64,000 bases of DNA from Candidatus Roizmanbacteria bacterium. Lineage in GTDB: Bacteria; Patescibacteriota; Microgenomatia; UBA1406. Made by a program: the position numbers and the translations under genes. The stretch spans positions 96,626-160,625 of the forward strand of contig JANLHL010000016.1 of the NCBI GenBank assembly GCA_024654535.1. Direction: 5' to 3'. Positions 1-64,000 of this stretch are shown piece after piece. Numbering within the stretch: position 1 is the first letter of the stretch; each line of letters begins with the position of its first letter. Below the pieces are notes generated by a model. That model was not told where the DNA came from, did no database searches, and saw nothing but the letters and a program-made list of their open reading frames with translations.

Positions 1-1
1 T

Positions 2-772
2 AAGTCGGGTGCTTACCTTATGGCGGATATCGCACATCTTTCCGGTCTCATTGCAGCAGGTGCGTATCCATCACCAGTACCCTATGTACATATTGTAACG
101 ACAACGACACATAAAACTCTCCGTGGTCCACGTGGTGCCATGATAATGGTTACAGATAAGGGTCTCAAAAAAGACGCATTGTTGTCTGATAAAATAGATA
201 AATCTGTGTTCCCTGGTCTTCAAGGTGGGCCTCATTTAAATACAATAGCTGGCATAGGTGTTGCACTTCATGAAGCAAATACTACTCGATTTAAAAAATA
301 TGGAAAACAGGTAATTCAAAATGCTAAAACACTTGCGAGTGAGCTTTTGAAATACAATTTCACTTTAGTTGCTGGAGGTACCGATTCTCACCTGATTCTT
401 ATAGATCTTAGTAATAAAAAACTTCTTGGTAATACAGTAGCTGAGGCGCTTGAGTATGTTGGTATTGTAGCCAACAAAAATTCGGTGCCGTATGACAAAA
501 ACCCACCATTTTATCCGTCTGGTCTTCGCATAGGTACTCCTGGTATTACAAGTCGAGATATGGGTAAGAGAGAAGTGAAAATTATTGCAAAAGTAATACA
601 TAAAACTGTTGAAGCTGTCTATACACATAAAATAAAAACTCTAAAAAAAGATAGTCTTGAAAAAAAGAAATCTGTTCGTAGACTCCTGATTAAGGGAACT
701 GAAGAGTTACGTGCGCTTCGGTCAATAATTCTTGAGCTATGCCAGCAATTTCCTCTTTGTGATACGTATTAG
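2..772 (+). CDS. glyA: serine hydroxymethyltransferase, C-terminal part (5' end outside window)
   Basis: Frame is open from the window edge. 'GAYLMADIAHLSGLIAAG...VTTTTHKTLRGPRG' carries the SHMT PLP-lysine motif TTTTHKTL. Confidence 0.9.
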   Translation, partial: KSGAYLMADIAHLSGLIAAGAYPSPVPYVHIVTTTTHKTLRGPRGAMIMVTDKGLKKDALLSDKIDKSVFPGLQGGPHLNTIAGIGVALHEANTTRFKKYGKQVIQNAKTLASELLKYNFTLVAGGTDSHLILIDLSNKKLLGNTVAEALEYVGIVANKNSVPYDKNPPFYPSGLRIGTPGITSRDMGKREVKIIAKVIHKTVEAVYTHKIKTLKKDSLEKKKSVRRLLIKGTEELRALRSIILELCQQFPLCDTY

Positions 773-786
773 TAGTAAGTAGAATT

Positions 787-1728
787 CTAAATAAAAGATA
801 ATATATCTTTTACATTTTGTGTGCTGCCTATAAGCAGAGGTTGTCTTTCATGAAGGTGTGTTGGTTGAATAAGTAGGGGAGATGATGATTCACAAACAGC
901 CATACCACCAGCATTTTGCATGATGAGCGCCATTGGATTCACCTCATACATAAGTCGTAATTTACCGTCTGGACTACGAGTATCCTGAGGATACATAAAG
1001 ACTCCTCCCTTTAACAGGGTACGGTGTACATCTGACACCATTGATCCTACATAACGTAATTTCATATCTGTTTTTTTTGCATATTGCACGTATTTTTGAA
1101 TGTACTGAGGAAAGGTATTATAGTATGCTTCGTTAATTGAATATATATTTCCTTTTTCTGGTGTACGTATATTTTCATGCGAAAGCAAAAAACTACCAAT
1201 AGAAGGGTCATACGTAAATCCATGAACTTTATTTTCACAGGTATAGACAAACATTATTGACGGACCATAGATTATATATCCTGCAGCTATTTGCTTTATG
1301 CCTTTCTGCAAAGCTCTTTCATTCATACGATAGATCGAAAAAATTGTTCCAATACTTATGTTAACATCGATATTTGAAGACCCATCGAGTGGATCAAAAA
1401 AAACGGCATATTTTGCATTTTTTTCATTCGTAATAAGTGCCGACTCCATTTCCTCCGAAGCAATGAGACCAGCCTGTTTACTTGCTCTGATGCTTTCTGT
1501 AAGAGCGGTATTTGCAAAGATATCCAGTTTTTGGACATCGTCATTCGATTGATTTTTATATCCAGATGCGCCAATGATATCAACCAAACCTGAACGACCG
1601 ACGTGAGAAGCTATTACTTTTGCTGCCTGCTCTATATACAGCATAAGTAGACTAAAGCTACCCGTAGCTTCCTTAAAATTCCTTTCTTCTTCTAAGATAA
1701 AATCGGTAAGCGTTTTTGCGTATTTCAT
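787..1728 (-). CDS. fbp: fructose-1,6-bisphosphatase, class 1
   Basis: 313 aa. N-terminal 'TLTDFILEE' and the metal-site motif 'FDPLDGSSNIDVNISIGTIFSIY' are typical of class I FBPase. Confidence 0.9.
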   Translation of the reverse strand: MKYAKTLTDFILEEERNFKEATGSFSLLMLYIEQAAKVIASHVGRSGLVDIIGASGYKNQSNDDVQKLDIFANTALTESIRASKQAGLIASEEMESALITNEKNAKYAVFFDPLDGSSNIDVNISIGTIFSIYRMNERALQKGIKQIAAGYIIYGPSIMFVYTCENKVHGFTYDPSIGSFLLSHENIRTPEKGNIYSINEAYYNTFPQYIQKYVQYAKKTDMKLRYVGSMVSDVHRTLLKGGVFMYPQDTRSPDGKLRLMYEVNPMALIMQNAGGMAVCESSSPLLIQPTHLHERQPLLIGSTQNVKDILSFI

Positions 1729-2636
1729 CCATTTTTGTAAAGCGCTAATGCTTCCTCAAGCGTCTTATTTTCCACCGTGAGTGCATATATCGAATTTGAA
1801 AAGGCTATCGCATGTTTTAAGTCCTTTTGGTGTATATTTCTACCCGTCGCGTTTCCGCTTGCTCCGCCTACGTGCAACTGATCGTATAGTTCACGTAAGA
1901 AGACTTCAACGTCAGTACTTGAACCTCCTGCGCAAACGAGGCGAGTTCTACCAGCTGCATTTACTGCTTCTCGGAGAGCCTCTGCGCTGGTGCCTACTTT
2001 TGGCTTTGGCGCATTTACTTTTACAAAATCAGCACCGAGTGTTGATGCTAACCCTGCTGCACCTGCTATTAGATGTCCGTTGTACTCGTCTACAACATGG
2101 GTACCACGAGGATATGCCCACAATACCGCTACTAAGCCATTTCTATGTGCATGATAAATAATATGAGCTGCTTCTCTCAACATCTGTTCTTCGAATAAAC
2201 TTCCCATATAGATGGTATATCCAACAGCACATACTTGAAGCTTTGAGCTTTCAACGAATGCAGCAATGTCATTCATAGAGTACCAACTACTACTCAGCGG
2301 GTCCTGTGCTCCTTTTGGAATCACATTAGTCTTTGAGTTCATTTTTATCAAATAGGGAATGGTACCGTAGGTTGTTCCATAGCGTGCAATTAAACCCAGT
2401 TGAGTGGCAAATACCCCTATCTTTGCTTGAGATGCAATTTTGAATAAATGTTCAGGTGTCGCATCATCAACAGAAATATTTTCCCCGTAGTAATCACTAT
2501 TCAAATGCTCTGCTTTCTGATCTCCCGCAAATAGCATTAGACGGTCAGTTTCGTGAGTCATTGTCAGATAATTCTTTCTGTATAATTCTCTTTTTGATTC
2601 TGGGACATCGAGCGGTATTATTAGTGTGTTTTCCAT
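1725..2636 (-). CDS. class I (archaeal/DhnA-type) fructose-bisphosphate aldolase-like protein
   Basis: 303 aa TIM-barrel-like protein with 'GADFVKVNAPKP', a candidate Schiff-base Lys context. It overlaps the downstream fbp by 4 bp, giving a gluconeogenic operon. Family call is by pattern only. Confidence 0.65.
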   Translation of the reverse strand: MENTLIIPLDVPESKRELYRKNYLTMTHETDRLMLFAGDQKAEHLNSDYYGENISVDDATPEHLFKIASQAKIGVFATQLGLIARYGTTYGTIPYLIKMNSKTNVIPKGAQDPLSSSWYSMNDIAAFVESSKLQVCAVGYTIYMGSLFEEQMLREAAHIIYHAHRNGLVAVLWAYPRGTHVVDEYNGHLIAGAAGLASTLGADFVKVNAPKPKVGTSAEALREAVNAAGRTRLVCAGGSSTDVEVFLRELYDQLHVGGASGNATGRNIHQKDLKHAIAFSNSIYALTVENKTLEEALALYKNG

Positions 2637-2725
2637 GATAGATTTAAATTTATAATCAATAACTTATTTTCATACTGTATCATACTTTTAGTATAGGTAT
2701 TTTTCATGTTTCGTCAAGTTTTAGC

Positions 2726-4294
2726 TTACCTTTTTTTATATATACGCACAACTGGGTGATCAAAAACGCTCCATGTTTCTTCTGCCTGTTCATCGGGTAT
2801 TGAAAAAAAGGTTTTCCCAGCTATTTCAATTCTTGGATAGGAGCTAAATTGTGCAATAAGTTTAAAACTCTTTTCAGAAAGTAAATCTGTATAGTATTTG
2901 GTCAATATTGGATTCTTCTTTTGTTGAATACTACAATTTTTCCATAGCGTATCTTGCTTCTGAAATACGCATGTTGTATCGGCAAATACTCTTCTCGAAG
3001 GTACAATCACATAGTCACTAGTTTGTACTGCCCGTGACAGTTGAGATTGCACAGACGTATCGTTTTCAATATCATAGAGAAAGAGTGAAGTGATACGATA
3101 ATCATTAGAGGAGTACAAGGGTATATCGGTTACGTTTGCTCCCTCTGTTATTATTGTTGAACCTGCTGGAACAGTGTGGTTTACCCACTCGGTTGCCTTT
3201 ACACGTACATCTGGATAACTATATACACCAACATATGCTATGCCGATAAGTAGCTGGTAAAGTAGTACAACATAAACGAGTGGTTTAAATATGCGAGTTG
3301 TATATATTCTTTGCATGACTAAAACAGCAGCTAATTCCATAAGTACATACGGATAGATTATAAAGCGAGTCCATTTGGCAAATAGGAATGCGTTTGGAAT
3401 AAATAGAACGGCAAAAAAAGCTGCATAAAGTGGGTTTCTGAATACAATATACAACAAACCAATTATTGAGATTATTACCATGGGAACACCGAGAGCATAT
3501 GGAAATATAGAGAATATTTGGAATACTACTGGATGAGTTCCTATAAATTGTTGCGTATAAAAGACGGGAAGTGTCCCCATACCCACAGCAGTTTCGTAGT
3601 GTAATGCATCGAGTGTCTTTTGATACGACAAGAGGAGGTGAGGAGAGAAACATACAGCAAAAATGAACGATATTCCAACTATAGAAATAAGGTACGTAAG
3701 CATATTCTTAAGGGGAATTTTGCGCGTATAAACAGCGTGTAACGAGTATAGCACTGGTAAAGCAAATAGTTGTAAAGATGACATTTTTGTTGCAATAGAA
3801 AGGCCAATGGCTATACCAACTATTTTTGGGTTTTTAATAAATACAAGACACAAAAGAAACAAGAATATAAGAAGGCTTTCAGTAGTTCCAAAGTGTGATA
3901 GCTGTATAAAAACGGGAGTACATATAAAGATAAGAATACCAATCATACGCATAGGTTTTCCAATCTTCATATTTATAAGTAACCGAGACCACAAATATAT
4001 TGATCCAATAGATGCTACTGCAGAAAGAATGCGCAACAAGATCGTTGCCCTCACTACGGTTAGCGGAGCGCCTGTCAGCAAATTTAGAAAGAATGTTATA
4101 TATAGTGGGAACTGATTATATGCATAAAAATGTGGATCAAGCATAGTTGAGAATGATAAAGAGCTTGCGGCAACAGCCATGTTGCGCTCGTCTGGATGGA
4201 ATAAGAAGGGCAAACCCCAACCTAAGTTATAGGTGCGGGTATAGAGTGCAACAAGCAACAACATACTCCATGTAATCCACGTATGTTTTTTCAT
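2726..4294 (-). CDS. polytopic membrane glycosyltransferase, GT39/ArnT-like
   Basis: Many TM helices, and an N-terminal loop 'FHPDERN' resembling the DE motif loop of PMT/ArnT-type enzymes. Start moved to MKKHTW (4294), which forms an ATGA overlap with the stop of the upstream ORF. Confidence 0.65.
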   Translation of the reverse strand: MKKHTWITWSMLLLVALYTRTYNLGWGLPFLFHPDERNMAVAASSLSFSTMLDPHFYAYNQFPLYITFFLNLLTGAPLTVVRATILLRILSAVASIGSIYLWSRLLINMKIGKPMRMIGILIFICTPVFIQLSHFGTTESLLIFLFLLCLVFIKNPKIVGIAIGLSIATKMSSLQLFALPVLYSLHAVYTRKIPLKNMLTYLISIVGISFIFAVCFSPHLLLSYQKTLDALHYETAVGMGTLPVFYTQQFIGTHPVVFQIFSIFPYALGVPMVIISIIGLLYIVFRNPLYAAFFAVLFIPNAFLFAKWTRFIIYPYVLMELAAVLVMQRIYTTRIFKPLVYVVLLYQLLIGIAYVGVYSYPDVRVKATEWVNHTVPAGSTIITEGANVTDIPLYSSNDYRITSLFLYDIENDTSVQSQLSRAVQTSDYVIVPSRRVFADTTCVFQKQDTLWKNCSIQQKKNPILTKYYTDLLSEKSFKLIAQFSSYPRIEIAGKTFFSIPDEQAEETWSVFDHPVVRIYKKR

Positions 4295-4683
4295 ACACCA
4301 AATACAGCGAGCTGATATATAAGATCTTTTATATCTCGGTAGTTGCGGTAATAACACAATGGGTGAGTACAACCAGATATCTCCTGGGTTTGTTGTGTTG
4401 TATTTGAGCAGACAATACAGGGTAGAGTTCGTGAAAGTGCGAGGCTCAAAAAAAAGCCTTCATAAAAATGAGGTATAGATGATTCAAAGATACAAATATC
4501 AGCTTTCTTTAATGCGCTCATTGTACGTTCATACCTCTGTGTATCTTCGATCGTTTCCTTACGTGCATCAAGTGCTATGAGGTCTTGATTGACAATGCTA
4601 TTTCCTCTCTGAGAGAGTGCGACAACTAACTTTTTAAACGCAACGGTAGTCGTTGAATTTCCAGAATAGATGAATATATCCAT
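4291..4683 (-). CDS. hypothetical protein, 130 aa (weak nucleoside 2-deoxyribosyltransferase-like pattern)
   Basis: Internal Met 'MDIFIYSG...KKADICIFESS...EGFFLSLALSRTLPCIV' is chosen because the longer ORF (to 4938) would overlap the divergent gene at 4724. Its stop overlaps the GT39 start (ATGA). Confidence 0.35.
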   Translation of the reverse strand: MDIFIYSGNSTTTVAFKKLVVALSQRGNSIVNQDLIALDARKETIEDTQRYERTMSALKKADICIFESSIPHFYEGFFLSLALSRTLPCIVCSNTTQQTQEISGCTHPLCYYRNYRDIKDLIYQLAVFGV

Positions 4684-4723
4684 GTTTGCTATGTGTATTA
4701 AATTATGTGTATAATTATACCTA

Positions 4724-5137
4724 ATGCAATCTAGAAAACTAAACATACTGTATATGCTTTTCTTTTTTGTTGCCATCTTTGTTTTTGGTATTGCTATTTT
4801 TGAAGACCAGATACGGGTACGTATACGGGCTACGAGCTCAGTTGTTTCGAGCGATACTTCGGTGTTACTGGTAGATAAGGTTGCGGCTGGCATAAACAAA
4901 GATTCTATCCGTGTTACTGTATTTGCAAGAAATGCCACTGGGGATACGCTTAATGGTGTTACTGTTCAAGTTCAAGCTACCTTAGGTACCGTACAACCTT
5001 CGAGCATGACGACTGATGTTATGGGTAAGGCTGTGTTTACTCTATCGTCTGCTGTTGGTGGTAAATCAATAATTACTGCAACTGTTGCCAATCAACCTTT
5101 GCCTCAAAAACTAACAATTCTGTTTTCATCAGACTAA
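4724..5137 (+). CDS. membrane-anchored protein with bacterial Ig-like (Big_1/invasin-type) domain
   Basis: N-terminal TM helix, then 'IRVTVFARNATGDTLNGVTVQVQATLGTV...TDVMGKAVFTLSS..GGKSIITATV', a typical Big_1 pattern. TATAAT at 4710-4715 lies 8 nt upstream. Confidence 0.6.
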   Translation: MQSRKLNILYMLFFFVAIFVFGIAIFEDQIRVRIRATSSVVSSDTSVLLVDKVAAGINKDSIRVTVFARNATGDTLNGVTVQVQATLGTVQPSSMTTDVMGKAVFTLSSAVGGKSIITATVANQPLPQKLTILFSSD

Positions 5138-5194
5138 AAATAAACGTGATGTATAATAGCTAGTACCTATTTAATAGTTTATAAATATTCGAGT

Positions 5195-6097
5195 ATGAAA
5201 AAAATAACTAAAGCAGTCATCCCGGCAGCCGGGTTTGGAACACGTTTTTTACCACAGACTAAGGCAATGCCCAAAGAAATGCTGCCAATAGTAGATAAAC
5301 CTGTCATTCAGTATGTTGTTGAAGAATTAGTAGATGCTGGCATCACGGACATAATTATCGTTACTGGTTATCATAAAAGGACGATAGAAGATCACTTTGA
5401 TATTCCAAGTAGAGACCTTATTGAAAATCTAAAAATGGGCGGCGAAAAGAAAAAACCATTACTTGACGAAGTCATAAAGATAGCCGATATGGCAAATTTT
5501 GTCTATGTACGTCAAAAAGGTCCATATGGGAATGGTACTCCGCTTCTGAATGTTCGTCATCTCATTGGTGGCGAACCCTTTATTTATACATGGAGTGATG
5601 ATTTCATCAGTGCAAAGCCGTCACGCTTTCGTCAACTACTTGACGTTTATAATGAATATGGAACATCCTGCATGGCAAGCATTCGTGCGACGAAGGATGA
5701 AGATTACGATAGATATGGGTTTGCAGGAGGAAAAGTACTTAGAAAAGGCATTATTGATATTGATACTATTATTGAAAAGCCAGGAAAACAGAATGCGCCA
5801 TCAGATTTAGCAAATGTTTCCGGTTTCTTATTTACACCTGAAATTTTTCAGTATCTCGATAAAGCACTGTCAAATCTTTCCGAGGGTGATGAGCTCTATT
5901 ATAACGATGCCCTTAAACTAATGTTGCAAGATGGAAAGAAGGTATTGGCAGTCGAAATAATGAACGGAAAATACTATGACACAGGGAATAAATTAGAATA
6001 TCTAAAAACAGTTGTGGAGTTTGCAGTTAAGAATGGTGCCGTGAACGGGGAGTTTACTGAGTTTTTAAGAGATTTGCTTGAAAAAAAAGGTTTGTAA
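5195..6097 (+). CDS. galU: UTP--glucose-1-phosphate uridylyltransferase
   Basis: 'KAVIPAAGFGTRFLPQTKAMPKEMLPIVDKPVIQYVVEE' is the canonical GalU N-terminus. Confidence 0.9.
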   Translation: MKKITKAVIPAAGFGTRFLPQTKAMPKEMLPIVDKPVIQYVVEELVDAGITDIIIVTGYHKRTIEDHFDIPSRDLIENLKMGGEKKKPLLDEVIKIADMANFVYVRQKGPYGNGTPLLNVRHLIGGEPFIYTWSDDFISAKPSRFRQLLDVYNEYGTSCMASIRATKDEDYDRYGFAGGKVLRKGIIDIDTIIEKPGKQNAPSDLANVSGFLFTPEIFQYLDKALSNLSEGDELYYNDALKLMLQDGKKVLAVEIMNGKYYDTGNKLEYLKTVVEFAVKNGAVNGEFTEFLRDLLEKKGL

Positions 6098-6111
6098 CTT
6101 ATCGTTAAGCG

Positions 6112-6218
6112 TGTTAGAATGATATTTATTATTAATTTGTGATTGTGTATGTATGATCCTGGCAAAAATTGCCGTGCATACACATAAACCACTCTGAGAG
6201 TGGTGCATTAAGGAAAAT
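6112..6218 (+). promoter_or_regulatory. rpsB promoter (TGTTAGAAT 6112-6120) plus structured ~90-nt leader
   Basis: 8-bp stem 6144-6151/6177-6184 encloses hairpin GGCAA(6161-6165)/TTGCC(6169-6173). A second hairpin is CCACTC(6189-6194)/GAGTGG(6198-6203). SD AAGGA is at 6210-6214. Confidence 0.4.
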
Positions 6219-7034
6219 ATGGTAAATCTTGACCCAAAAAAACTTCTTGAACTTGGTGGCCATTTTGGTCATAAAGTTTCTCGTACCAATCCAAAAGCGA
6301 AAAAATATGTTTATTCTGCACAGAGTGGTATTTCTATCATAGATTTATTCAAGACCATAGAGCTTGCTGAGCGTGCTGCAAAAAAACTTGAAAGTGCTGG
6401 AAAAGACGGTAAAACGTTGCTTGTTATTGCAAGTAAAAAAGTTGCAAAAAATAGTGTATCAAAACTTTGCGAAGAACTTAAAGTACCGTACTTGTGTGAA
6501 AAATGGGTCGGTGGTTTCTTCTCAAATTTTGAGGAAATTCATAAAAATATACAAAAGGCGAACGATTGGATCGAAGAACAAAAGACCGGAGGTTGGGATT
6601 CAATGCTTAAACATGAACGCGTTAAACTTGAAAAAGAACTCCACAAAGTGCTAAAAGTATACAAAGGTGTTCTTAACTTAGAAAAGATACCGGACTCGGT
6701 TTTAATAGTTGACGTTAAAAAAGAGAAAAATGCTCTTAATGAGAGCATGAAGGTACAGGAAAGACAACGCCTGCAAGATATAGAACAGCTTATGTCATTT
6801 GCTATATTAGATACGAATGTTAATCCAGACCTTGTACAGTATCCGGTCATGATCAATGATGATACCGAACAAACGATAGAATACATGTTTACTTATTTAA
6901 TTCATGCATATATTGATGGCCGAAAGAAATACCAGGCATCTGAAGAAAAAAAAGCTGCAGTAGAGGAAAAGAAAGCAAAGAAAATAAAAGAAGCACAAGA
7001 AATAGCAGAAAAGAAAATTCATGAAAAGCCATAA
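6219..7034 (+). CDS. rpsB: 30S ribosomal protein S2 with Lys/Glu-rich C-terminal tail
   Basis: 'LLELGGHFGHKVSRTNPKAKKYVY' is the S2 signature region. It is followed by tsf, the conserved rpsB-tsf pair. Confidence 0.9.
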   Translation: MVNLDPKKLLELGGHFGHKVSRTNPKAKKYVYSAQSGISIIDLFKTIELAERAAKKLESAGKDGKTLLVIASKKVAKNSVSKLCEELKVPYLCEKWVGGFFSNFEEIHKNIQKANDWIEEQKTGGWDSMLKHERVKLEKELHKVLKVYKGVLNLEKIPDSVLIVDVKKEKNALNESMKVQERQRLQDIEQLMSFAILDTNVNPDLVQYPVMINDDTEQTIEYMFTYLIHAYIDGRKKYQASEEKKAAVEEKKAKKIKEAQEIAEKKIHEKP

Positions 7035-7043
7035 TAAATAACT

Positions 7044-7493
7044 ATGAGTACTATAGAATTAATAAAAAAATTGAGAGTAGAAACTGGGGCATCTGTTGCT
7101 CTATGCAATAAAGCTCTTCTAGAATCAAAAAATGATTTGAAACGGGCGCATGAACTACTTAAAACCTGGGGAGTTGAGCGTGCACAAAAGAAGCAGGGAA
7201 CAGAAGCTGCTGATGGGGTAATAGAGTCGTATATTCATCACAATAAGCGCATGGGTGCGCTTCTTACTTTGCATTGTCAAACTGACTTTGTTGCGAAAAA
7301 CGAAGAATTTAGAAAGCTTGCTCGAGAAATAGCTATGCAGATAGCATCTATGGCACCAAAAACTTCAGAAGAACTTTTGAAACAGGCGTATATTCGTGAT
7401 AGCAAAAAAACGATAGAATCCCTTATTCAAGAGCAGATCGCGAAGTTAGGTGAAAACATCAAAATTGGCGAATTTGTGCGGTTTGAAATCTAA
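7044..7493 (+). CDS. tsf: elongation factor Ts, very short form (149 aa)
   Basis: UBA-like N-terminus 'LIKKLRVETGASVALCNKALLESKNDLKRAHELL', then 'TDFVAKNEEF' and the terminal 'GENIKIGEFVRFEI'. Confidence 0.85.
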   Translation: MSTIELIKKLRVETGASVALCNKALLESKNDLKRAHELLKTWGVERAQKKQGTEAADGVIESYIHHNKRMGALLTLHCQTDFVAKNEEFRKLAREIAMQIASMAPKTSEELLKQAYIRDSKKTIESLIQEQIAKLGENIKIGEFVRFEI

Positions 7494-7512
7494 CATACCC
7501 CAGTATTTCTAG

Positions 7513-7953
7513 TCAGCGATTCATTAAATTAAGCATCGTACATCCTGCAATACCTGAACCTGCAGTTAAAATAACAATGTTCCTTACTGTTCGAAGTGCT
7601 TTTATGTTACCTACGGCCCCTTTATCTGCTTTTTCTTTTACAATTTTTGCAGTTCTAACTGCTTTTCTATTTTCTCTCTCAGCTTTTCTATGAAGATGAC
7701 CGGCTGAACATACGTTTAGAAAACCGTTCGTAGCATTAAGCGCATCCGATGTCCTTGGTACCTCATCGTATGCTTTATCCTTTAAAAATTTTCCAACTTT
7801 TAACGGATCTAGATCTGCGGCTTCGTGAAGAATTCTTCGAGCTCTTCTACCAGGGGTATCTAATAAGTTTCTTATGGAATAATAGCCATATGCAACCAAT
7901 GCGGCTGCTGCTGGTGTTGCAATAGCAAATAACTCGGGTCCATTTAATTCCAT
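7513..7953 (-). CDS. hypothetical membrane protein (hydrophobic N- and C-terminal segments)
   Basis: 146-aa ORF with no recognisable motif. Divergent from the 7997 gene. Confidence 0.4.
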   Translation of the reverse strand: MELNGPELFAIATPAAAALVAYGYYSIRNLLDTPGRRARRILHEAADLDPLKVGKFLKDKAYDEVPRTSDALNATNGFLNVCSAGHLHRKAERENRKAVRTAKIVKEKADKGAVGNIKALRTVRNIVILTAGSGIAGCTMLNLMNR

Positions 7954-7996
7954 ATCCTATAATAAACTAATATTTATGCTATAATACATACTTACT

Positions 7997-9031
7997 ATGT
8001 ATTTATCTAGACAAAAAAAGGACATTCCAAAATCGAGTTTTGTATGGAACTTTGATACAGAAGCAGAACGCATATTTAACACATGCATATCTACTGCGAG
8101 TGGATTTTTTAATAGCAAAGGCTTTTTGGTACTTCCATCCCTTATAAAAGGCGACGCGTCGTGTGTCTATCTACCCCATATTGCATACGAGTCAATCCCA
8201 AACTTTTGGACAAAGCTAGCACATTTAGATGACAGTAAATACATATATATGCCAAAATTAATAGGAACTAAACTCAAGACACTTTTAGCAACATTACCCA
8301 CCCTGGACCCAAAGGAGGTATCTGCAAAAGAATGTGAGTGGAAGAAAGTAGAAGGTATATTCTGGAATTATGTAAACGAACTTGCAATTGAGAGCACACT
8401 TTTAATTCGATCACTTGAAGTACGTATGACTCAATATGGCACTATTTCTTCTTATCTCTATGAAAAAAATAGAGAAAACCATCTTGTTTGTTACTTAAGG
8501 CACGATATGTCAGTCGCACATTTAGCTGAAATAATACTGACTGCACTACTGAGACCTATGCAGAAATCACTTCATTTGCCCTGGGAAACAACCGAAGGTA
8601 TGGTAGATATCCTCCTTACAAAATCTCCCCTTGCAAAATATTTCACTAATTATAAACCAACGCTCTATGCAACAAGCCACATTCAAAAAAGTCTTGAAAT
8701 GGTATCAAAAAAATATGTAGCACAACTTGGTCTAAAGCTTACTAAGCCATTCACACTCAAAAATAACACAGTCTATTACCACGCAAAGCCCTTGTCTCAG
8801 AGCCTTACTAAATCGCAGGAGATGATATTAAAACATTGTCTTCAAAATGAAAACAGCATAGTTGAATATGATACGCTCGGGACACTTTTGTGGCATTCTG
8901 ATGAACAATTCTCATTGTGGGCAATTAATAAACAGCTGCAACGCTTAATTGATAACTTAAAAAGTTTAGGGGTTTCTTCAGACTTGTTTCACATAGTCCG
9001 CGGTAGGGGATTTATGCTTACAAACATATAA
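7997..9031 (+). CDS. hypothetical protein with C-terminal OmpR/PhoB-type winged-helix DNA-binding domain
   Basis: The last ~75 aa, 'LTKSQEMILKHCLQNENSIVEYDTLGTLLWH...WAINKQLQRLIDNLK...HIVRGRGFML', follow the trans_reg_C pattern. No receiver domain precedes it. TGCTATAAT at 7977-7985 lies 11 nt upstream. Confidence 0.55.
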   Translation: MYLSRQKKDIPKSSFVWNFDTEAERIFNTCISTASGFFNSKGFLVLPSLIKGDASCVYLPHIAYESIPNFWTKLAHLDDSKYIYMPKLIGTKLKTLLATLPTLDPKEVSAKECEWKKVEGIFWNYVNELAIESTLLIRSLEVRMTQYGTISSYLYEKNRENHLVCYLRHDMSVAHLAEIILTALLRPMQKSLHLPWETTEGMVDILLTKSPLAKYFTNYKPTLYATSHIQKSLEMVSKKYVAQLGLKLTKPFTLKNNTVYYHAKPLSQSLTKSQEMILKHCLQNENSIVEYDTLGTLLWHSDEQFSLWAINKQLQRLIDNLKSLGVSSDLFHIVRGRGFMLTNI

Positions 9032-9070
9032 ATAGTTGGGTACGAGCTGTCCGTAGTATATAATCAGCAC

Positions 9071-10123
9071 ATGAACCAGGACTTTTTATCTACGGACTAC
9101 GAACTTTCAGAAGATCGCATTGCGAATGCACCAGCTCATAAACGAGGTAGTGATCGGTTGTTTATATACGATACTGTTTCGGATACAATCCAACATGATA
9201 TATTTTCAAATATTCATGCCTATCTTCCAAAAAATACGTTGTGTGTATTAAATAAATCTTCAGTTGTCCCAGCGAGAATACGGCTCAACAAAAGCAGTGG
9301 TGGCTCAGTAGAGGTCTTATTTTTGTTAAATGAAGACATGCCAGCGAATTTACTTCGAATAATGGTCGACCGCAAAGTGACAGAAGGCATAACGTTAACG
9401 ACAAGTAAAAATATAGTAATAGGGCACGTGAAAGAACACAGTGAAAAGAGTATTTTTACACTTCAATTAACGATGTCACGTTCGAAACTTATGCAACTAT
9501 TGCTGCACGAAGGCACTGCTCCCTTACCAAAATATATCAAACATTCACCCCTCAGTATGGATGAGCGAATACGTAGATATCAAACAGTATATGCCCAAAA
9601 AAACAACCAGCTTGGTTCTATTGCAGCCCCTACAGCCGGGCTGCATTTTACAAAGAAAATAATTGAAGATCTAATACGGTACGGTACAGATATACAATAT
9701 GTGACGCTTCACGTAGGTCTTGGAACATTTGCTCCACTTACTCAAGAGCAAATGGAGACTAGAAAACTTCATGAAGAATTGTACAGTATTTCACAGAACA
9801 CTCTCGACGCATTGGAGGGTGCAAAGACACAACGCAAACCTATATTGGCGGTTGGAACCACTACAGTACGCACGCTGGAGTCGTATGCCAGTACACATGT
9901 TTCTACTGGTTCTACAGATATATTTATTTATCCTCCCTATTCTTTTTATTATCCAACGATGCTGTTAACTAATTTTCATTTGCCACATACATCACTTATG
10001 CTGTTAGTTCAAGCTTACTTGCAATATAAAAAGTCAAAAAGAAATTTGGTACAGTTGTACAGAGAAGCAATAAAGGGTACGTATATGTTTTATTCGTTTG
10101 GTGACTCTATGCTCATACTATGA
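9071..10123 (+). CDS. queA: S-adenosylmethionine:tRNA ribosyltransferase-isomerase
   Basis: N-terminal 'DYELSEDRIANAPAHKRGSDRL', plus 'GTTTVRTLES' and 'FYSFGDSMLI' as in QueA. ATGA overlap with tgt. Confidence 0.9.
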   Translation: MNQDFLSTDYELSEDRIANAPAHKRGSDRLFIYDTVSDTIQHDIFSNIHAYLPKNTLCVLNKSSVVPARIRLNKSSGGSVEVLFLLNEDMPANLLRIMVDRKVTEGITLTTSKNIVIGHVKEHSEKSIFTLQLTMSRSKLMQLLLHEGTAPLPKYIKHSPLSMDERIRRYQTVYAQKNNQLGSIAAPTAGLHFTKKIIEDLIRYGTDIQYVTLHVGLGTFAPLTQEQMETRKLHEELYSISQNTLDALEGAKTQRKPILAVGTTTVRTLESYASTHVSTGSTDIFIYPPYSFYYPTMLLTNFHLPHTSLMLLVQAYLQYKKSKRNLVQLYREAIKGTYMFYSFGDSMLIL

Positions 10124-11256
10124 AAAAATTTGTATTCGAAGTCTTACTAAAAAGCAAAAAGGGAAGGAGAGGCAAAATTACGACAGCTCACGGTACTATT
10201 GAAACACCCGCATTCGTTCCGGTAGCTACTAAAGGAACACTTAAAGGCCTTACTCCGCAACAGGCTGCAGAAATTCCAATACAATTAAGTTTTGTTAATT
10301 CATATCACCTTGCGCTATCTCCTGGAATGGCAACTGTCGAAAAACTTGGAGGAGTTCATGCTATGAGTGGGCTGACATATCCGCTTATGTGCGATTCTGG
10401 TGGATTTCAAATTTTCTCACTAGGGAGAGCCGATAGCAAGCAGAAAGCGCGAGTACGCGGAGAAGAGGAGCCGTTTATCGTAAAAAAAACAGATGAAGAG
10501 GTAATCTTCCGATCACCGTACAATGGAGAAACAATTACGTTTAATCCAAAAACATCTATTGCATTCCAGCGTATCATAGGTGCAGACATTTTCATGGCAT
10601 TTGATGAGTGCATCTACGCATACGCGCCGCACAAGTACGCACACGAGGCCACAAAGCGTACGCACCGATGGCTTACTCAGTGTATTAGTGAGCATAAAAA
10701 AGACAACCCCAGAAACCAAGCACTGTACGGAGTGATCCAAGGTGGTATGCACGAAGATCTTCGTATCGCATCCGCACAATTTGTCGCTGAGCAAAACGTT
10801 CAAGGAGTCGCTATAGGAGGGGTAAGCGTGGGTGAAACTAAAAAGGAAATGCGTGAGCAAATAGGCTACGTTGCTCCATATTTGCCGAGCGACAAGCCAG
10901 TTCATTTGCTTGGAGTAGGACAGATCGATGATATAGTCGACTTGGTACAGTGGGGGATTGATACATTCGATTGTGTAGAGCCGACACGCTTAGCCCGAAC
11001 GGGAGTACTGTATAGTACACAAGCCGTGTTCAAAAGAAGTGATTCATACACGTTTGATATAGTGAAAAACAAGTATGCTGCTGACACTTCTACGGTAGAT
11101 AAATTGTGTTCATGCTATACCTGCTCACACTTTTCAAAAGCATACATACACCACTTATTTAAACAAAGAGAGCTCTTAGGCTATACGCTGGCAACGATTC
11201 ATAATTTGTCGGTTATGGAAGCACTCATGAAGAAGATACGCTCAGAATTGCAATAA
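10120..11256 (+). CDS. tgt: queuine/preQ1 tRNA-ribosyltransferase (tRNA-guanine transglycosylase)
   Basis: 'GRRGKITTAHGTIETPAFVPVATKGTLKGL', 'DSGGFQ', and the zinc-site 'CSCYTCSHFSKAYIHHL'. Confidence 0.9.
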   Translation: MKKFVFEVLLKSKKGRRGKITTAHGTIETPAFVPVATKGTLKGLTPQQAAEIPIQLSFVNSYHLALSPGMATVEKLGGVHAMSGLTYPLMCDSGGFQIFSLGRADSKQKARVRGEEEPFIVKKTDEEVIFRSPYNGETITFNPKTSIAFQRIIGADIFMAFDECIYAYAPHKYAHEATKRTHRWLTQCISEHKKDNPRNQALYGVIQGGMHEDLRIASAQFVAEQNVQGVAIGGVSVGETKKEMREQIGYVAPYLPSDKPVHLLGVGQIDDIVDLVQWGIDTFDCVEPTRLARTGVLYSTQAVFKRSDSYTFDIVKNKYAADTSTVDKLCSCYTCSHFSKAYIHHLFKQRELLGYTLATIHNLSVMEALMKKIRSELQ

Positions 11257-11276
11257 TGACTTTCATAAAAGCCTAT

Positions 11277-11289
11277 AGTATGATATACT
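11277..11289 (+). promoter_or_regulatory. promoter core AGTATGATATACT (extended -10) of paralog A
   Basis: The identical 13-mer recurs at 12716-12728 (+) and 48192-48180 (-). It lies 9 nt upstream of ATG 11299. Confidence 0.45.
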
Positions 11290-11298
11290 TCTACCTCA

Positions 11299-12108
11299 AT
11301 GACCAGCTATACTATATTTAATGAAGGTCCACACCCAAGTTTGAAACATACTGCAGATATTGGGACTCAAGCAGTTATTAGTAATGAGTTTGAAATAATT
11401 CATGCGAAACCTATGCGCGATCCAATTGTCTCTCATTATATTGAATTTATGGGTAATAGACCTGCTCAAATAAACATGTACGGACCGCAATATGTGAAGC
11501 TTAGTTTTTTAGAAGTGGATAATTTAGGGGCAAAAAGTATAGTGAGCCCTTCGCTTGCAATGACCCCTAGCGTAGACACATCTTTACTTCGTAGACCTTC
11601 AAAAGAAGAGAGAGGTGCAGTTACCGAGCTTGTACTTGCCTGTATGCAGGATGGTCCTGTATGCAAAATTGAGATAGATCCAACAGACGAATATGCTGAT
11701 GATTATCGACTATCTTTAGGATACGAAGGTGCCGACAATTCCATACGTCAAATATTTGGAATGCGAAGTAACCCTTCATCTCTAGAGATTAATTCCGCTA
11801 TTATGGGAACTTCTCCAACAGATTTAAGGTCTAAGCAACTACAAGGAAGCGAAATTCCGTATAGATGTTACAATCTTGAAGGAGAAATTGTATTTGAATA
11901 TCTTTGCAGACAACTTAGAGATCGAGAGAAAGGTTTCTACTATGATGCATTTTACGGTGTACACATAGCTCATGGTGCACTTCCAAACATTTTTGGAGGT
12001 TTACCAGATATAGCAAGAAGAATACTAGATGGAACACTACCGAGAAGGTTTGATGCAATTTCAGAACTTCTTGCAAGGCCGTATATACGTATTCAAGTAA
12101 ATTATTAG
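11299..12108 (+). CDS. hypothetical protein, orphan family, paralog A (269 aa)
   Basis: Collinear motifs are shared with ORF 12736-13512: YTI(F/Y)xEGPHP, HxIEF, MTPxVDxSLL, LQG(S/D)E(I/V)P(Y/F)RCY, (F/I)YGV, PYIRIQ. No signal peptide or TM segment. Confidence 0.6.
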   Translation: MTSYTIFNEGPHPSLKHTADIGTQAVISNEFEIIHAKPMRDPIVSHYIEFMGNRPAQINMYGPQYVKLSFLEVDNLGAKSIVSPSLAMTPSVDTSLLRRPSKEERGAVTELVLACMQDGPVCKIEIDPTDEYADDYRLSLGYEGADNSIRQIFGMRSNPSSLEINSAIMGTSPTDLRSKQLQGSEIPYRCYNLEGEIVFEYLCRQLRDREKGFYYDAFYGVHIAHGALPNIFGGLPDIARRILDGTLPRRFDAISELLARPYIRIQVNY

Positions 12109-12205
12109 GAAGCAAGTAAAATCAATCTATTTTAGATTGAGGTCATTAGATAAAAATAGTTTATGCCACTATTCACTTCATTACTAAGGTAAGGTTATTG
12201 CTCAA

Positions 12206-12583
12206 TTATTCGTTAATAGGGCTAGCGTGGGAAATATCTACTTTTCTGTCAACAAATTGATAGATTTGTTTAGGGCCTCCATCTACTTTATACCACATGG
12301 CAGTTGGTAATTGGTTTCTAATTATTGGACTGGTAAGTATTCGATCTATATCATCGTCTGTACTATTACGAAAAGCCACAGCAAATCCGAGAGAAGCGAG
12401 TGATACGATGGCACACCCAGCGGCAAGAAGTGGGTCTCTATGTAGAAATTCTGCATAAGCGGTAATTCCACTCAAACCACTGACGAGAAGCGCTAATCTT
12501 TTTACGTGCACGCTTGGAATATCCTGTGTATCTTCAAAATCGGGTGTCATTTTTTTTGCTGATCTTCTACTATCTAGGTCCAT
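12206..12583 (-). CDS. hypothetical small membrane protein (two central hydrophobic helices)
   Basis: 125-aa ORF lying between the two paralogs on the opposite strand. TGTTATACT lies 22 nt upstream on the minus strand. Confidence 0.45.
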   Translation of the reverse strand: MDLDSRRSAKKMTPDFEDTQDIPSVHVKRLALLVSGLSGITAYAEFLHRDPLLAAGCAIVSLASLGFAVAFRNSTDDDIDRILTSPIIRNQLPTAMWYKVDGGPKQIYQFVDRKVDISHASPINE

Positions 12584-12715
12584 TTTGTTAAATAACTTAT
12601 CCTATAGTATAACAGACTCCATATATGCTGTCAACAATTGCATATATGCGCTTATCAATTTAAAAATAAGGGTTTATATGTAGATAATAATTGATGTATT
12701 AAGTATATATAGCGA

Positions 12716-12728
12716 AGTATGATATACT
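12716..12728 (+). promoter_or_regulatory. promoter core AGTATGATATACT of paralog B
   Basis: Identical to 11277-11289. It lies 7 nt upstream of GTG 12736. Confidence 0.45.
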
Positions 12729-12735
12729 ATAGGTT

Positions 12736-13512
12736 GTGATATATACAATATATAAAGAAGGACCACACCCACAATGGCAAACTACGTTTAGTTCTGAACA
12801 AGCGACTAACCTAAGTGAACCTACTATAGTTCGACCTGGTGAAACAATGGGAAATAGAGTGACTGCGCATCATATAGAATTTGGAGAGATAACAAAACCT
12901 CCAAATTTTAGCGCACTAACTGGTACTGTCATACTTGATATATCTGAAAAACCACGTAATGGCTCAAAAAACAGTACTATTGCTGATGTAAGATTAGTAA
13001 TGACTCCAAAAGTGGACTTGTCGCTTCTTAAGTATCTTCCCAAGGATGAACTTAATGTGCCACTAGATTTATTAAGAGTACTAATACGTCAATTTCTGGT
13101 GTGTACAGTAAGTGACGATCAGCTGGTACTTATGGCAAACATGAATGGACAGCCATATCCTCTATTCGGCATTAACAGTAACGGGATAAGCGTTAACACA
13201 GGGATACTTGGCCGTCATGAGTTAGATTTGCACACAAACCAGCTGCAAGGCGACGAAGTTCCATTTCGGTGTTATACAAATGGATCCTCAACAGTGTTTG
13301 AAGCTATATATGCACAGACAGGACCTTCTGATATTCCTCGAGAATACGAAGCTATTTATGGTGTTACAGTGCAGGGTACTTCAATTACAGAGGTAAATGC
13401 TAATTTACGAGCTGCTGCTGAAGGAGTATTGCGGGGGACTGCTCCTAGAGATTATGGAGCGTTTACAAATAGGGTAGCACAGCCATACATCCGTATACAA
13501 GAATCAGATTAA
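12736..13512 (+). CDS. hypothetical protein, orphan family, paralog B (258 aa, GTG start)
   Basis: Homologous to 11299-12108 through the shared motifs listed there. The GTG start aligns the N-termini (M-IYTIYKEGPHP vs MTSYTIFNEGPHP). Confidence 0.6.
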   Translation: MIYTIYKEGPHPQWQTTFSSEQATNLSEPTIVRPGETMGNRVTAHHIEFGEITKPPNFSALTGTVILDISEKPRNGSKNSTIADVRLVMTPKVDLSLLKYLPKDELNVPLDLLRVLIRQFLVCTVSDDQLVLMANMNGQPYPLFGINSNGISVNTGILGRHELDLHTNQLQGDEVPFRCYTNGSSTVFEAIYAQTGPSDIPREYEAIYGVTVQGTSITEVNANLRAAAEGVLRGTAPRDYGAFTNRVAQPYIRIQESD

Positions 13513-13515
13513 AGT

Positions 13516-13562
13516 ATAAGCTACAAATTCATACGTCATATTTGTATGTGAAAGCTTATTTT
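13516..13562 (+). terminator. putative intrinsic terminator after paralog B
   Basis: Outer stem ATAAGCT(13516-13522)/AGCTTAT(13553-13559) with inner ACAAAT/ATTTGT pairing, followed by a T-run. Confidence 0.4.
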
Positions 13563-13628
13563 GCGTGGTAAAATAGAGAGTAGCTTGATTGAAGTAACTA
13601 CTTAATTTGGGGGATCGTCTAATGGTAG
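13561..13628 (+). repeat. left copy of perfect 68-bp direct repeat (GIY-YIG ORF 3' tail + 2 nt + tRNA-Gln nt 1-21)
   Basis: Identical by eye to 13894-13961, offset exactly 333 bp. This copy is a dead fragment with no ORF body upstream and no tRNA body downstream. Confidence 0.85.
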
Positions 13629-13671
13629 TTGCCTCATCGGCAACCTGCCGAAGAGGCAGGGACAGAGGCCT

Positions 13672-13938
13672 ATGTATTATACATACGTACTTATAAGCAC
13701 GAAGAACAAGAGATTATATGTTGGCTCAACAGATAATCTAAAGAGGAGAATTAAAGAACACAATGATGGTATTGGTGGAGTTTATACTCGCATAAACAGA
13801 CCATTTACACTACTGTTCTACGAAGCATATATTTCACAATTGGACGCAAAGAAACAGGAAAAGTTTTATAAAACTGGCTATGGTAGAGAAGTATTGCGTG
13901 GTAAAATAGAGAGTAGCTTGATTGAAGTAACTACTTAA
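13672..13938 (+). CDS. GIY-YIG nuclease superfamily protein (small UPF0213/YhbQ-like type)
   Basis: 'YYTYVLISTKNKRLYVGSTDNLKRRIKEHN' matches GIY...YVG...R...H of the GIY-YIG fold. 88 aa. Confidence 0.8.
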   Translation: MYYTYVLISTKNKRLYVGSTDNLKRRIKEHNDGIGGVYTRINRPFTLLFYEAYISQLDAKKQEKFYKTGYGREVLRGKIESSLIEVTT

Positions 13939-13940
13939 TT

Positions 13941-13961
<21 letters not shown>
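13894..13961 (+). repeat. right copy of perfect 68-bp direct repeat
   Basis: Covers the last 45 nt of the GIY-YIG ORF, 2 nt, and the first 21 nt of the functional tRNA-Gln. Confidence 0.85.
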
Positions 13962-14019
<58 letters not shown>

Positions 14020-14145
14020 CTCTAGCCTATTGCAAGACTCTATTTGTATTACTACCCTTGAGAATTAAACAGTTCTGTATAAAATACATGTTTCTTCATT
14101 AAGATTATATTATCTAAATAACTATTTATAGTATTATTAAGACTT

Positions 14146-14679
14146 ATGGAGAGTATATTTTCATTCTTAGGAAAAAGAGGAAGTAGTGATGCAACAAAAG
14201 TATATACACCTAGGGATGTTGAACGAATAAGAAGTAGGAATGAAAACCTTATTGTTCTTCAAAATAATATAGTCTCTATAAATTTTGCTGAAACACAATC
14301 GTTCACAGACCCTAGTCAAGCATCAATGTGCTTAGTAGTTCTCGCAAGTAACGGAATACACGGAGCACTTTGTCACTTACAAACTGATGTTGATGTAGAA
14401 AAAATTGGTGACGGTTTATCCAAACTATTTCCTCAGGTAGGTGTTCCAATCTGTTTAGCTGGTGGTGAAACTGATACAAGCGATAATCTACTCGCAAATA
14501 CAACAGCAGCACTTAAAAAAAGAGGATTTCTGGTGTCGACTGATCCAGAACATGCTGACATTCTAGGAAAATTGATTTACAGACAAAGTACTTTGTATAG
14601 TAATAAAGTTATGGTTCGTAATATGCCATATATTGGCCAAGCATCCGTAAGAACTCTCACTTTTCCAAGTCCAAAGTAA
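14146..14679 (+). CDS. hypothetical protein, 177 aa (weak CheD-like deamidase pattern)
   Basis: 'SMCLVVLASNGIHGALCHLQT' and 'ICLAGGE...LKKRGFLV' loosely resemble the Cys/His core and GGA motif layout of CheD. Speculative. Confidence 0.45.
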   Translation: MESIFSFLGKRGSSDATKVYTPRDVERIRSRNENLIVLQNNIVSINFAETQSFTDPSQASMCLVVLASNGIHGALCHLQTDVDVEKIGDGLSKLFPQVGVPICLAGGETDTSDNLLANTTAALKKRGFLVSTDPEHADILGKLIYRQSTLYSNKVMVRNMPYIGQASVRTLTFPSPK

Positions 14680-14707
14680 GTTAATATTCTCTTACTTGAG
14701 AGTAAAG

Positions 14708-14770
14708 GATTCTAACTTCTTCTACTTTCTGCAGCCAGCTCTTTCTAGCCTATTATAAGGCTCTATGTGT
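14708..14770 (+). repeat. decayed copy (site B) of tRNA-Gln 3' end plus downstream flank
   Basis: GCCAGCT...TCTAGCCTATT..AAG.CTCTAT.TGT matches 14011-14047 at about 30/37 by eye. Its left half matches 18498-18527 at about 25/30. Confidence 0.6.
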
Positions 14771-14819
14771 TTACCCAAAAGCATATAATATTTATGATGT
14801 ATGTGATAAACTCGATTTT

Positions 14820-15584
14820 GTGAATAGATATAATCAAACACTCAAGATTGCCACTAGTCAATTTCAAGTTTCAGAAGATATAGCTAGTAACACTAAGTAT
14901 ATTAAAAAACATATTGCACAGGCTTCTCGTCTACACGCTGATGTTATTCATTTTCCAGAAATGTCTTTATCAGGGTATAACACCACAATAGAAGATATAG
15001 ATTGGGGATTACTCAATAGATCGCTTGACGAAGTTAGATTACTCGCAAAAAAATATAACATGTATGTCGTGTTAGGATTACACCACATAAGTGATCAACC
15101 TGGAAAAGCTTTCGATACTACACTGTTACTATCCAACAAAGGCCAAACAGTAGGAAAATATAGTAAACAAAAATTGTATGGATCAGAGAAAAATAGATTT
15201 ATACCAGAGAAAAACTTCTTAACGTACAAAATTAAAGGAGTTAAATGCGGTTTCTTAATTAGTTATGATTCATGCTTTCCTGAACTATTTCTTGTCTACA
15301 AAAAACAAGGTATAAAACTGCTTTTCCTCTCGTATTATAATGCCAACAGTGCGAAGCCTAGAAACTCTATGGATGCGTTAATGAAAGCGCAATTTATTAC
15401 ACGAGCCACAGATAGTCAGATGTATATATCAGGGAGCAATTCATCTTCTAAGTATTCAAGAATGCCATCGTCATTTGTAAGACCAGATGGCAGACTAACC
15501 ACTCTTAAAAGACATACGCCGGGAATTTTGCTATCTGATTATCCTGGAAGTAAACTTGGCTGGATCTACGACAATGGGGAGTAG
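14820..15584 (+). CDS. carbon-nitrogen hydrolase (nitrilase superfamily) protein, GTG start
   Basis: 'VIHFPEMSLSGY' (Glu), 'KYSKQKLYG' (Lys) and 'GFLISYDSCFPE' (Cys) lie in the order of the CN-hydrolase E-K-C triad. Confidence 0.8.
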   Translation: MNRYNQTLKIATSQFQVSEDIASNTKYIKKHIAQASRLHADVIHFPEMSLSGYNTTIEDIDWGLLNRSLDEVRLLAKKYNMYVVLGLHHISDQPGKAFDTTLLLSNKGQTVGKYSKQKLYGSEKNRFIPEKNFLTYKIKGVKCGFLISYDSCFPELFLVYKKQGIKLLFLSYYNANSAKPRNSMDALMKAQFITRATDSQMYISGSNSSSKYSRMPSSFVRPDGRLTTLKRHTPGILLSDYPGSKLGWIYDNGE

Positions 15585-15597
15585 GTTGCGAACATAC

Positions 15598-16116
15598 TTA
15601 AAGGTCTATGGTGTATCTTACTTCGTGTAACTCAAATCCTTCTCTTGGTTCTATTTTTGTTTTTCCCTCTGCTCTCCATCCCCTTGATTCATACCACGAT
15701 CTTGTTTGTAGGTTAGTACCAAGCACCCAGAGTGTGGCTTTTGTGTATCCTTCAACTCTCAACTTCTCTAGGAAGAAATTAATCATTTTTGTCCCTACTC
15801 CTTTACCTTGCCAATGAGGATGAACATATATCCCACCCAATTCTCCAACATCAGATTCAACATCCGTATCTCTATTTTTTCCTCCCTGAATCCAACCTAC
15901 TAGTATTCCGTCACTTTCTGCTACAAATATATGCGTATCTAACTTCGGTTTCCTAAGCATTTCTTCCCAAACTTTGGCTCTTTCATCTATAGACATAGAA
16001 TTTAAATAGGCATCTGGTACTTGACATTTATAGGCTTTTTGCCACATTTTTACATGAACAGTGGCAATTCCCAAGGCATCCTTAACCTCTGCATTTCTAA
16101 TCAGTATTTTTGTCAT
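15598..16116 (-). CDS. GNAT family N-acetyltransferase
   Basis: 'HPHWQGKGVGTKMINFFLE' is the acetyl-CoA binding Q/RxxGxG/A motif. TGATATAAT lies 6 nt upstream on the minus strand (16131-16123). Confidence 0.85.
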   Translation of the reverse strand: MTKILIRNAEVKDALGIATVHVKMWQKAYKCQVPDAYLNSMSIDERAKVWEEMLRKPKLDTHIFVAESDGILVGWIQGGKNRDTDVESDVGELGGIYVHPHWQGKGVGTKMINFFLEKLRVEGYTKATLWVLGTNLQTRSWYESRGWRAEGKTKIEPREGFELHEVRYTIDL

Positions 16117-16405
16117 AGTTTAATTATATCAGTAGGGTACTTATCTTTACTCAAGATATAGTTAGCCTAAATAATATGATTTAACAAATTAGTTCTAATG
16201 TACTCTAGAAGTCCCAACACCTCTTCCGCTAAGCCGTAAGACATGGCGAATTATTTTCTCAACTAAAATAACTACTCACGGTCACGTACGCAATTACTAT
16301 ACTTAAATTTTGAAAAGTGCTATACTGTATACAGTAGAACAAATAAGACATGTTCAACTCCTCAACTCTGTAGCGAATTATTAAAGTCTGATTTAAAAAA
16401 AGATT

Positions 16406-17638
16406 ATGAATACACAACTAAACAAAACCAAAAAATATGATACGGCAAGTAAACGTTATGAAATAAGTTCCTATATTTCTTCGGTAGATACTGTTACAAA
16501 ATGCAATGCTAACGACACTCTGGGATCTGCTTTACCTTTAGTAAAGTCAAGTCATTCACCCTTATTTGTTTTTGATACGGAAAATGAATTTCTCGGTATT
16601 ATTTCTCCTTACCAAGCACTCTATACACATAAGCAACCATATACAACAAAAGTTTCCTCTATTGCATCTAAGCCCCCATATATGACAAAAGAAACACAAT
16701 TGTATGAAGTTGCTTCATTCATGCTCGAAAATAGAGTCTATGTTCTCCCGTTATTTGATGAAAGCAAACAAATTGTGGGGGTTATTCATGCTAAGGATGT
16801 ATTTCAAAATCTCATTAAAGATGAGGATTTGTTAACGCTCATCAGTTCTACTATAAAAGTACACGAACCAGTAACTGCCAGTAATAATTCTTCTGTCGGA
16901 GATATTTTCCAAATTATGCGGGATAAGAATGTTTCACGAGTTGTATTGATTGATGATAACGGCCTACTATCTGGTATCGTTTCACGAAAAGATTTGCATA
17001 GAACCTTTATGAAACCTACCGAAAAGCTGCGATTTGGAAAAAATAGTAATCCAAAAACAGATCGTGCTTTTGATAAAGAAAAGGAATATAGAAAAGATGA
17101 TCCAGTTAAAAAATATGCAACGGAGAATGTCTACACATTGCCCTATAAGACCGTGCAAAAGAAGATGCTCAAGCAGCTTGTAACATCAGAACACAATAGC
17201 GTTATTTTTATTGATAAATATAAGAAACCGGTTGGAGTTTTATCAATGCGCGATATTTTAACTGGACTTGCATCATTGCGTCCTATGAAGACAATAAATC
17301 TACTTATGACAAATCCAACGAGTAATGTTTCTGAAGAAGATATAAAAAAAGCAAAAGAACAACTAATCAGGTTTAGTCAGAAGATGTACAGTAGAATCGC
17401 AATTGATAAAATTGAAGTAACTTTCGAAGAACCAAAAACACCCAGTGGAGGTAGCATTCTGTTCATAACTACACTTGTCATAAGCCCGTTTGCTGGAGTT
17501 AAAATAGTTTCAAAAACGAAAAGTAGATCATTTTTAGACTCGATTCGTTCTGCCATAGATCAAATAGAGAAACAAGAAAGACGAAGTGGTAAATCAAAAG
17601 CGAATTCAAAACACTTAAAAAATAAAACTAATCAGTAG
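16406..17638 (+). CDS. four-CBS-domain protein with C-terminal HPF/YfiA (ribosomal S30AE)-like domain
   Basis: Four CBS-like repeats are marked by 'FLGIISPYQAL', 'IVGVIHAKDVFQNL', 'LSGIVSRKDLHRTF' and 'PVGVLSMRDILTGL'. The last ~105 aa follow the HPF beta-alpha-beta-beta-beta-alpha pattern and end in 'SFLDSIRSAIDQIEKQERRSGKSK' (compare the D.Y.AID...DKL.RQL.K.K helix). Confidence 0.7.
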   Translation: MNTQLNKTKKYDTASKRYEISSYISSVDTVTKCNANDTLGSALPLVKSSHSPLFVFDTENEFLGIISPYQALYTHKQPYTTKVSSIASKPPYMTKETQLYEVASFMLENRVYVLPLFDESKQIVGVIHAKDVFQNLIKDEDLLTLISSTIKVHEPVTASNNSSVGDIFQIMRDKNVSRVVLIDDNGLLSGIVSRKDLHRTFMKPTEKLRFGKNSNPKTDRAFDKEKEYRKDDPVKKYATENVYTLPYKTVQKKMLKQLVTSEHNSVIFIDKYKKPVGVLSMRDILTGLASLRPMKTINLLMTNPTSNVSEEDIKKAKEQLIRFSQKMYSRIAIDKIEVTFEEPKTPSGGSILFITTLVISPFAGVKIVSKTKSRSFLDSIRSAIDQIEKQERRSGKSKANSKHLKNKTNQ

Positions 17639-17660
17639 GTCCTCAATAAAGATAAATCAT

Positions 17661-17712
17661 AGTTCCAATGTTTTCCAGTAGTTACAGCCAGCTAAATCCA
17701 ACCTATTGTATG
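17661..17712 (+). repeat. decayed copy (site D) of the tRNA-Gln 3'-end-like repeat
   Basis: 'AGTTCCAATGTTTTCCAGTAGTTACAGCCAGCTAAATCCAACCTATTGTATGG' shares CAGCCAGCT-N8-CCTATT with sites A and B. Its left half is about 60% identical to B by eye. Confidence 0.45.
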
Positions 17713-17833
17713 GTTTTATATTGTTGTCTAAAACTTTTTTTATATGAGACTGTTTCTTCATTTGGAAGCGAGTAGTTAAGCAACTATTGCCAAATATACT
17801 TACTATGTATATAGTTAAGCTGAAGAATTTAAA

Positions 17834-17911
17834 ATGACAATAAAAACAAGAAAATTTCAAGAATCAGACCTAATACAGATTAAAAATATTTCTAATGAAA
17901 AATCTATTTAA
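17834..17911 (+). pseudogene. 25-codon stub resembling a GNAT N-terminus
   Basis: 'MTIKTRKFQESDLIQIKNISNEKSI*' parallels 'IIFRKYQNKDKEQVKKVV' of the intact GNAT 36 nt downstream. It may be a remnant of a disrupted paralog. Confidence 0.25.
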
Positions 17912-17946
17912 GTATAACTTGGATTATTTTTCGATACTGTATAAAT

Positions 17947-18417
17947 ATGAGCAATATTATATTTAGAAAATACCAAAACAAAGACAAAGAGCAAGTTAAA
18001 AAAGTAGTATTGTCAGCTATGCAAGATATACGCCCAGGATATAGCTTAGACAGTGAAGAAAGAAATAGAGATTTAGACGATATCCAAAAGCAGTATAAAG
18101 ACAAAGGAATATTTTGGGTTGCAGTAGACAAGGGAACTGTTATAGGTACAGTTGGGATACTAGAAGATAGTAATAATATTGTATGGCTAAAACGTCTATT
18201 TTTATTAAATACATATCGAAATAAAGGCATCGGTAAAACTTTACTGTATATAGCACTTGAGCATTGTAGTAATTCACAAATAAGAAAAATTCGCGCAGTA
18301 ACATCTATACATGCGGCAATTGCAGAAAAAATGTTACAAAAAAATGGTTTTAAATTGTATAAAAGAGAAAAAGATTTACTATTTTATGAAAAAAAGTTAA
18401 ATAAGTTTTTTGTATAA
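17947..18417 (+). CDS. GNAT family N-acetyltransferase
   Basis: 'YRNKGIGKTLLYIALEH' acetyl-CoA motif. 156 aa. Confidence 0.85.
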   Translation: MSNIIFRKYQNKDKEQVKKVVLSAMQDIRPGYSLDSEERNRDLDDIQKQYKDKGIFWVAVDKGTVIGTVGILEDSNNIVWLKRLFLLNTYRNKGIGKTLLYIALEHCSNSQIRKIRAVTSIHAAIAEKMLQKNGFKLYKREKDLLFYEKKLNKFFV

Positions 18418-18442
18418 TCTCCTCATGAAACCAGGAATTGAC
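18412..18442 (+). repeat. left copy of perfect 31-bp direct repeat (Nudix promoter + first 6 codons)
   Basis: GTATAATCTCCTCATGAAACCAGGAATTGAC is identical to 20797-20827. Here it opens only an 11-codon ORF (MKPGIDEYSVT*). Confidence 0.85.
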
Positions 18443-18497
18443 GAATATTCAGTTACATGAAGGAATATTTACTGGATTCGCGCACTATATAGAAAAT

Positions 18498-18527
18498 AGT
18501 TCTAACTTCTTCTACCCTCTGCGGCCA
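18498..18527 (+). repeat. partial copy (site C) of the tRNA-Gln 3'-end-like repeat
   Basis: 'AGTTCTAACTTCTTCTACCCTCTGCGGCCA' vs 14708-14737 'GATTCTAACTTCTTCTACTTTCTGCAGCCA', about 25/30 by eye. Confidence 0.5.
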
Positions 18528-18605
18528 TTATTGTTTAGATCGTTACAATATTCTTCCTCAAAAACATGGGTTGCGGATGTTCGAACGCTCTTATATAATT
18601 TCATT

Positions 18606-19496
18606 ATGGTTCAAGTTCCTACTCTTAAATTTACTTCAGGTCGTCAAATTCCAGTACTGGGCTTAGGTACATGGCTTATTGGAGGAGACCACAATGGAAG
18701 GAATCCTCAAAATGACGACGAAGGACAAATCAGAAGCTTAAAATATGCAATAGATAATGGCTTTACTTTTATTAGAACCGCTCATAATTATGCTGATGGA
18801 TATTGTGAAGAACTTGTAGGAAGAGCAATTGAATCATATGATCGTAGTAAGCTATTTTTAGCATCTGCCGCTAATCAGAAATGGGCATACGACAAGGAGA
18901 CTTTAATTAAAGTAGCAAAGGGTAGTCTAAAAAGTCTGAAAACTGATTACTTTGATCTATTCATGATTGGTGCGGTTAACCCTAACTATTCCATAAAGCC
19001 AATTCTTGACGGATTAATTTACCTTCAAGATCGCGGATTAGCTAGAGATATTGGAGTAAGTAATTATCGTCTACCCGAACTCAAGGCCGCATATGAATAT
19101 CTTGGTAAGAAGTTAGTCTATAGTGAAATGCATTATAATCTTATAATCCGTGAGCCTGAACTTAGTGGAACTTTGGATTATTGTAAAAAAAATAATATTA
19201 TTCTTAGTGCGTATCGTCCACTTCAGTTGGGGCAACTTTCTAAGCCAGGTATCGTTCTACTTGATCAGATGGTTAAAAAATATAGTAAATCTCAATCACA
19301 AATAGCTCTTAAATGGCTCCTGCAAAAAGATGGTGTAATTACAATGACGAAGGCTCTAAATACTAAACATATTATCGAAGACCTCGATCTATTTGGCTGG
19401 AATCTCGAGAAAGAAGATATTAAAAAATTAGATAAGGATTTCCCAATTCAAATAAGGCTTAGCGACTGTTCAGAACCAAGAGAATTTAAATTTTAA
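18606..19496 (+). CDS. aldo/keto reductase family oxidoreductase
   Basis: Start at 'MVQVPTLKFTSGRQIPVLGLGTW', the typical AKR N-terminus. The upstream TTG-extended part of the ORF covers repeat scars and is rejected. Confidence 0.85.
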   Translation: MVQVPTLKFTSGRQIPVLGLGTWLIGGDHNGRNPQNDDEGQIRSLKYAIDNGFTFIRTAHNYADGYCEELVGRAIESYDRSKLFLASAANQKWAYDKETLIKVAKGSLKSLKTDYFDLFMIGAVNPNYSIKPILDGLIYLQDRGLARDIGVSNYRLPELKAAYEYLGKKLVYSEMHYNLIIREPELSGTLDYCKKNNIILSAYRPLQLGQLSKPGIVLLDQMVKKYSKSQSQIALKWLLQKDGVITMTKALNTKHIIEDLDLFGWNLEKEDIKKLDKDFPIQIRLSDCSEPREFKF

Positions 19497-19498
19497 TA

Positions 19499-20029
19499 CT
19501 AGTTTAGAACTTTATATTTCAATACTATTGTACCCCGACTATTTAGTCTTTTCATGCTCTTAAGTTGTAGTTGTATTTTAAGTTCGGCTTCATCAATAAA
19601 CGAAACTCCACTACCAAAGATGAGAGGTTCTACCGTAAGGTGTATTTCATTTACCAATTCTTCTTGTAAGAATTGAAAGTTAGTTGTACTTCCTCCTACT
19701 AGTAACATCTGTGAGTAGCCTTCATCGTTTAATTCTTTTACAAGATTTTTTGGAGTCTTGCTCATGAATTCTAGCTGCCCTGGCACTTCGTCCGATATAT
19801 AGTTATGTGGGTCTTTAGTCAATACAATCCTGCGCTGATTTTTGTTTAAACGAATAATATTTTTTGCAGCTTCATATGTCTTTCTTCCCATAACGATTAA
19901 ACTACTTTTACTGATATATTTCATAAATGCCGATTTATCCTCTTTCGATGTCCATTTATATATATCAGGGTCATTGGTATCCGTTATCTTCCCATTCATC
20001 GTACTTACCATCATGATAATTATTTTCAT
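19499..20029 (-). CDS. dihydrofolate reductase-like / RibD C-terminal domain reductase
   Basis: 'IMMVSTMNGKIT...SSLIVMGRKTYEA...LLVGGSTTNFQFL' is the typical RibD_C/DHFR-fold layout. It lies 1 nt downstream of the yhhQ-like gene. Confidence 0.75.
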   Translation of the reverse strand: MKIIIMMVSTMNGKITDTNDPDIYKWTSKEDKSAFMKYISKSSLIVMGRKTYEAAKNIIRLNKNQRRIVLTKDPHNYISDEVPGQLEFMSKTPKNLVKELNDEGYSQMLLVGGSTTNFQFLQEELVNEIHLTVEPLIFGSGVSFIDEAELKIQLQLKSMKRLNSRGTIVLKYKVLN

Positions 20030-20030
20030 A

Positions 20031-20693
20031 TTATGTGTCTTTCCTTAACCATTTAACTCCTAAATAAACAAATGGAGTTTCTATTACAGACAAAATACAT
20101 TTAAGAAACCAGTAGGGCAGAATAAGCCCAATTAAAAAAGTAGAATTCGAATGGAAAGGAATGCTCAAATCATAGAAAGCGAGAGACATAAATATAAATG
20201 TGTCTAAAAATTGAGAAATAATATTTGAAACATTATTTCTAAACCACAATGCTTTGCTTCCAAATTTATTTCTAATCTTTACAAAAATCAAAACGTCCAT
20301 AAGATCAGCTATCCCAAATGCTGTTAGACTAGCTATGGCGATACGTGTCGATTGCTTAAATATGAGATCGTACGCATCTTCACTCTTTAGAAAACGAGTA
20401 GATGGGGTAAGTGTAGTAAAAAAAAATGAAAATAGAGATAACAAGAAAATCATAACTAACCCAGACCTAACAATACTTCTTGTTTTTTCTGCTCCGTATA
20501 CCTCAGTTATTACGTCATTAATAGTAAATACTAATGGCAGTAAAAATATCGATACGCTCGCGTTGAGTTTTATAAATGGTGTGTTCAGTAATGAGAATGT
20601 CTTTACACCCATAACCTCAGACGCAAGAATACAAAAAATGTATAAAGAAATAAGAAAATCTAACTTATTTATAGCTAAACTTTTAATTTTCAT
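20031..20693 (-). CDS. yhhQ: queuosine-precursor transporter (YhhQ/DUF165, VUT family)
   Basis: Polytopic protein with 'LVFTINDVITEVYGAEKTR', matching the conserved YhhQ motif. Confidence 0.8.
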   Translation of the reverse strand: MKIKSLAINKLDFLISLYIFCILASEVMGVKTFSLLNTPFIKLNASVSIFLLPLVFTINDVITEVYGAEKTRSIVRSGLVMIFLLSLFSFFFTTLTPSTRFLKSEDAYDLIFKQSTRIAIASLTAFGIADLMDVLIFVKIRNKFGSKALWFRNNVSNIISQFLDTFIFMSLAFYDLSIPFHSNSTFLIGLILPYWFLKCILSVIETPFVYLGVKWLRKDT

Positions 20694-20796
20694 TATGTTA
20701 TGTATTTGTAATATATGAGCATACTTTATAAGTAAAATTCGCGCAAAAAATCATGGTGGATAGTATAGCAATTCACAAAACTTTTATACATATTAG

Positions 20797-20827
20797 GTAT
20801 AATCTCCTCATGAAACCAGGAATTGAC
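20797..20827 (+). repeat. right copy of perfect 31-bp direct repeat
   Basis: Contains TATAAT (20798-20803) and the real Nudix start ATG at 20810. Confidence 0.85.
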
Positions 20828-21247
20828 TACATTGGCATTTCGGTTGGAGCAATGATATTTAATGATGAGAATGAACTCTTTCTTACAAAAAGAGGCGAGC
20901 ACGTCACTAATGAGCGTGGTTGTTGGGAAATTCCGGGCGGTAAAGTCGAGTTTGGAGAAACATTACAACAGGCAATCAAACGAGAAATACAAGAAGAATA
21001 TGGCGTTGCTATAGAACTTATTCAACAATTTCCTGCTGCTAATCATCTGATCCCAAATGAAAAGCAACATTGGGTACCAACAACCTTTCTTGCACAGTTT
21101 AAGAATAGTCAAAAGCCAAAAATACTTGAGCCTGATAAATGCGATGGAATAGGGTGGTTTCCACTCAATAAATTACCAACACCTCTTTCCATTATTACCA
21201 AAATAGACATAGAATACTATCAGTATGTATTAAAACCAATTAAATAA
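20810..21247 (+). CDS. NUDIX hydrolase
   Basis: Nudix box 'GGKVEFGETLQQAIKREIQEEYG'. Start set at MKPGIDYIG, 6 nt after TATAAT. Confidence 0.8.
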   Translation: MKPGIDYIGISVGAMIFNDENELFLTKRGEHVTNERGCWEIPGGKVEFGETLQQAIKREIQEEYGVAIELIQQFPAANHLIPNEKQHWVPTTFLAQFKNSQKPKILEPDKCDGIGWFPLNKLPTPLSIITKIDIEYYQYVLKPIK

Positions 21248-21270
21248 GTTTTTACAAAAATGCTCCAATC

Positions 21271-21897
21271 ATGAAATACTATCTATCTTCATACAGACTT
21301 GGAAACGAAACAAATATGTTAGAAAAACTCATAGCTGAGACATCTGGTAAATTTGCGTACATTCCCAACGCTCTCGATTTCACCAGTGCAGATCCTATTC
21401 GCAGGGAAAAGCATATCTCTAGTGACATGAGCGATTTTGAGAGTCATGGCGCATCGATAGAGCTACTTGACCTGAAGAAGTACTTTGGAGATATGGATAA
21501 ACTGAAAAACACACTCAGTAACTATGGTGGGGTTTATGTGAGCGGTGGTAATACGTTTGTGCTTCGACAGGCAATGAAGTTGAGTGGTCTCGATAAGATA
21601 CTATTGGAACTTGCAGACAAATCGAACTTTCTCTATGTTGCATATAGCGCAGGAGTCTGCGTACTCACTCCATCGTTAAAACCATACGCAATTACAGATG
21701 ACGCTAACAATTTTCCGTATAAGCAGATGAATGAGCAAGTGTGGGATGGGCTCAATATCCTCAGTTTTGCTTTCGAACCGCATTACCAATCAGAACACCC
21801 AGAATCGGCAAGCACCGATAAAGAAATACAACATTGTATAGATAGCAAAATTCTGTTTAAAGCCTATCGAGATGGAGAAGTGTTGATAAAGGAGTGA
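21271..21897 (+). CDS. peptidase S51 family (dipeptidase E-like)
   Basis: 'VYVSGGNTFVLRQAM' and the nucleophile context 'VAYSAGVCVL' are typical of S51. Confidence 0.75.
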   Translation: MKYYLSSYRLGNETNMLEKLIAETSGKFAYIPNALDFTSADPIRREKHISSDMSDFESHGASIELLDLKKYFGDMDKLKNTLSNYGGVYVSGGNTFVLRQAMKLSGLDKILLELADKSNFLYVAYSAGVCVLTPSLKPYAITDDANNFPYKQMNEQVWDGLNILSFAFEPHYQSEHPESASTDKEIQHCIDSKILFKAYRDGEVLIKE

Positions 21898-21930
21898 CAC
21901 TGATACATTAGAATTGTACTTAAATATTAT

Positions 21931-22575
21931 TTATTGACTACAACTCTGCACGGCCTTACTGGCTGCACTAAGACAGTAACGACTATCTGCCCCAAATACA
22001 TTATTACTAATATCTATACCCGTGGACCCAGCTACTGCACATGTCTGAGTTTGCATTGATGCAGTACTAACCCCATCACACGCTGGAACATTACCAATAT
22101 CCCACGGCAATCTACCACAATCTATTACAACATTAATAGGGACTCTAGGCTGTAAACCCCTACATGAATTTCCACCTGAAGAGCTCGGCTGAGATGCTGC
22201 AGGTTGCTGAAAGACAGGTACCTGAGTAGGCATGGGTTGCGGGGTATTTGTAGGGTACACCGGTTGTGGTTCATCTTGCTGAGGATAGTTTTCAGTGCGT
22301 GAGGGAGGATTCCCAACATCAAAAGTAGGCATTTCTATTTTACTTGCAAAACCTACGAGCGCAGCTATCCCAAGAATGGCTCCAATAGAGCCAAACATAA
22401 CAAGCATCACTGCTAAATAGCTCGATCCAGATTCATTTTTAAACAATTCTAAAACACGAGACTGCAATGCATTTTTGTCATTAGACTCGCCAGTAACATC
22501 ACTTTCGGAGAATCCCAGTTCGCCCATCTGTACCTGTTGATTTAAATAGTTCAGAAGCTGTGACGTTTCATGCAT
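21931..22575 (-). CDS. hypothetical membrane-anchored protein with Pro/Gln-rich linker and Cys-rich C-terminal domain
   Basis: One TM segment (SYLAVMLVMFGSIGAILGIAALVGF) and a P/Q-rich stretch. Multiple Cys residues occur in the last ~90 aa. Confidence 0.45.
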   Translation of the reverse strand: MHETSQLLNYLNQQVQMGELGFSESDVTGESNDKNALQSRVLELFKNESGSSYLAVMLVMFGSIGAILGIAALVGFASKIEMPTFDVGNPPSRTENYPQQDEPQPVYPTNTPQPMPTQVPVFQQPAASQPSSSGGNSCRGLQPRVPINVVIDCGRLPWDIGNVPACDGVSTASMQTQTCAVAGSTGIDISNNVFGADSRYCLSAASKAVQSCSQ

Positions 22576-22666
22576 ATTTGTCTATATAATATATAGAATG
22601 TACTATAGTATATCACAAATGCTATGGTTTATACATACTTAGTGTGTAATATGTATATTATAAGCA

Positions 22667-24913
22667 CTATATATTCAAAGTACGTTTTAAGTATACACCA
22701 GTGTACGAACTAGCTGTACGCGCTATTTGTATAGGCGTTCCTTGTGCAACTATAGTTCCACCTTTTTCTCCTCCCTCCGGGCCAAGGTCTATTACCCAAT
22801 CAGCATTCTTAATGAGATCTAAGTTGTGTTCAATGATAAGCACCGTGTTGCCATTATCGACCAACCTATTCAATAGTCTCAATAACTTTTCGATGTCCGC
22901 AAAGTGAAGGCCCGATGTTGGCTCATCTAAAATATAAAATTCGCCTTTCGCCTGAAGCTTGCTTGCAAGTTTTAGTCGTTGCGACTCACCACCTGACAAC
23001 GTATCGAGTGTCTGTCCCATTTCTATATAGTCTAGACCAACCTCTTCAAGTAGGCTCATTGGCTTCTGTATATCAGCTGAATCAAAAAATTGCTTCATTT
23101 CCGATGCTGTCATAGCAAGTACTTCAACAATATTCTTACCTTTGTAGCTATATCTCAATACCTTCTCTTTATATCGAGAGCCGCCACAACTTTCACATTT
23201 TATTTTTACATCTCCCAAAAAATTCATGTCCATATCAATATAACCTACGCCTTTGCAAAGCTCACACCCACCATGACTGTTGAAACTAAATAAACTTGGA
23301 TGTAGCCCATGCTCATGAGCAAAAAGAGTACGTATATAGTCAAATATACCAACATAGGTAGCTATACAACCCCTCCTGTTGGCACCAATTATTGATTGAT
23401 CAATCAATACAATTTTATTTGCATGTTGGCTTTTTATCTCTTCAACCAATGAGCTCTTACCTGAACCAGACACGCCTGTAAGGGCAACTAATACTCCCGT
23501 TGGTATCGACACATCTATGTTCTTTAAATTATGTCGCGTTGCTCCAGTGACAGTCAACGAACTGCTCACGCGCCTATACTTTTCTTTAGTACCCATACAC
23601 TTACTTTTGTTGAGATAGGTACCAGTGAGAGAGTGTTCATGTACTATAAGTTCATCTATGGTACAGCTTGCAACAATCTGTCCACCATGTTTACCACCAC
23701 CAGGTCCTACCTCTACGATATGATCTGCACTGCGTATGACTGTCTCATCATGTTCAACAACAATAACTGTGTTGCCATTGTTTCGAAGTCTCTGTAGGTT
23801 CGCTACAACATGCGAAACGTCTCGCGGGTGAAGCCCAGCGGTCGGTTCATCGAGCACGTATACCGTCTCGATAAGATCACAACTTAACTGGCGAGCCATT
23901 TTTACTCTCTGTGCTTCACCGCCCGAAAGAGTGTCAGCCGACCTATTTAGTGACAAATATCCCACACCAACATTAATTAAGCCTTGCAGTTGATCTATCA
24001 GTCGAGGCTTTATCGCCTGCGCATTTTTATGATCAATACTTTTTATGAATGCGAGACATTGTTCAAGTGGCATATTGGCAACTTCCCCTATATTTTTTCC
24101 CTGTAGACGAACATCGAGTGACTTGCTATTCAACCTACCTCCGTGACATTCTAAACAATCAACAAGGTCAAAGTAGCGCATATCATTTTCAGACAAGCTC
24201 CGATGAGTATTGTTGTTGCGATGGATGATACGATGTACCACGCCCTGAAACGTCCAACGGTCTATGAACTCGCCACTTACTGACTGCAACATTTCAGGAG
24301 GAGCATATAGTATCTTCTCTATTTCTTCAGCATCATAATCGCATAGCTTTTTATTCATATCAAAATATCCTGTCGCTTTTACAATACTCCACTGTCGGCC
24401 ACCCACATACCAGTCGCTGGGAAGTATGGCGCCTTCATTAAGACTTTTATCCTTATCTATTACTTTACTTTCATTTACTTCTACCGCACGCCCTAAGCCT
24501 TTACATTTTTTGCATGCACCATAGGGATGGTTAAATGAGTAGTATGATGAATCCATAGAAGGCAAGCCAACACGCGAGTAGAGAAGTCGCAAATATGTGT
24601 ACGCCTCTGTCAACGTCCCGACAGTTGAACGCGGATTACCGCGCACTCTGTCTTGACTAATCACTATGGACGCTGATACCCCTTTAATTTCATCAACCAG
24701 TGGCCGATTGCTTTTATGAAGATACCGTCGAGCATAAGAGGGGAGCGATTCAAAATACTGCCTCTCACCCTCTCGTGCAATAATATCAAACGCTATAGTC
24801 GACTTACCAGAACCAGAGACACCAACAAAGCAGACTACTTTGTTCCTTGGAATTACCAAGTCTATATTTTTGAGATTATTTTCTTTTGCTCCTCGTATGA
24901 CAATGGTGTTCAT
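22667..24913 (-). CDS. UvrA-like ABC ATPase lacking the UvrB-binding domain (UvrA paralog, class II/III type)
   Basis: Two ABC modules: Walker A 'GVSGSGKST' twice, and signatures 'LSGGEAQR' and 'LSGGESQR'. 'LLYSRVG' runs almost directly into 'YSFNHPYGACKKCKGLG', so the ~115-aa UvrB-interaction insert of canonical UvrA is absent. 748 aa. Confidence 0.85.
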   Translation of the reverse strand: MNTIVIRGAKENNLKNIDLVIPRNKVVCFVGVSGSGKSTIAFDIIAREGERQYFESLPSYARRYLHKSNRPLVDEIKGVSASIVISQDRVRGNPRSTVGTLTEAYTYLRLLYSRVGLPSMDSSYYSFNHPYGACKKCKGLGRAVEVNESKVIDKDKSLNEGAILPSDWYVGGRQWSIVKATGYFDMNKKLCDYDAEEIEKILYAPPEMLQSVSGEFIDRWTFQGVVHRIIHRNNNTHRSLSENDMRYFDLVDCLECHGGRLNSKSLDVRLQGKNIGEVANMPLEQCLAFIKSIDHKNAQAIKPRLIDQLQGLINVGVGYLSLNRSADTLSGGEAQRVKMARQLSCDLIETVYVLDEPTAGLHPRDVSHVVANLQRLRNNGNTVIVVEHDETVIRSADHIVEVGPGGGKHGGQIVASCTIDELIVHEHSLTGTYLNKSKCMGTKEKYRRVSSSLTVTGATRHNLKNIDVSIPTGVLVALTGVSGSGKSSLVEEIKSQHANKIVLIDQSIIGANRRGCIATYVGIFDYIRTLFAHEHGLHPSLFSFNSHGGCELCKGVGYIDMDMNFLGDVKIKCESCGGSRYKEKVLRYSYKGKNIVEVLAMTASEMKQFFDSADIQKPMSLLEEVGLDYIEMGQTLDTLSGGESQRLKLASKLQAKGEFYILDEPTSGLHFADIEKLLRLLNRLVDNGNTVLIIEHNLDLIKNADWVIDLGPEGGEKGGTIVAQGTPIQIARTASSYTGVYLKRTLNI

Positions 24914-24917
24914 AAAT

Positions 24918-24972
24918 TTGACAATTAATATGTAGTTGCATATAATAAACTATTACGTTACGTCATTGTCAA
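24918..24972. promoter_or_regulatory. overlapping divergent promoters with MerR-type 19-bp spacer and operator dyad
   Basis: Plus strand: TTGACA(24918-24923)-17 nt-TATAAT(24941-24946) toward the merR-like gene. Minus strand: TTGACA(24972-24967)-19 nt-TATTAT(24947-24942) toward the uvrA-like gene. The imperfect dyad ATTACGT-T-ACGTCAT (24952-24966) lies inside the 19-bp spacer. Confidence 0.55.
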
Positions 24973-24978
24973 GCGCAT

Positions 24979-25776
24979 ATGAAAAACTATATAACAGTGG
25001 GTGAGTTTGCAAAACTTGCTTCAACAACAAAGAGAACTATCCAATTTTATGACGAAAAAGGAGTACTAAAACCTATAAAAAGAGATGGAACGAACTATAG
25101 ATACTACCTTGAAGACCAGATCCTCGATTTTCAACGGATACTCCTTTTGTCTAACCTCGGCGTATCGCTAGACGAGATGAAACTGTTTCTCAAAAGAAGA
25201 GGTAATTTATCATCTCTCTTTAACAAGAAAAAAGGTCTTATTCAGAATGAAATACAATTACTTCAATTTAACTTAAATAGTCTAACTATGTTCGAAAAGA
25301 ACCTAACATTAAACGGGACTATGATACAGCCTGTAACTAGAAATCTGAAACCATTTAGTCTTTACTACATAGATAAACTTGGATCGTATGCAAAGATAGG
25401 GGAGTATTGTGAAGAACTGTATACCATGTTTGAAAACAGAGGTGAGAACTTTACAACCCTAGCAATTTTTGAGGAACAAGGGTATCGCCCAAAGAAAAGC
25501 AGAATAAAAATTGGCGCATTAGCAACAAAAAACATGAAGGTAAAGAAGGAATATACATCTGTCGTTAACTATATGAAGTTCAAGCCAGGAAAATTTCTTA
25601 CCTATACCCACAATGGATCCGGCAATTTACTTTCACTCTTTTGGAAAGAACTTGAAAAGTATGCAAAGCTGCATACTATAAAAATCAGAGAAAATGTGGC
25701 CGACTTTGAAATTTATCGCAAAGTAAACAGTGACGTAACGAAGCAATTTTTTGAGATATATTTACCAATTGAATAA
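24979..25776 (+). CDS. MerR family transcriptional regulator with C-terminal GyrI-like ligand-binding domain
   Basis: 'ITVGEFAKLASTTKRTIQFYDEKGVLKP...RYY' is the MerR HTH, followed by a coiled-coil. The ~150-aa C-terminal domain ends 'FFEIYLPIE', as in GyrI-like/BmrR-type effector domains. Confidence 0.85.
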   Translation: MKNYITVGEFAKLASTTKRTIQFYDEKGVLKPIKRDGTNYRYYLEDQILDFQRILLLSNLGVSLDEMKLFLKRRGNLSSLFNKKKGLIQNEIQLLQFNLNSLTMFEKNLTLNGTMIQPVTRNLKPFSLYYIDKLGSYAKIGEYCEELYTMFENRGENFTTLAIFEEQGYRPKKSRIKIGALATKNMKVKKEYTSVVNYMKFKPGKFLTYTHNGSGNLLSLFWKELEKYAKLHTIKIRENVADFEIYRKVNSDVTKQFFEIYLPIE

Positions 25777-25783
25777 GACATGC

Positions 25784-28096
25784 TTAGAGTAGTAAGAATG
25801 CTACCAAAGCTATGGCAGACAAAGCTGAAAGAGCTACCCCAATATACAATGAAATAGGTTGGTAAGAAAATATAACGGTATGATTGCCTTCTGGTACTTC
25901 GACAGCGCGAAATGAATAGTCAGCTCTAAATATTTTCGTAGGCTTACTGTCAATTGTCGCCTTCCAGCCAGGAAAATAATTATCTGATAAAAATAATATT
26001 CCGGGACGTTTTGTTTTAGTCGTTATTGTAACATTTGAGGAAGTGTAGCTTGTAATATTAGCAGGTGTGATCGGCATTTGTTTGGCAGACATCTTCGGGA
26101 AATTCTCGAGAATAACAGTCTGTTTATACCTAAATTCTTTCGATAAAAGCATTTTTATTGATTTATCTTTTTCCTCTATTACACGATAATTATAAAAGAC
26201 TGCGGCTCGAGGCAACGCTTCTTTATTTTCAAATAACATCCACGAATCTTTCTTGTATACCTGTTGGAAACGCTCAGGTGGCATAAAGCTGTCTTTATTA
26301 AAAATATTCTTCACACCAAGAAGATTCATTAACATTTTTTTGGAATATGAATCATCCTCTGGCAATGTTTGCGGAAAAACCGCATCTGATCTTGGTAGTT
26401 TGGATTCAAGTTTACCTGTTGAAACCGCTTGCATAAGCTCTGCATAATTTTTTATATAGAGTGGATCATATCCCTCAGAAGACTGCAAACGCCACTGCAC
26501 AGGCAGATTCGACCACATTGCCGCACCACCATATCCATACACTCTATCTGTTAACGATCGCTTCGATACATTTTCCATTAATATATGTTGTGGAAACATA
26601 TACTGCGCAGGAGAGAAGGGAAGATATTTATTTATAAAATAGAGGTATTCAATACTCATAAGTATAAAAACACCTATCCAAAGCAGGTGTTTAACCTTTT
26701 CCTTAATAAGCAATAGAACCCCTATCGTCAGGGCAATTCCAGTCGGTAAAATGAGGTTGCGCTTTGTTACGGCAAGCCAAAGTGGATCTAAATGTAGGTT
26801 TAGTACCAGAACCCAAAGTACACAGTAAACAGCTAACAGCATCACAACGGGATAGACTAATGTATGTGCTCTTCCTCGATATACCGCTTCAACACCATAC
26901 GCAGCTGCAATGACTATTCCAACACCCGTTAAAAAAAGTGCACGAGATGGAATACCGGTATTGAGGACTGGGATACCCGAACGTAGAAGCAATTCCGAAA
27001 TGAATGGAACAAACGCTATAGCAAGTGATAAAACTACCGTTATAAGGGCTAAGCGTACTACTTTATACCTTCTTTGGGTATAAAATGCTATAACAGCAAA
27101 AAACAAGAGTACTATGCCTGTATAACTCATAAACTCTCCATAATCTCTACCCCAGTAATTACCAGTGGCAGGATTTCCAAAAAAATCAGGAGCAAACAAC
27201 ATAACTATGTACTGAATTGGAATAATAAATTTATGAAAAGTCTCAACTGAAGATGCAACATCGCGAGGCGAATGCATCATTAGCTCTATACTAGGCACTA
27301 TTTGCACGGCAGCAAGCGAAACACCTATCGCAATCGCTACAAAACCTTTAACTATATCCTTACGTGTTAAAATACCCCAACCTTCATAGGCAAAAAATGC
27401 TGTTGAAAAAATAAGCACATATACTGTGGTTTGTATGTGCCCTGCCAAAATCGAACAGCCTATAGAAACCGCTGTTACTGCCAAAAAACTATTTCGCTTT
27501 GTTTTTATATATTGATGTAGTCCCCAAAGCACTAGAGGTAACCACAACGCCGAATGCCCAACGATACCCATTTCAAACCACACCATCATATAACCCATAC
27601 ACGCAAATCCAATACCCGCTATACTACTCGCTAAACGTGAGAGTCCGAGACTTCGAATAAAAATGTACATAAACAAGATTGCTAACACAGGCTGAAGAAG
27701 TATATAGGAAATCCAGGCTAACCGATTATTCGTTAGAAAAAATAAGATATTTAATGGATACAATGCCGCTGTTTGTATATTTGCTAAAAGTGGATTTCCA
27801 GAAAACGAATATACATTCCAAAGTGGAATGGTACCTTGTTTCACTAGATCCATTGCAAGTATTCTCCATGGGTACAGTTGTCGAATTACATCGGCAAAAA
27901 TAAACTCCTTATGAGTTATCCATGAAGAATAACCTTCCCAGCCTCCTTGGGTATAGGGATAAAATGAAGAAACAAGTAAATCGCCCGGAAACGGAACAAA
28001 TCGGTAGATAAATACCTTATAAAATAGTAGTGCTACAAAGACTCCACAAACTACAAACGACCAATAGTGCCGAATATGTTTTATAAACTTAGGCAT
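25784..28096 (-). CDS. large polytopic membrane protein, YfhO-like (putative glycosyl/glycolipid transferase)
   Basis: 770 aa with many N-terminal TM helices, a large extracytoplasmic C-terminal domain and a terminal TM anchor. This is the YfhO-type architecture. Pattern-level call. Confidence 0.6.
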   Translation of the reverse strand: MPKFIKHIRHYWSFVVCGVFVALLFYKVFIYRFVPFPGDLLVSSFYPYTQGGWEGYSSWITHKEFIFADVIRQLYPWRILAMDLVKQGTIPLWNVYSFSGNPLLANIQTAALYPLNILFFLTNNRLAWISYILLQPVLAILFMYIFIRSLGLSRLASSIAGIGFACMGYMMVWFEMGIVGHSALWLPLVLWGLHQYIKTKRNSFLAVTAVSIGCSILAGHIQTTVYVLIFSTAFFAYEGWGILTRKDIVKGFVAIAIGVSLAAVQIVPSIELMMHSPRDVASSVETFHKFIIPIQYIVMLFAPDFFGNPATGNYWGRDYGEFMSYTGIVLLFFAVIAFYTQRRYKVVRLALITVVLSLAIAFVPFISELLLRSGIPVLNTGIPSRALFLTGVGIVIAAAYGVEAVYRGRAHTLVYPVVMLLAVYCVLWVLVLNLHLDPLWLAVTKRNLILPTGIALTIGVLLLIKEKVKHLLWIGVFILMSIEYLYFINKYLPFSPAQYMFPQHILMENVSKRSLTDRVYGYGGAAMWSNLPVQWRLQSSEGYDPLYIKNYAELMQAVSTGKLESKLPRSDAVFPQTLPEDDSYSKKMLMNLLGVKNIFNKDSFMPPERFQQVYKKDSWMLFENKEALPRAAVFYNYRVIEEKDKSIKMLLSKEFRYKQTVILENFPKMSAKQMPITPANITSYTSSNVTITTKTKRPGILFLSDNYFPGWKATIDSKPTKIFRADYSFRAVEVPEGNHTVIFSYQPISLYIGVALSALSAIALVAFLLL

Positions 28097-28173
28097 ACTA
28101 TATTCTACAGTACCCGTTACAAATCATATTTTCAATATGAACACTGAAAAACAATATATGATAAGCCAAATAA

Positions 28174-28791
28174 TTAGTTATTTACGACACACGTAGCATT
28201 TGGGATCTGTATTGATATTTCTATAAATCCTAATGCTGATAAAAGCGAGGTAAGCTGTTTTCGTGCATTATCGGATGCCTGTGTCAGTATACCTCCTTGG
28301 CAAGATGCATCTTCGATAGACTTTTGTGCAGCTTCACGAAGCGTTGACTCTAGGTTAACGTCGCCGGGATTTAATATACCTCTCGTTCTGTCATATACTC
28401 TTGTTTGTGTATTGTCTAGTGTCGTAACGAGAATCTGAGGTTTTGGAAGGGTAAGGGTGATAGATTGTTTCACTATTTTAATATCTTTTTCTGATATTTG
28501 CGACAAGTCAAAGCCAGCAATAGATTGCCCATGGGCTATAAGCAATATTTTATCCCCGAAGAGAAACTCTTTGAGTGCATTTCCACTCGTACCTCCATCA
28601 ATAATTTTTTCAACCGTGAAAGAGGCTGTTTCTATCCTCTGCAAACTTTGCATTTCTTTAATAACTGCAGATCTGCTTAGATTAATGTTCGTATTAATTC
28701 TGTTTCTGAAAAATACCATCCAGAGTATCAACGTTAGAGCAATAAGTAGAAAAGCTATGAGTACATATGGTGCAGCTTTTCTAACATTCAT
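28174..28791 (-). CDS. DUF4230 family protein (membrane-anchored)
   Basis: N-terminal TM segment, then 'VIKEMQSLQRIETASFTVEKIID' and 'LIAHGQSIAGFDLSQI', typical of DUF4230. TGTTAGACT lies 6 nt upstream on the minus strand. Confidence 0.65.
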   Translation of the reverse strand: MNVRKAAPYVLIAFLLIALTLILWMVFFRNRINTNINLSRSAVIKEMQSLQRIETASFTVEKIIDGGTSGNALKEFLFGDKILLIAHGQSIAGFDLSQISEKDIKIVKQSITLTLPKPQILVTTLDNTQTRVYDRTRGILNPGDVNLESTLREAAQKSIEDASCQGGILTQASDNARKQLTSLLSALGFIEISIQIPNATCVVNN

Positions 28792-28883
28792 ACTAGTAGT
28801 CTAACATATTGCCATATGAACACTTAATAGAAATCAGCTAAAAATATGTATGACAATGGAACTGTTGTATACTATTGACATAC

Positions 28884-29789
28884 ATGACAAGTGCTCAAAA
28901 ACTTATGCAAGATACAATAATGACTACATCTGAAAATAATCACTGGAGCGACTATGAGCTTCTAGACAGCGGTGATGGGAAAAAACTCGAACGATTTGGC
29001 GCCTTCAGATTTGTTCGTCCAGAATCTCAAGCCTTGTGGCAACCAAAACTATCGCGTGCCGAATGGGAAAAAGCAGATGGTGTTTTCCAAGAGACTCAAA
29101 ACAATGAACAGTCTCAGTGGAAATTATCACCGAACTTACCAGAAAGGTGGAAGATAACGTATAACAATATAGATATGTGGATTGAACCCACCTCCTTTCG
29201 ACACTTTGGAGTATTTCCAGAGCAAGCTGCACACTGGGACTGGATGGTAGAAAAAATAATACACGCAACGAATCAACCTCGAATACTAAATTTGTTCGGC
29301 TACACCGGTATTGCATCGCTGTTTGCAGCACAGGCAGGTGCACTCGTAACACATGTTGACGCGTCTAAAAAGTCTGTTGCTTGGGCACGTGAAAATCAGC
29401 TATTATCAAAGCTCGAAGATAAACCTATTCGATGGATTGTAGACGACGCACTCACTTTTATACAGCGAGAGATAAGAAGGGGAGTGAGTTATCAAGGAAT
29501 AATCATAGATCCACCAAAGTTTGGTCGTGGGCCAAAAGGTGAGCTTTGGAAACTTGAAACAATGCTGCCGCAACTTTTACGAGAATGTGCCAAGCTACTT
29601 ACCGATCCGCTATTTATCATTCTCACGGTATATGCCGTTCGATTATCGTCAACAAGCCTTAACTATACGCTACGTGACAGTTTCCCAAATTTACAAGGCT
29701 CAGTAACGTCTGGAGAGCTAACCATTACAGAATCAAGCGGACATCGAAGTCTGTCACCTGCTATATATGCACGTTGGGATAACAAATAA
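28884..29789 (+). CDS. class I SAM-dependent methyltransferase (RlmI/YwbD-like, Methyltrans_SAM type)
   Basis: 'YELLDSGDGKKLERFG' N-terminus, SAM motif 'ILNLFGYTGIASLFAAQAGA.VTHVDAS', and 'IIIDPPKFGRG'. Start set at ATG 28884, 10 nt after TATACT. Confidence 0.75.
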   Translation: MTSAQKLMQDTIMTTSENNHWSDYELLDSGDGKKLERFGAFRFVRPESQALWQPKLSRAEWEKADGVFQETQNNEQSQWKLSPNLPERWKITYNNIDMWIEPTSFRHFGVFPEQAAHWDWMVEKIIHATNQPRILNLFGYTGIASLFAAQAGALVTHVDASKKSVAWARENQLLSKLEDKPIRWIVDDALTFIQREIRRGVSYQGIIIDPPKFGRGPKGELWKLETMLPQLLRECAKLLTDPLFIILTVYAVRLSSTSLNYTLRDSFPNLQGSVTSGELTITESSGHRSLSPAIYARWDNK

Positions 29790-29835
29790 GGGAAATTCTC
29801 AAGGCTTTATACAAAACTCTCGTGCTAACATGACT

Positions 29836-30069
29836 TTATATTCCCAATAGACGATCGATGACTGGCTTATTAAATCCTACAACAACCTCATCATCTATCC
29901 AGAGTTGAGGTACTCCCATTTGGCCAGATTTTTTAACCATTTGCATTGCCTGAGCCTGATCTTTTGATACATCAATATCTTCATATTGAATATTCTTGTT
30001 TGTTAAATATTCTTTGGCCATAATGCAATACGGACACGTTTGAGTTGAAAAGACTTTTACTTTTTTCAT
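29836..30069 (-). CDS. glutaredoxin-like protein (NrdH/YruB type)
   Basis: 'VKVFSTQTCPYCIMAKEYL' CPYC active site, then 'GVPQLWIDDEVVVGF'. ATGA overlap with the upstream PadR gene. Confidence 0.8.
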   Translation of the reverse strand: MKKVKVFSTQTCPYCIMAKEYLTNKNIQYEDIDVSKDQAQAMQMVKKSGQMGVPQLWIDDEVVVGFNKPVIDRLLGI

Positions 30070-30407
30070 AGTATTTTTTTGTAATTATTAATTAATATAC
30101 TTATAATCTTTCTCTGCTTTTCCAACGAAATAATCCATCCATTCAAATAGTCTTTCCCGCTTTCTGTAATGGTATACATATACCGTTTTGGTCCCAATTC
30201 ACTCTTTGCACCTGAGCGTTCAATATATCCCAACTTTTGCATACGTGAAAGACAACGATATAGATTGCCGGTATTCACTTCACAGGTACACTTTTCTTTC
30301 AACTGCTTTTGTATATCGTATCCATAACTTGGCTTTTCTAATAAAAGAAATAAGATACACGGCTCAAAAAAGTTCTGTACAACTACTTGTGGACAATTAT
30401 TTTTCAT
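30066..30407 (-). CDS. PadR family transcriptional regulator
   Basis: 'ILFLLLEKPSYGYDIQKQLKE...GNLYRCLSRMQKLGYI' is the PadR winged-helix signature. Confidence 0.85.
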   Translation of the reverse strand: MKNNCPQVVVQNFFEPCILFLLLEKPSYGYDIQKQLKEKCTCEVNTGNLYRCLSRMQKLGYIERSGAKSELGPKRYMYTITESGKDYLNGWIISLEKQRKIISILINNYKKIL

Positions 30408-30424
30408 ATGCTATACTGTTGTTA

Positions 30425-30471
30425 ACTATATGTAAGTTTAATATAGTGAAATGCAATTGTCAATAACAATT
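30425..30471. promoter_or_regulatory. two inverted repeats in the PadR/DUF2892 divergent intergenic region (candidate PadR operators)
   Basis: ACTATAT(30425-30431)-9 nt-ATATAGT(30441-30447) is a perfect dyad. A second is AATTGT(30455-30460)-5 nt-ACAATT(30466-30471). Confidence 0.3.
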
Positions 30472-30489
30472 ATAAATTTATTCAAACAT

Positions 30490-30687
30490 ATGTTTAATAA
30501 AAATGAGGGTGTCCTCGATCGTAGAATAAGAATTCTAGTAGGTGTACTTTTGCTAGTCTTGTCATATTTTCTACAAGGCCCAACGCAGGTGGTAGTGTTA
30601 ATTCTTGGACTCATCGCAGTTGGAACGGGGATAAGCGGAGTGTGTCTTCTCTATAAACTATTTGGCATTTCGACAAAAGCAAAGTAG
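30490..30687 (+). CDS. DUF2892 (YgaP-like) small membrane protein
   Basis: 'FNKNEGVLDRRIRILVGVLLL' followed by 'GISGVCLLYKLFGIST' is the typical DUF2892 pattern. Start set at the internal Met. Confidence 0.7.
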   Translation: MFNKNEGVLDRRIRILVGVLLLVLSYFLQGPTQVVVLILGLIAVGTGISGVCLLYKLFGISTKAK

Positions 30688-30721
30688 TACAATATCTGCA
30701 TTCTTCTGGTACAATTTTTTA

Positions 30722-31420
30722 ATGAAATTAAAAATACTATCCTGGAATATTTGGCTTAATGGAAATCTGAATACAATAAGTACGTTTTTAGAACACTCAA
30801 ATGCAGATATTATTGGCCTTCAGGAAGTAATAGTTGCGAACAAAACTATTGAGCTCGCGAAGCATTTTACTGAACATCTTGGATATAAGCATGTATTCGC
30901 AAGATCATTTGACAATGAAATAGATGGGGTACAAGTAAAAGTTGGAAACGCTATTTTCAGCAAGTTCCCAATAGTAGATTCTAAAATTCACCACTTATCA
31001 AATGAAATCAATAGAGTTGCACTTCAAGCAGATATCAAAATAAACAGCTCAATAATTCATGTATTTAATACGCACCTTATTCACACGCATCAAAATCCCT
31101 CAGAGCTACAAAATCTTCAAGCAACTCATTTAGCAAAGGTGCTACCCTTAAAAAAAACAATTTTAATGGGAGATTTTAACGCGCTACCAAATAGTAATCC
31201 AATAAATATAGTAAGTAGAGTATTAGAAAATACAGATAAAAATATGCTTCCCACCTGGAGTATCTATCCGAAGGGGTGTAGAGTTTGTTCCCCACAAGGT
31301 GTTTTGTATAAGCTCGACAATATTTTTACTAGTTCTGACATCAAAAGTTCAGATTTTATGGTCGAGAAATCAAAGGCATCTGACCATTTGCCGATTTCAG
31401 CGACTATTGAAATAAATTAG
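30722..31420 (+). CDS. endonuclease/exonuclease/phosphatase (EEP) family protein
   Basis: 'KILSWNIW...ADIIGLQEV' and 'GDFNALPNS' with terminal 'SDHLPISATI' are the EEP catalytic motifs. Confidence 0.8.
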   Translation: MKLKILSWNIWLNGNLNTISTFLEHSNADIIGLQEVIVANKTIELAKHFTEHLGYKHVFARSFDNEIDGVQVKVGNAIFSKFPIVDSKIHHLSNEINRVALQADIKINSSIIHVFNTHLIHTHQNPSELQNLQATHLAKVLPLKKTILMGDFNALPNSNPINIVSRVLENTDKNMLPTWSIYPKGCRVCSPQGVLYKLDNIFTSSDIKSSDFMVEKSKASDHLPISATIEIN

Positions 31421-31456
31421 TACAAATAATACGTTGGAAAATTATATAGTAGTACT

Positions 31457-31879
31457 ATGACATGGTATATAGCTGCGGGTTTATCTGCAATTTTTGCTGC
31501 ACTGACCTCAATATTTGCCAAAATTGGCATTAAAGATATTGATAGTAATTTAGCAACTGCTATACGAACAACATTTATACTTTTTTTTACGTGGGGTATT
31601 GCTGCTTCGCAAGGAACACTTTCTAAAATCACCGAGATATCAAAACATAGCTGGTTATTCCTACTGTTATCCGCACTTGCTACGGGATTCTCCTGGCTTT
31701 TTTATTTTTACGCACTCAAAGTAGGTGAGGCTAGTAAAGTAGTGCCAATAGATAAGTTAAGTTTGGTATTAACAATTGTATTTGCCGCTCTCATTTTGAA
31801 AGAGAAAGTAAGCGCACAGATGGTTGTAGGTGCACTTTGCATGACTATAGGGGCAATAATGATTGCATATGCTAAATAA
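31457..31879 (+). CDS. small EamA/DMT-superfamily transporter (single EamA domain)
   Basis: 140 aa with 4-5 TM helices. Contains 'ALTSIFAKIGIK' and 'FYFYALKVGEASKVVPIDKLS'. Confidence 0.65.
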   Translation: MTWYIAAGLSAIFAALTSIFAKIGIKDIDSNLATAIRTTFILFFTWGIAASQGTLSKITEISKHSWLFLLLSALATGFSWLFYFYALKVGEASKVVPIDKLSLVLTIVFAALILKEKVSAQMVVGALCMTIGAIMIAYAK

Positions 31880-31894
31880 ATATTTACTACAATT

Positions 31895-32599
31895 ATGAAA
31901 ACAGCATTTGTTACTGGTGGAGGAAGGGGTTTAGGAAAAGGATTTGTAGAATATTTTTTGTCACAGGGTTTTCAAGTTATTGCAGGAGTAAGAAATCCAG
32001 AACATGTAACACTGCACCATAAAGATCTAACCCTTGTGAAATTGGACGTCTCTTCAGACTCATCAATTAATAATGCTTTTGATACAACATCTGCCGAATG
32101 TGATCATCTCGATTACCTTATTAATAATGCCGGAATAAATAAAGATAGTGCCACTGGCAATAATAAAAAAATTGTATGCGATCTACGCTATCTTGATAGG
32201 AAAATCCTCTTAGATATGTTCTCGATAAATTCAGTCGCTCCTCTTATAATGGAGAAAACATTCTTACCACTCCTGTCAAAATCCAAACAGGCCTTTGTCG
32301 TCAATATTTCATCGTGTAGAAGCTCTATAAAAGATGAATTTGCAAATACAAATGGAAATTATGGATATAGAGCAAGTAAAGCAGCATTGAATATAATGAC
32401 CTATGCCAGTACGTTTGATTTGCCCAAGAATGTTAAAACATATGCAGTTCATCCAGGTGACGTAAAAACAGATATGAACCCAGGAGGCAAAAGTGATCCT
32501 CTTGTTCAAGCAGAAAAAATAATCGACATTAGTAAGAACTGGGAACAAGAATTCAATGGTCACTTTTTACGATTCGACGGTACGTTTTACCCCGTTTAA
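31895..32599 (+). CDS. SDR family oxidoreductase
   Basis: 'AFVTGGGRGLGKGF' cofactor motif, 'NNAGI', and 'YRASKAALN' catalytic YxxxK. Confidence 0.85.
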   Translation: MKTAFVTGGGRGLGKGFVEYFLSQGFQVIAGVRNPEHVTLHHKDLTLVKLDVSSDSSINNAFDTTSAECDHLDYLINNAGINKDSATGNNKKIVCDLRYLDRKILLDMFSINSVAPLIMEKTFLPLLSKSKQAFVVNISSCRSSIKDEFANTNGNYGYRASKAALNIMTYASTFDLPKNVKTYAVHPGDVKTDMNPGGKSDPLVQAEKIIDISKNWEQEFNGHFLRFDGTFYPV

Positions 32600-32631
32600 C
32601 TGACTGATTTAGTATATAATTAGCAACGAAT

Positions 32632-33894
32632 ATGGACTCTGAACCACAAATAATCCCCGATAATCGAGTAGAAGAAAGAAAAATACATGTACTACTAGAA
32701 CGATATAGAGAAGATCTTGGTGGATTTGACATGGTGCCTGTTGGTAATGCTGGATATATTCTGCAGCGTCAATCACATATACCAATGGCAGGAAATGACT
32801 GGGCCATGTTTGATTACGACGACACTCTTACTGCCTATACGGAGGCGAAAATTAAAAGGCAAGAGCTCTATATGCAGTATTTACGTAATTCTGGCATAGT
32901 GATAACCGATACGCAAGCTGCACACGCGATGCATATAACAGATGAATTTTCACGTTGGGAAGAGAGAATTAACGAGGGTAAGCTGTATCATATTGGAGCG
33001 CATATAGCTACCTTACATTGGGTAACAAAAGGATTAAAGAATAGTACTGATAGCGCTGAAATAACTTTAACGAGAATTCAAGATCATCTTAACAGAATTA
33101 AATCTACCTACACAAACGTAAGCGCAGCCGAAGAAGATGACCCCTTTTATTTTCGAGAAAGTGATAAGAAATTTATTTTAAGAAGTAAAAATACTATTTG
33201 GCCAAAACCCTTTGGAGACATATTTCAAAAAACTACTATAACTCCTCCTCAATATAATGAAATGGTCGCTGCGGCAGCCGATATTGGTACACCTCGTGAT
33301 TCTATACATAGAACAAACGTAAACATATTTAGCAAGGGTGAACCACACTTTCAATTAGCAAAAATTTTGGAGCTTCTTAAGCAGAATCCCGATTTGCCTG
33401 TATCTCAAATATGGCTTTCAAATACACAAAAAGGAGACTTTATTATAGAAGCTGTTGAAACAAACGCAACGGCACAGCTTGAACAAGAATATATTCCTCA
33501 GAATATGCTTGAAGATTCAGACGAAGGACCGAGCTACGGTAGTGGGTATATCTTAAGCCAATATCCACATACAATAGTTATGTTCGATGATAATCCAAAA
33601 GAACTACTCTCAATAGTTTCTACTAGAAAGTATCTTAGGGAACATACTGGTGCTTCGTTTATTGCTGTTCGGTCTATACGAAAAGGTACAAGAGAGCAAT
33701 CAAAGGAGTGGCACGTTCAAACACAATATGGAAATGTAGATTTTACCGCAAGATCATATGCACCACGTGAAATTTCAAATATATTTTTACTCAATAGATA
33801 TTTAGCCATAAAAGCGCGCTTAGGACCAACCCATCCAAATACAGAAAAGTCAAAAAAAGAGTTGTTACTCAGAGGCATAATAATCCCCGAGTAA
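32632..33894 (+). CDS. hypothetical protein, 420 aa, with distant HAD-like motifs
   Basis: 'AMFDYDDTLT' (DxDxT motif I) and a late 'VMFDDNPKE' (acidic motif IV-like). Otherwise an orphan. Confidence 0.45.
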   Translation: MDSEPQIIPDNRVEERKIHVLLERYREDLGGFDMVPVGNAGYILQRQSHIPMAGNDWAMFDYDDTLTAYTEAKIKRQELYMQYLRNSGIVITDTQAAHAMHITDEFSRWEERINEGKLYHIGAHIATLHWVTKGLKNSTDSAEITLTRIQDHLNRIKSTYTNVSAAEEDDPFYFRESDKKFILRSKNTIWPKPFGDIFQKTTITPPQYNEMVAAAADIGTPRDSIHRTNVNIFSKGEPHFQLAKILELLKQNPDLPVSQIWLSNTQKGDFIIEAVETNATAQLEQEYIPQNMLEDSDEGPSYGSGYILSQYPHTIVMFDDNPKELLSIVSTRKYLREHTGASFIAVRSIRKGTREQSKEWHVQTQYGNVDFTARSYAPREISNIFLLNRYLAIKARLGPTHPNTEKSKKELLLRGIIIPE

Positions 33895-33908
33895 AGTTTA
33901 TTGTAAAA

Positions 33909-34163
33909 ATGGGTACATTTTATTTTTATATTCTTCGCTGCAGGGATAATTCACTTTACTGCGGACAAACAACTGATATTGAAAGTAGGGTATTGGAACA
34001 TAATGATAATCAAAAGAAAGCCTCTAAATATGTATGGGCTCGAAGACCTGCAACACTTGTCCATCTTGAGAGCTACCCTACGAAATCAGAAGCACTACGC
34101 AGAGAGTATGCGGTGAAACAGTGGCCTAAAGCAAGAAAAGAGAGCTTGGTAATGAAGACATAA
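33909..34163 (+). CDS. GIY-YIG nuclease superfamily protein (small UPF0213-like), second copy
   Basis: 'FYFYILRCRDNSLYCGQTTDIESRVLEHN' is the GIY-YIG core. 84 aa. Confidence 0.75.
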   Translation: MGTFYFYILRCRDNSLYCGQTTDIESRVLEHNDNQKKASKYVWARRPATLVHLESYPTKSEALRREYAVKQWPKARKESLVMKT

Positions 34164-34183
34164 TAATATGGTATAGTTTGATC

Positions 34184-34777
34184 ATGATAAACGAAAACTT
34201 TGTTATTATCGGTGTAATAATACAATCAGTTGGAGGTGTCGGCTATTTTTTGGATACTATAAAGGGAAAAATTCAGCCAAATAAAGTATCGTGGTTATTG
34301 TGGGCTATTGCCCCATTAGTAGCGTTCGCAGCAGAAGTGAGCCAGGGAGTTGGAATTCATTCCCTCACAACCTTTATTGTAGGATTTATACCTCTTATTA
34401 TCTTTTTCGCATCATTTGTGAACAAGAAAGCAACATGGCAATTGTCGAAATTTGACATTATTTGTGGGACTTTGTCTATCGCCGGATTAGCAATGTGGGC
34501 AATTACCCGTGTTGGAAATATTGCTATTCTGTTCGCTATCTTGGCAGATGGCTTAGCAGCTGTACCAACAATCGTAAAATCATTCAAGGAACCTTCATCT
34601 GAAAGTAGTCTTATTTATGGCCTTGGAGTGATTAACGCAGGGATAGCACTTCTTGCAACTTCGAACTGGAATTTTGAACACTACGCATTCCCTCTCTATT
34701 TATTTATTGTTGGAACAGTACTGTATTTTCTTATTCAATTTAAACTTGGGAAATTTATTTCAAACATATTTCGATAA
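34184..34777 (+). CDS. hypothetical polytopic membrane protein
   Basis: Six or so hydrophobic helices. Start set at ATG 34184, 6 nt after TGGTATAGT (34169-34177). Confidence 0.5.
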   Translation: MINENFVIIGVIIQSVGGVGYFLDTIKGKIQPNKVSWLLWAIAPLVAFAAEVSQGVGIHSLTTFIVGFIPLIIFFASFVNKKATWQLSKFDIICGTLSIAGLAMWAITRVGNIAILFAILADGLAAVPTIVKSFKEPSSESSLIYGLGVINAGIALLATSNWNFEHYAFPLYLFIVGTVLYFLIQFKLGKFISNIFR

Positions 34778-34804
34778 AATATTAATTTCGTTTATACTTG
34801 TATC

Positions 34805-35689
34805 ATGTCGAGTAAGAAGCTTACACAGTATACTCACTTAAAAAAACTCTGGACAAAACGATTAAGACAGGTGCAAAAAAATGTGTATGCGAAACACGGT
34901 GATTCTTTAGTATGGATTAACAATTCAGCCCAAAAATTATTAGTTGGTTCTACTGGTCTATTTCTTCTTACTCAACCTGTTGCAACGTCAACACTCGCAC
35001 AAGCAACACAAGCGCAGAATACTCCCGCTCAAGCGCTAGAAAAACCACAGCACACAAGCCAAACTTTAGTTTCACAGCTTGCAAATCAGCTACCCGCAAT
35101 TGTGAACCCATTGACGCAAAAGCAAGAAGATACCATTATTCAAACATTATCTAACTACTTTAATCTTCGTTTATTTGCACAACTCGAAAACAAAAGCCTC
35201 AACCGCACGTATGGACTTATCGGTGCCGAACAGCATCTCATGAGATATCCTGGAGACGTTATAACGACTCATTTTTACACACAAGCAGACACCCGATTTG
35301 CACCTTCAGGTGTTGCTCCTGGTAGGGGAGCGTGGGGTTATTTTGCTAACTCGAAAGAAGAGTTAACAGAAGCAGATATTGAGCGCGAAAAATGGTACAT
35401 TGCAGTGCCAACTTTCTTATCTCCAGGGTGGAAAGAAGACCCGAATAGTTTGTATGCTTTTTTTAAATATAGAAAAATGCTTGTCGTCAATCCTCAAAAC
35501 GGTAAAGCAGTAATTGCAGATATTGCAGATGCTGGACCAGCAGAATGGACAGGCAAACACTTAGGTGGTTCACCAGAGGTAATGGACTATCTTGAGCGAC
35601 AAGACGGGTCCGAACGTGGACCAGTCCTTTACTTTTTTATAGATGACCCCGGTGATACTATACGCCTTGGTCCAATTCAAGTACAATAA
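34805..35689 (+). CDS. secreted/anchored hypothetical protein with possible RlpA-like double-psi beta-barrel C-terminus
   Basis: N-terminal hydrophobic segment and a Q/T/A-rich linker. The C-terminal 'MLVVNPQNGKAVIADIADAGPAEWTG...GGSPEVMDYL' resembles the V.N..NGK.V...v.DrGP...g...DLS pattern of RlpA/DPBB domains. Confidence 0.45.
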   Translation: MSSKKLTQYTHLKKLWTKRLRQVQKNVYAKHGDSLVWINNSAQKLLVGSTGLFLLTQPVATSTLAQATQAQNTPAQALEKPQHTSQTLVSQLANQLPAIVNPLTQKQEDTIIQTLSNYFNLRLFAQLENKSLNRTYGLIGAEQHLMRYPGDVITTHFYTQADTRFAPSGVAPGRGAWGYFANSKEELTEADIEREKWYIAVPTFLSPGWKEDPNSLYAFFKYRKMLVVNPQNGKAVIADIADAGPAEWTGKHLGGSPEVMDYLERQDGSERGPVLYFFIDDPGDTIRLGPIQVQ

Positions 35690-35693
35690 CAGT

Positions 35694-36026
35694 ATGAAAA
35701 AACAATTTTATACCCACCTAATCGAAATAGATACGCTCTACACGCATCTTGATTCCATCACAATTACTGCTACAGAAAAAGACGAACTACTATTGATAAT
35801 TGACTCCACTATTCATCACGTAGTATTAGATGTTGCACTGACACATTTACCACAGCACGCCAAAAAAGATTTTATATCACACGTAAAAAATGAAAATCAC
35901 AAGAAAGCCTTGTTACTACTGCGTTCACATAGAGCGAATATAGAAGAAACCATAAAAAAAGAAATCGACCTATTAATGAATGAATTTAGAAAAGATATTC
36001 TAAAGATACATGCAAGAAAAACTTAA
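35694..36026 (+). CDS. hypothetical protein (110 aa)
   Basis: ORF with its start at the internal Met immediately after the upstream stop. No recognisable motifs. Confidence 0.35.
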   Translation: MKKQFYTHLIEIDTLYTHLDSITITATEKDELLLIIDSTIHHVVLDVALTHLPQHAKKDFISHVKNENHKKALLLLRSHRANIEETIKKEIDLLMNEFRKDILKIHARKT

Positions 36027-36972
36027 TCTCCCAGATAAATTTATTGCTAGGATTCATGCACTTTATAACTCTGAAAATGCGCACGCTATTTTGTCATCAT
36101 TCAACGAAGAAAAGAGTGTGGTTCTACGGGTGAATACACTTAAAACTGATGTTGATACACTTGTCACTCAATTAAAAAATGCCAACGTTACCTCAAAACA
36201 ACTTCCATGGTGTTCATACGCACTTGTTATATCACATAAGAGTACTCGCGAATTAACTGCTTTACCCGAATATGCTCAAGGATTGTTTTACATCCAAGCT
36301 GCATCTAGTCTTCTGCCACCTATACTTCTCAATCCACAACCTACCGATACTATACTCGACATGACTGCATCGCCAGGTGGAAAGACTTCACATCTGGGTG
36401 CTTTAATGGATAATACCGGTACAATCGTAGCAAATGACTCGGGTAACGTACGTATCTATAAACTTATCGACACACTAAAACGCATGGGAGTTACCAATAC
36501 TACCATAGAACATAGAGATGGGAGGGCCCTATGGCAAACGTATCCTGAAAAATTTGACGCAGTACTCTTAGATGCGCCCTGCTCGATGGAAGCACGTTTT
36601 TCAAATGAAACAATCGATGCACTCAATTGGTCAGTAAAAAAGATAAAACACCTCGCTCGATTGCAAAAGTATCTATTGCGATCTGCGCTCTCGTGCACTC
36701 GTGTTGGTGGAGCTGTTGTCTATTCTACTTGCACGTTCTCCCCAGAAGAAAATGAGGCCGTTATTAACTGGGCGCTCACAAAAGAAGAAGGAAAGGTCGA
36801 ACTTTTACCGATAAATATTCCTCTCGTCTCAACAGTTAATGGAATAACGAATTGGCAAAATATAGAGTATTCTCCAACGCTTACCCACACTAAACGCATA
36901 TTGCCATCGAGTACGACTGAAGGCTTTTTTATTGCGGTTCTAAAAAAAATAGGTCAAACTGTACGTCGATAG
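36010..36972 (+). CDS. rRNA cytosine-C5 methyltransferase, NOL1/NOP2/Sun (RsmB/RsmF-like) family
   Basis: 'ILDMTASPGGKTSHL', 'DAVLLDAPCSMEA' and 'GGAVVYSTCTFSPEENE' are the family motifs with the two catalytic Cys. Confidence 0.8.
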   Translation: MQEKLNLPDKFIARIHALYNSENAHAILSSFNEEKSVVLRVNTLKTDVDTLVTQLKNANVTSKQLPWCSYALVISHKSTRELTALPEYAQGLFYIQAASSLLPPILLNPQPTDTILDMTASPGGKTSHLGALMDNTGTIVANDSGNVRIYKLIDTLKRMGVTNTTIEHRDGRALWQTYPEKFDAVLLDAPCSMEARFSNETIDALNWSVKKIKHLARLQKYLLRSALSCTRVGGAVVYSTCTFSPEENEAVINWALTKEEGKVELLPINIPLVSTVNGITNWQNIEYSPTLTHTKRILPSSTTEGFFIAVLKKIGQTVRR

Positions 36973-37011
36973 CGTTATACTATAGTACTATTATTAGTTC
37001 ATATACATATT

Positions 37012-37332
37012 ATGAATAAACCGCAAGACCTTGAGTCCGCTTTTGAATATGTAGGCACAGAGATGCTTGAGATGTTTATAAAAAAACACAAAGATTATGG
37101 GAAAGGCAATATTCTCGATACTCGAGAGCTTGGCATTGCATTTCGTGTGAGTGATAAGTTAAACAGACTCAAACATTTATTAATAAATAGTAAAAATCCG
37201 GTAAATGAATCAATAGAGGAAACATGGGTCGACATAGGGGTATATGCAGTCATCGCCGTCATGTTGCGAAGAAATTGGTTTAAGAAACTTGAGTTAAAAG
37301 AAAAAGACTCTCAAGTCAATCTGAAGCGCTAA
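37012..37332 (+). CDS. DUF1599 (nucleotide-modification-associated domain 1-like) protein
   Basis: 'KKHKDYGKGNI...LGIAFRVSDKLNRLKHLL' matches the K..DYG...G..G...R..DKl.Rl core that I associate with DUF1599. Confidence 0.65.
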   Translation: MNKPQDLESAFEYVGTEMLEMFIKKHKDYGKGNILDTRELGIAFRVSDKLNRLKHLLINSKNPVNESIEETWVDIGVYAVIAVMLRRNWFKKLELKEKDSQVNLKR

Positions 37333-37352
37333 TATGCTATACTACTATAGAC

Positions 37353-38240
37353 ATGGGTAATGATGACACATATAGTGCGCTTTGGGTTTCATATTCGACT
37401 TTGAACGATTTTCTAACCTGCCCAAGGGCGTACTACCTAAAAAATATCTATAGATATCCTCAATCTGGCAATAAAATTGCCCTTATGACACCTGCTTTAG
37501 CACTGGGACAAGCCGTACATGAGGTTATTCGCGCACTTTCTGCCATCCCATCCAGTAATAGGTTCCAACAGTCACCCATACTTTTACTCGATAAGCAGTG
37601 GGAAAAAATTGCCGGTAAAATGGGAGGCTTTCATAGTCAAAAACACGAAGATATATATAAAAAAAGGGGAGAGGATATGATGAGACGTCTACTGAATAAT
37701 CCTGGCCCACTTGCACATTTAACACTGCGACTTAAGAAAGAACTCCTTTCTTTCTGGCTGTCTAAGGAAGAGCAAATCATACTTTGTGGAAAAATCGATT
37801 GGCTTGAGTATATACAAAAACATGACTCAGTACACATTATTGATTTTAAAACGAGCAGAGGATCAGAGGAAGAGGGCTCGCTTCAGCTTCCCATCTACTA
37901 TTTACTCGCTCGTGCAGTACAAAAAAGAAATATCGATGGAGTCAGTTATTGGTATTTAGACAGAAACAATAGCCCAACGCCGATGGATTTACCAGATGAA
38001 AAGAGTGCAAAAGAAACTGTTTTAAGCCTTGCAAAAGATGTTAAACTTGCAAAACAGCTGAATAGATTCATATGTAAACATGGTGGATGTCAAGCCTGCC
38101 GTCCATATGAGAAAATTGCACTTGGTGGCGCAGAATGCATAGGAACCAACGACTATAAGAGAGATGTTTTTATTTTGCCCGATGATAATAAAGACAGCTT
38201 GGTGTCAACAGACACTGAAACTGATGAACAATTGTTATAA
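37353..38240 (+). CDS. PD-(D/E)XK nuclease, RecB/Cas4-like with predicted 4-Cys cluster
   Basis: N-terminal 'FLTCPRAYYLK' (Cys 1), 'GKIDWLEY...HIIDFKTS' (D...D/ExK), 'QLPIYYLL' (QxxxY), and C-terminal 'CKHGGCQACRPY' (Cys 2-4). Confidence 0.75.
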   Translation: MGNDDTYSALWVSYSTLNDFLTCPRAYYLKNIYRYPQSGNKIALMTPALALGQAVHEVIRALSAIPSSNRFQQSPILLLDKQWEKIAGKMGGFHSQKHEDIYKKRGEDMMRRLLNNPGPLAHLTLRLKKELLSFWLSKEEQIILCGKIDWLEYIQKHDSVHIIDFKTSRGSEEEGSLQLPIYYLLARAVQKRNIDGVSYWYLDRNNSPTPMDLPDEKSAKETVLSLAKDVKLAKQLNRFICKHGGCQACRPYEKIALGGAECIGTNDYKRDVFILPDDNKDSLVSTDTETDEQLL

Positions 38241-38251
38241 ACTATACAACT

Positions 38252-39022
38252 ATGAATATACAAACTGTCGTCTCTACACTTGAAAAGAAATATCCTGGCG
38301 CTACTATTATTAAAAACCCAGAACAAGACCCAACAGAGATAATCTGTGAAATTGACCCAGCTGAAAAACATAGCGCGTATAGTACGGCTGTAGCGGTTAT
38401 AGATAAAACACCTGCTCATGTCCACGCTCGCACGGCAGAAATATATTATGTTACGAAAGGCAATTTAACATTGTTTATTGATAATACTCGCCAGATAGTA
38501 CATGAAGGAGAGTATGCTGTAATACAACCGGGCCAAATGCACAGAGCAGAAGGTGCTGAAACATGGTTAGAAGTGTACAGCGAACCTGGTTGGACAAAAG
38601 AAGATCACACCCTAACAAACGTTACACTTGAACCGACTATTGATTCTATATCTTCCTTCAAGCTCCTGGCAGATAATTTTGAAAAAATGTACAACTTCTA
38701 TTCTGACGTATTAAAGCTACCACTCGAAAGTGGTAACAAAACAGGACCATATGCCCAATTTTCCTTTGGTTCTGTAAAGATATCACTTCTTGAAAAAAAA
38801 CATTTATTTACCACGCTTCATCTTCAAGACAACGTTGGCACAAGTCAATCATGCGTACTTACTTTTTCTGTAAACAGCGTTGATGAAATGGAAAAATTAT
38901 TAAAGAATTCTAATGTCATCATACTCTCTTCTGCATCTGATTTTAACGAATGGGGAGTGAGGGCATTGCACATCGCCGATCCAGAGGGAAATATTATCGA
39001 GCTTAATCAAGACCTAAAGTAA
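38252..39022 (+). CDS. cupin domain fused to glyoxalase/VOC-like domain protein
   Basis: Cupin motifs 'PAHVHARTAEIYYVTKGNLTL' and 'IQPGQMHRAEG'. The C-terminal half ends 'GVRALHIADPEGNIIELNQ', typical of VOC/glyoxalase folds. Confidence 0.65.
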   Translation: MNIQTVVSTLEKKYPGATIIKNPEQDPTEIICEIDPAEKHSAYSTAVAVIDKTPAHVHARTAEIYYVTKGNLTLFIDNTRQIVHEGEYAVIQPGQMHRAEGAETWLEVYSEPGWTKEDHTLTNVTLEPTIDSISSFKLLADNFEKMYNFYSDVLKLPLESGNKTGPYAQFSFGSVKISLLEKKHLFTTLHLQDNVGTSQSCVLTFSVNSVDEMEKLLKNSNVIILSSASDFNEWGVRALHIADPEGNIIELNQDLK

Positions 39023-39027
39023 TAATT

Positions 39028-39639
39028 ATGATAGAGCGATTAAAAAATTGGTTTACTCAATTACCCGATAAGAAAAAATACCTAGAGCTTATTACTGCAT
39101 TTTTGACCATTCCAGTGCTATTGACCGTGTTACTAACCAATGTTTCACGTATTAGAGAAACAACTCCACAAACAAAAACAGAGTCACCGACAACGTCTCC
39201 TACGAATGAAATAATTATCCGAGAGATAACAAAAATAGTTGAACCAACCTCAGAATCGACAAGTGCATGTATACCAGAAATTGGGATAGTATCTATAACA
39301 AGCCCAAAAGATGGCGAAACAATAACACAAAATCCTTTTAGTATTGATGTTGAGTACACAAATACACAATATTGCCCTGTCGTATGGTCGTATCGAATAA
39401 ATAGCTCCAGCTGGAGTACATTTACCAATAGATCTATCGATATATACAACCTTGAATCTGGGCAGAAGAAATTGGAAGTAAAAGTAAGAAGCACTATCTC
39501 AAAAGAAGAAAAAGTGCTTTCTCGAGATTTTATGTATGACCCACCATCGAATAAGATCCCCACCCCAACAATAACTTCGACTCCTACCCCAACTATTTCG
39601 CCAAATCCCACTACGTCACCAACTCCTTCAATAACGTAA
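39028..39639 (+). CDS. membrane-anchored hypothetical protein with Thr/Pro-rich linker and tail
   Basis: TM segment 'LELITAFLTIPVLLTVLLT', T/P-rich segments at both ends, and a central beta-rich ~100 aa. Preferred over the fully antisense ORF. Confidence 0.5.
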   Translation: MIERLKNWFTQLPDKKKYLELITAFLTIPVLLTVLLTNVSRIRETTPQTKTESPTTSPTNEIIIREITKIVEPTSESTSACIPEIGIVSITSPKDGETITQNPFSIDVEYTNTQYCPVVWSYRINSSSWSTFTNRSIDIYNLESGQKKLEVKVRSTISKEEKVLSRDFMYDPPSNKIPTPTITSTPTPTISPNPTTSPTPSIT

Positions 39640-39686
39640 ATAAAAAATAGTGTTTGCAATATAAAATATTTATGTATAATACATAA

Positions 39687-40388
39687 ATGGCAAAAACAAA
39701 AAAAGCGTCAGTAAAAAAAATAACTCGTTCGGTTTCTAAAAAAGCTCCATTATTAAATGAGAAGGTTACAGTAGAAGTAACTCCAATGCAGCCGTTTTTC
39801 AAAGATAAGAAGTTCATTTCGATAGTATTGGGTATCGTAACAGTAGCAGTTCTTGCATTTGCACTCCCGTTTCTCCGCAATTTACTTTTCGCTGCATCGG
39901 TGAACGGAAAACCAGTGAGTCGAACTGCCGTTATTTCAATTCTTGAAAAACAAGGTGGAAAACAAGCACTTGACACACTTGTATCAAAAGAACTAATAAT
40001 GCAGGACGCTTCAAAAATGAAGGTTACTGCAAGCGAAAGCGAACTCAATGGAGAAGTGAAAAAAATCGAAGATGGTTTGAAAAAATCAAATCAAAAATTA
40101 TCAGATGCGTTGACAGCTCAAAATATGACAGAAAAAGACCTACGAGAAGAGTTGAAATTTCAACTTATATTGAAGAAGATCTTAGGTAAGAAGATTGAAC
40201 CAACTAAAAAAGAAATAGCCGATTACATAGAGCAAAATAAAGATTCTATTCCAGAAACACTTACAGGGTCTGAGCTTGAATTACAAATAAAAGATCAACT
40301 TCAGAACCAAAAGTTTTCTACAGAAGTACAGAAATATTTGACTGAGCTTCGTGGCAAAGCAAAAATATCGTACTACACTAGCTATTGA
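39687..40388 (+). CDS. SurA N-terminal-domain-like periplasmic chaperone (no PPIase domain)
   Basis: N-terminal anchor, then 'AASVNGKPVSRTAVISILEKQGGKQALDTLVSKELIMQDA' and a helical K/E-rich remainder. TATAAT lies 6 nt upstream. Confidence 0.5.
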   Translation: MAKTKKASVKKITRSVSKKAPLLNEKVTVEVTPMQPFFKDKKFISIVLGIVTVAVLAFALPFLRNLLFAASVNGKPVSRTAVISILEKQGGKQALDTLVSKELIMQDASKMKVTASESELNGEVKKIEDGLKKSNQKLSDALTAQNMTEKDLREELKFQLILKKILGKKIEPTKKEIADYIEQNKDSIPETLTGSELELQIKDQLQNQKFSTEVQKYLTELRGKAKISYYTSY

Positions 40389-40470
40389 GCTTCGTCAATA
40401 AAAGAAGAATACTCTTTTGATTACGATTTAAACTGTAAAGTGTGATATACTTAGCACATATATGTAACAG

Positions 40471-40505
40471 TGCCCTGCGCCGACACGGTTCAGGGCTTTA
40501 TTGAT
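40471..40505 (+). terminator. putative intrinsic terminator
   Basis: GCCCTG(40471-40476)...CAGGGC(40490-40495) stem followed by TTTATTGATTT. Confidence 0.5.
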
Positions 40506-40516
40506 TTAAGGAAAAT

Positions 40517-42340
40517 ATGAATATACGAAACGTAGCAATAATAGCACATGTTGACCACGGTAAAACAACACTGGTTGATACGATGCTCAAACAGACCCAT
40601 ACCTTTCGAGACAATCAAAAAGAAATGCAGCAAGATCTTATCATGGATTCAAATGATTTAGAAAAGGAAAAAGGCATTACTATACTTGCAAAAAATACTT
40701 CGGTATTCTATAAAGATACGAAAATAAATATTATTGATACCCCGGGACACGCAGATTTTGCAGGTGAGGTGGAACGCACTATAGATATGGCAGACGGAGC
40801 CTTACTGCTTGTCGATGCTGCAGAGGGTGTGTTACCGCAAACAAAGTTTGTTCTTCAAAAAACATTAGAAAGAGGCTTAAAACTTATATTGTTTGTGAAT
40901 AAAATAGACAAACGTGATGCTCGAGCAATGGAAGTTGTCCGCGAAGTTGAAAGCCTTTTACTCGAACATGCAACAACTGATGAAGAGCTACACATGCCTA
41001 TTTTATACGGTGTTGGTAGAGACGGTAAAGCATATAAAGAGTTACCAGAAGTCTATAGCAGTTCAGACTCTGCAGATTTAACTGTCTTGTTTGAGACGCT
41101 ATTAACTGAATTGCCAGATGCCTCAAAAGAAGGCCAAGACGAACCATTCCAAATGTTTATTTCTTCCCTCGCGTATGATGACTATGTTGGTAAACTGTGC
41201 ATTGGTAGAATTGCTCGTGGAAACTTAAGCATGGGACAAAGTGTTTCGATGGTAAGCGAGAAGGGGAAAGAAGGTACGTATAAAGTACAAAAACTCTACA
41301 CTACAAATGGGTTGAATCGTATTGAGGTAAATGAAGTCACGACAGGTGATATAGCGACAATAGCAGGTATTGATAATCTTACAATAGGAAAAACGATTAC
41401 AGATCCTCTCCACCCGGATGCGTTGCCAAACGTAGAGGTTGGCGAACCAACGCTGTCGATAACAATCGGACCAAATAGCAGCCCACTTTCTGGAGAAGGA
41501 AGGTTTGGAACATCACGACAAATTAAAGAGAGATTACTGAAGGAAAAAGAAACAAATATAGGCCTGCGTATTGAAGAAAATGCAGGAAGCGCCTACAGCG
41601 TCGCGGGCCGAGGAGAGCTGCACCTTGCTGTGCTTATAGAAAATATGCGCCGTGAGGGATATGAGTTTGAAGTGTCACAGCCGCAGGTCCTCTACAAAAC
41701 AATAGATGGAGTAGTGTGTGAGCCGTTTGAAGAGGTGACTGTAGAAGTTGAAACAGAATATACTGGTGAAACGAGTGAAGAAATGGGTAGACGAAAAGCA
41801 ACTATGGTCGATATGAAGCAAATGAGGGGAAACAAAGTCCGTGTGGTATATCACATCGCCAGTAGAAACTTGCTTGGACTTAGAAATATACTGCTTACAA
41901 AAACCCGAGGTACCGCACTAATTTTTACTATGTTTCTTAATTTTCAGAAGAAACTAAATGCATCAATTAGCAATCGTAATGGAGCCCTTGTTGCAACCCA
42001 AGCTGGAAAAGCGATGGGCTACGGGCTCGCAAATGCGCAAGATAGAGGAAATTTGTTTATATCACCGCAAGATCCAGTATACGAAGGTATGGTTGTCGGG
42101 TTTGCATTTAAGCCACTCGATGTTGAAGTAAACGTTTGCAAATCAAAGCAGCTCACGAATAATAGATCTTCCGGTGAAGGTGTCAATATTCAAGTGACAA
42201 CCCCTGTAAAGTTAAGCTTAGAGCAATACTTAGACAGCATGACTGAGGATGAACTATTGGAAGTGACTCCTATCAACCTGCGACTACGTAAAAGACTTCT
42301 TACTCTGGCAGCTCGCCGCGTCGCAAAGAGAAACGGATAA
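40517..42340 (+). CDS. typA: translational GTPase TypA/BipA
   Basis: '[19 protein letters not shown]', '[14 protein letters not shown]', 'NKIDK', and BipA-type C-terminal domains. SD AAGGA lies upstream. Confidence 0.92.
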
Positions 42341-42342
42341 CT

Positions 42343-43668
42343 CTACAAAAAGATTGTTGCTAATCCTAGGAACGCCAAAAATCCAAAAATATCAGTTGCA
42401 GTCGTGACAAAGATAGAGCTGGCAACTGCAGGATCTATTCGCATTGCCTGAAGAATAAAGGGAATAAGTGCGCCGAAAAGTCCTGCTATGAAAAGGTTAA
42501 TTACCATCGAAACACCAAGTAATAAACCTATCACCGGAGGGGCATGAAATAGAAGGGCAATAATACCAGCAAGTACACCGACTATTAAACCATTAATGGT
42601 CCCCGCTATTGCTTCACGTATAACAACTCCTCGTGCCTGGTGCCAGTCAAGCTCATGAACAGCTAGCCCTCTTACTACAACAGCTAAAGATTGTGTGGCA
42701 GCATTTCCTCCTTCGCCAGCAACAATAGGCATAAAAACAGCAAGGATAGTGACTCGAGCAATAGTGCTCTCAAACATTTTTACAAATGAGGCTGCTAAAA
42801 ATGCAGTGGCTAAATTTATTATAAGCCACTTATAACGCTTAGACACTTTTACCCCAACAGACCCTAGTGCCGTTTCTTCGGGATTCAAACCGGCGAACTT
42901 AAAAATATCTTCAGTAGCCTCAACTTGAGAGACCTTCAACAAATCACGCAGATGGATAATGCCCACTATTCTTTTATTTTCGTCTACTACTCCCACGACA
43001 TCACCGTGCTCGTGCATAACTCGAGACACTATTTGTTCTTGATCTGCATGTACCGATACTACGGGTAACGTCATCATGAGCGATGTTACGCTGTGTGTCG
43101 GAGAAGTTAGTATGAGTCTTTTATATGGTAAATATCCCAATAACTCTAGTTTTTCGTTGACTACTATGACGTGTGGCGCGCTCTTTTTTTCTGCAATATG
43201 CCTTTGTACTTTTTCTGCGACGTCTTTAAGGCTAAAATCGGGCTTTATGAGAATGAAATTTAAATCCATCAGTCCACCTGCAGTGTCTTTGCCATACTTC
43301 AATAGTTTTTCTATTTGTTTACGTTTTGACTCGATTAATAGTGAAAGCACTTGTGCTCGAGTGTCTTTGGATAAAATCTGGACTACGTCGGTTGCATCAT
43401 CCTCATCGTTGAAATGCAAAAAGCGTGCAATTTGATAGGCTGATAAATTCTGAAAAATCTCTAACTTTGCTGTCCGAGTAAGAAGCAATACAACTTCAGC
43501 CTGTATTTCGGGAGGAAGCAATGCAAATGCTTTTGCACGGCCAATATGTAAATTGTTTACCACTCGTGCAATAATATGGAAATCCTGCTTGAGCATAAGG
43601 CCCTTTGCCTTTTTTGGCTCGTTCGATTGAATATATTCAGATACTTTCTCAGTAAGGGTTCTCTTCAT
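42343..43668 (-). CDS. mgtE: magnesium transporter MgtE
   Basis: MgtE N-domain, two CBS repeats and 5 TM helices, with 'MPIVAGEGGNAATQSLAVVVRGLA' and 'DPAVASSIFVTTATDIFGF'. Confidence 0.9.
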   Translation of the reverse strand: MKRTLTEKVSEYIQSNEPKKAKGLMLKQDFHIIARVVNNLHIGRAKAFALLPPEIQAEVVLLLTRTAKLEIFQNLSAYQIARFLHFNDEDDATDVVQILSKDTRAQVLSLLIESKRKQIEKLLKYGKDTAGGLMDLNFILIKPDFSLKDVAEKVQRHIAEKKSAPHVIVVNEKLELLGYLPYKRLILTSPTHSVTSLMMTLPVVSVHADQEQIVSRVMHEHGDVVGVVDENKRIVGIIHLRDLLKVSQVEATEDIFKFAGLNPEETALGSVGVKVSKRYKWLIINLATAFLAASFVKMFESTIARVTILAVFMPIVAGEGGNAATQSLAVVVRGLAVHELDWHQARGVVIREAIAGTINGLIVGVLAGIIALLFHAPPVIGLLLGVSMVINLFIAGLFGALIPFILQAMRIDPAVASSIFVTTATDIFGFLAFLGLATIFL

Positions 43669-43694
43669 ATCTGCATTGTAACACTAAACAGAAA

Positions 43695-44039
43695 CTAAAA
43701 ACCAAATTGTTCACGGACAATAATCCATATTTTACCCCAGAATCCTGACTTTTGATACGCTTGATACAACGTAGAATGACGTGCATCAGCAGTACCTACT
43801 GCTGGAGGATTGCGCCAAATCGACAAAATAACCCACCCATCATTCTTGTGTAGGGCAATCACAGTGAAGTAGACCGCGCCTATTTTTTTTCGAAACTCAA
43901 CTGCATTATTTTGGCTTGTCCCCGTCGAATCAGGGTACAGTATCGTTTGGCGAACCTCATATTCACTTACTTTTCTATCATTCAAACGCGCTCTTGCATG
44001 ATTAGTCATTATGATTCGTGTATCACTGCTATGTGTCAT
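43695..44039 (-). CDS. DUF4258-like domain protein
   Basis: 'TNHARARLNDRKVSEYEVRQTILYPD' resembles the DUF4258 N-terminus. TATACT lies 7 nt upstream on the minus strand. Confidence 0.4.
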   Translation of the reverse strand: MTHSSDTRIIMTNHARARLNDRKVSEYEVRQTILYPDSTGTSQNNAVEFRKKIGAVYFTVIALHKNDGWVILSIWRNPPAVGTADARHSTLYQAYQKSGFWGKIWIIVREQFGF

Positions 44040-44095
44040 AGTAAAAAGTATACTACAACTGAATGAGCCTGTGAGTTTATGCTATAGTGTTTCGT

Positions 44096-44608
44096 ATGTC
44101 AATCAATAACACACAAACTATAGATTCACCTATTTTAGCAATTGACCCTGGAGTAGAAAGGACTGGCTACGCAATTTTACAGGGAAGTTTTGGCAGTGAA
44201 ATACAGCTAATTGATTACGGATGCATTACGACAAAAAGAAATCTACTGCTTGAACAGCGTTTTTTGCAAATTTATACAACGCTTACGGAATTTATAACCC
44301 GCTATAAACCTAGAGCGCTTATACTTGAGCAACTATTTTTTAATAAAAATCAAAAAACAGTAATTTCAGTAAGCCAATCACAAGGAGTTATGCTTCTTAC
44401 AGCAGCTCAAAAAAATATACCGATATTTTTTTTAACACCACTTCAAATAAAAATGTCACTAACTGGCTATGGGAAAGCGGAAAAAATACAAGTACAGAAA
44501 ATGGTACAAACACTTTTAAAACTAGAAACGATGCCAAAACCAGACGACACAGTCGACGCTATTGCATGTGGTTTGGCATTTTTATTTACCAATCAATCAC
44601 TTTTATAG
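44096..44608 (+). CDS. ruvC: crossover junction endodeoxyribonuclease RuvC
   Basis: 'ILAIDPGVERTGYAIL' and a late 'DDTVDAIACGLAF' catalytic acidic motif. Start set 7 nt after TGCTATAGT. Confidence 0.85.
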   Translation: MSINNTQTIDSPILAIDPGVERTGYAILQGSFGSEIQLIDYGCITTKRNLLLEQRFLQIYTTLTEFITRYKPRALILEQLFFNKNQKTVISVSQSQGVMLLTAAQKNIPIFFLTPLQIKMSLTGYGKAEKIQVQKMVQTLLKLETMPKPDDTVDAIACGLAFLFTNQSLL

Positions 44609-44666
44609 AATCACTACAAGCTACTTTAAATAGGTAACTCCAAATTTTACATTTGATATACTTCGT

Positions 44667-45257
44667 ATGATGATCGGTAAAATACGAGGTACAGTTGGTG
44701 AAGTTCTCGATAAAACACTTATAGTAGATACTGAGGGAGGCGTGGGCTATGCAGTGCGTGTAGCCGAACCAGTATTACTTAGTCTCGAAAAAGACACACC
44801 AATAGAACTCTACACTCACCTGCATGTGCGTGAACAGGAATTGAGTCTATATGGCTTCCTCACGAAAGAAGAATTGAGAATTTTCACCATTCTCATTGAT
44901 ATATCATCGATCGGTCCCAAGTCTGCCATGAACATATTGAGTCACGCAACGCTTGAAAGATTAGTGAAAGCTGTACAAACTCAGGACGTTTCATTTTTTT
45001 CTCAAATTCCCGGTGTTGGTAAAAAAACATCACAAAAAATATTGCTTGAATTGTCATCTAAATTCGGAGCAGAATTTTCTATGGATGCAGTACAGATAAC
45101 ACCAGCTGACCAAATGCTGGTACAGGCACTCATGAGCCTAGGCTTCCAAAAAAAAGAGGCTGTTGACGCAATTGATACTGCAAAACCGACCGGTTCCCTA
45201 GAAGAAAAAATTACGATCTGCTTACAACATTTATCGAAAAACAATGGCAGCGCCTGA
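44667..45257 (+). CDS. ruvA: Holliday junction branch migration protein RuvA
   Basis: 'MIGKIRGTV...VDTEGGVGYAV' OB domain, then HhH 'ISSIGPKSAMNIL' and 'IPGVGKKTSQKILLEL'. Confidence 0.85.
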   Translation: MMIGKIRGTVGEVLDKTLIVDTEGGVGYAVRVAEPVLLSLEKDTPIELYTHLHVREQELSLYGFLTKEELRIFTILIDISSIGPKSAMNILSHATLERLVKAVQTQDVSFFSQIPGVGKKTSQKILLELSSKFGAEFSMDAVQITPADQMLVQALMSLGFQKKEAVDAIDTAKPTGSLEEKITICLQHLSKNNGSA

Positions 45258-46224
45258 TTTGCAACTTCGCCCTCAATCGCTCAAAGATTACATTGGTCAA
45301 GGTAAAGCTAAGAAAGGTTTAGAGCTTTTTATCAGTGCAGCAAAACAACGCGAAGAAAGCGCAGATCATTTGCTTTTATATGGCCCTCCTGGGATAGGTA
45401 AAACAACACTCGCACACATAATGGCAAATGAACTGAATGGCGAAATAAAAATAACTTCAGGGCCAGCTATAGAACGAGCAGGGGATTTAGCAGCAATCCT
45501 CACAAACTTAAAGAATGGCGACATACTCTTCATCGACGAAATTCACCGGCTACCAAAAACGGTTGAAGAGGCACTCTATCCCGTACTTGAAGAATACCAC
45601 CTAGACATAATCATCGGTAAAGGCCCCTCTGCCCGCACCGTACGCCTGCCTGTACCACGCATTACCGTCATTGGCGCTACCACACGAATCGCCATGCTTT
45701 CTTCACCGCTGCGCGACCGATTCGGTATGATACTCAGACTTGAGTATTACACCGAGGTTGAGATAACCAGTATTCTTATTCGAAATGCACAACTTATGAA
45801 AATGCCCCTTGAAGAAAATGCAGCAATAGAAATTGCAAAACGTTCACGAAGCACACCGCGTGTAGCAAACCGCATTTTGAGAAGATCACGAGACCTACTT
45901 GAAACAACGAAACACAAAAGCATAAGCTTACCGCTCGTTAAAGAGTTATTCTCAATACTTGGGCTTGATTCATATGGCTTGTTCTCACAGGATAAACAAT
46001 ATTTAGAAACACTTATCGATACTTTCGACGGAGGACCGGCCGGCGTTGAGACACTTGCAACTTCACTCGCTGAAGACAAACAAACATTGGAGGAATTTAT
46101 AGAGCCATTTCTTTTACAACTTGGTCTAATAAAACGTACACCGAAAGGGAGAATAGCAACTATCAAAGCATATCACCATCTCAGAAAAGAACCGAAAAAT
46201 GAGAGTCAGAAAAAACTCTTATAG
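45244..46224 (+). CDS. ruvB: Holliday junction DNA helicase RuvB
   Basis: 'LRPQSLKDYIGQ', 'GPPGIGKTTLA', 'LFIDEIHRL' and 'GATTR..MLSSPLRDRFG'. Confidence 0.92.
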   Translation: MAAPDLQLRPQSLKDYIGQGKAKKGLELFISAAKQREESADHLLLYGPPGIGKTTLAHIMANELNGEIKITSGPAIERAGDLAAILTNLKNGDILFIDEIHRLPKTVEEALYPVLEEYHLDIIIGKGPSARTVRLPVPRITVIGATTRIAMLSSPLRDRFGMILRLEYYTEVEITSILIRNAQLMKMPLEENAAIEIAKRSRSTPRVANRILRRSRDLLETTKHKSISLPLVKELFSILGLDSYGLFSQDKQYLETLIDTFDGGPAGVETLATSLAEDKQTLEEFIEPFLLQLGLIKRTPKGRIATIKAYHHLRKEPKNESQKKLL

Positions 46225-46623
46225 AAAATAATCTTCTATAGTTTTTTTTGTAAATGGTTCGAGCGGCAGTTTGAGCGAATCTTTCGGTAACACCCATACA
46301 TAACTCTGAGCTTCTTGGTTCAACGTAACAGCAGATGTTTTCGATACTACTTTGAAATCAAGAAATATCATATGTTTTTTTCTATAGTAGGCACCATTCA
46401 GATAGTCATACATACAGATAAAATTATGGCTTTCGATGTCTGTTATTCCAGTTTCTTCTTTTATTTCTCGCAAGAGTGCTTCTTCTACCGTTTCACCCAA
46501 TTCTACATGTCCACCTGGACAACAATATGCCCCGTCCCACTTGTGCGTCTTAACAAGTAAGAGCTCTCCTTTGGGATTTACTATATATGCTCCTACGACT
46601 GGTTCGGGATACTTTCTGTCCAT
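46219..46623 (-). CDS. NUDIX hydrolase
   Basis: Nudix box 'GGHVELGETVEEALLREIKEETG'. Confidence 0.8.
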   Translation of the reverse strand: MDRKYPEPVVGAYIVNPKGELLLVKTHKWDGAYCCPGGHVELGETVEEALLREIKEETGITDIESHNFICMYDYLNGAYYRKKHMIFLDFKVVSKTSAVTLNQEAQSYVWVLPKDSLKLPLEPFTKKTIEDYFL

Positions 46624-47426
46624 TGAGTAAGTATAGCAGAAAAACTCGAACCGAGAAATAGTTGTCCCATTGTTTCAAACTGTGATGTTACATCTGTGGT
46701 ATAAAATAGTCGATTTTTGTTTTTTGTCAATTTTATTTCTATCTCGGGATGATTGTCCAGATAGGCTGACAACCGATGAGCAACAACTGCCCCTTCTGCA
46801 ATAATAGCTATGTTTTTTCCTATAACACTGCGTATAGTAGGAATAAGTATTTCATAATGCGTACAACCTAAAATAAGTGTATCTATGTTACTTTTTAACA
46901 GGGGAGTAAGGTACTGTTTCAGTATAGTTTTGGCAAAGGGTAGCTCATACTCATTTGATTCAACGAGCGGAACTAGTAGTGGACACGCTTTCTGTACTAC
47001 GCGTATTTTGGTATTTAATTTATGAAGTTCACGTTCAAATGCATTCGACTGTACCGTAGCATAAGTCGCTATAACCCCAACTGTATCATTTTTTGTTAGC
47101 GCCACAGCATCCTGTGCACCTGGTATGAGCACTCCGAGCACCTTTTTCCCAGGATATTTTTTCGGCAAATATTCCTGTTGAATTCGCCGCAATGCATCGG
47201 CAGATGCAGTATTACAAGCCAGTATTATAAGTTCACAATTTTTTGAAAATAAAAAATCAACAGCTTGCTTGGTAAAAGTATAAATTGTTTCTTTCGACCT
47301 ATTACCATAGGGCGCACGAGCGGAGTCAGCTAAATAAACATAGTTATACTGAGGCAGTTTTTGAAGTATTTTTTTTAGTACCGTAAGACCTCCAAAACCG
47401 CTGTCAAAAACGCCAATTGAAGCCAT
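46593..47426 (-). CDS. murI: glutamate racemase
   Basis: 'IGVFDSGFGGLTVLK', 'LILACNTASA' and 'LGCTHYE' with the two catalytic Cys. Confidence 0.9.
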   Translation of the reverse strand: MASIGVFDSGFGGLTVLKKILQKLPQYNYVYLADSARAPYGNRSKETIYTFTKQAVDFLFSKNCELIILACNTASADALRRIQQEYLPKKYPGKKVLGVLIPGAQDAVALTKNDTVGVIATYATVQSNAFERELHKLNTKIRVVQKACPLLVPLVESNEYELPFAKTILKQYLTPLLKSNIDTLILGCTHYEILIPTIRSVIGKNIAIIAEGAVVAHRLSAYLDNHPEIEIKLTKNKNRLFYTTDVTSQFETMGQLFLGSSFSAILTQWTESIPNQS

Positions 47427-47492
47427 CTTGTAATTATATGACTAAATGCAAATGAAACATATACATTTTCGCTATAGGTATCCGTTTCATAA

Positions 47493-48173
47493 CTAATCCA
47501 TAAATATTTGAGCAATTGCATGATTAGCCTCTTGCAATGCATTATTAGGTGTAAATCTCACCACATTGTTTCTCACACAATGCGTTCCAATACCAATATC
47601 AAGCATAACTGCCCTATATCGTGAAGGCGATTCTACGGGTTCATTCAATACAACTAGCAACGTATATGCGTCGTGATTTAGAAAAACTCCTGATCCTTCT
47701 GCATACGCTTTTATCGCTAAATCATGGTATGAAAAACTTGCTAAATCTAATTGCTCTGGAGTATAAACCTGTAGCGGAGCATGTTTAGAGGCAACTCCAT
47801 AAAGACCTCCTCTTCGAACATCAGTCATCACTACCATTCCGTTTCCATCATGCCACATATTTCTACACACTGGAACACCGAGCATCTGTAGTATTCTGTG
47901 CTTTACAACAATTTCGTCTGGCATTGCCTCTGGGTGTTCAGGAAAGGTACGAAGTTTTTTAGTTACGTACTCGCCTCTGTACATTCTCCCTTTATACATA
48001 TGCACTGGATTAATAGATCCCTCAGTATTATGAAATGGAACAACGTCGAACGGATTACCAGGAACAATTTCATATGTAAATCTACTTTGAACCATTGGCA
48101 CATGTTCTGGTACGTCTATTATTGAGAATTCACCAGCTGGTCTGTATAGGTTGATTGCCTCAATATTAGTCAT
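47493..48173 (-). CDS. hypothetical protein, 226 aa (very weak protein-kinase-like pattern)
   Basis: Orphan. 'YVTKKL', 'FLNHDAYTLLV' and 'VMLDIGIG' loosely resemble VAxK, HxD...N and DxG of small kinase-like folds. Speculative. Confidence 0.45.
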   Translation of the reverse strand: MTNIEAINLYRPAGEFSIIDVPEHVPMVQSRFTYEIVPGNPFDVVPFHNTEGSINPVHMYKGRMYRGEYVTKKLRTFPEHPEAMPDEIVVKHRILQMLGVPVCRNMWHDGNGMVVMTDVRRGGLYGVASKHAPLQVYTPEQLDLASFSYHDLAIKAYAEGSGVFLNHDAYTLLVVLNEPVESPSRYRAVMLDIGIGTHCVRNNVVRFTPNNALQEANHAIAQIFMD

Positions 48174-48179
48174 TGTATT

Positions 48180-48192
48180 AGTATATCATACT
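48180..48192 (-). promoter_or_regulatory. promoter core AGTATGATATACT (minus strand) 6 nt upstream of ATG 48173
   Basis: Reverse complement of 48180-48192. It is the same 13-mer as upstream of the two paralogs at 11.3 and 12.7 kb. Confidence 0.45.
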
Positions 48193-48343
48193 ATCTCTTT
48201 TACTAGCTTATAATACTTGTGTACACTGATCCAATAACAAGTAGCATCATATGGTACAATTTTGATTGATATGTGAGAGTATTTGTTAATATATTTTGTG
48301 TTTGCGTCTGATAGCTAAAAGCAAATAGCTAATAGCTACTGTA

Positions 48344-48427
48344 GCCGGGGTGGCGGAATGGTAGACGCGCAGGACTTAAAATCCTGTTTCTGTATAAGGA
48401 GTGAGGGTTCGAGTCCCTCTCCCGGCA
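48344..48427 (+). tRNA. tRNA-Leu (anticodon TAA), type II with long variable arm
   Basis: Acceptor GCCGGGG/TCCCGGC, D-arm GCG-GAATGGTAGA-CGC, anticodon arm CAGGA-CTTAAAA-TCCTG and T-arm GAGGGTTCGAGTCCCTC. Confidence 0.85.
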
Positions 48428-48469
48428 CTAGAGATTCTTAACGAACAAATGTGAGTTTAGAAGCTCTTG

Positions 48470-48507
48470 TGTCCTTCCGAAGCCCGCGAAGCGAGCGGAG
48501 GAGGACA
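48470..48507 (+). other. GC-rich imperfect hairpin between tRNA-Leu and tRNA-Pro
   Basis: TGTCCTTC(48470-48477) pairs with GGAGGACA(48500-48507). The inner pairing is GCCCGC-GAA-GCGAGC. It is followed by GATGTTTTCC. Confidence 0.3.
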
Positions 48508-48603
48508 GATGTTTTCCAGACGCGAGGGTCTAATGAACAGATGTATAGATTAGCGAAACCGTACAGTTATAAATTTAACGGTTTGATGTAACAGGAAATT
48601 ATT

Positions 48604-48677
48604 CGGGATGTAGCTCAGATGGCTAGAGCGCACGCTTTGGGAGCGTGAGGCCGTGGGTTCAAGTCCCACCATCCCGA
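48604..48677 (+). tRNA. tRNA-Pro (anticodon TGG)
   Basis: Acceptor CGGGATG/CATCCCG, D-arm GCTC-AGATGGCTA-GAGC, anticodon arm CACGC-TTTGGGA-GCGTG and T-arm GTGGGTTCAAGTCCCAC. Confidence 0.9.
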
Positions 48678-48681
48678 CAAT

Positions 48682-48793
48682 CGTGGGTTTCCGCCTTCGC
48701 TCAGACTTCGGCGGACTAACTGACAGTAATTACTTTCCTTCGACAAGCTCAGGATTGTAAACTGTCAGTTGAGCAAGTCCCACCATCCCAACA
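48682..48793 (+). repeat. duplicate of tRNA-Pro 3' 28 nt split by an 84-nt hairpin-rich insert
   Basis: CGTGGGTT (48682-48689) equals tRNA positions 48652-48659. CAAGTCCCACCATCCCaACA (48774-48793) equals 48660-48679 with one mismatch. The insert 48690-48773 contains stems TCCGCC/GGCGGA and AACTGACAG/CTGTCAGTT. Confidence 0.6.
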
Positions 48794-48957
48794 TTAGCGT
48801 AGCTTTTTGAGGAGCGAGAATTAGCGACACTTGTGTCTCGCCAAAGCTACGTTCAGTTCGCACAAATGTACGAATGAATACCAACCTAAGAAATCAGTAT
48901 TAGATATATTTTCGAATACGTTTCAAGATTTCATGGGAAACTCGAGCTAGTTAGCGC

Positions 48958-49701
48958 TTACTCTAGTGGAGCTAAATTCTGATTACTGGCATCAGGTTGC
49001 AGTTCGATAATAGTACCAAAACCACTAGCACATCTTCCTAAGAGTGCATCTAGAAATGTGTCTGGGGGAGCTCTCCTACCACTGAATAAACCACCGACTA
49101 TTTCCCCTTTATCATTATATACTGGTCCTCCTGAATCACCTGGACAAATTTTCTTACCCATTAATTTCATAGTTAAAGTTTGACCAGATACACTTTCAAT
49201 AGGTCTCGCTGCAACAACAGTGCCTTTCACTTCCCCTTGATCCACACTTCCGGTAATTGATAATTGATCACCAATTTGCGGTTCAAACTGTGCAATAGAA
49301 TTTATATCTTCATTCATTTCGCCAATCACTGGAATTTCTACTAGAGTGTCAAGTATTTGTGGTTCTTTACTTATTACTGTCGCATTTTGTATATCAAGAG
49401 GAAGAATTCTTGTTTCGCCAAAAAATACGTATCCGCACTGATTAAGTCCACGCGCAACGTGTCCAACGGTTACTACCTCTCCGTCATGGATTACAAAACC
49501 AGAACCAACCATTGTCCCATCTTCCTTTAAAATTAGAGGAGGCTCATACAGAGAAGCGTTTTTATCAGGGACTGGTATTGAAGAATAATCACACTGTTTC
49601 TGAGTTTCAGTTTGACATGACGCAAGGAGTAGCAACAATAGTAACGCAGATACACCATATATGCTTCTTAAGTTTGTATTTTGAAATAATCTATCTTTCA
49701 T
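48958..49701 (-). CDS. trypsin-like serine protease (S1 family), probable lipoprotein
   Basis: 'TVGHVA' (His), 'CPGDSGGPVY' (Ser), and a signal/lipobox 'LLLLLLASC'. Start placed at MKDRLF; an upstream Met at 49731 is possible. Confidence 0.8.
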   Translation of the reverse strand: MKDRLFQNTNLRSIYGVSALLLLLLLASCQTETQKQCDYSSIPVPDKNASLYEPPLILKEDGTMVGSGFVIHDGEVVTVGHVARGLNQCGYVFFGETRILPLDIQNATVISKEPQILDTLVEIPVIGEMNEDINSIAQFEPQIGDQLSITGSVDQGEVKGTVVAARPIESVSGQTLTMKLMGKKICPGDSGGPVYNDKGEIVGGLFSGRRAPPDTFLDALLGRCASGFGTIIELQPDASNQNLAPLE

Positions 49702-49811
49702 ATAAAAATATCCTATAGTGTATATTACCATATTTAATAACGATTTTCACTATTCAAATGTTACATACGATCGTTTATAGACAGCTTATCCGTTCTGCCG
49801 TATAATACCCT

Positions 49812-50876
49812 ATGGTTACTTTTGTACTGTCAATTTTTTCTCTAATCGCCATATTCTACATACTAGCGTTAGTCGTGGAAAATCACTTTGTTCCTAGCTT
49901 GGAAAACATATCGCAGAGATTGAAACTTTCTTCCGATATTTCTGGCGCAACGCTAATGGCTGCTGGTTCGAGTGCGCCAGAACTTTTTGTTTCTTTTTTT
50001 GCTTTATTCAGACCATCTGGTGAGCAAGCACTAGGAGCAGGCACTATAGTAGGCTCTGCAATTTTTAATATATTAGTCATTATTGGCGCATCTGCACTCT
50101 ATAAAAAAGCAAAACTTACATGGCAACCGGTCATTCGTGATCTCGTTTTTTATAGTTTTACCATACTGCTTCTCCTACTCACATTTTCGGATGGAAGAAT
50201 TACGTTTCTCGATGCATCACTATTTGTTGCGTTATACGGTGTCTATTTATTATCTTTTAAGCAATGGAAGCGCTTATTTCCTTACGAGATTATTGATACT
50301 CCATTTGAAGACGAAGTCTCCACTATGTCGTCTCGACCAAAAGTACTGCAATATATTGAGCGCTTATTATCTCGAGCATTCTTTAATGATAAAGGAATCC
50401 CACAGAAGCACCTGTATAACTTTTTGCTTTCCGTATTCTATATTGCTATCCTCAGCCATTTTATGGTAGAAAGCGCAGTGCATGTTGCACAATTTCTCAA
50501 CATATCTTCGGCAGTCATAGGCCTAACCGTTCTTGCCGCTGGCACCTCTATCCCCGATCTATTATCTTCTATGCACGTTGCAAAAAGAGGGAGGGGAGAC
50601 ATGGCTATTGCAAACGCAGTTGGTTCTAATATTTTTGATATAGCAATAGGCTTGGGTTTGCCATGGCTCTGTATTCTCCTCACTAAACCGATGCTGGATG
50701 TTGCAACAGAGAATTTACTTTCCTCAGTTTTTCTCCTTTTCGCTACCGTCATCGCTCTGTTGTTCCTATTAATAGTTCGACGATGGCAAATTGGTAGAAA
50801 TGCAGGACTTGTACTTATTGCACTGTATGTTCTTTATGTCATCTATCAATTAAAGGCTATACATCCTGCACTGTAG
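49812..50876 (+). CDS. Ca2+/cation antiporter, CaCA (YrbG-like) family
   Basis: Alpha-repeats 'GATLMAAGSSAPELFVS' and 'GLTVLAAGTSIPDLLSS', with about 10 TM helices. Confidence 0.85.
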   Translation: MVTFVLSIFSLIAIFYILALVVENHFVPSLENISQRLKLSSDISGATLMAAGSSAPELFVSFFALFRPSGEQALGAGTIVGSAIFNILVIIGASALYKKAKLTWQPVIRDLVFYSFTILLLLLTFSDGRITFLDASLFVALYGVYLLSFKQWKRLFPYEIIDTPFEDEVSTMSSRPKVLQYIERLLSRAFFNDKGIPQKHLYNFLLSVFYIAILSHFMVESAVHVAQFLNISSAVIGLTVLAAGTSIPDLLSSMHVAKRGRGDMAIANAVGSNIFDIAIGLGLPWLCILLTKPMLDVATENLLSSVFLLFATVIALLFLLIVRRWQIGRNAGLVLIALYVLYVIYQLKAIHPAL

Positions 50877-50900
50877 TTCTGCATTTGGTACACTAAGCCC

Positions 50901-52091
50901 ATGACTCTCGCTCACGATATACGCCCCACAACACTGAAAGAATTTATTGGTCAAGAACACCTTGTTGGCAAAGGCAAAGTAATAGAACGGATGATAAAGA
51001 GTGGTAACTTGTCCTCGATGATTTTTTGGGGGCCACCTGGTTGCGGAAAAACAACGCTTGCTCAGCTTCTCGCAAAACAGTTTGATGCTCATTTTTATCA
51101 GCTTTCAGGCGTTACCAGTGGCAAAGAAGATTTGCTTAAAATTGTACGCATGGCCCAAGAACATACCCTTTTTCAAAAAAAAACTATTCTATTTATAGAT
51201 GAAATTCATCGATGGAACAAAGCTCAACAAGATGCACTGTTGCCTTATGTTGAAAATGGAACGGTCACGCTTATTGGCGCCACTACCGAAAATCCTTCAT
51301 TTGAAATAATAAGCCCACTTCTGTCACGCAGCCGCATATTTGTTTTTTATCCTCTACAGGAAAAAGATCTAAAGAAGATTACCGTTCATGCACTCGCTGA
51401 TGCAAAAAGAGGTCTTGGTACATACGGAAAAATTCTGGACACAAAGACATTTCAGGCGCTGTACGCACACTCTTCAGGTGACGCGCGTGTACTTTTAAAC
51501 GCACTTGAAATTGCCTGCATGAATTATTCTGAGAAAAAAATTACTGCACAGATGATCACTGAAATTTTCCAGAATAGAGAACATACGCTCTACGACAAAA
51601 AAGGTGAAATGCACTATAACCTTATAAGCGCATTCATTAAATCGATGCGTGCAAGTGAACTAGAAGCCGCACTTTACTATATGGTACGAATACTTGAGGG
51701 TGGGGAAAAACCAGAATTTATAGCTCGTCGCATGCTTATATTCGCATCCGAAGACATTGGCCTCGCAGATAGAGCCGCAAGTATCGTCGCCAATCAAGCA
51801 TTCAGCGCTGTCTCTGTTATAGGTATGCCAGAAGCACAGCTCATTTTGGCTCATGCAGTGCTCTACTTGACTCGAGCCAAAAAATCGCGCGACGTCGCAA
51901 ATGCACTTTCTCAAGCCCAATCACTCGTGAAGCAGTATCCAAATGAGCCCGTGCCACTGTATCTGCGCAATGCACCAACAAAACTCATGAAGGATTTAGG
52001 TTATGGTAAAGACTATGTATGGTCTGAAGATTTTGTTGGTGTCAATAAAAATCTTACTTTTTTACCTGAATCCATAAAAAATAAAAAATAA
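50901..52091 (+). CDS. rarA: replication-associated recombination protein A (MgsA/RarA AAA+ ATPase)
   Basis: 'IRPTTLKEFIGQEHL', 'GPPGCGKTTLA', 'LFIDEIHRWNKAQQD', 'GATTENP' and the C-terminal 'YLRNAPTKLMKDLGYGKDY'. Confidence 0.9.
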   Translation: MTLAHDIRPTTLKEFIGQEHLVGKGKVIERMIKSGNLSSMIFWGPPGCGKTTLAQLLAKQFDAHFYQLSGVTSGKEDLLKIVRMAQEHTLFQKKTILFIDEIHRWNKAQQDALLPYVENGTVTLIGATTENPSFEIISPLLSRSRIFVFYPLQEKDLKKITVHALADAKRGLGTYGKILDTKTFQALYAHSSGDARVLLNALEIACMNYSEKKITAQMITEIFQNREHTLYDKKGEMHYNLISAFIKSMRASELEAALYYMVRILEGGEKPEFIARRMLIFASEDIGLADRAASIVANQAFSAVSVIGMPEAQLILAHAVLYLTRAKKSRDVANALSQAQSLVKQYPNEPVPLYLRNAPTKLMKDLGYGKDYVWSEDFVGVNKNLTFLPESIKNKK

Positions 52092-52129
52092 GCATCTATC
52101 TAATGCTATAATTGTAAATCAATCGTACC

Positions 52130-52201
52130 GCCAGCTTAGCTCAGTGGTAGAGCACTCGCTTTGTAAGCGAATGGTCGTCGGTTCAAATCCGACAGCTGGC
52201 T
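52130..52201 (+). tRNA. tRNA-Thr (anticodon TGT)
   Basis: Acceptor GCCAGCT/AGCTGGC, D-arm GCTC-AGTGGTA-GAGC, anticodon arm CTCGC-TTTGTAA-GCGAA and T-arm GTCGGTTCAAATCCGAC. Confidence 0.9.
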
Positions 52202-52226
52202 CAAAAATAACTAAAAAGACTACGTA

Positions 52227-52985
52227 TTATTGAAAACAAATTACAGTTTCGACTATTTTGAACTCCGGCAACAACCTATTTGGTGTCTTTATGGCCGATG
52301 CTGAACCTCCGTCTAAATTGAGCGCCCACACCACATTAATATGTTCTTTCTCAGCAATTTGAGCGATGATTTCTGGTAAATCTTCAAGATATGGTCCAGA
52401 AAATCGGGAATCATTTTTAAATACGGATACAAAATATAAGTCTTTTGTATCAGTTGTCAGCGCTATACTACGACGCGATTGTTTATCTTCTTGTACCGTT
52501 AGTGAAGATATCTCTCCATTTTTGATTAATAGTGGTCCCGACTGTAATACGTTAGCCATCTCGTAATCTGGCTCCAGTCCGATTTCTCCATGAGCCTTCG
52601 TATCGATACTCAAATAACCATCAAAAAAAACACTTTCTATTTGCGAGGAAACTAAAGTACCATTGATTTGCACTAAGCCAATAGGTTTATAGTCCGTCGT
52701 ATAAAAATTCCCATTTATTGCATATTGACAGGCGAGTCGTTCTGTAATTGCTGCAAAATCTTCTTGTTCTGTATTCTGTATAACAACTGCATTTTCGCTA
52801 CCATGAAACAAAATATAACTATACTGAATTGCACCATGTATTACGGTTGGCAAAACCGGCTCCGTCACGACAATAGCATTCTTCGAACCACTATCTGACT
52901 CTATAGATTTCGTTATGTTACTCTTCAACACATAAAATACAATGAATATATACGCAATGAGCACAATAAGGAGTATTTTTTTCAT
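52227..52985 (-). CDS. phosphodiester glycosidase (DUF2233) family protein, membrane-anchored
   Basis: 'YAINGNFY...PIGLVQINGTLVS', 'LQSGPLLIKNGE', 'RSIALTTDTKDLYFVSV' and 'ALNLDGGSASA'. Confidence 0.7.
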   Translation of the reverse strand: MKKILLIVLIAYIFIVFYVLKSNITKSIESDSGSKNAIVVTEPVLPTVIHGAIQYSYILFHGSENAVVIQNTEQEDFAAITERLACQYAINGNFYTTDYKPIGLVQINGTLVSSQIESVFFDGYLSIDTKAHGEIGLEPDYEMANVLQSGPLLIKNGEISSLTVQEDKQSRRSIALTTDTKDLYFVSVFKNDSRFSGPYLEDLPEIIAQIAEKEHINVVWALNLDGGSASAIKTPNRLLPEFKIVETVICFQ

Positions 52986-53239
52986 TACTCAAGTATATAA
53001 AACTGTAAAAAATAAAGATACTTTTATAATACGATTATATATCGGCCCATAGTTATATATCTAAATACTATATATAATAAGTATATCGTTTCTATGTTGC
53101 TGCAAGAACTTATATTTCATATATATTGTATATATATTTAAATAAAGAAACCTATAATAATGTGCGTGAGGCCTTATGACAAGCTAAATTGAACAGTATC
53201 AATTGCCAAAGGGGTCTTTTTCTGTTATACTGCTAGTCT

Positions 53240-55159
53240 ATGAATTCAAACACTCCTCGATATGACGCAGAATCAGTCGTCGTTCTTGAAGGACTCGAAC
53301 CTGTTCGAAAAAGACCCGGGATGTATATTGGTTCAACGTCTCTTGAAGGAGTACAGGAATGTTTGCGAGAAATAGTCGATAATGCAATTGACGAGGCACT
53401 CGCTGGCTACTGTAATAAAATCATTGTTCGTTTTGAAGAAAATGGTTATTACAGCATCATTGATAATGGCCGAGGCATCCCTGTCGAAATGATGCCGAAG
53501 TATGGCAAAAGTGCACTTGAAATAATTCTTACTAAGCTCCACGCAGGTGCAAAATTCGACGCTAAAACATACAAGATATCCGGAGGATTACATGGTGTCG
53601 GTAGTAGTGTTGTCAATGCACTCTCGATACATATGATTGCTGAAATTATGAGAGATGGAAAAATATATCGTCAGGAATATCGAAAAGGTACTCCTGTTAC
53701 AAAGGTCACTGTTGTTCCAAAATCTCAAATTGGCCTTATAAACGAGAGCGGAACTGCCATTTCTTTTTTACCTGATCCCGAAATATTTACAACTGGAACA
53801 ACGCTCGACCCAGTACGAGCACTTAAACTGCTCAAAGAACGTGCATATCTTACTCCCGGAGTACTTCTCGAATTCGAACATGTAAAAACAGAAGAAAAAA
53901 AAGGATACTTTTTTGAAGGTGGAATTGTATCTCTTATAGAAGACGTTAACCTTGGAAAAAAAGTTCTTCATCAACCTATTTATTTTAAGGATGCTAAAGG
54001 TGATATAGAAATAGAGGTTGCCATTCAATACAACGATTCAATTAAAGAAACACTACAATCTTTTGTCAACGTCATTAATACAAAAGAGGGCGGTACGCAC
54101 GTGACAGGTTTTAGAACCGCACTGACAAAAGTAGTCAATGACTACGCAAAAAAATCTGGAATATTGAAGAATGAAACGCTTACGGGTGACGACACAAAAG
54201 ATGGTATGAGTGCAGTCATATATGTAAAAATGCCTTCAACGAATCTACAATTTGAAGGTCAAACAAAGGCAAAGTTGGGCAACACCGAAGTACAAACCAT
54301 AGCCTATCAAATAGTTAAAGAAGGTTTAGAACGATACCTAGAGGAACATCCCGATGAATCGAAAATAATTATTGGAAAAATGTTTGTTACCCAACAAGCC
54401 AGACTCGCCGCAAAGGCTGCCCGAGAATCGGTGATCCGCAAAAGCGCACTAGAGGGAACAACATTACCAGGTAAACTTGCTGACTGCCAAGAGAAGGACC
54501 CTGACAAATCTGAAATATTTATTGTCGAAGGTGATTCAGCAGGAGGATCTGCAAAGAACGGCCGAGACAGAAAATTTCAGGCAATATTACCTTTAAGAGG
54601 AAAGATATTAAATTCAGAGAAGTCATATTTAGATCGCGTTATGAAATTTAAAGAACTGCGTGATTTAGTTGTTGCGCTTGGTACTGGAATAGCTGATCTC
54701 TATAATTACGAAAAACTTCGGTATGGGAAAATTATCATCATGACCGATGCAGACGTTGACGGTGAACACATAATGACGCTCATATTAACATTTTTTTTCC
54801 GCCACTTACCAGATATTGTAGAGAAGGGACATATTTATATTGCTCAACCTCCTCTATTTAAAATATATCGAGGAAAGCAACTGTTTTATGCCTACAATGA
54901 AGAGGAGCAGAGTCAAATTATAAAAGAACACTTTGCAGACAACTCTTACAGTATTCAGAGATACAAGGGTTTAGGAGAAATGAATCCAGATCAGCTTTGG
55001 GAAACAACAATGAATCCAGTCCATAGAGTGCTCAGACGAGTAATGGTTGAGGACGCAGATGAAGCTGATCGAACATTTACTATGCTTATGGGAGAAGAGG
55101 TACCTCCAAGAAAAAAATTCATCCAAACGCACGCGCGAATGGCCAATCTAGACATATAA
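53240..55159 (+). CDS. gyrB: DNA gyrase subunit B
   Basis: 'LEGLEPVRKRPGMYIG', 'GGLHGVG', the Toprim 'EIFIVEGDSAGGSAK' and 'PLRGKILN', then 'IMTDADVDGEHI'. Confidence 0.95.
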   Translation: MNSNTPRYDAESVVVLEGLEPVRKRPGMYIGSTSLEGVQECLREIVDNAIDEALAGYCNKIIVRFEENGYYSIIDNGRGIPVEMMPKYGKSALEIILTKLHAGAKFDAKTYKISGGLHGVGSSVVNALSIHMIAEIMRDGKIYRQEYRKGTPVTKVTVVPKSQIGLINESGTAISFLPDPEIFTTGTTLDPVRALKLLKERAYLTPGVLLEFEHVKTEEKKGYFFEGGIVSLIEDVNLGKKVLHQPIYFKDAKGDIEIEVAIQYNDSIKETLQSFVNVINTKEGGTHVTGFRTALTKVVNDYAKKSGILKNETLTGDDTKDGMSAVIYVKMPSTNLQFEGQTKAKLGNTEVQTIAYQIVKEGLERYLEEHPDESKIIIGKMFVTQQARLAAKAARESVIRKSALEGTTLPGKLADCQEKDPDKSEIFIVEGDSAGGSAKNGRDRKFQAILPLRGKILNSEKSYLDRVMKFKELRDLVVALGTGIADLYNYEKLRYGKIIIMTDADVDGEHIMTLILTFFFRHLPDIVEKGHIYIAQPPLFKIYRGKQLFYAYNEEEQSQIIKEHFADNSYSIQRYKGLGEMNPDQLWETTMNPVHRVLRRVMVEDADEADRTFTMLMGEEVPPRKKFIQTHARMANLDI

Positions 55160-55179
55160 TTTATTAATTAATACAAACT

Positions 55180-55695
55180 ATGGACTTTACAAAACTTAAA
55201 GTAGAAAAAGATTCACTCCCAAACGTGTTTGTTTTCGTAGAAATTCCAATGGATAGTAAAGTGAAATATGAAATAGATGAAAAATCAGGTTTTCTAATGG
55301 CAGATCGATTCTTGTTTACCTCTATGAAGTTTCCTTTTAACTATGGATTTATCCCAAATACCAAGGGTGAAGACGGGGACCCTCTCGACGTACTACTTCT
55401 TGCTTCTGAAGTTGTCACTCCATCTGCTGTCGTAAAAGCCAGAATTATAGGCATGCTTGAAATGAAAGATGAAGAAGGTATAGATACAAAACTAATAGCA
55501 GTACCGATTAAAAAAATCGATCCACTCTATGGTATGTATGAAAGTATTGATGATATACCGACAGCAGTGAAAGATAAAATTAAACATTTTTTTGATCACT
55601 ACAAAGAGCTTGAACCGGGAAAATGGGTTAAAACTGAAAGATTTTTATCTCAAGAACACGCTGTAGAAATTGTTAAAAAAAGTTTACAAAAATAA
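55180..55695 (+). CDS. ppa: inorganic pyrophosphatase (family I)
   Basis: 'VEIPMDSKVKYEID', 'YGFIPNTKGEDGDPLDVLLL' and 'DEGIDTKLIAVP'. Confidence 0.9.
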   Translation: MDFTKLKVEKDSLPNVFVFVEIPMDSKVKYEIDEKSGFLMADRFLFTSMKFPFNYGFIPNTKGEDGDPLDVLLLASEVVTPSAVVKARIIGMLEMKDEEGIDTKLIAVPIKKIDPLYGMYESIDDIPTAVKDKIKHFFDHYKELEPGKWVKTERFLSQEHAVEIVKKSLQK

Positions 55696-55704
55696 CGCTG
55701 ATCC

Positions 55705-58206
55705 ATGGGTAAAATAATAGAAAGCAGAATCACTGAGGAAATGAAGAAGTCCTATCTGGATTATGCAATGAGTGTCATTGTGGCTCGTGCATTACCTGAT
55801 GTTCGAGATGGCTTAAAACCAGTCCAACGACGCATACTCTATACCATGTATACCCTTGGTTTGAACGCATCAGCGCGATTTAAAAAAAGCGCTACTGTCG
55901 TCGGAGAAGTACTAGGAAAGTACCATCCTCATGGCGATGTTCCCGTGTATGACGCGCTCGTGCGTATGGCACAGCAGTTCTCTATGCGATACCCTCTCGT
56001 TCGTGGGCAAGGAAACTTCGGCTCTATAGATGGCGACCCTCCAGCAGCTATGCGTTATACGGAAGTAAAACTTGAAAAAATAGCTGAAGAAATAATGGCT
56101 GACTATGATAAAGGAACCGTAGATTTCAGAGGTAACTTTGATAATTCATTAACAGAACCAGTTTTTTTACCTGGCAAAATACCAAACTTATTATTGAATG
56201 GAGCCGAAGGTATTGCCGTCGGTATGGCAACAAAAATTCCACCTCACCACTTGGGAGAGCTCATAGACGGGCTTCTCTATACAATTGAAAAAGTAAACTT
56301 TGATCCCAAGGAGGAGCTAGATAAAACACTTCTCGCTCTCTCCTTTACAACAACCGTTGAGGAACTTATGACCTATATTAAGGGTCCAGATTTCCCAACA
56401 GGAGGTATTTTATACAGCACAAAAGACATTCTCAATGCTTACCAAACAGGTAGGCAATCGCTCATAGTTCGAGCAGTCGCCAATATTGAGGAAAGCGATA
56501 AAGGTCGTGATGCAATAATAGTATCAGAGCTCCCATATCAAGTGAACAAAGCAACACTTATCCAAAAAATTGCAGGTCTCGTACAAGACAAAAAGATGGG
56601 CGGTATCGCAACTATCCGCGATGAATCAGATAGGCGAGGAATTCGTGTAGTTATTGAAATCAAAAAAGATGCCGTTGCAAAGAAAGTGCTGAATAACCTT
56701 TTTCTGAAAACAGAATTGCAAACAACATTTCCTGTGAACATGGTTGCCCTTGTTGATGGGATACCTCAAACATTATCACTAAAAGCAATTCTAGATCACT
56801 ATTTACGTCACAGAGCTACTGTCGTTGTGAAACGCACACGTTTTGAACTTGCAAAAGCAAAGGCGCGGGCACACATCTTAGACGGCTTATTAATTGCTAT
56901 CGATAACATAGATGAGATTGTCGATATAATTAAAAAATCACCTTCTGAGGCAGAGGCAAAAAAACGCCTCATGACTCGCTTCAAGTTTTCTGATCTGCAG
57001 GCTCAAGCAATACTCGATATGCAGCTTAAGCGCTTAACCGCACTTGAGAAAGACAAGATACAAGCCGAACTAGATGCACTTCAAAAAGAAATAGACCGAC
57101 TCGAAACTATATTATCGAGTATAAAAAATGTACTTATTGAGGTGTCGAAGGAACTCTCTCTACTGAAAGAAAAATTTGGTGATAAGCGACGAACAAAAAT
57201 TATTCGCACTCGTCCTGGTGAATTTTCAGACGAAGAACTGATTGAAAATAAGGAAGTCTATGTACTTTTGACAAAAGATGGGTATATTAAACAACTTCCA
57301 CAAGAAGCCTTTAAACTACAAAAACGAGGTGGAAAAGGAATAAGTGCCATTAAAACGAATGAAGGTGATTCCGTAGCACACATCCTTTCATGTACGACAC
57401 ATGAACAAATACTATTTTTTACAAACAAAGGAAAAGTGTATCAAGTTAGAGTGTGGGAAATTCCACAGTCAAGCCGTCAATCGAAGGGAAAGGCAATTAT
57501 TAATCTCATACCAATAGAACAAAATGAGCGTGTGAGTGCTATGTATTGCTATGATCTTAACGACGCGTCAACATTAAAAAACACAACCCTTTTCTTTGCC
57601 ACAAGGCGAGGTTATGTAAAAAAGACTAAGTTGCAAGAATATGCAAACATACGATCAAACGGTCTAAAAGCTATAACATTGGCAAATGATGATGAGCTTT
57701 TAGGTATCGAGTTCTTAACAACACAATCAAATATATTCTTAATAGGAGCACATGGTAAATCGATAATGTTTCCAGACAGTGCAGTAAGGCCTATGGGAAG
57801 ATCTGCAAGAGGTGTTCGTGGCATGAAATTGTCTCCAACACAAACATTAACGACACTCAGCGTTGTTCCGGTCGATATGATGAAAAAAAGTACCATGTTG
57901 ATAGTCACTCAAAAAGGACATGGAAAACTGGTGCAGGCACACTCTTTCAGAACACAAAATAGGGGAGGGGTAGGAATCAAAGCAGCAACTATCACAGATC
58001 GTACCGGACCCATAATATATTGTGACATGATAGACCACAAAACAGACGCCGAGCTCATCTTAACGTCAGGAAGTGGACAAGTAGTGCAAATACCTATAAA
58101 AACTATGCCTGTACTGTCTCGCAATGCACAAGGGGTGATTATTATGCGATTTTCTGAAAAAAATGATTATGTTGCCACAGCAACACTAGTCAGAGAAAAA
58201 GAATGA
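55705..58206 (+). CDS. gyrA: DNA gyrase subunit A
   Basis: '[27 protein letters not shown]', 'KYHPHGD' and the active-site 'AMRYTE', plus C-terminal beta-pinwheel repeats. Confidence 0.95.
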
Positions 58207-59072
58207 AAATACATTGCGCTTCTATAGCACAGCAAATACTTGACAAGGCAAAATTACAACTCGGTAAGGTGTATGATAAAAAAGCACCCCCGAAGGTTGC
58301 TCTCGTATATGTAGGTAGTGATCCGCTCACGGAGATTTTTATTCAAAATAAAATAAAACTCGCAAATGCGCTTAACATTCGTTTTGAAGTCATACATTTC
58401 TCACACGTACCTCTTTTCCAACAGTTTGCATCAAAGTTACGTATTACCGCAAACGATCGTAATTTTCATGCTGTTTTAGTGCAACGACCACTACCACCAG
58501 AGCTTAATTCAATTTCGCTTGATAACTTTATACCGCGTATTAAGGAAGTTGAGGGGCAAAAATATAAATCCCCATACATCTCGCCCATTGGAAAAGCAGC
58601 TCTATCATTGTTAAAATATGTGCATACTCAAGACTGGCGTATCAAAAGTTCAGACGTTGAGTTTTTCAAAAAAACATTTAAACGGCAATTTGTTGTTATT
58701 GCAGGACGTGGAGAAACAGCAGGAAAACCACTTGCCTCTACATTGTTAAGGTTCAAAATTCCAACCATAATAACTCACAGTGCAACTGATAATTGCGATA
58801 TGTTTTATAGCCAAGCAGATGTACTTATTACTGCAACTGGTTCTCAACTTATTAATGATGCATCCTGCATAAAACAAGGTGCTATACTTCTTAATTTTGG
58901 GTATAGAAAAGAAGACGGAGTTACAAAAGGGGACTATGATGAAAAGGCGGTTCGAGATGTTGCGGGCTACTATACTCCGGTAGTTAACGGATCAGGCCCA
59001 ATTATGCTTGCCTACCTCATGGAAAATATTGTTTCAGCTTATACTGCTTCTTTGAAATTGAGATCTTCTTGA
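58203..59072 (+). CDS. folD: bifunctional methylenetetrahydrofolate dehydrogenase/cyclohydrolase
   Basis: '[21 protein letters not shown]', 'AVLVQRPLP', '[15 protein letters not shown]' and '[18 protein letters not shown]'. ATGA overlap with gyrA. Confidence 0.85.
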
Positions 59073-59091
59073 TTGACTGTCACTTACAATA

Positions 59092-60438
59092 CTATTTCAC
59101 TTGATGGATTTGGCGATAGAAATCATGTATGATCTGTTGACGCTTCAGTTCCCATACCTTTTCCCTCCTACACAATTTTGACACGTCTTCTTTGTTCTCC
59201 AACATCATCTCTGCTATTATTTCGAAAAATAACGTGTTTTGTGATGCCTTCAATAAAATAATATCACCATCTTGAGAAAGTCGCTCTTTTATAAAGACAC
59301 CAGCCTGATACGAATTAGAAAAATAATGTACCGTCTCGTTTGTATATCCATGACTCAATAAATATGGAAATACATACTTCTGCATATTCGGCCCAACTAA
59401 GACAACTTGATTTATTGCATACGATACTATTTCCTGCGCTAGGCGCTCATGCTCAGATTGACTCAAACGTCCCAGTTCACGCATGTCACCCAATACAGCA
59501 ATCTTCCTTCGACGCATATACGTCGCCAGTAACTCCAACATACCTTTGCATGCCTCAAAGCTCGAATTATATGAAGAATCTATGAGTGTCGTATTGTGTA
59601 CCCCGGCAAGAATAGTCGCTCTTCCAGGAGGGAAACTATAACTCCGTATCACATTTAAGATAGTTTGACGATCAATACCAAAATATTCACCAATGATACA
59701 CACAGCCGAGACAGTGTAACCAAAGTTTTTCTGCGCGATTCTATCTATCGTAAACGAGAAGTTTTCTCGCTTTATCTTAATATCAAATGTTGTTCGTTTT
59801 ACACCAAGTGTCCACGATTGTATTGTAGCTTCATCAATGTATACTGGTCTGGGTTTAAGGCCTTCTAAAGCTCCTCGAATATATGTATTGTCTGCTGCTA
59901 CGATGAGATTCGGTGGCAAAGTACTAGCATTGTTCATAATTTTTGAATATTCATGAGACATAGCAGTCACCTCATCTGGGTACATTCCTTTTGCTACTAA
60001 TGGAGCAAATGACTCCGTGTGCATTGCATAACTCGACACCCAGTAGACAACCTCTGGATGTATAAAGGCACTCATGAATGCCATTTCTCCAGGCCTATCG
60101 ACATCAAGTTCAACAACAAAAATGTTTTCATCTCTTTTAACAATTAAGAGGTACATGCACCGAAACGGTGCACTGACAAAAAACCATATAAATTCTGAAA
60201 CTGAATAGTTCACGGGTACGATACCTAAAATACTATATGAGATACCAATTGCTGAATTTGCTTTTTTACTAACATAGACACTGTATTTTGTTTTAAGAGC
60301 CGTGGAAAGAAGGTTGAGCGCACTTGTTTTACCCGCTGTTCCTGTGACAGCAAGTATGCGCGGTTTCCATCTACTCAATACTATCTTTGCAAAGAAACGG
60401 TAGTATGCAGCAAATATAAAATACATTTGACTTTTCAT
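59092..60438 (-). CDS. Mur ligase family protein, MurF-like with reduced N-terminal domain
   Basis: P-loop 'VTGTAGKTS' already at residue ~33, then 'VVELDVDRPGEM', 'LIDSSYNSS' and 'IAVLGDMRELG...H' as in MurF. TGGTATACT lies 8 nt upstream on the minus strand. Confidence 0.65.
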   Translation of the reverse strand: MKSQMYFIFAAYYRFFAKIVLSRWKPRILAVTGTAGKTSALNLLSTALKTKYSVYVSKKANSAIGISYSILGIVPVNYSVSEFIWFFVSAPFRCMYLLIVKRDENIFVVELDVDRPGEMAFMSAFIHPEVVYWVSSYAMHTESFAPLVAKGMYPDEVTAMSHEYSKIMNNASTLPPNLIVAADNTYIRGALEGLKPRPVYIDEATIQSWTLGVKRTTFDIKIKRENFSFTIDRIAQKNFGYTVSAVCIIGEYFGIDRQTILNVIRSYSFPPGRATILAGVHNTTLIDSSYNSSFEACKGMLELLATYMRRRKIAVLGDMRELGRLSQSEHERLAQEIVSYAINQVVLVGPNMQKYVFPYLLSHGYTNETVHYFSNSYQAGVFIKERLSQDGDIILLKASQNTLFFEIIAEMMLENKEDVSKLCRREKVWELKRQQIIHDFYRQIHQVK

Positions 60439-60606
60439 ATAAAACTAGTATACCATGATTATAAGTAGGTAGAAAATTCTACTTATTGAGTGTGTATTTT
60501 TAGCACTATGTCTGATAGATTGCTATTGGCAGAGAGTATTGTAGTCTGCTAATGAATTCAAATTTGCCTATATACTGTCACAGCAGTGTATATTGGACAG
60601 TAAATT

Positions 60607-62319
60607 CTATTTTTTGCTAAAAAGTGATATAAAAGCTTCCTTGGGGATTTCTACTTTACCTATTTGCTTCATTTTCTTTTTTCCTTCCTTTTGTTTGTTG
60701 AGAAGCTTATCCTTCCGTGTTCTATCACCTCCATACAGTTTAGCAGTCACATCTTTCCGAAAAGGGGAGATACGCTCACTCGCTATAAAGCGGCTATCAT
60801 ATCTCGCTTGTATGCGAACTTCAAATTGCTGACGTGGTATAAGATCCTTTAATCGGGATGTTATTTCACGTGCTTTATAGGGTGCTCGAATATCAACAAC
60901 ATAATCTGAAAATTCTTCAATAGCTTCCGAGTTGATAAGAATCTCTAGTTTTGAAATGTCAGCTTTTCTATATTCCTTAAATTCCCAATCAACGCTTGCA
61001 TATCCAGATGTCACTGTTTTTAGACGATCAAAAAAATTGGCTAATATTTCTGCAAGAGGAATCTCATAGATCATGACAAGTTGTGACACATTATCCATAG
61101 TCAAGAATATACCTCTTGATTCTTCGCACAAATTCATAATAACACCCATGTACTTTTCAGGCGTAACAATAGTAACAGTCACAATAGGTTCATACAAAGC
61201 CCCATTTTCGCTCTTATAATCTACTTTGGGAGGCGTAAGAATGATACTCTGTCCGTATTCTCTCTCTAGTCGCTCTCGAGAGACATCTGCATGCAGCAAA
61301 CCTAAAAAACCTACTCGATAACCAGCACCAAATGCAGCGCTATACAAGGCCTCAAACTGAAGTGCTGCATCATTCAAATAAAGCTTTTCGAGTGCCTTCT
61401 TAAGCGCTGGGAAATCATCTGGATCAGTCGGAAATACCGAAGCAAAAACCATGGGCTTTACCTCTTTATAACCTTCTAAACTGACTCCTTGCTTATCAGC
61501 AATAGTATCACCAATTCTAACGTCGTGAATATTTTTCATATTTGTTACTACGTACCCGATTTGGGCTTCAGAAAGCTCTTCAGTAGTCAAAAGGTCTGGT
61601 GTAAAGATGCCAACTTCCTGAACTTCAAAATCTACATCTACCTGGCACAATCGAACCTTCTTGCCTGCTTGTAAACTTCCTTCAAACAATCTCACAAACG
61701 CAATGACACCCCTGTGTGGATCATAATATGAATCAAATATTAAGGCCCTAGAATGGTCCACATTGCTTACTACTGGTGGAGGGATTTTTGCAATAACCGC
61801 GTTGAGCAACTGCTCAACACCAATACCAGATTTCGCTGAAATTTTGTAAACCGATTCTTCTGGAACACCCAAAAAAGTTGCAAGATCGGTAACCGTTTTT
61901 TCAACCAGTGCACTATCCATGTCTATTTTGTTGACAACGGGAATAATTGCAAGATTGTGCGCTAGTGCTTTATATGCATGCGCTATTGTTTGCGCCTGTA
62001 TACCTTTTGTTGCATCTACCAACAGAATGACACCTTCGACACTGGCAAGTGTACGCTCAACTTCGTATGAGAAATCTACATGCCCAGGAGTATCAACCAA
62101 ATTCAGTAGATAGTCTTTATAACGCATGCTAACTGGAGCTAACTTAATAGTGATTCCTCGTTCGCGCGATATAGGATTTCTATCTAACATTTGCGCCTCG
62201 TGTTTATTTTTTTCGACGGTGTGGGTAAGCTCTAAGAATCTATCTGCTAAGGTTGATTTGCCATGGTCAACATGCGCAATGATTGCAAAATTTCGAATCG
62301 TTTGAGAGTTCATGAGCAT
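60607..62319 (-). CDS. lepA: elongation factor 4 (LepA)
   Basis: '[20 protein letters not shown]', 'DTPGHVDFSYEV', 'NKIDM' and the LepA C-terminal 'GGDRTRKDKLL..QKEGKKKMK'. Start at MLMNSQ shares one nt with the pyk stop (TAATG). Confidence 0.92.
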   Translation of the reverse strand: MLMNSQTIRNFAIIAHVDHGKSTLADRFLELTHTVEKNKHEAQMLDRNPISRERGITIKLAPVSMRYKDYLLNLVDTPGHVDFSYEVERTLASVEGVILLVDATKGIQAQTIAHAYKALAHNLAIIPVVNKIDMDSALVEKTVTDLATFLGVPEESVYKISAKSGIGVEQLLNAVIAKIPPPVVSNVDHSRALIFDSYYDPHRGVIAFVRLFEGSLQAGKKVRLCQVDVDFEVQEVGIFTPDLLTTEELSEAQIGYVVTNMKNIHDVRIGDTIADKQGVSLEGYKEVKPMVFASVFPTDPDDFPALKKALEKLYLNDAALQFEALYSAAFGAGYRVGFLGLLHADVSRERLEREYGQSIILTPPKVDYKSENGALYEPIVTVTIVTPEKYMGVIMNLCEESRGIFLTMDNVSQLVMIYEIPLAEILANFFDRLKTVTSGYASVDWEFKEYRKADISKLEILINSEAIEEFSDYVVDIRAPYKAREITSRLKDLIPRQQFEVRIQARYDSRFIASERISPFRKDVTAKLYGGDRTRKDKLLNKQKEGKKKMKQIGKVEIPKEAFISLFSKK

Positions 62320-63773
62320 TAACACGTAACTATTTTTACCGTTGACGTGCCTCCTGTCACAGCCCATCGATCACCGTGAAGTACAATAAACGAATCACCT
62401 TTTTCAGCGAACCCTTTTTTTATAAGGTACTGCATAGCTGTTCGTACATTTTCTCCGGTCACTTCCTGTGTCGTTACGTGGGTTGCATCTTGTATTAATG
62501 GGATAATTCCGAATTCTATTGTTAAGCCATCAGCAACTTTCTTCGAAGGACAAAACGTATAAATGGGCAATCGTGGTCTATAGCAAGAAAGGAGCCGGGG
62601 AGTTCTTCCAGAATGAGTCAAAACTATAAAACCCTTTATATGAGCTTTTAAAACTTTTGAAGATCGATACAAATCGTACGCAGCTTCGCACATCATGTCT
62701 TCTACGCCCAAAAGTGAATACTTATGCGTTAGTCGAAGATCATTATCGAAAGCCATTTCGTTATACGTTGCAGTCTTTGCCATAGTTGAAACTGCCTTAA
62801 CCGAATAATTTCCTGTCGCAGTCTCGCCGGATAACATGACAGCAGAGGTATTATCAAACACTGCGTTTGCTATATCTGATACTTCAGCGCGAGTTGGATA
62901 GGGATGCTCAATCATCGATTCAAGCATCTGGGTTGCAGTAATAACAAAAGTTCCTGCCTCGACACACTTTTTAATGATCTTCTTCTGCAATGAGGGTACC
63001 TGCTCATAAGCAGCTTCAACTGCTAAATCACCACGCGCAACCATAATGCCGTCAGACGCTTCGATAATTTCATCAATAAAGTCTATCGCTTTTTTTGTTT
63101 CAATTTTAGACACTATCTTAGAATCGATACCCAGCTTCTTCATTTCTTCTCGAAGCGCCAAAACATCTTTTTTGCTTCTCACAAATGAAAGAGCAATATA
63201 ATCTATCTCCTTCAGACGGGCAAGTTCTAATCCTTCAAAATCGCGTTCTATCAGTGTTGGGAATGGAAAGTCTGCTCCCGGTATGTTGAGTGTCTTATTC
63301 GTCTTGAGCACTCCTTCACTTTTACTCACTAAATATGTTTTTCCATTTTCGTGATCGATTACAAATTCAAAAGATCCGTCATCTGCTATGACCTCTTGGC
63401 CCTTTTTTAAATGCTTGATAATACCCGGGTGAGTAATGGATAATGCAACGATATGTGTATTCTTTTCTATATACGACATTTCATCGAGTAAAATACGCAT
63501 CCCATGAGTAACCTTAATACTCTCTTGAATCATTTTTATACGTATCTCTGGGCCTTGTAGATCAATAAGAGTCCCTACAAATGCCCCCATTTTCTGCACA
63601 ACTGATTTCACTCTATGAATTCTCTCGGCATGCCATTCAACCGTATTGTGTTTAAAATTAAATCGGAAAACATTGACACCGGCTCTGATAAGCTCTTCAA
63701 TTTTCTCAACACTATCAGAAGCTGGGCCTATTGTAGCAACAATTTTGGTAAGTTTTGATTGCGAATTAACCAT
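62319..63773 (-). CDS. pyk: pyruvate kinase
   Basis: 'TKIVATIGPAS', 'NFKH', 'IVSKIETKKA', 'MVARGDLAVE' and 'MLSGETATG'. TGTTATACT lies 6 nt upstream on the minus strand. Confidence 0.92.
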   Translation of the reverse strand: MVNSQSKLTKIVATIGPASDSVEKIEELIRAGVNVFRFNFKHNTVEWHAERIHRVKSVVQKMGAFVGTLIDLQGPEIRIKMIQESIKVTHGMRILLDEMSYIEKNTHIVALSITHPGIIKHLKKGQEVIADDGSFEFVIDHENGKTYLVSKSEGVLKTNKTLNIPGADFPFPTLIERDFEGLELARLKEIDYIALSFVRSKKDVLALREEMKKLGIDSKIVSKIETKKAIDFIDEIIEASDGIMVARGDLAVEAAYEQVPSLQKKIIKKCVEAGTFVITATQMLESMIEHPYPTRAEVSDIANAVFDNTSAVMLSGETATGNYSVKAVSTMAKTATYNEMAFDNDLRLTHKYSLLGVEDMMCEAAYDLYRSSKVLKAHIKGFIVLTHSGRTPRLLSCYRPRLPIYTFCPSKKVADGLTIEFGIIPLIQDATHVTTQEVTGENVRTAMQYLIKKGFAEKGDSFIVLHGDRWAVTGGTSTVKIVTC

Positions 63774-63802
63774 CCATACAGTATAACATGAAGAAGGAGA
63801 TA

Positions 63803-64000
63803 TTACTTTTTCATTCTTTCTGTGAAGTGGTCTTCAGCATCTGGAGTTCCAATGTAGCATTTCCCATTATCGTAGACAAACGGGACACCAACTTGATCGG
63901 ACGGTATCTTACATATTTGAGCAGCCTCTTCCATAAGATTTGAGTTTTTCTTGTTATAAAATACTTCCAATTTTTTGTATGTCAATTTTTCATCTACTTT
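63803..64000 (-). CDS. thioredoxin-fold-like protein, C-terminal part (5' end outside window)
   Basis: The frame stays open to the window edge, since the track start is only a TTG. '...IPSDQVGVPFVYDNGKCYIGTP' resembles the cis-Pro/beta-strand end of glutaredoxin/DsbA-like folds. Weak. Confidence 0.3.
   Translation of the reverse strand, partial: KVDEKLTYKKLEVFYNKKNSNLMEEAAQICKIPSDQVGVPFVYDNGKCYIGTPDAEDHFTERMKK

Follow-up and report, generated by a model that had tools for sequence, protein, structure and literature searches.

A 410-residue open reading frame on the + strand of the window, the 64-kb stretch of DNA analysed as a whole, joins four CBS repeats to a C-terminal domain resembling HPF/YfiA. 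This raises the question whether its product could be a ribosome hibernation factor and, if so, of which type. The CBS-HPF fusion is real and is no longer unprecedented; its main interest is the presence of an archaeal-type factor in a bacterium. Ribosome hibernation by CBS-HPF proteins was established only in 2025-2026, and in Archaea only. The sequence-only reading, which knew of no characterised example, is outdated in this respect, since HibA (PMC13324472) and AHA (PMC12934967) have the same architecture. By homology to these factors, and with a probability of about 0.7, the gene would encode a bacterial hibernation factor of the HibA/AHA type, a two-subunit ribosome clamp that probably binds adenine nucleotides.

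Gene and protein

16406..17638, + strand, CBS-tetrad/HPF fusion gene, putative CPR member of the HibA/AHA type (ORF, 410 aa plus stop)
17591..17635, + strand, basic C-terminal tail of low confidence by pLDDT, SGKSKANSKHLKNKTNQ

In the ORF list, the gene extends from ATG 16406 to the stop codon at 17636-17638. The start is unambiguous, because an in-frame stop lies three codons upstream (open segment 16397-17635). An identical NCBI protein, annotated as [quoted passage not shown], comes from a contig of 356,648 bp. When the gene was compared with that of an 85%-identical relative (L008), the identities at codon positions 1, 2 and 3 were 89.8, 93.4 and 81.0%, respectively. These values fit purifying selection on the gene.

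The protein ends 15 residues past the HPF domain. In the AlphaFold model, residues 401-410, which form the last block of this tail, have a pLDDT of 40, and the values stay below 50 across 404-410. Among close homologs the tail is semi-conserved as RRSGxSxxxSxH. [quoted passage not shown] Within the 64-kb window, there is no second HPF-like ORF, and neither uS19 nor uL16 is encoded.

The CBS tetrad

16484..16645, + strand, CBS1, approximately residues 27-80, boundaries approximate (Pfam, AlphaFold, HibA alignment)
16667..16825, + strand, CBS2, approximately residues 88-140 (Pfam, AlphaFold, family conservation)
16853..17011, + strand, CBS3, approximately residues 150-202 (Pfam, best CBS stretch 153-199)
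17114..17275, + strand, CBS4, approximately residues 237-290, motif GVLSMRD (Pfam, AlphaFold, family conservation)

The N-terminal four-CBS module is present: the Pfam scan of the window protein matched PF00571 in four stretches (E 2.2e-30), in agreement with the four repeats that had been read by eye in the ORF at ATG 16406. The module was modelled with a pLDDT of 80. In the structure search its nearest folds are the tetrads of SriA, Dri and AMP-bound AMPKγ-like proteins. By sequence, the best match among solved structures is HibA with 89 bits, followed by Dri with 70 and AMPKγ with 40.

The nucleotide-binding motifs are retained to different degrees, as judged from 66 family members. The ribose-binding motif of CBS1, GIISPYQ, is degenerate and lacks the Asp; G64 is found in 65 members, and the Asp is not conserved. 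The motif of CBS2, GVIHAKD, is weakly kept (G125 in 55, D131 in 17). The CBS3 motif GIVSRKD is the canonical G-h-h-[ST]-x-x-D, with G190 in 57, S/T193 in 53, R194 in 60 and D196 in 62 members. In CBS4, P275 and S/T280 are each found in 63 members, L285 in 61, and D283 in 34 (Asn in 9). From these motifs, CBS3 is the likely adenine-nucleotide site, and AMP, ADP or ATP is probably bound at CBS3/CBS4. The CBS3/CBS4 interface is the AMP/ATP site of both HibA (PMC13324472) and AHA (PMC12934967), and in ARC the AMP is coordinated by Thr/Asp pairs. It should be added that no identification of PDB 9L96 chain a, a 406-aa CBS protein, was found in the literature.

The loop between CBS3 and CBS4

17012..17113, + strand, extended conserved CBS3-CBS4 loop, residues 203-236, KPTEKLRFGKNSNPKTDRAFDKEKEYRKDDPVKKY (alignment to the HibA/AHA PTC loop)

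The segment connecting CBS3 and CBS4 is among the best-conserved of the family. Residues 203-236 align with residues 188-211 of HibA, whose PTC loop comprises residues 190-207, and the K-P-x-x-K-x-x-[FY]-G motif at the base is common to the CPR loop and HibA. P204 is conserved in 52 of the 66 members, R/K207 in 56, R209 in 58 and F/Y210 in 56; F/Y222 is conserved in 58, E225 in 57 and R229 in 50. The CPR loop is longer than that of HibA by about nine residues and has its own conserved motif, RF…F-D-x-E-K-x-x-R. On the basis of the alignment, this loop seems to correspond to the PTC loop of HibA/AHA, and it would be inserted into the peptidyl-transferase centre in the same manner.

Residues 204-226 of the loop are disordered in the isolated AlphaFold model, with pLDDT values below 50. 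Such disorder matches what is expected of a loop that becomes ordered only on its target.

The C-terminal domain

17294..17590, + strand, HPF/RaiA-fold domain β-α-β-β-β-α, residues 297-395 (AlphaFold, Foldseek, profiles)

The C-terminal domain was modelled with a pLDDT of 82.5. The strands comprise residues 298-301, 333-341, 353-361 and 367-373, and the helices residues 310-330 and 376-394; the secondary structure assigned by hand to the last ~105 residues agrees with this model almost residue by residue. In a Foldseek search against the PDB, ranks 1-19 were all ribosome-bound HPF, RaiA, pY, MPY or RafH proteins with a probability of 1.00. The TMt values were 0.51-0.76, except for the 255-residue RafH (0.28), and the rmsd values were 2.5-5.9 Å.

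The signal in the sequence is weaker and depends on the breadth of the profile. With a cutoff of 23.7 bits, PF02482 (Ribosomal_S30AE) scored 14.6 bits with the full protein and 17.8 bits with the C-terminal domain alone. The Pfam scan bore out the CBS part of the predicted architecture and left the Ribosomal_S30AE part below threshold for the window protein. Of 24 close members of the family, 14 match PF02482, the best at 2.3e-5. Two stand-alone relatives, P0072 and P0098, were found by the family C-terminal profile at E values of 3e-12 and 2e-8, and score above the gathering cutoff with 27.5 and 25.7 bits; the link that they provide from the window protein to S30AE is thus only transitive. 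A narrow C-terminal profile made from the 24 close homologs (A2) found no HPF in the PDB, its best match being Alba (E 0.056), and reached only 1.3% against E. coli HPF in hhalign. Detection of HPF by sequence needs a broadened profile (A4, from the exhaustive search); otherwise it needs the structure. With A4, HPF/RaiA were on top among PDB sequences (E 2.5e-4 to 5.6e-4; HibA 0.023), and the hhalign value against E. coli HPF rose to 83% (E 8e-6). When the C-terminal domains alone were compared, hhalign gave 91% against HibA (E 1e-6).

Details of the alignment are in line with these results. The α2 motif A-x-x-x-[IL]-[EA]-[KR]-Q is shared with HPF and RaiA, and its [IL]-[EA]-[KR]-Q part is found in HibA too. 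The domain also carries HibA-type insertions at residues ~302-309 (between β1 and α1) and 346-352 (β2-β3 hairpin). The corresponding insertions of HibA, 283-SAL-285 and 324-KFRGVHL-330, both termed "archaeal-specific", align with residues 306-308 and 346-352 of the window protein, and E. coli HPF and RaiA are gapped at both sites. The long-HPF dimerisation domain PF16321 gave no match in the Pfam scan (E up to 10). The HPF/RaiA fold of the C-terminal domain is confirmed at the level of the predicted structure. The sequence-only reading had made the S30AE/HPF similarity of this region its test; structure, profile and homology to the ribosome-bound HPF domain of HibA are all positive.

Upstream region and locus

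16228..16405, + strand, conserved upstream block, with a putative extended -10 (TGCTATACT, 16318-16326) and an untranslated leader (comparison with L008)
17685..17723, + strand, tRNA-Gln-3'-end-like repeat, family D1 (aligned to the true tRNA 3' end)

Upstream of the gene, positions 16237-16356 are 85-95% identical to L008, whereas third codon positions of the gene reach 81%. The leader at 16357-16396 is 68% identical, below the promoter-proximal block. Homology stops upstream of about 16228. No full sigma-70 promoter was scored at the proposed site, and only the extended -10-like TGnTATACT is present. Of the ~80-nt leader pointed out earlier, the TGCTATACT element at 16318-16326 stands. A structured leader is not supported: the MFE was no better than that of shuffles (z +0.75), and the leader region has no credible Rfam match. 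A match to the snoRNA sn2841 on the minus strand at 16089-16135 was rejected, being at chance level (E 0.22; 19 bits with a cutoff of 45) and outside the leader.

A tRNA-Gln(UUG) gene is located at 13941-14014, and degenerate tRNA-3'-end-like repeats lie on both sides of the CBS-HPF gene. One of them, at 17685..17723, follows directly 3' of the gene; homology to the relative's locus breaks off here. The D1 repeat pattern has three matches in the window, with none expected. The G+C content is 0.29-0.37 in the variable region bounded by the repeats and ~0.38-0.43 in the nearest flanks on both sides. The earlier description of the locus as part of a tRNA-Gln island is partly supported by these flanking repeats. 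The gene itself, however, forms together with its promoter region a conserved unit common to the window and the 85%-identical relative.

Family, hosts and origin

At 50% identity, the CPR family falls into at least 107 clusters; most members are 370-420 aa long, and pairwise identities go down to ~22%. A single contig can carry paralogs, and the family includes stand-alone HPF derivatives nested inside it. All credible taxonomic labels are Patescibacteria, the relatives being labelled Patescibacteria, Daviesbacteria, Shapirobacteria, WWE3 or Microgenomates. P0058, labelled "Ca. Nitrosocosmicus", was rejected as an archaeal member; its contig is 4.4 kb long, and its nearest neighbour, P0054, is from Patescibacteria. 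A word-indexed search with profile A3 returned the same CPR family only and did not reach Archaea. Homologs of HibA were gathered by a search seeded with the HibA stretch from the PDB alignment, which returned Thermococcales only. The gene is found at variable genomic positions, and no conserved neighbourhood was found among distant members, so that operon-based inference is impossible.

The whole protein has P. abyssi HibA (9SR9_H) as its top PDB sequence match. In the family-to-family comparison with Thermococcales HibA, hhalign gave 99.9% (E 3e-32) over 354 collinear columns, from end to end. Because the domain order and the insertions are shared, the alignments point to a common origin of the CPR and archaeal fusions. 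The simplest course would be a transfer between the two domains of life, after which the gene diversified within CPR. A further reading, which is tentative and seems to us rather doubtful, is that the CPR proteins form an old and diverse bacterial clade of the HibA/AHA type and are not recent strays, so that the fusion would be no simple archaeal invention. This might have come about by an ancient inter-domain transfer, after which the clamp was re-tuned to the bacterial ribosome; the longer PTC loop and the insertions retained without their archaeal partners might be signs of such re-tuning. Alternatively, CPR-like bacteria might have passed the HPF domain, or even the whole fusion, to Archaea. 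The family also bears on the debate over where the archaeal HPF domain came from, with inheritance from LUCA and transfer from Bacteria as the two views.

Proposed mode of action

Archaeal HibA and AHA bind the 70S ribosome, block translation and preserve ribosomes in stationary phase (PMC13324472, PMC12934967). From the homology to these proteins we infer that the CPR protein would bind ribosomes in its bacterial hosts. In the 30S subunit, the HPF domain would lie in the mRNA/tRNA decoding channel and cover the A and P sites, while the CBS tetrad would attach to the 50S subunit with its extended CBS3-CBS4 loop in the peptidyl-transferase centre. A single polypeptide would in this way clamp both subunits. 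Binding of mRNA and tRNA would be blocked, and the idle 70S ribosome would be protected. Such a protein is a candidate translation brake for starved, non-dividing ultrasmall CPR bacteria.

AMP, ADP or ATP at CBS3/CBS4 may bias binding or release according to the energy state. The affinity of HibA is higher for AMP than for ADP or ATP, and neither AMP nor ATP clearly altered its binding to the ribosome (PMC13324472). Gating by energy charge, which may operate here, is therefore unproven even for HibA. Its precedent is the CBS-only ARC complex, the only case in which ATP-triggered release from the ribosome has been shown.

Alternative explanations

The resemblance to HibA/AHA might have arisen by convergence, from an independent bacterial HPF chimera that acquired a generic CBS tetrad; the product would still be a hibernation factor. 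Scattered, HGT-spread bacterial fusions of HPF with CBS, Csp or SigE are described in a preprint (10.1101/2025.11.04.686544), the variable genomic positions of the gene resemble this pattern, and the broad C-terminal profile ranks bacterial HPF/RaiA (E ~3e-4) over P. abyssi HibA (0.023). It is hard to reconcile with convergence, however, that the domain order is that of HibA in one collinear alignment of 354 columns, that the CBS tetrad is closest to HibA (89 bits vs 70 for Dri and 40 for AMPKγ), and that loop position, loop motif and both insertions absent from E. coli HPF/RaiA are shared with HibA. Furthermore, Souza et al. place CPR sequences within the archaeal AHA cluster (PMC12934967). 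We consider an independent chimera unlikely.

Equally unlikely in our view is a CBS-tetrad regulator, for example of HhpR type, in which the C-terminal α/β domain would act on another nucleic acid or a protein and not on the ribosome. HhpR is a transcription factor built on a CBS tetrad and carries a loop in the equivalent position, but it has no HPF domain. Weaker matches to dsRBD-type folds did appear at Foldseek ranks 32-42, but with E values above 0.06 and TM values of ~0.4, whereas ranks 1-19 were all of the HPF family with a probability of 1.00. The Alba match of the narrow profile (E 0.056) and the JGI annotation of one homolog as "predicted transcriptional regulator" are set against the α2 motif [IL]-[EA]-[KR]-Q common to HPF, RaiA and HibA, and against full-length homology to HibA, which was seen on ribosomes by cryo-EM. 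Finally, a transferred gene might be decaying or without function in this host. Its setting would suit such a fate, as the surrounding region is variable, lower in G+C than the nearest flanks and bounded by tRNA-3'-end-like repeats. The ORF is intact, however, with codon-position identities of 89.8/93.4/81.0% to L008, the family is diverse (107 clusters at 50% identity) and keeps its motifs, and the promoter-proximal block shows conservation as well; decay is highly improbable. A hibernation factor of the HibA/AHA type is the preferred reading.

Comparison with known systems

Bacterial HPF, RaiA (YfiA) and pY (PF02482, COG1544) share the fold of the C-terminal domain, with TM values of 0.6-0.76, and presumably its 30S site. 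The CPR protein differs from HPF/RaiA in the extra residues between β1 and α1 and between β2 and β3, in the fused CBS tetrad and in its sub-threshold sequence similarity. Unlike bacterial lHPF, it has no C-terminal dimerisation domain (PF16321), which drives 100S formation. The bacterial HPF chimeras with CBS, Csp or SigE are scattered, HGT-spread and at variable loci (bioRxiv 10.1101/2025.11.04.686544). They are described as divergent homologs of long HPF in which another domain has taken the place of the lost C-terminal one, and they are reported to coexist with canonical HPF (10.1101/2025.11.04.686544). Going by this description, they are like the CPR protein in combining HPF with a stress or sensor domain and in their variable genomic location.

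Among proteins with CBS tetrads, the CBS-only hibernation factors of Archaea, Dri (9E6Q), SriA-D (9ZNF/9ZNG/9ZNI) and ARC-A/P, have the closest CBS folds and strong sequence matches, but they lack HPF and bind in other orientations or on other subunits. HhpR (CM-3; NCBIfam NF053603) scored 36.8 bits against a cutoff of 520; it has a similar loop at the same place, whereas the HPF domain is carried by the window protein only.

AHA (Haloferax volcanii HVO_2384; Souza et al., bioRxiv 2026, PMC12934967) and HibA (Pyrococcus abyssi PAB0961 and Thermococcus; PDB 9SR9-9SRF, 9T7H; Madru et al., Nat Commun 2026, PMC13324472) are known from cryo-EM structures, knockouts and AMP/ATP binding. AHA has a CBS tetrad and a C-terminal HPF domain like the CPR protein, with its CBS3 "loop 3" in the PTC and two AMP molecules at CBS3/CBS4. 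One sentence of the AHA preprint mentions a small number of AHA-like sequences from Patescibacteria inside the archaeal cluster (PMC12934967). The window gene is evidently one of these, and the CPR set of at least 107 clusters at 50% identity exceeds "a small number".

HibA (392 aa, vs 410 aa here) is built in the same way: the CBS tetrad is N-terminal, a long loop follows CBS3, and a βαβββα HPF domain forms the C-terminal part. Its CBS3 and CBS4 likewise contain G-h-h-[ST]-x-x-D motifs, and both HPF insertions are present. The identity is only ~19-22%, and the CPR host, being a bacterium, has bacterial ribosomes. The HibA/AHA family was defined in Archaea, so the bacterial host is a matter of scope and not of structure. 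HibA touches the archaeal uL16 loop, the uS19 tail extension and eS28, which bacterial ribosomes lack. The CPR protein keeps the HPF-domain insertions by which HibA touches uS12 and the tail of uS19 in Archaea, and this bacterial member offers a natural test of how far the HibA/AHA mechanism depends on archaeal-specific features of the ribosome.

Gene and domain architecture

The CBS-HPF gene occupies 16406-17638 on the + strand and encodes 410 residues; the start codon ATG 16406 is fixed because it is preceded, three codons earlier, by a stop in the same frame. An identical deposited protein, [quoted passage not shown], is encoded on a 356,648-bp contig. The Pfam scan recognized four CBS stretches (E 2.2e-30), and NCBIfam gave matches to generic CBS-containing families only, all far under their cutoffs. 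The four CBS repeats, the tRNA-Gln and TGCTATACT (16318-16326) noted in the sequence-only reading were all found in place by ORF, Pfam and coordinate analysis.

In the C-terminal region, the Pfam scan of the window protein gave a weak match to Ribosomal_S30AE (PF02482) at residues 319-393, scoring 14.6 bits where the cutoff is 23.7. This family was matched individually by 14 of the 24 close homologs (best 2.3e-5). The narrow profile of these homologs did not find HPF when compared with the PDB, and its hhalign comparison with E. coli HPF was insignificant. Structure comparison, based on a predicted model, was the decisive evidence for the HPF/RaiA fold. The AlphaFold model of the C-terminal slice (pLDDT 82.5) shows the fold β-α-β-β-β-α, with strands at 5-8, 40-48, 60-68, and 74-80 and helices at 17-37 and 83-101 (numbering of the slice), in agreement with the HPF/RaiA secondary structure that had been assigned by eye. 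In the Foldseek search of the PDB, ranks 1-19 were HPF, RaiA, chloroplast pY/PSRP1, mycobacterial MPY/RafH, and protein Y, with a probability of 1.00 throughout and TMt values of 0.51-0.76, except for the 255-residue RafH at 0.28. Unrelated folds appeared below these matches, only at E > 0.01.

Broadened profiles led to the same family. Two stand-alone relatives exceed the PF02482 cutoff (P0072, 27.5 bits; P0098, 25.7 bits), and through them a transitive connection of the window family to S30AE exists at the level of sequence. A C-terminal profile of 62 sequences, compared with PDB sequences, placed HPF, RaiA, and protein Y at the top (E 2.5e-4 to 5.6e-4) and detected the C-terminus of the archaeal hibernation factor HibA at 0.023; hhalign of the broadened profile with E. 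coli HPF gave 83% and E 8e-6. The helix motif A-x-x-x-[IL]-[EA]-[KR]-Q is common to HPF, RaiA, HibA, and the window family. Similarity to HPF had been chosen beforehand as the point on which the proposed fusion could fail; it was found by Foldseek, by the 62-sequence profile, and by hhalign, next to four Pfam CBS domains. The assignment of the C-terminal domain to HPF/RaiA is correct, and the fusion is real.

Genomic context

Features of the region and related loci (L001, L002, L008, L011, and L012 are loci on other contigs carrying relatives)
13941-14014: tRNA-Gln(UUG)
14009-14047; 14686-14770; 17660-17723: degenerate repeat copies (the first beginning within the tRNA-Gln 3' end), in intergenic spaces downstream of the tRNA-Gln
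18476-18527; about 16190-16225; L008 5095-5130, upstream of its CBS-HPF gene: weaker repeat copies
17680-21270: insertion relative to L008, with GNAT, aldo/keto reductase, RibD_C/DHFR, Vut_1, and NUDIX; G+C falls to 0.29-0.35
L001 about 5700-5990; L002 about 2600-2890; L011/L012 7689-7994: small ORF of about 101 aa

A 39-nt repeat begins within the 3' end of the tRNA-Gln (14009-14047) and recurs at 14732-14770 and 17685-17723; its pattern has three matches in the window, against none expected. The aligned copies resemble degenerate tRNA 3' halves (T-arm-like GTTCNAA … CAGCCA) with a common tail of about 30 nt. They flank small gene cassettes, the CBS-HPF gene among them, and in another relative a tRNA-Gln(CUG) lies 1.5 kb upstream of the CBS-HPF copy. 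No integrase is visible in the repeat region. The region has the character of a tRNA-linked zone in which small cassettes accumulate. The tRNA-Gln island of the sequence-only reading stands in part: tRNA-3'-like repeats surround the gene, which nevertheless moves together with its promoter region as one conserved unit.

This unit is the block shared with L008, the locus of an 85%-identical relative, and it spans 16228-17680, that is, the CBS-HPF gene and about 180 nt upstream. Identity to L008 is 85-95% at positions 16237-16356, against 81% for third codon positions, and drops to 68% in the proposed leader (16357-16396). The leader folds no better than shuffles, and the sole Rfam match in its vicinity, no better than chance, falls outside the leader and on the opposite strand. 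TGCTATACT is present, but a structured leader is not supported. At the left edge of the shared block, 16233-16257 (+) forms a terminator-like hairpin with a T-run (GCCGTAAGACATGGC GAATTATTTT), which is kept in L008 with wobble-compatible changes. It has no + strand gene upstream in the window; the neighbouring gene is divergent.

In L008, the gene after CBS-HPF is a Peptidase_S51 gene, 95% identical to 21271-21897 of the window. This means that the window holds a 3.6-kb insertion relative to L008. The mechanical ORF of the aldo/keto reductase runs from TTG 18438 to 19496; its start is more likely at an internal Met (MVQVPTLKF…, about 18606), because the reductase domain begins there and a repeat copy occupies 18476-18527.

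Synteny was not found among distant members. In several relatives of 50-70% identity, a small conserved ORF of low complexity (about 101 aa, motif DDDVLQNAHQMGIAPNxDxEHP) stops about 6-10 nt upstream of the CBS-HPF start. Neither the window nor L008 has this ORF, and no Pfam family is on record for it. Its product could be a partner protein of CBS-HPF.

Distribution of the family

When 1.84 billion representatives were scanned exhaustively by HMMER using the C-terminal slice profile (E ≤ 1e-3), 107 clusters were found. Most are 370-420 aa long and carry the domain C-terminally; others are stand-alone proteins of about 100-130 aa. Where cluster members are named, they belong to Roizmanbacteria, Daviesbacteria, or Microgenomates or bear the generic label Patescibacteria (CPR). 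Among species-representative genomes, the family-specific motifs occur at seven loci only, labelled Patescibacteria, Saccharibacteria, WWE3, Shapirobacteria, and, for two auto-labelled MAGs, "uncultured Gammaproteobacteria". The latter label (L005, CAYUGO010000029.1; L006, CAZOSM010000004.1) is at odds with the other carriers, and these two are probably mislabelled or mis-binned. Likewise, the "Ca. Nitrosocosmicus" label of P0058 (HLL60528.1) is probably a binning error: the contig is 4.4 kb, and the closest relative is from Patescibacteria. The family is deep, with pairwise identity down to about 22%, and every member is about 15-24% identical to HibA. The CPR clade of this type is far larger than its brief mention in the literature implies.

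One CPR contig (L011) carries paralogous CBS-HPF genes at 8001-9224 and 13690-14853, 4.5 kb apart with a histidine kinase gene between them; their products share 52% and 43% identity with that of the window gene. This pair resembles the multiple paralogs of AHA, the Haloferax volcanii factor, reported in archaeal genomes. The stand-alone HPF-like proteins of about 105-130 aa are P0061, P0064, P0065 (from Ca. Microgenomates), P0067, P0072, P0076, P0098, P0107, P0115, and P0118. By sequence they group with particular fused subgroups (for example, P0072 with P0075 and P0098 with P0084), and they may have arisen by loss of the CBS module, as suggested for Archaea. Some may be fragments, since at least one such cluster includes a 379-aa member.

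Bacterial HPF chimeras with CBS domains are described as coexisting with canonical HPF and spreading by HGT (bioRxiv 10.1101/2025.11.04.686544). Canonical RaiA is required for growth of a cultivated CPR bacterium, so CPR are not generally without HPF-type factors. The ORF scan found no canonical HPF-type ORF within the 64-kb window.

Comparison with archaeal hibernation factors

The top PDB sequence match of the whole window protein was chain H of 9SR9, Pyrococcus abyssi HibA; searching with the single sequence gave E 7e-17, and with the family profile 1.8e-24. In Archaea, HibA (PMC13324472) and AHA (PMC12934967) act as hibernation factors, each built of a CBS tetrad at the N-terminus and an HPF/RaiA domain at the C-terminus. 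The HPF part occupies the mRNA/tRNA channel of the 30S subunit, the CBS module sits on the 50S subunit, and a long loop after CBS3 enters the peptidyl-transferase centre around A2602; knockouts recover more slowly from stationary phase and have fewer ribosomes (PMC13324472, PMC12934967). The sequence-only reading knew of no characterised CBS/HPF fusion; these two are such examples.

Full-length HibA orthologs of Thermococcales were gathered into a profile and compared with that of 66 CPR members. In hhalign, 354 columns from CBS1 to the last helix were collinear (99.9%, E 3e-32). The N-terminal modules alone gave 99.8% and E 3e-29, and the C-terminal domains alone 91% and E 1e-6. The HibA loop at residues 190-207 (FIKPRFKAQYGELAGEKIPPFS) corresponds to residues 201-235 of the window protein, with K-P-x-x-K-x-x-[FY]-G in both. 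This counterpart is among the most conserved segments of the 66 members: P204 (52), R/K207 (56), R209 (58), F/Y210 (56), F/Y222 (58), E225 (57), and R229 (50). Residues 204-226 are also the sole internal low-confidence stretch (pLDDT < 50) in the full-length AlphaFold model. Furthermore, the "archaeal-specific" HPF insertions of HibA, 283-SAL-285 and 324-KFRGVHL-330, correspond to residues 306-308 and 346-352, two stretches for which the E. coli proteins HPF and RaiA show gaps.

The closest solved folds of the CBS tetrad are SriA, SSO3205-AMP, MJ1225, Dri, and AMPKγ. The CBS region is also matched (E 2e-11) by chain a of PDB 9L96/9L98/9L9C/9L9V, which is named "CBS domain-containing protein" and whose chain ID is in ribosome style. 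Its size of 406 aa points to another factor of the HibA/AHA type; no paper citing these entries was found.

HibA and AHA bind AMP/ATP at the CBS3/CBS4 interface, and the window family keeps the ribose-phosphate motif G-h-h-[ST]-x-x-D in the same two domains (GIVSRKD in CBS3, GVLSMRD in CBS4), a pattern consistent with the Thr/Asp logic of ARC. Conservation is strong in CBS3, where 60 of the 66 members keep R194 and 62 keep D196; the motifs of CBS1 and CBS2 are degenerate. HibA binds AMP with a Kd of 12 µM, tighter than ADP or ATP (PMC13324472). Energy gating of the window protein seems plausible, with a chance of about one in three; it is unproven because ribosome binding of HibA did not clearly change with nucleotides (PMC13324472) and the one reported case of ATP-triggered release from the ribosome concerns the CBS-only ARC complex.

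The window protein is best classed with HibA and AHA, as a CPR representative of a kind already known. Its interest lies in the occurrence, within a bacterium, of a probable two-subunit ribosome clamp of archaeal type, with retention of the features that in Archaea touch archaeal-specific ribosomal elements.

Follow-up and report, generated by a model that had tools for sequence, protein, structure and literature searches.

Among the proteins of the UvrA family, Ecm16, DrrC and the UvrA2 of Deinococcus radiodurans share an architecture with two ABC modules, an insertion domain in zinc module 2 and zinc module 3, and all of them lack the UvrB-binding domain and zinc module 1 (PMC10192343). Ecm16 confers resistance to echinomycin without UvrA, UvrB, UvrC or UvrD, needs its ATPase activity for it and prefers drug-bound DNA (PMC9328131, PMC10192343), whilst the function of class II UvrA proteins in organisms that are not producers is not settled, according to the Ecm16 authors (PMC9328131). 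MerR regulators, in turn, work on promoters with spacers of 19-20 bp, in which they unpair a central A:T (PMC8113463). The family described here is of the UvrB-domain-less UvrA type already known, and its association with a MerR/GyrI regulator appears to be undescribed, no account of a pairing of UvrA2, DrrC or UvrA-like proteins with MerR/GyrI being found in the literature searched.

The locus is a two-gene unit of Candidatus Roizmanbacteria, a CPR bacterium with a tiny genome, made up of the gene of a UvrA-like ATPase and a divergent gene of a MerR/GyrI-like regulator. A Candidatus Roizmanbacteria genome is on record with exactly this UvrA-like protein. With moderate confidence, it is read here as a self-contained CPR cassette in which a BmrR-like sensor would switch on the UvrA-like ATPase against DNA-binding toxins. 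Its features, in coordinates of the window (the whole 64-kb stretch of DNA that was analysed), are the following:

22667..24913, minus strand: gene of the UvrA-like ATPase, 748 aa, class II architecture (open reading frame; NF001503 and TIGR00630 matches; PDB matches)
24800..24823, minus strand: Walker A of ATPase module I, GVSGSGKS, aa 31-38 (invariant in the family)
24545..24574, minus strand: junction at the site of the missing UvrB-binding domain and zinc module 1, RVGLPSMDSS, aa 114-123 (alignment)
24146..24514, minus strand: zinc module 2 (C134, C137, C253, C256) around an insertion (DNA-binding) domain of ~115 aa (CxxC positions)
23453..23476, minus strand: Walker A of ATPase module II, GVSGSGKS, aa 480-487 (invariant in the family)
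23186..23266, minus strand: zinc module 3 (C550, C553, C573, C576; invariant in the family)
24942..24972, minus strand: predicted promoter of the UvrA-like gene, -35 TTGACA (24972-67), 19-bp spacer (24966-48), -10 TATTAT (24947-42)
24918..24946, plus strand: predicted promoter of the regulator gene, TTGACA (24918-23), 17 nt, TATAAT (24941-46), 12/12 consensus match
24951..24967, no strand: putative operator dyad with its centre at 24959, spacer position 8; the window copy is ATTACGT-T-ACGTCAT at 24952-66
24979..25776, plus strand: regulator gene, 265 aa (Pfam, profile search, AlphaFold2, Foldseek)
24979-25194, plus strand: MerR winged HTH, aa 1-72 (Pfam MerR_1, 1.4e-14)
25207-25314, plus strand: coiled-coil helix, aa 77-112 (AlphaFold2 model)
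25327-25773, plus strand: GyrI-like ligand domain, aa ~117-265 (Pfam GyrI-like, 3.6e-5)

Anatomy and class of the UvrA-like ATPase

The absence of a UvrB-binding insert, proposed in the first-pass annotation, is confirmed by domain models and alignment: the UvrB-binding domain of ~140 residues and the zinc module 1 of class I UvrA are both missing, whereas both ABC ATPase modules are intact and under strong constraint, as are the insertion domain and the other two zinc modules, 2 and 3. At the junction, LLYSRVGLPSMDSSYYSFNHPYGACKKCKGLG is a direct join of parts that lie 141-147 residues apart in class I UvrA, with 2 residues in place of that whole stretch. Both this junction and the architecture are those of the plasmid-borne class II UvrA proteins aligned with it, which come from Firmicutes, Actinobacteria, Proteobacteria and Deinococcus. 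The zinc module cysteines have their counterparts in Ecm16, C176/C179/C296/C299 for module 2 and C589/C592/C612/C615 for module 3 (PMC10192343), and some members of the CPR family have already been given the name DrrC by NCBI. The insertion domain shows a weak match to PF17755 (UvrA_DNA-bind) and aligns to the insertion region of the UvrA of T. maritima and B. stearothermophilus. Across the alignment of the CPR family, with a mean column identity of 77%, the Walker A and signature motifs are invariant (LSGG at residues 329 and 639), as are the CxxC motifs at 134, 253, 550 and 573.

Regarding its class, the protein aligns through residues 119-747 to positions 264-942 of the NCBIfam UvrA model NF001503 and scores 827 bits, below the cut-off of 1147, so that the class I full-length equivalog is not reached. 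The cut-off of the UvrA model TIGR00630 is passed (798.7 vs 729.8 bits), which explains the public 'UvrA' label of the protein. Class I UvrA is the best overall match in sequence and fold, as reflected by the PDB matches (class I 3pih, 8e-200 and 669 bits; Ecm16 7sh1, 2e-170 and 572 bits; D. radiodurans UvrA2 2vf7, 8e-153 and 514 bits) and by a structure-guided identity of 42-43% to class I UvrA versus 36-37% to Ecm16 and D. radiodurans UvrA2; the UvrA of C. thermocellum has a TM-score of 0.85 to the protein. The CPR proteins also carry a class I-like 'GAC..C', whereas the sampled class II proteins have 'GMCP.C'.

In an unrooted neighbour-joining tree, from whose class II set Ecm16, DrrC and D. 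radiodurans UvrA2 were absent, class I, class II and CPR proteins form three clans, and the latter cluster with neither of the two sets sampled, being equidistant from them (42-46% identity to both classes). The initial assignment to the Ecm16/DrrC-type UvrA paralogs holds for the architecture; in the unrooted tree, the CPR proteins have a clan of their own instead of nesting in the class II set sampled. Since they lie outside that set and closer to class I than to Ecm16 and UvrA2, any function is transferred from Ecm16 by architecture and not by orthology. A representative search, swamped by double-length UvrA fusions, returned no single-length class I UvrA with a score of at least 730 bits, which argues against an origin of the family by recent deletion from a closely related class I gene; the family itself falls into about one 50%-identity cluster (P0255). 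The CPR clade may be a third UvrA lineage, with a UvrB-binding domain lost independently of class II.

A different role, which we regard as fairly unlikely, would be that of a general DNA-damage sensor or repair factor, acting as a back-up, in a UvrB-independent branch of excision repair or as the sole UvrA, with a regulator that answers endogenous stress. The domain required for the loading of UvrB is precisely the one absent from the protein, and the control by a ligand-pocket regulator of multidrug-sensing type also stands against such a role, whereas the passed TIGR00630 cut-off speaks for it, as does a sequence that resembles class I UvrA more than it does Ecm16 or D. radiodurans UvrA2. 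A slight contribution of class II UvrA to the UV tolerance of Xanthomonas and Pseudomonas, in reports cited in PMC9328131, is on the same side. So is the lack of any canonical uvrA or uvrB in the window and in the 489 kb of DNA from related CPR loci, a small sample that gives this point little weight. E. coli UvrB and the UvrB-binding domain, used as queries on the window and on these CPR loci, gave no match either, in a sample too small to infer that excision repair is absent, and no usable statement on uvrABC content was found in the literature on excision repair in CPR bacteria.

Regulator, divergent promoters and operator

The regulator resembles BmrR, EcmrR and BrlR in its length and three-part fold, and its predicted target promoter resembles theirs in the 19-bp spacer, the dyad at spacer position 8 and the A:T centre (PMC8113463). 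The suggestion of a GyrI-like domain as in BmrR-type sensors was borne out: the Pfam score of the window protein is slightly below the cut-off (24.5 vs 26 bits), and the fold is confirmed by the AlphaFold2 model (pLDDT 89.6), with PF06445 present in most of the regulator homologues. A profile search against the PDB retrieved EcmrR, BmrR, SkgA and BrlR, and Foldseek matched the full-length model to BrlR, EcmrR and BmrR, and its C-domain to CTR107, CtaZ, Lin2189, SAV2435 and SbmC.

Some of these C-domain matches bear on an alternative in which the regulator would be the main resistance factor, either by sequestering the toxin in the manner of TipA, AlbA and STM3175 or by hydrolysing it like Lin2189, while the UvrA-like protein would have the secondary task of handling residual adducts. 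Among the structures matched by the modelled C-domain are Lin2189 (5x5m), STM3175 (7r3w), which binds albicidin, and CtaZ (7zhe), which binds closthioamide, and GyrI-like cyclopropanoid hydrolases guard against the DNA alkylators yatakemycin and CC-1065 (PMC5684135). However, the model finds its best structural matches, and its only full-length ones, among transcription activators, and the strict conservation of the operator and of the 19-bp promoter indicates that gene control is the selected function, which makes a main role of the regulator in resistance improbable.

Between the two genes, the 65-bp region (24914-24978) contains the two overlapping divergent promoters that the first reading had recognized, TTGACA-17-TATAAT and TTGACA-19-TATTAT, called by sigma-70 rules that are assumed to be valid for the CPR RNA polymerase. 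The two -10 elements overlap with an offset of 1 nt. The promoter of the UvrA-like gene is the sole TTGACW-N19-TATWAT in the 64 kb, with 0.11 expected by chance, and all of the 35 related loci show TTGAC[T/A]-19 bp-TATnAT toward the UvrA-like gene; since the same architecture is repeated in 35/35 loci, a chance origin of what is seen in one window is ruled out. The predicted transcription start of this gene fits with an ATG located 6-10 nt past the -10 in 11 loci. On the regulator strand, TTGAC[A/T]-16..18-TAT[A/T/C]AT is kept in 19/30 loci (with TACTAT in L008), and several loci with short intergenic regions show instead an extended -10, TGnTATAAT. The predicted start of the regulator transcript falls inside the operator, implying autorepression.

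The imperfect dyad noted from the beginning within the overlong spacer (24952-66) is complementary in 6/7 positions and constitutes the only operator-like site in the window, where it is a degenerate form of the near-perfect family consensus TATAACGT-w-ACGTTATA (in full, TATAACGTAACGTTATA), centred on spacer position 8; a dyad of this kind is present in every one of the 35 promoters. Among the 31 unique promoters, half-site symmetry is 27-31/31 at offsets 1-4, 6 and 7, and the base at the dyad centre is A/T in 29 of them; compensatory half-site changes occur in two loci (L020 and L009). A scan for a wider regulon found the motif once per locus, and the only extra matches were CCGACGTAACGTTGG at L003:10857, at the same place in L004 and L005, and ATGACGTTACGTTGT at L044:5578. 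Judging by the 19-bp spacer, kept in the 35 relatives, the dyad at position 8 and its A/T centre, the layout of promoter and operator is the geometry of MerR-type activation, as had been anticipated. The bmrR gene lies downstream of its own target, whereas the CPR regulator is divergent from an overlapping promoter. The mer operon of Tn21/Tn501 likewise has its regulator divergent from an overlapping promoter.

Conservation and genomic setting of the pair

The UvrA-like and regulator genes are found head to head in 8/8 lineages and in 31/35 related CPR loci, next to unrelated flanking genes, the pair being syntenic across CPR classes while its flanks vary. The closed Beckwithbacteria genome CP011210.1 also contains the cassette (L027). 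This CPR-wide synteny, together with the position-invariant and near-perfect operator of the relatives, strengthens the early proposal that both genes make up a functional unit. In total, only 36 matching loci were detected, by exact peptide patterns, among 185,579 species genomes, a scarcity that counts against a general repair factor. The variable flanks and the fate of the UvrA-like gene in some lineages, where it has been lost, replaced or disrupted by an insertion sequence (L021, L028 and L042), argue in the same direction and indicate an accessory rather than a core gene. In one of these variants, L021, a short-chain dehydrogenase takes the place of the UvrA-like protein under the same sensor and promoter, a swap that gives a hint consistent with a xenobiotic-response switch.

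Neither the window nor any flank of the related loci contains antibiotic biosynthesis genes, and with no biosynthetic cluster nearby this is not a case of producer self-resistance. In this location outside any such cluster, as well as in its dedicated MerR/GyrI sensor, the CPR gene differs from those of the Ecm16/DrrC type. Plasmid-borne class II UvrA genes often adjoin genes of small-molecule-type regulators or of mobile elements (10 loci inspected), but the neighbouring regulators, when there are any, belong to the YafY, MarR or TetR families, and no MerR/GyrI partner was seen at these 10 loci. The presence of such drug-type regulators next to plasmid class II UvrA is nonetheless a hint in support of a drug-response reading.

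A UvrA-like protein paired with a MerR-type regulator also recalls the anti-phage MADS, whose components include two UvrA-like proteins, Mad3 and Mad8, and a small HTH protein of MerR-like type, Mad1, and the PADLOC profiles of mad3 (2.8e-81), mad8 (2e-33) and mad1 (4.4e-10) do match the pair. The mad3 profile, however, scores higher on housekeeping UvrA of class I (342 bits for E. coli and 393 for Priestia) than on the protein described here (272 bits), so that its match is one of generic UvrA homology. In MADS, an operon of eight genes with restriction-modification-like components, MAD6, MAD7 and MAD8 are required (preprint 10.1101/2023.03.30.534895). Given matches of a generic UvrA type and no MADS operon genes flanking the pair in any locus inspected, membership in a MADS-related system was rejected, and the pair is almost certainly not part of one.

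Proposed mechanism and implications

From the anatomy of the ATPase, the pairing of the genes and the geometry of promoter and operator, we infer the nature of the ligand, the activation by the ligand-bound regulator and the action on drug-bound DNA in the following way. A dimeric MerR-family regulator with a GyrI-like pocket of the BmrR/EcmrR type would occupy the 17-bp dyad in the 19-bp spacer. In its ligand-free form, it would keep the UvrA-like promoter off, and it would also block its own divergent promoter, whose predicted start site is within the operator. A small, probably planar or hydrophobic, DNA-binding xenobiotic would then fill the GyrI-like pocket, and the ligand-filled dimer would kink and under-twist the spacer. 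The resulting product would be a UvrA-type double ABC ATPase unable to recruit UvrB, which may use its insertion domain and zinc modules to bind duplex DNA distorted by the drug. Finally, ATP hydrolysis would remove the bound drug or render it harmless, an action demonstrated for Ecm16 and suggested for DrrC.

In contrast to BmrR-bmr, the output of this circuit is a DNA-binding UvrA-like ATPase, which is the paired target of the regulator in 31/35 loci, and not a multidrug efflux pump; a sensor of the multidrug MerR/GyrI type would thus be wired to a protein that acts on DNA. A dedicated ligand sensor on a UvrB-domain-less UvrA makes the ligand range of the regulator a direct experimental route to the natural substrates. 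CPR bacteria cannot be grown alone, and the cassette provides a rare and readable regulatory circuit of theirs, with consensus sigma-70-type promoters, a defined operator and, in some lineages, transcripts predicted to be leaderless.

A last question is related to the sequence of the operator, whose invariant core is a pair of ACGT tetranucleotides with 1 bp between them. Bis-intercalators that bracket CpG, echinomycin among them, bind by preference at ACGT, each bound drug unwinding the DNA by ~20 degrees (PMC9328131). It is conceivable, though highly improbable, that the operator DNA is itself a part of the sensor, in which case induction would report DNA-bound drug and not only the free drug in the GyrI-like pocket. 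A drug bound in the spacer could contribute to the under-twisting required at a 19-bp MerR promoter or, alternatively, could alter the grip of the regulator on the DNA. Neither ACGT nor CpG is unusually scarce in the window, and the tandem ACGT core is notable only for its conservation.

Promoters and operator

The cassette diverges from a 65-bp intergenic region, in a window of ~38% G+C that also encodes common housekeeping functions (gyrB, gyrA, typA, lepA and pyruvate kinase among them):

22667-24913, minus strand: UvrA-like gene, ORF of 748 aa
24979-25776, plus strand: MerR/GyrI-like regulator gene, ORF of 265 aa
24918-24923 and 24941-24946, plus strand: regulator promoter (TTGACA, 17 nt, TATAAT), a perfect 12/12 match
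24972-24967 and 24947-24942, minus strand: UvrA-like promoter (TTGACA, 19 nt, TATTAT), the sole TTGACW-N19-TATWAT in 64 kb (1 observed, 0.11 expected by chance)
24952-24966: imperfect dyad ATTACGT-T-ACGTCAT within the 19-nt spacer of the UvrA-like promoter, the sole operator-like site in the window
21931-22575, minus strand: 214-aa ORF, 91 bp downstream of the UvrA-like gene and on the same strand

Upon rechecking of the ORFs, gap, promoters and dyad, all coordinates and sequence statements of the first-pass annotation for the cassette proved correct. Its two overlapping divergent promoters, with a dyad in the 19-bp spacer, were borne out: TTGAC[T/A]-19 bp-TAtnaT towards the UvrA-like gene is kept in 35 of the 35 promoters examined. 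The 31 unique promoter sequences give the dyad consensus TATAACGT-w-ACGTTATA, centred on spacer position 8, with half-site symmetry in 27-31 of them at offsets 1-4, 6 and 7, and A or T as the centre base in 29/31; the window dyad is a slightly degenerate copy. Paired changes that keep the symmetry occur in two of the related loci fetched from other genomes (ATTACGT/ACGTAAT in L020, ACTACGT/ACGTAGT in L009). MerR-family promoters such as bmr, copA and merT usually have a 19-bp spacer with the dyad centred near position 8. For EcmrR, BmrR and CueR it is documented that a 19-bp spacer is required and that the central A:T becomes unpaired (PMC8113463). It is highly probable that the regulator binds the dyad and exerts MerR-type control over the UvrA-like promoter.

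In 11 loci with intergenic regions of 39-53 bp (L017, L019, L022, L030, L031, L033, L035, L037, L040, L043 and L046), the UvrA-like ATG follows the -10 box by 6-10 nt, which independently supports the promoter assignment; the mRNAs would be leaderless or near-leaderless. On the regulator strand, TTGAC[A/T]-16..18-TAT[A/T/C]AT is kept in 19/30 loci (TACTAT in L008), and several short-intergenic loci carry an extended -10, TGnTATAAT, for the regulator gene. This extended -10 reads TGCTATAAT, instead of TTGACA-17-TATAAT, in L017, L019, L022, L031, L037 and L040, and the regulator promoter of L046 is TGATATAAT. Because the regulator transcript is predicted to start within the operator, the regulator would be expected to repress its own gene, a comparable autorepression being known for the mer operon.

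The operator core (window 24955-24963 and all related operators) consists of two ACGT tetranucleotides with 1 bp between them and is unchanged in 29-31 of the 31 promoters. ACGT is the classic CpG intercalation site of echinomycin-type drugs (PMC9328131); with 175 copies across the window, it is not uncommon there. A weaker operator-like site, CCGACGTAACGTTGG, at L003:10857 (also in L004 and L005), precedes a 310-aa ORF with no assigned function by ~240 bp; the regulator might act there as well.

Conserved pairing and its exceptions

A protein identical to the UvrA-like one is recorded from a metagenome-assembled Candidatus Roizmanbacteria genome. The host belongs to the CPR/Patescibacteria, so the earlier guess of a reduced, partner-dependent bacterium fits. 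Exact-protein look-ups recovered eight lineages in which a 265-272-aa MerR/GyrI gene lies divergently beside a 741-749-aa UvrA-like gene, the remaining neighbours all differing. A regulator-profile scan of 185,579 species genomes gave 35 CPR loci, whose titles include Roizman-, Gottesman-, Ames-, Woese-, Beckwith-, Shapiro- and Dojkabacteria, WWE3 and one Saccharibacteria genome. A full-length UvrA-like gene is found directly upstream of the regulator, on the opposite strand, in 31 of them; judged by this gene order, both genes form one unit. By contrast, the 10 plasmid-borne class II UvrA genes inspected in other phyla have YafY, MarR or TetR neighbours or none, and never MerR/GyrI. Every part of the cassette is of a known kind, and some family members are labelled 'DrrC' or 'UvrA' at NCBI; a search of 8 million papers found none that describes a MerR/GyrI sensor devoted to a UvrA-like gene.

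As for the exceptions, at L021:2494-4001 (DATKWK010000023.1) the regulator and the 19-bp promoter are kept, but the gene they drive encodes a short-chain dehydrogenase (adh_short_C2, 1e-59), and the UvrA-like gene is reduced to an 83-aa C-terminal remnant: from its layout, a natural cargo swap under the same switch. At L028:1-4001 (WWE3, LCJU01000045.1) an IS3-type element (HTH_Tnp_1 and rve) interrupts the UvrA-like gene, and a 268-aa ORF with no assigned function separates the gene remnant from the conserved promoter. L042:700-4813 (JBAXGO010000002.1) carries a distant regulator (43% identity), a degenerate operator with TAAAAT as -10, and a 436-aa single-module 'half UvrA', in which ATPase module I and the insertion domain are joined to the end of module II; an MsbA-like ABC exporter is convergent to it. 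The regulators of L044 and L045 are also distant (39-42% identity) and lie in other contexts.

Nine loci (L015, L017, L018, L021, L029, L034, L035, L039 and L043) bear the public labels 'uncultured Gammaproteobacteria' or 'Bathyarchaeia'. Cassette contigs otherwise turned up only in Patescibacteria-labelled genomes, and these nine are probably mislabelled or misbinned. In the window, G+C at the UvrA-like gene (41% in 22001-24000) exceeds that of most flanking DNA, which has 32-39% over the 8 kb upstream and 38-39% downstream. The 214-aa ORF at 21931-22575 is Pro/Gln-rich, with a single hydrophobic segment and cysteines towards its C-terminus; it has no Pfam match and is not conserved beside the cassette at other loci.

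The UvrA-like protein among UvrA proteins

The absence of the UvrB-binding insert, previously read from the sequence, was corroborated by three alignments. In pairwise alignment, residues 1-117 and 114-748 flank a gap where residues 118-255 of T. maritima class I UvrA are missing; query residues 119-747 match positions 264-942 of the NCBIfam UvrA model; and in a MAFFT alignment two residues replace 141-147 class I residues. Both Walker A motifs and both LSGG signatures are retained, as are two zinc modules:

C134, C137, C253, C256: zinc module 2, enclosing an insertion domain of ~115 aa
C550, C553, C573, C576: zinc module 3

All these motifs and cysteines are invariant in 20 family members (mean column identity 77%), and the predicted model, of moderate confidence (pLDDT 74), reaches a TM-score of 0.85 to UvrA structures. 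Ecm16 and D. radiodurans UvrA2 have exactly the same architecture (PMC10192343), class IIa being defined in PMC9328131.

This shared architecture agrees with the DrrC/Ecm16-type label of the first-pass annotation. In an unrooted tree of 11 CPR, 4 class I and 10 class II proteins (the latter plasmid-encoded, from Firmicutes, Actinobacteria, Proteobacteria, Deinococcus and one haloarchaeon; Ecm16, DrrC and D. radiodurans UvrA2 not among them), the CPR proteins form a separate clan inside neither class, with 42-46% identity to both. The CPR clade is also distinct from the class II proteins characterised so far. PDB bit scores are higher for class I (T. maritima 669, B. stearothermophilus 645, M. 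tuberculosis 625) than for Ecm16 (572) and D. radiodurans UvrA2 (514), an order that also holds when the comparison is confined to the junction and insertion region, and structure-guided identity is 42-43% versus 36-37%. By these comparisons, the protein cannot simply be called an orthologue of Ecm16 or DrrC. Its deletion junction is identical to that of class II plasmid proteins, whereas the post-junction motif is 'GAC..C', as in class I, and not the 'GMCP.C' of the sampled class II. When 1.84 billion representative proteins were searched exhaustively, the single-length matches at 730 bits or more comprised one cluster of the UvrA-like family and no class I protein; the family therefore did not arise by recent deletion from a closely related class I gene. 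The loss of the UvrB-binding domain in the CPR clade may be either shared with class II or independent. The 64-kb window holds no canonical uvrA, uvrB or uvrC. A general repair function of the UvrA-like protein is unlikely.

Identity of the UvrA-like protein between CPR classes is unusually high (66-92%), which points to strong constraint or exchange within the group. The representative library also contains well over 100 clusters (within P0241-P0390) of double-length UvrA fusions (1.3-2.3 thousand aa), some of which look like tandem copies lacking the UvrB-binding domain.

Signal and effector step

The GyrI-like, BmrR-type regulator proposed earlier was upheld. Pfam gives a MerR HTH (1.4e-14) and a GyrI-like domain slightly below the cut-off, a domain annotated on most homologues, and the family profile matches EcmrR, BmrR, SkgA and BrlR in the PDB. 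The structure model, predicted with confidence (pLDDT 89.6), shows the HTH, a 36-residue helix and an alpha/beta domain; with Foldseek, BrlR, EcmrR and BmrR match over the full length, and CTR107, CtaZ, Lin2189, SAV2435, SbmC and the albicidin-binding STM3175 match the C-terminal domain. The GyrI-like domain probably senses a small-molecule signal. That the regulator itself would be the main factor, sequestering or hydrolysing the compound, is improbable. For the effector step, by analogy with Ecm16 and DrrC (PMC9328131, PMC10192343), we lean slightly towards a UvrA-like protein that would handle drug-bound DNA in an ATP-driven, UvrB-independent manner.

The cassette could also be viewed as a MADS-type phage defence, since PADLOC mad3 and mad8 match its UvrA-like protein (22667-24913). 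However, these profiles match every UvrA tested, housekeeping UvrA proteins, including that of E. coli, score higher, and the MADS operon context is missing around the cassette; on both grounds membership was rejected as highly improbable. The mad3 and mad8 profiles are likely a source of false defence-system calls.
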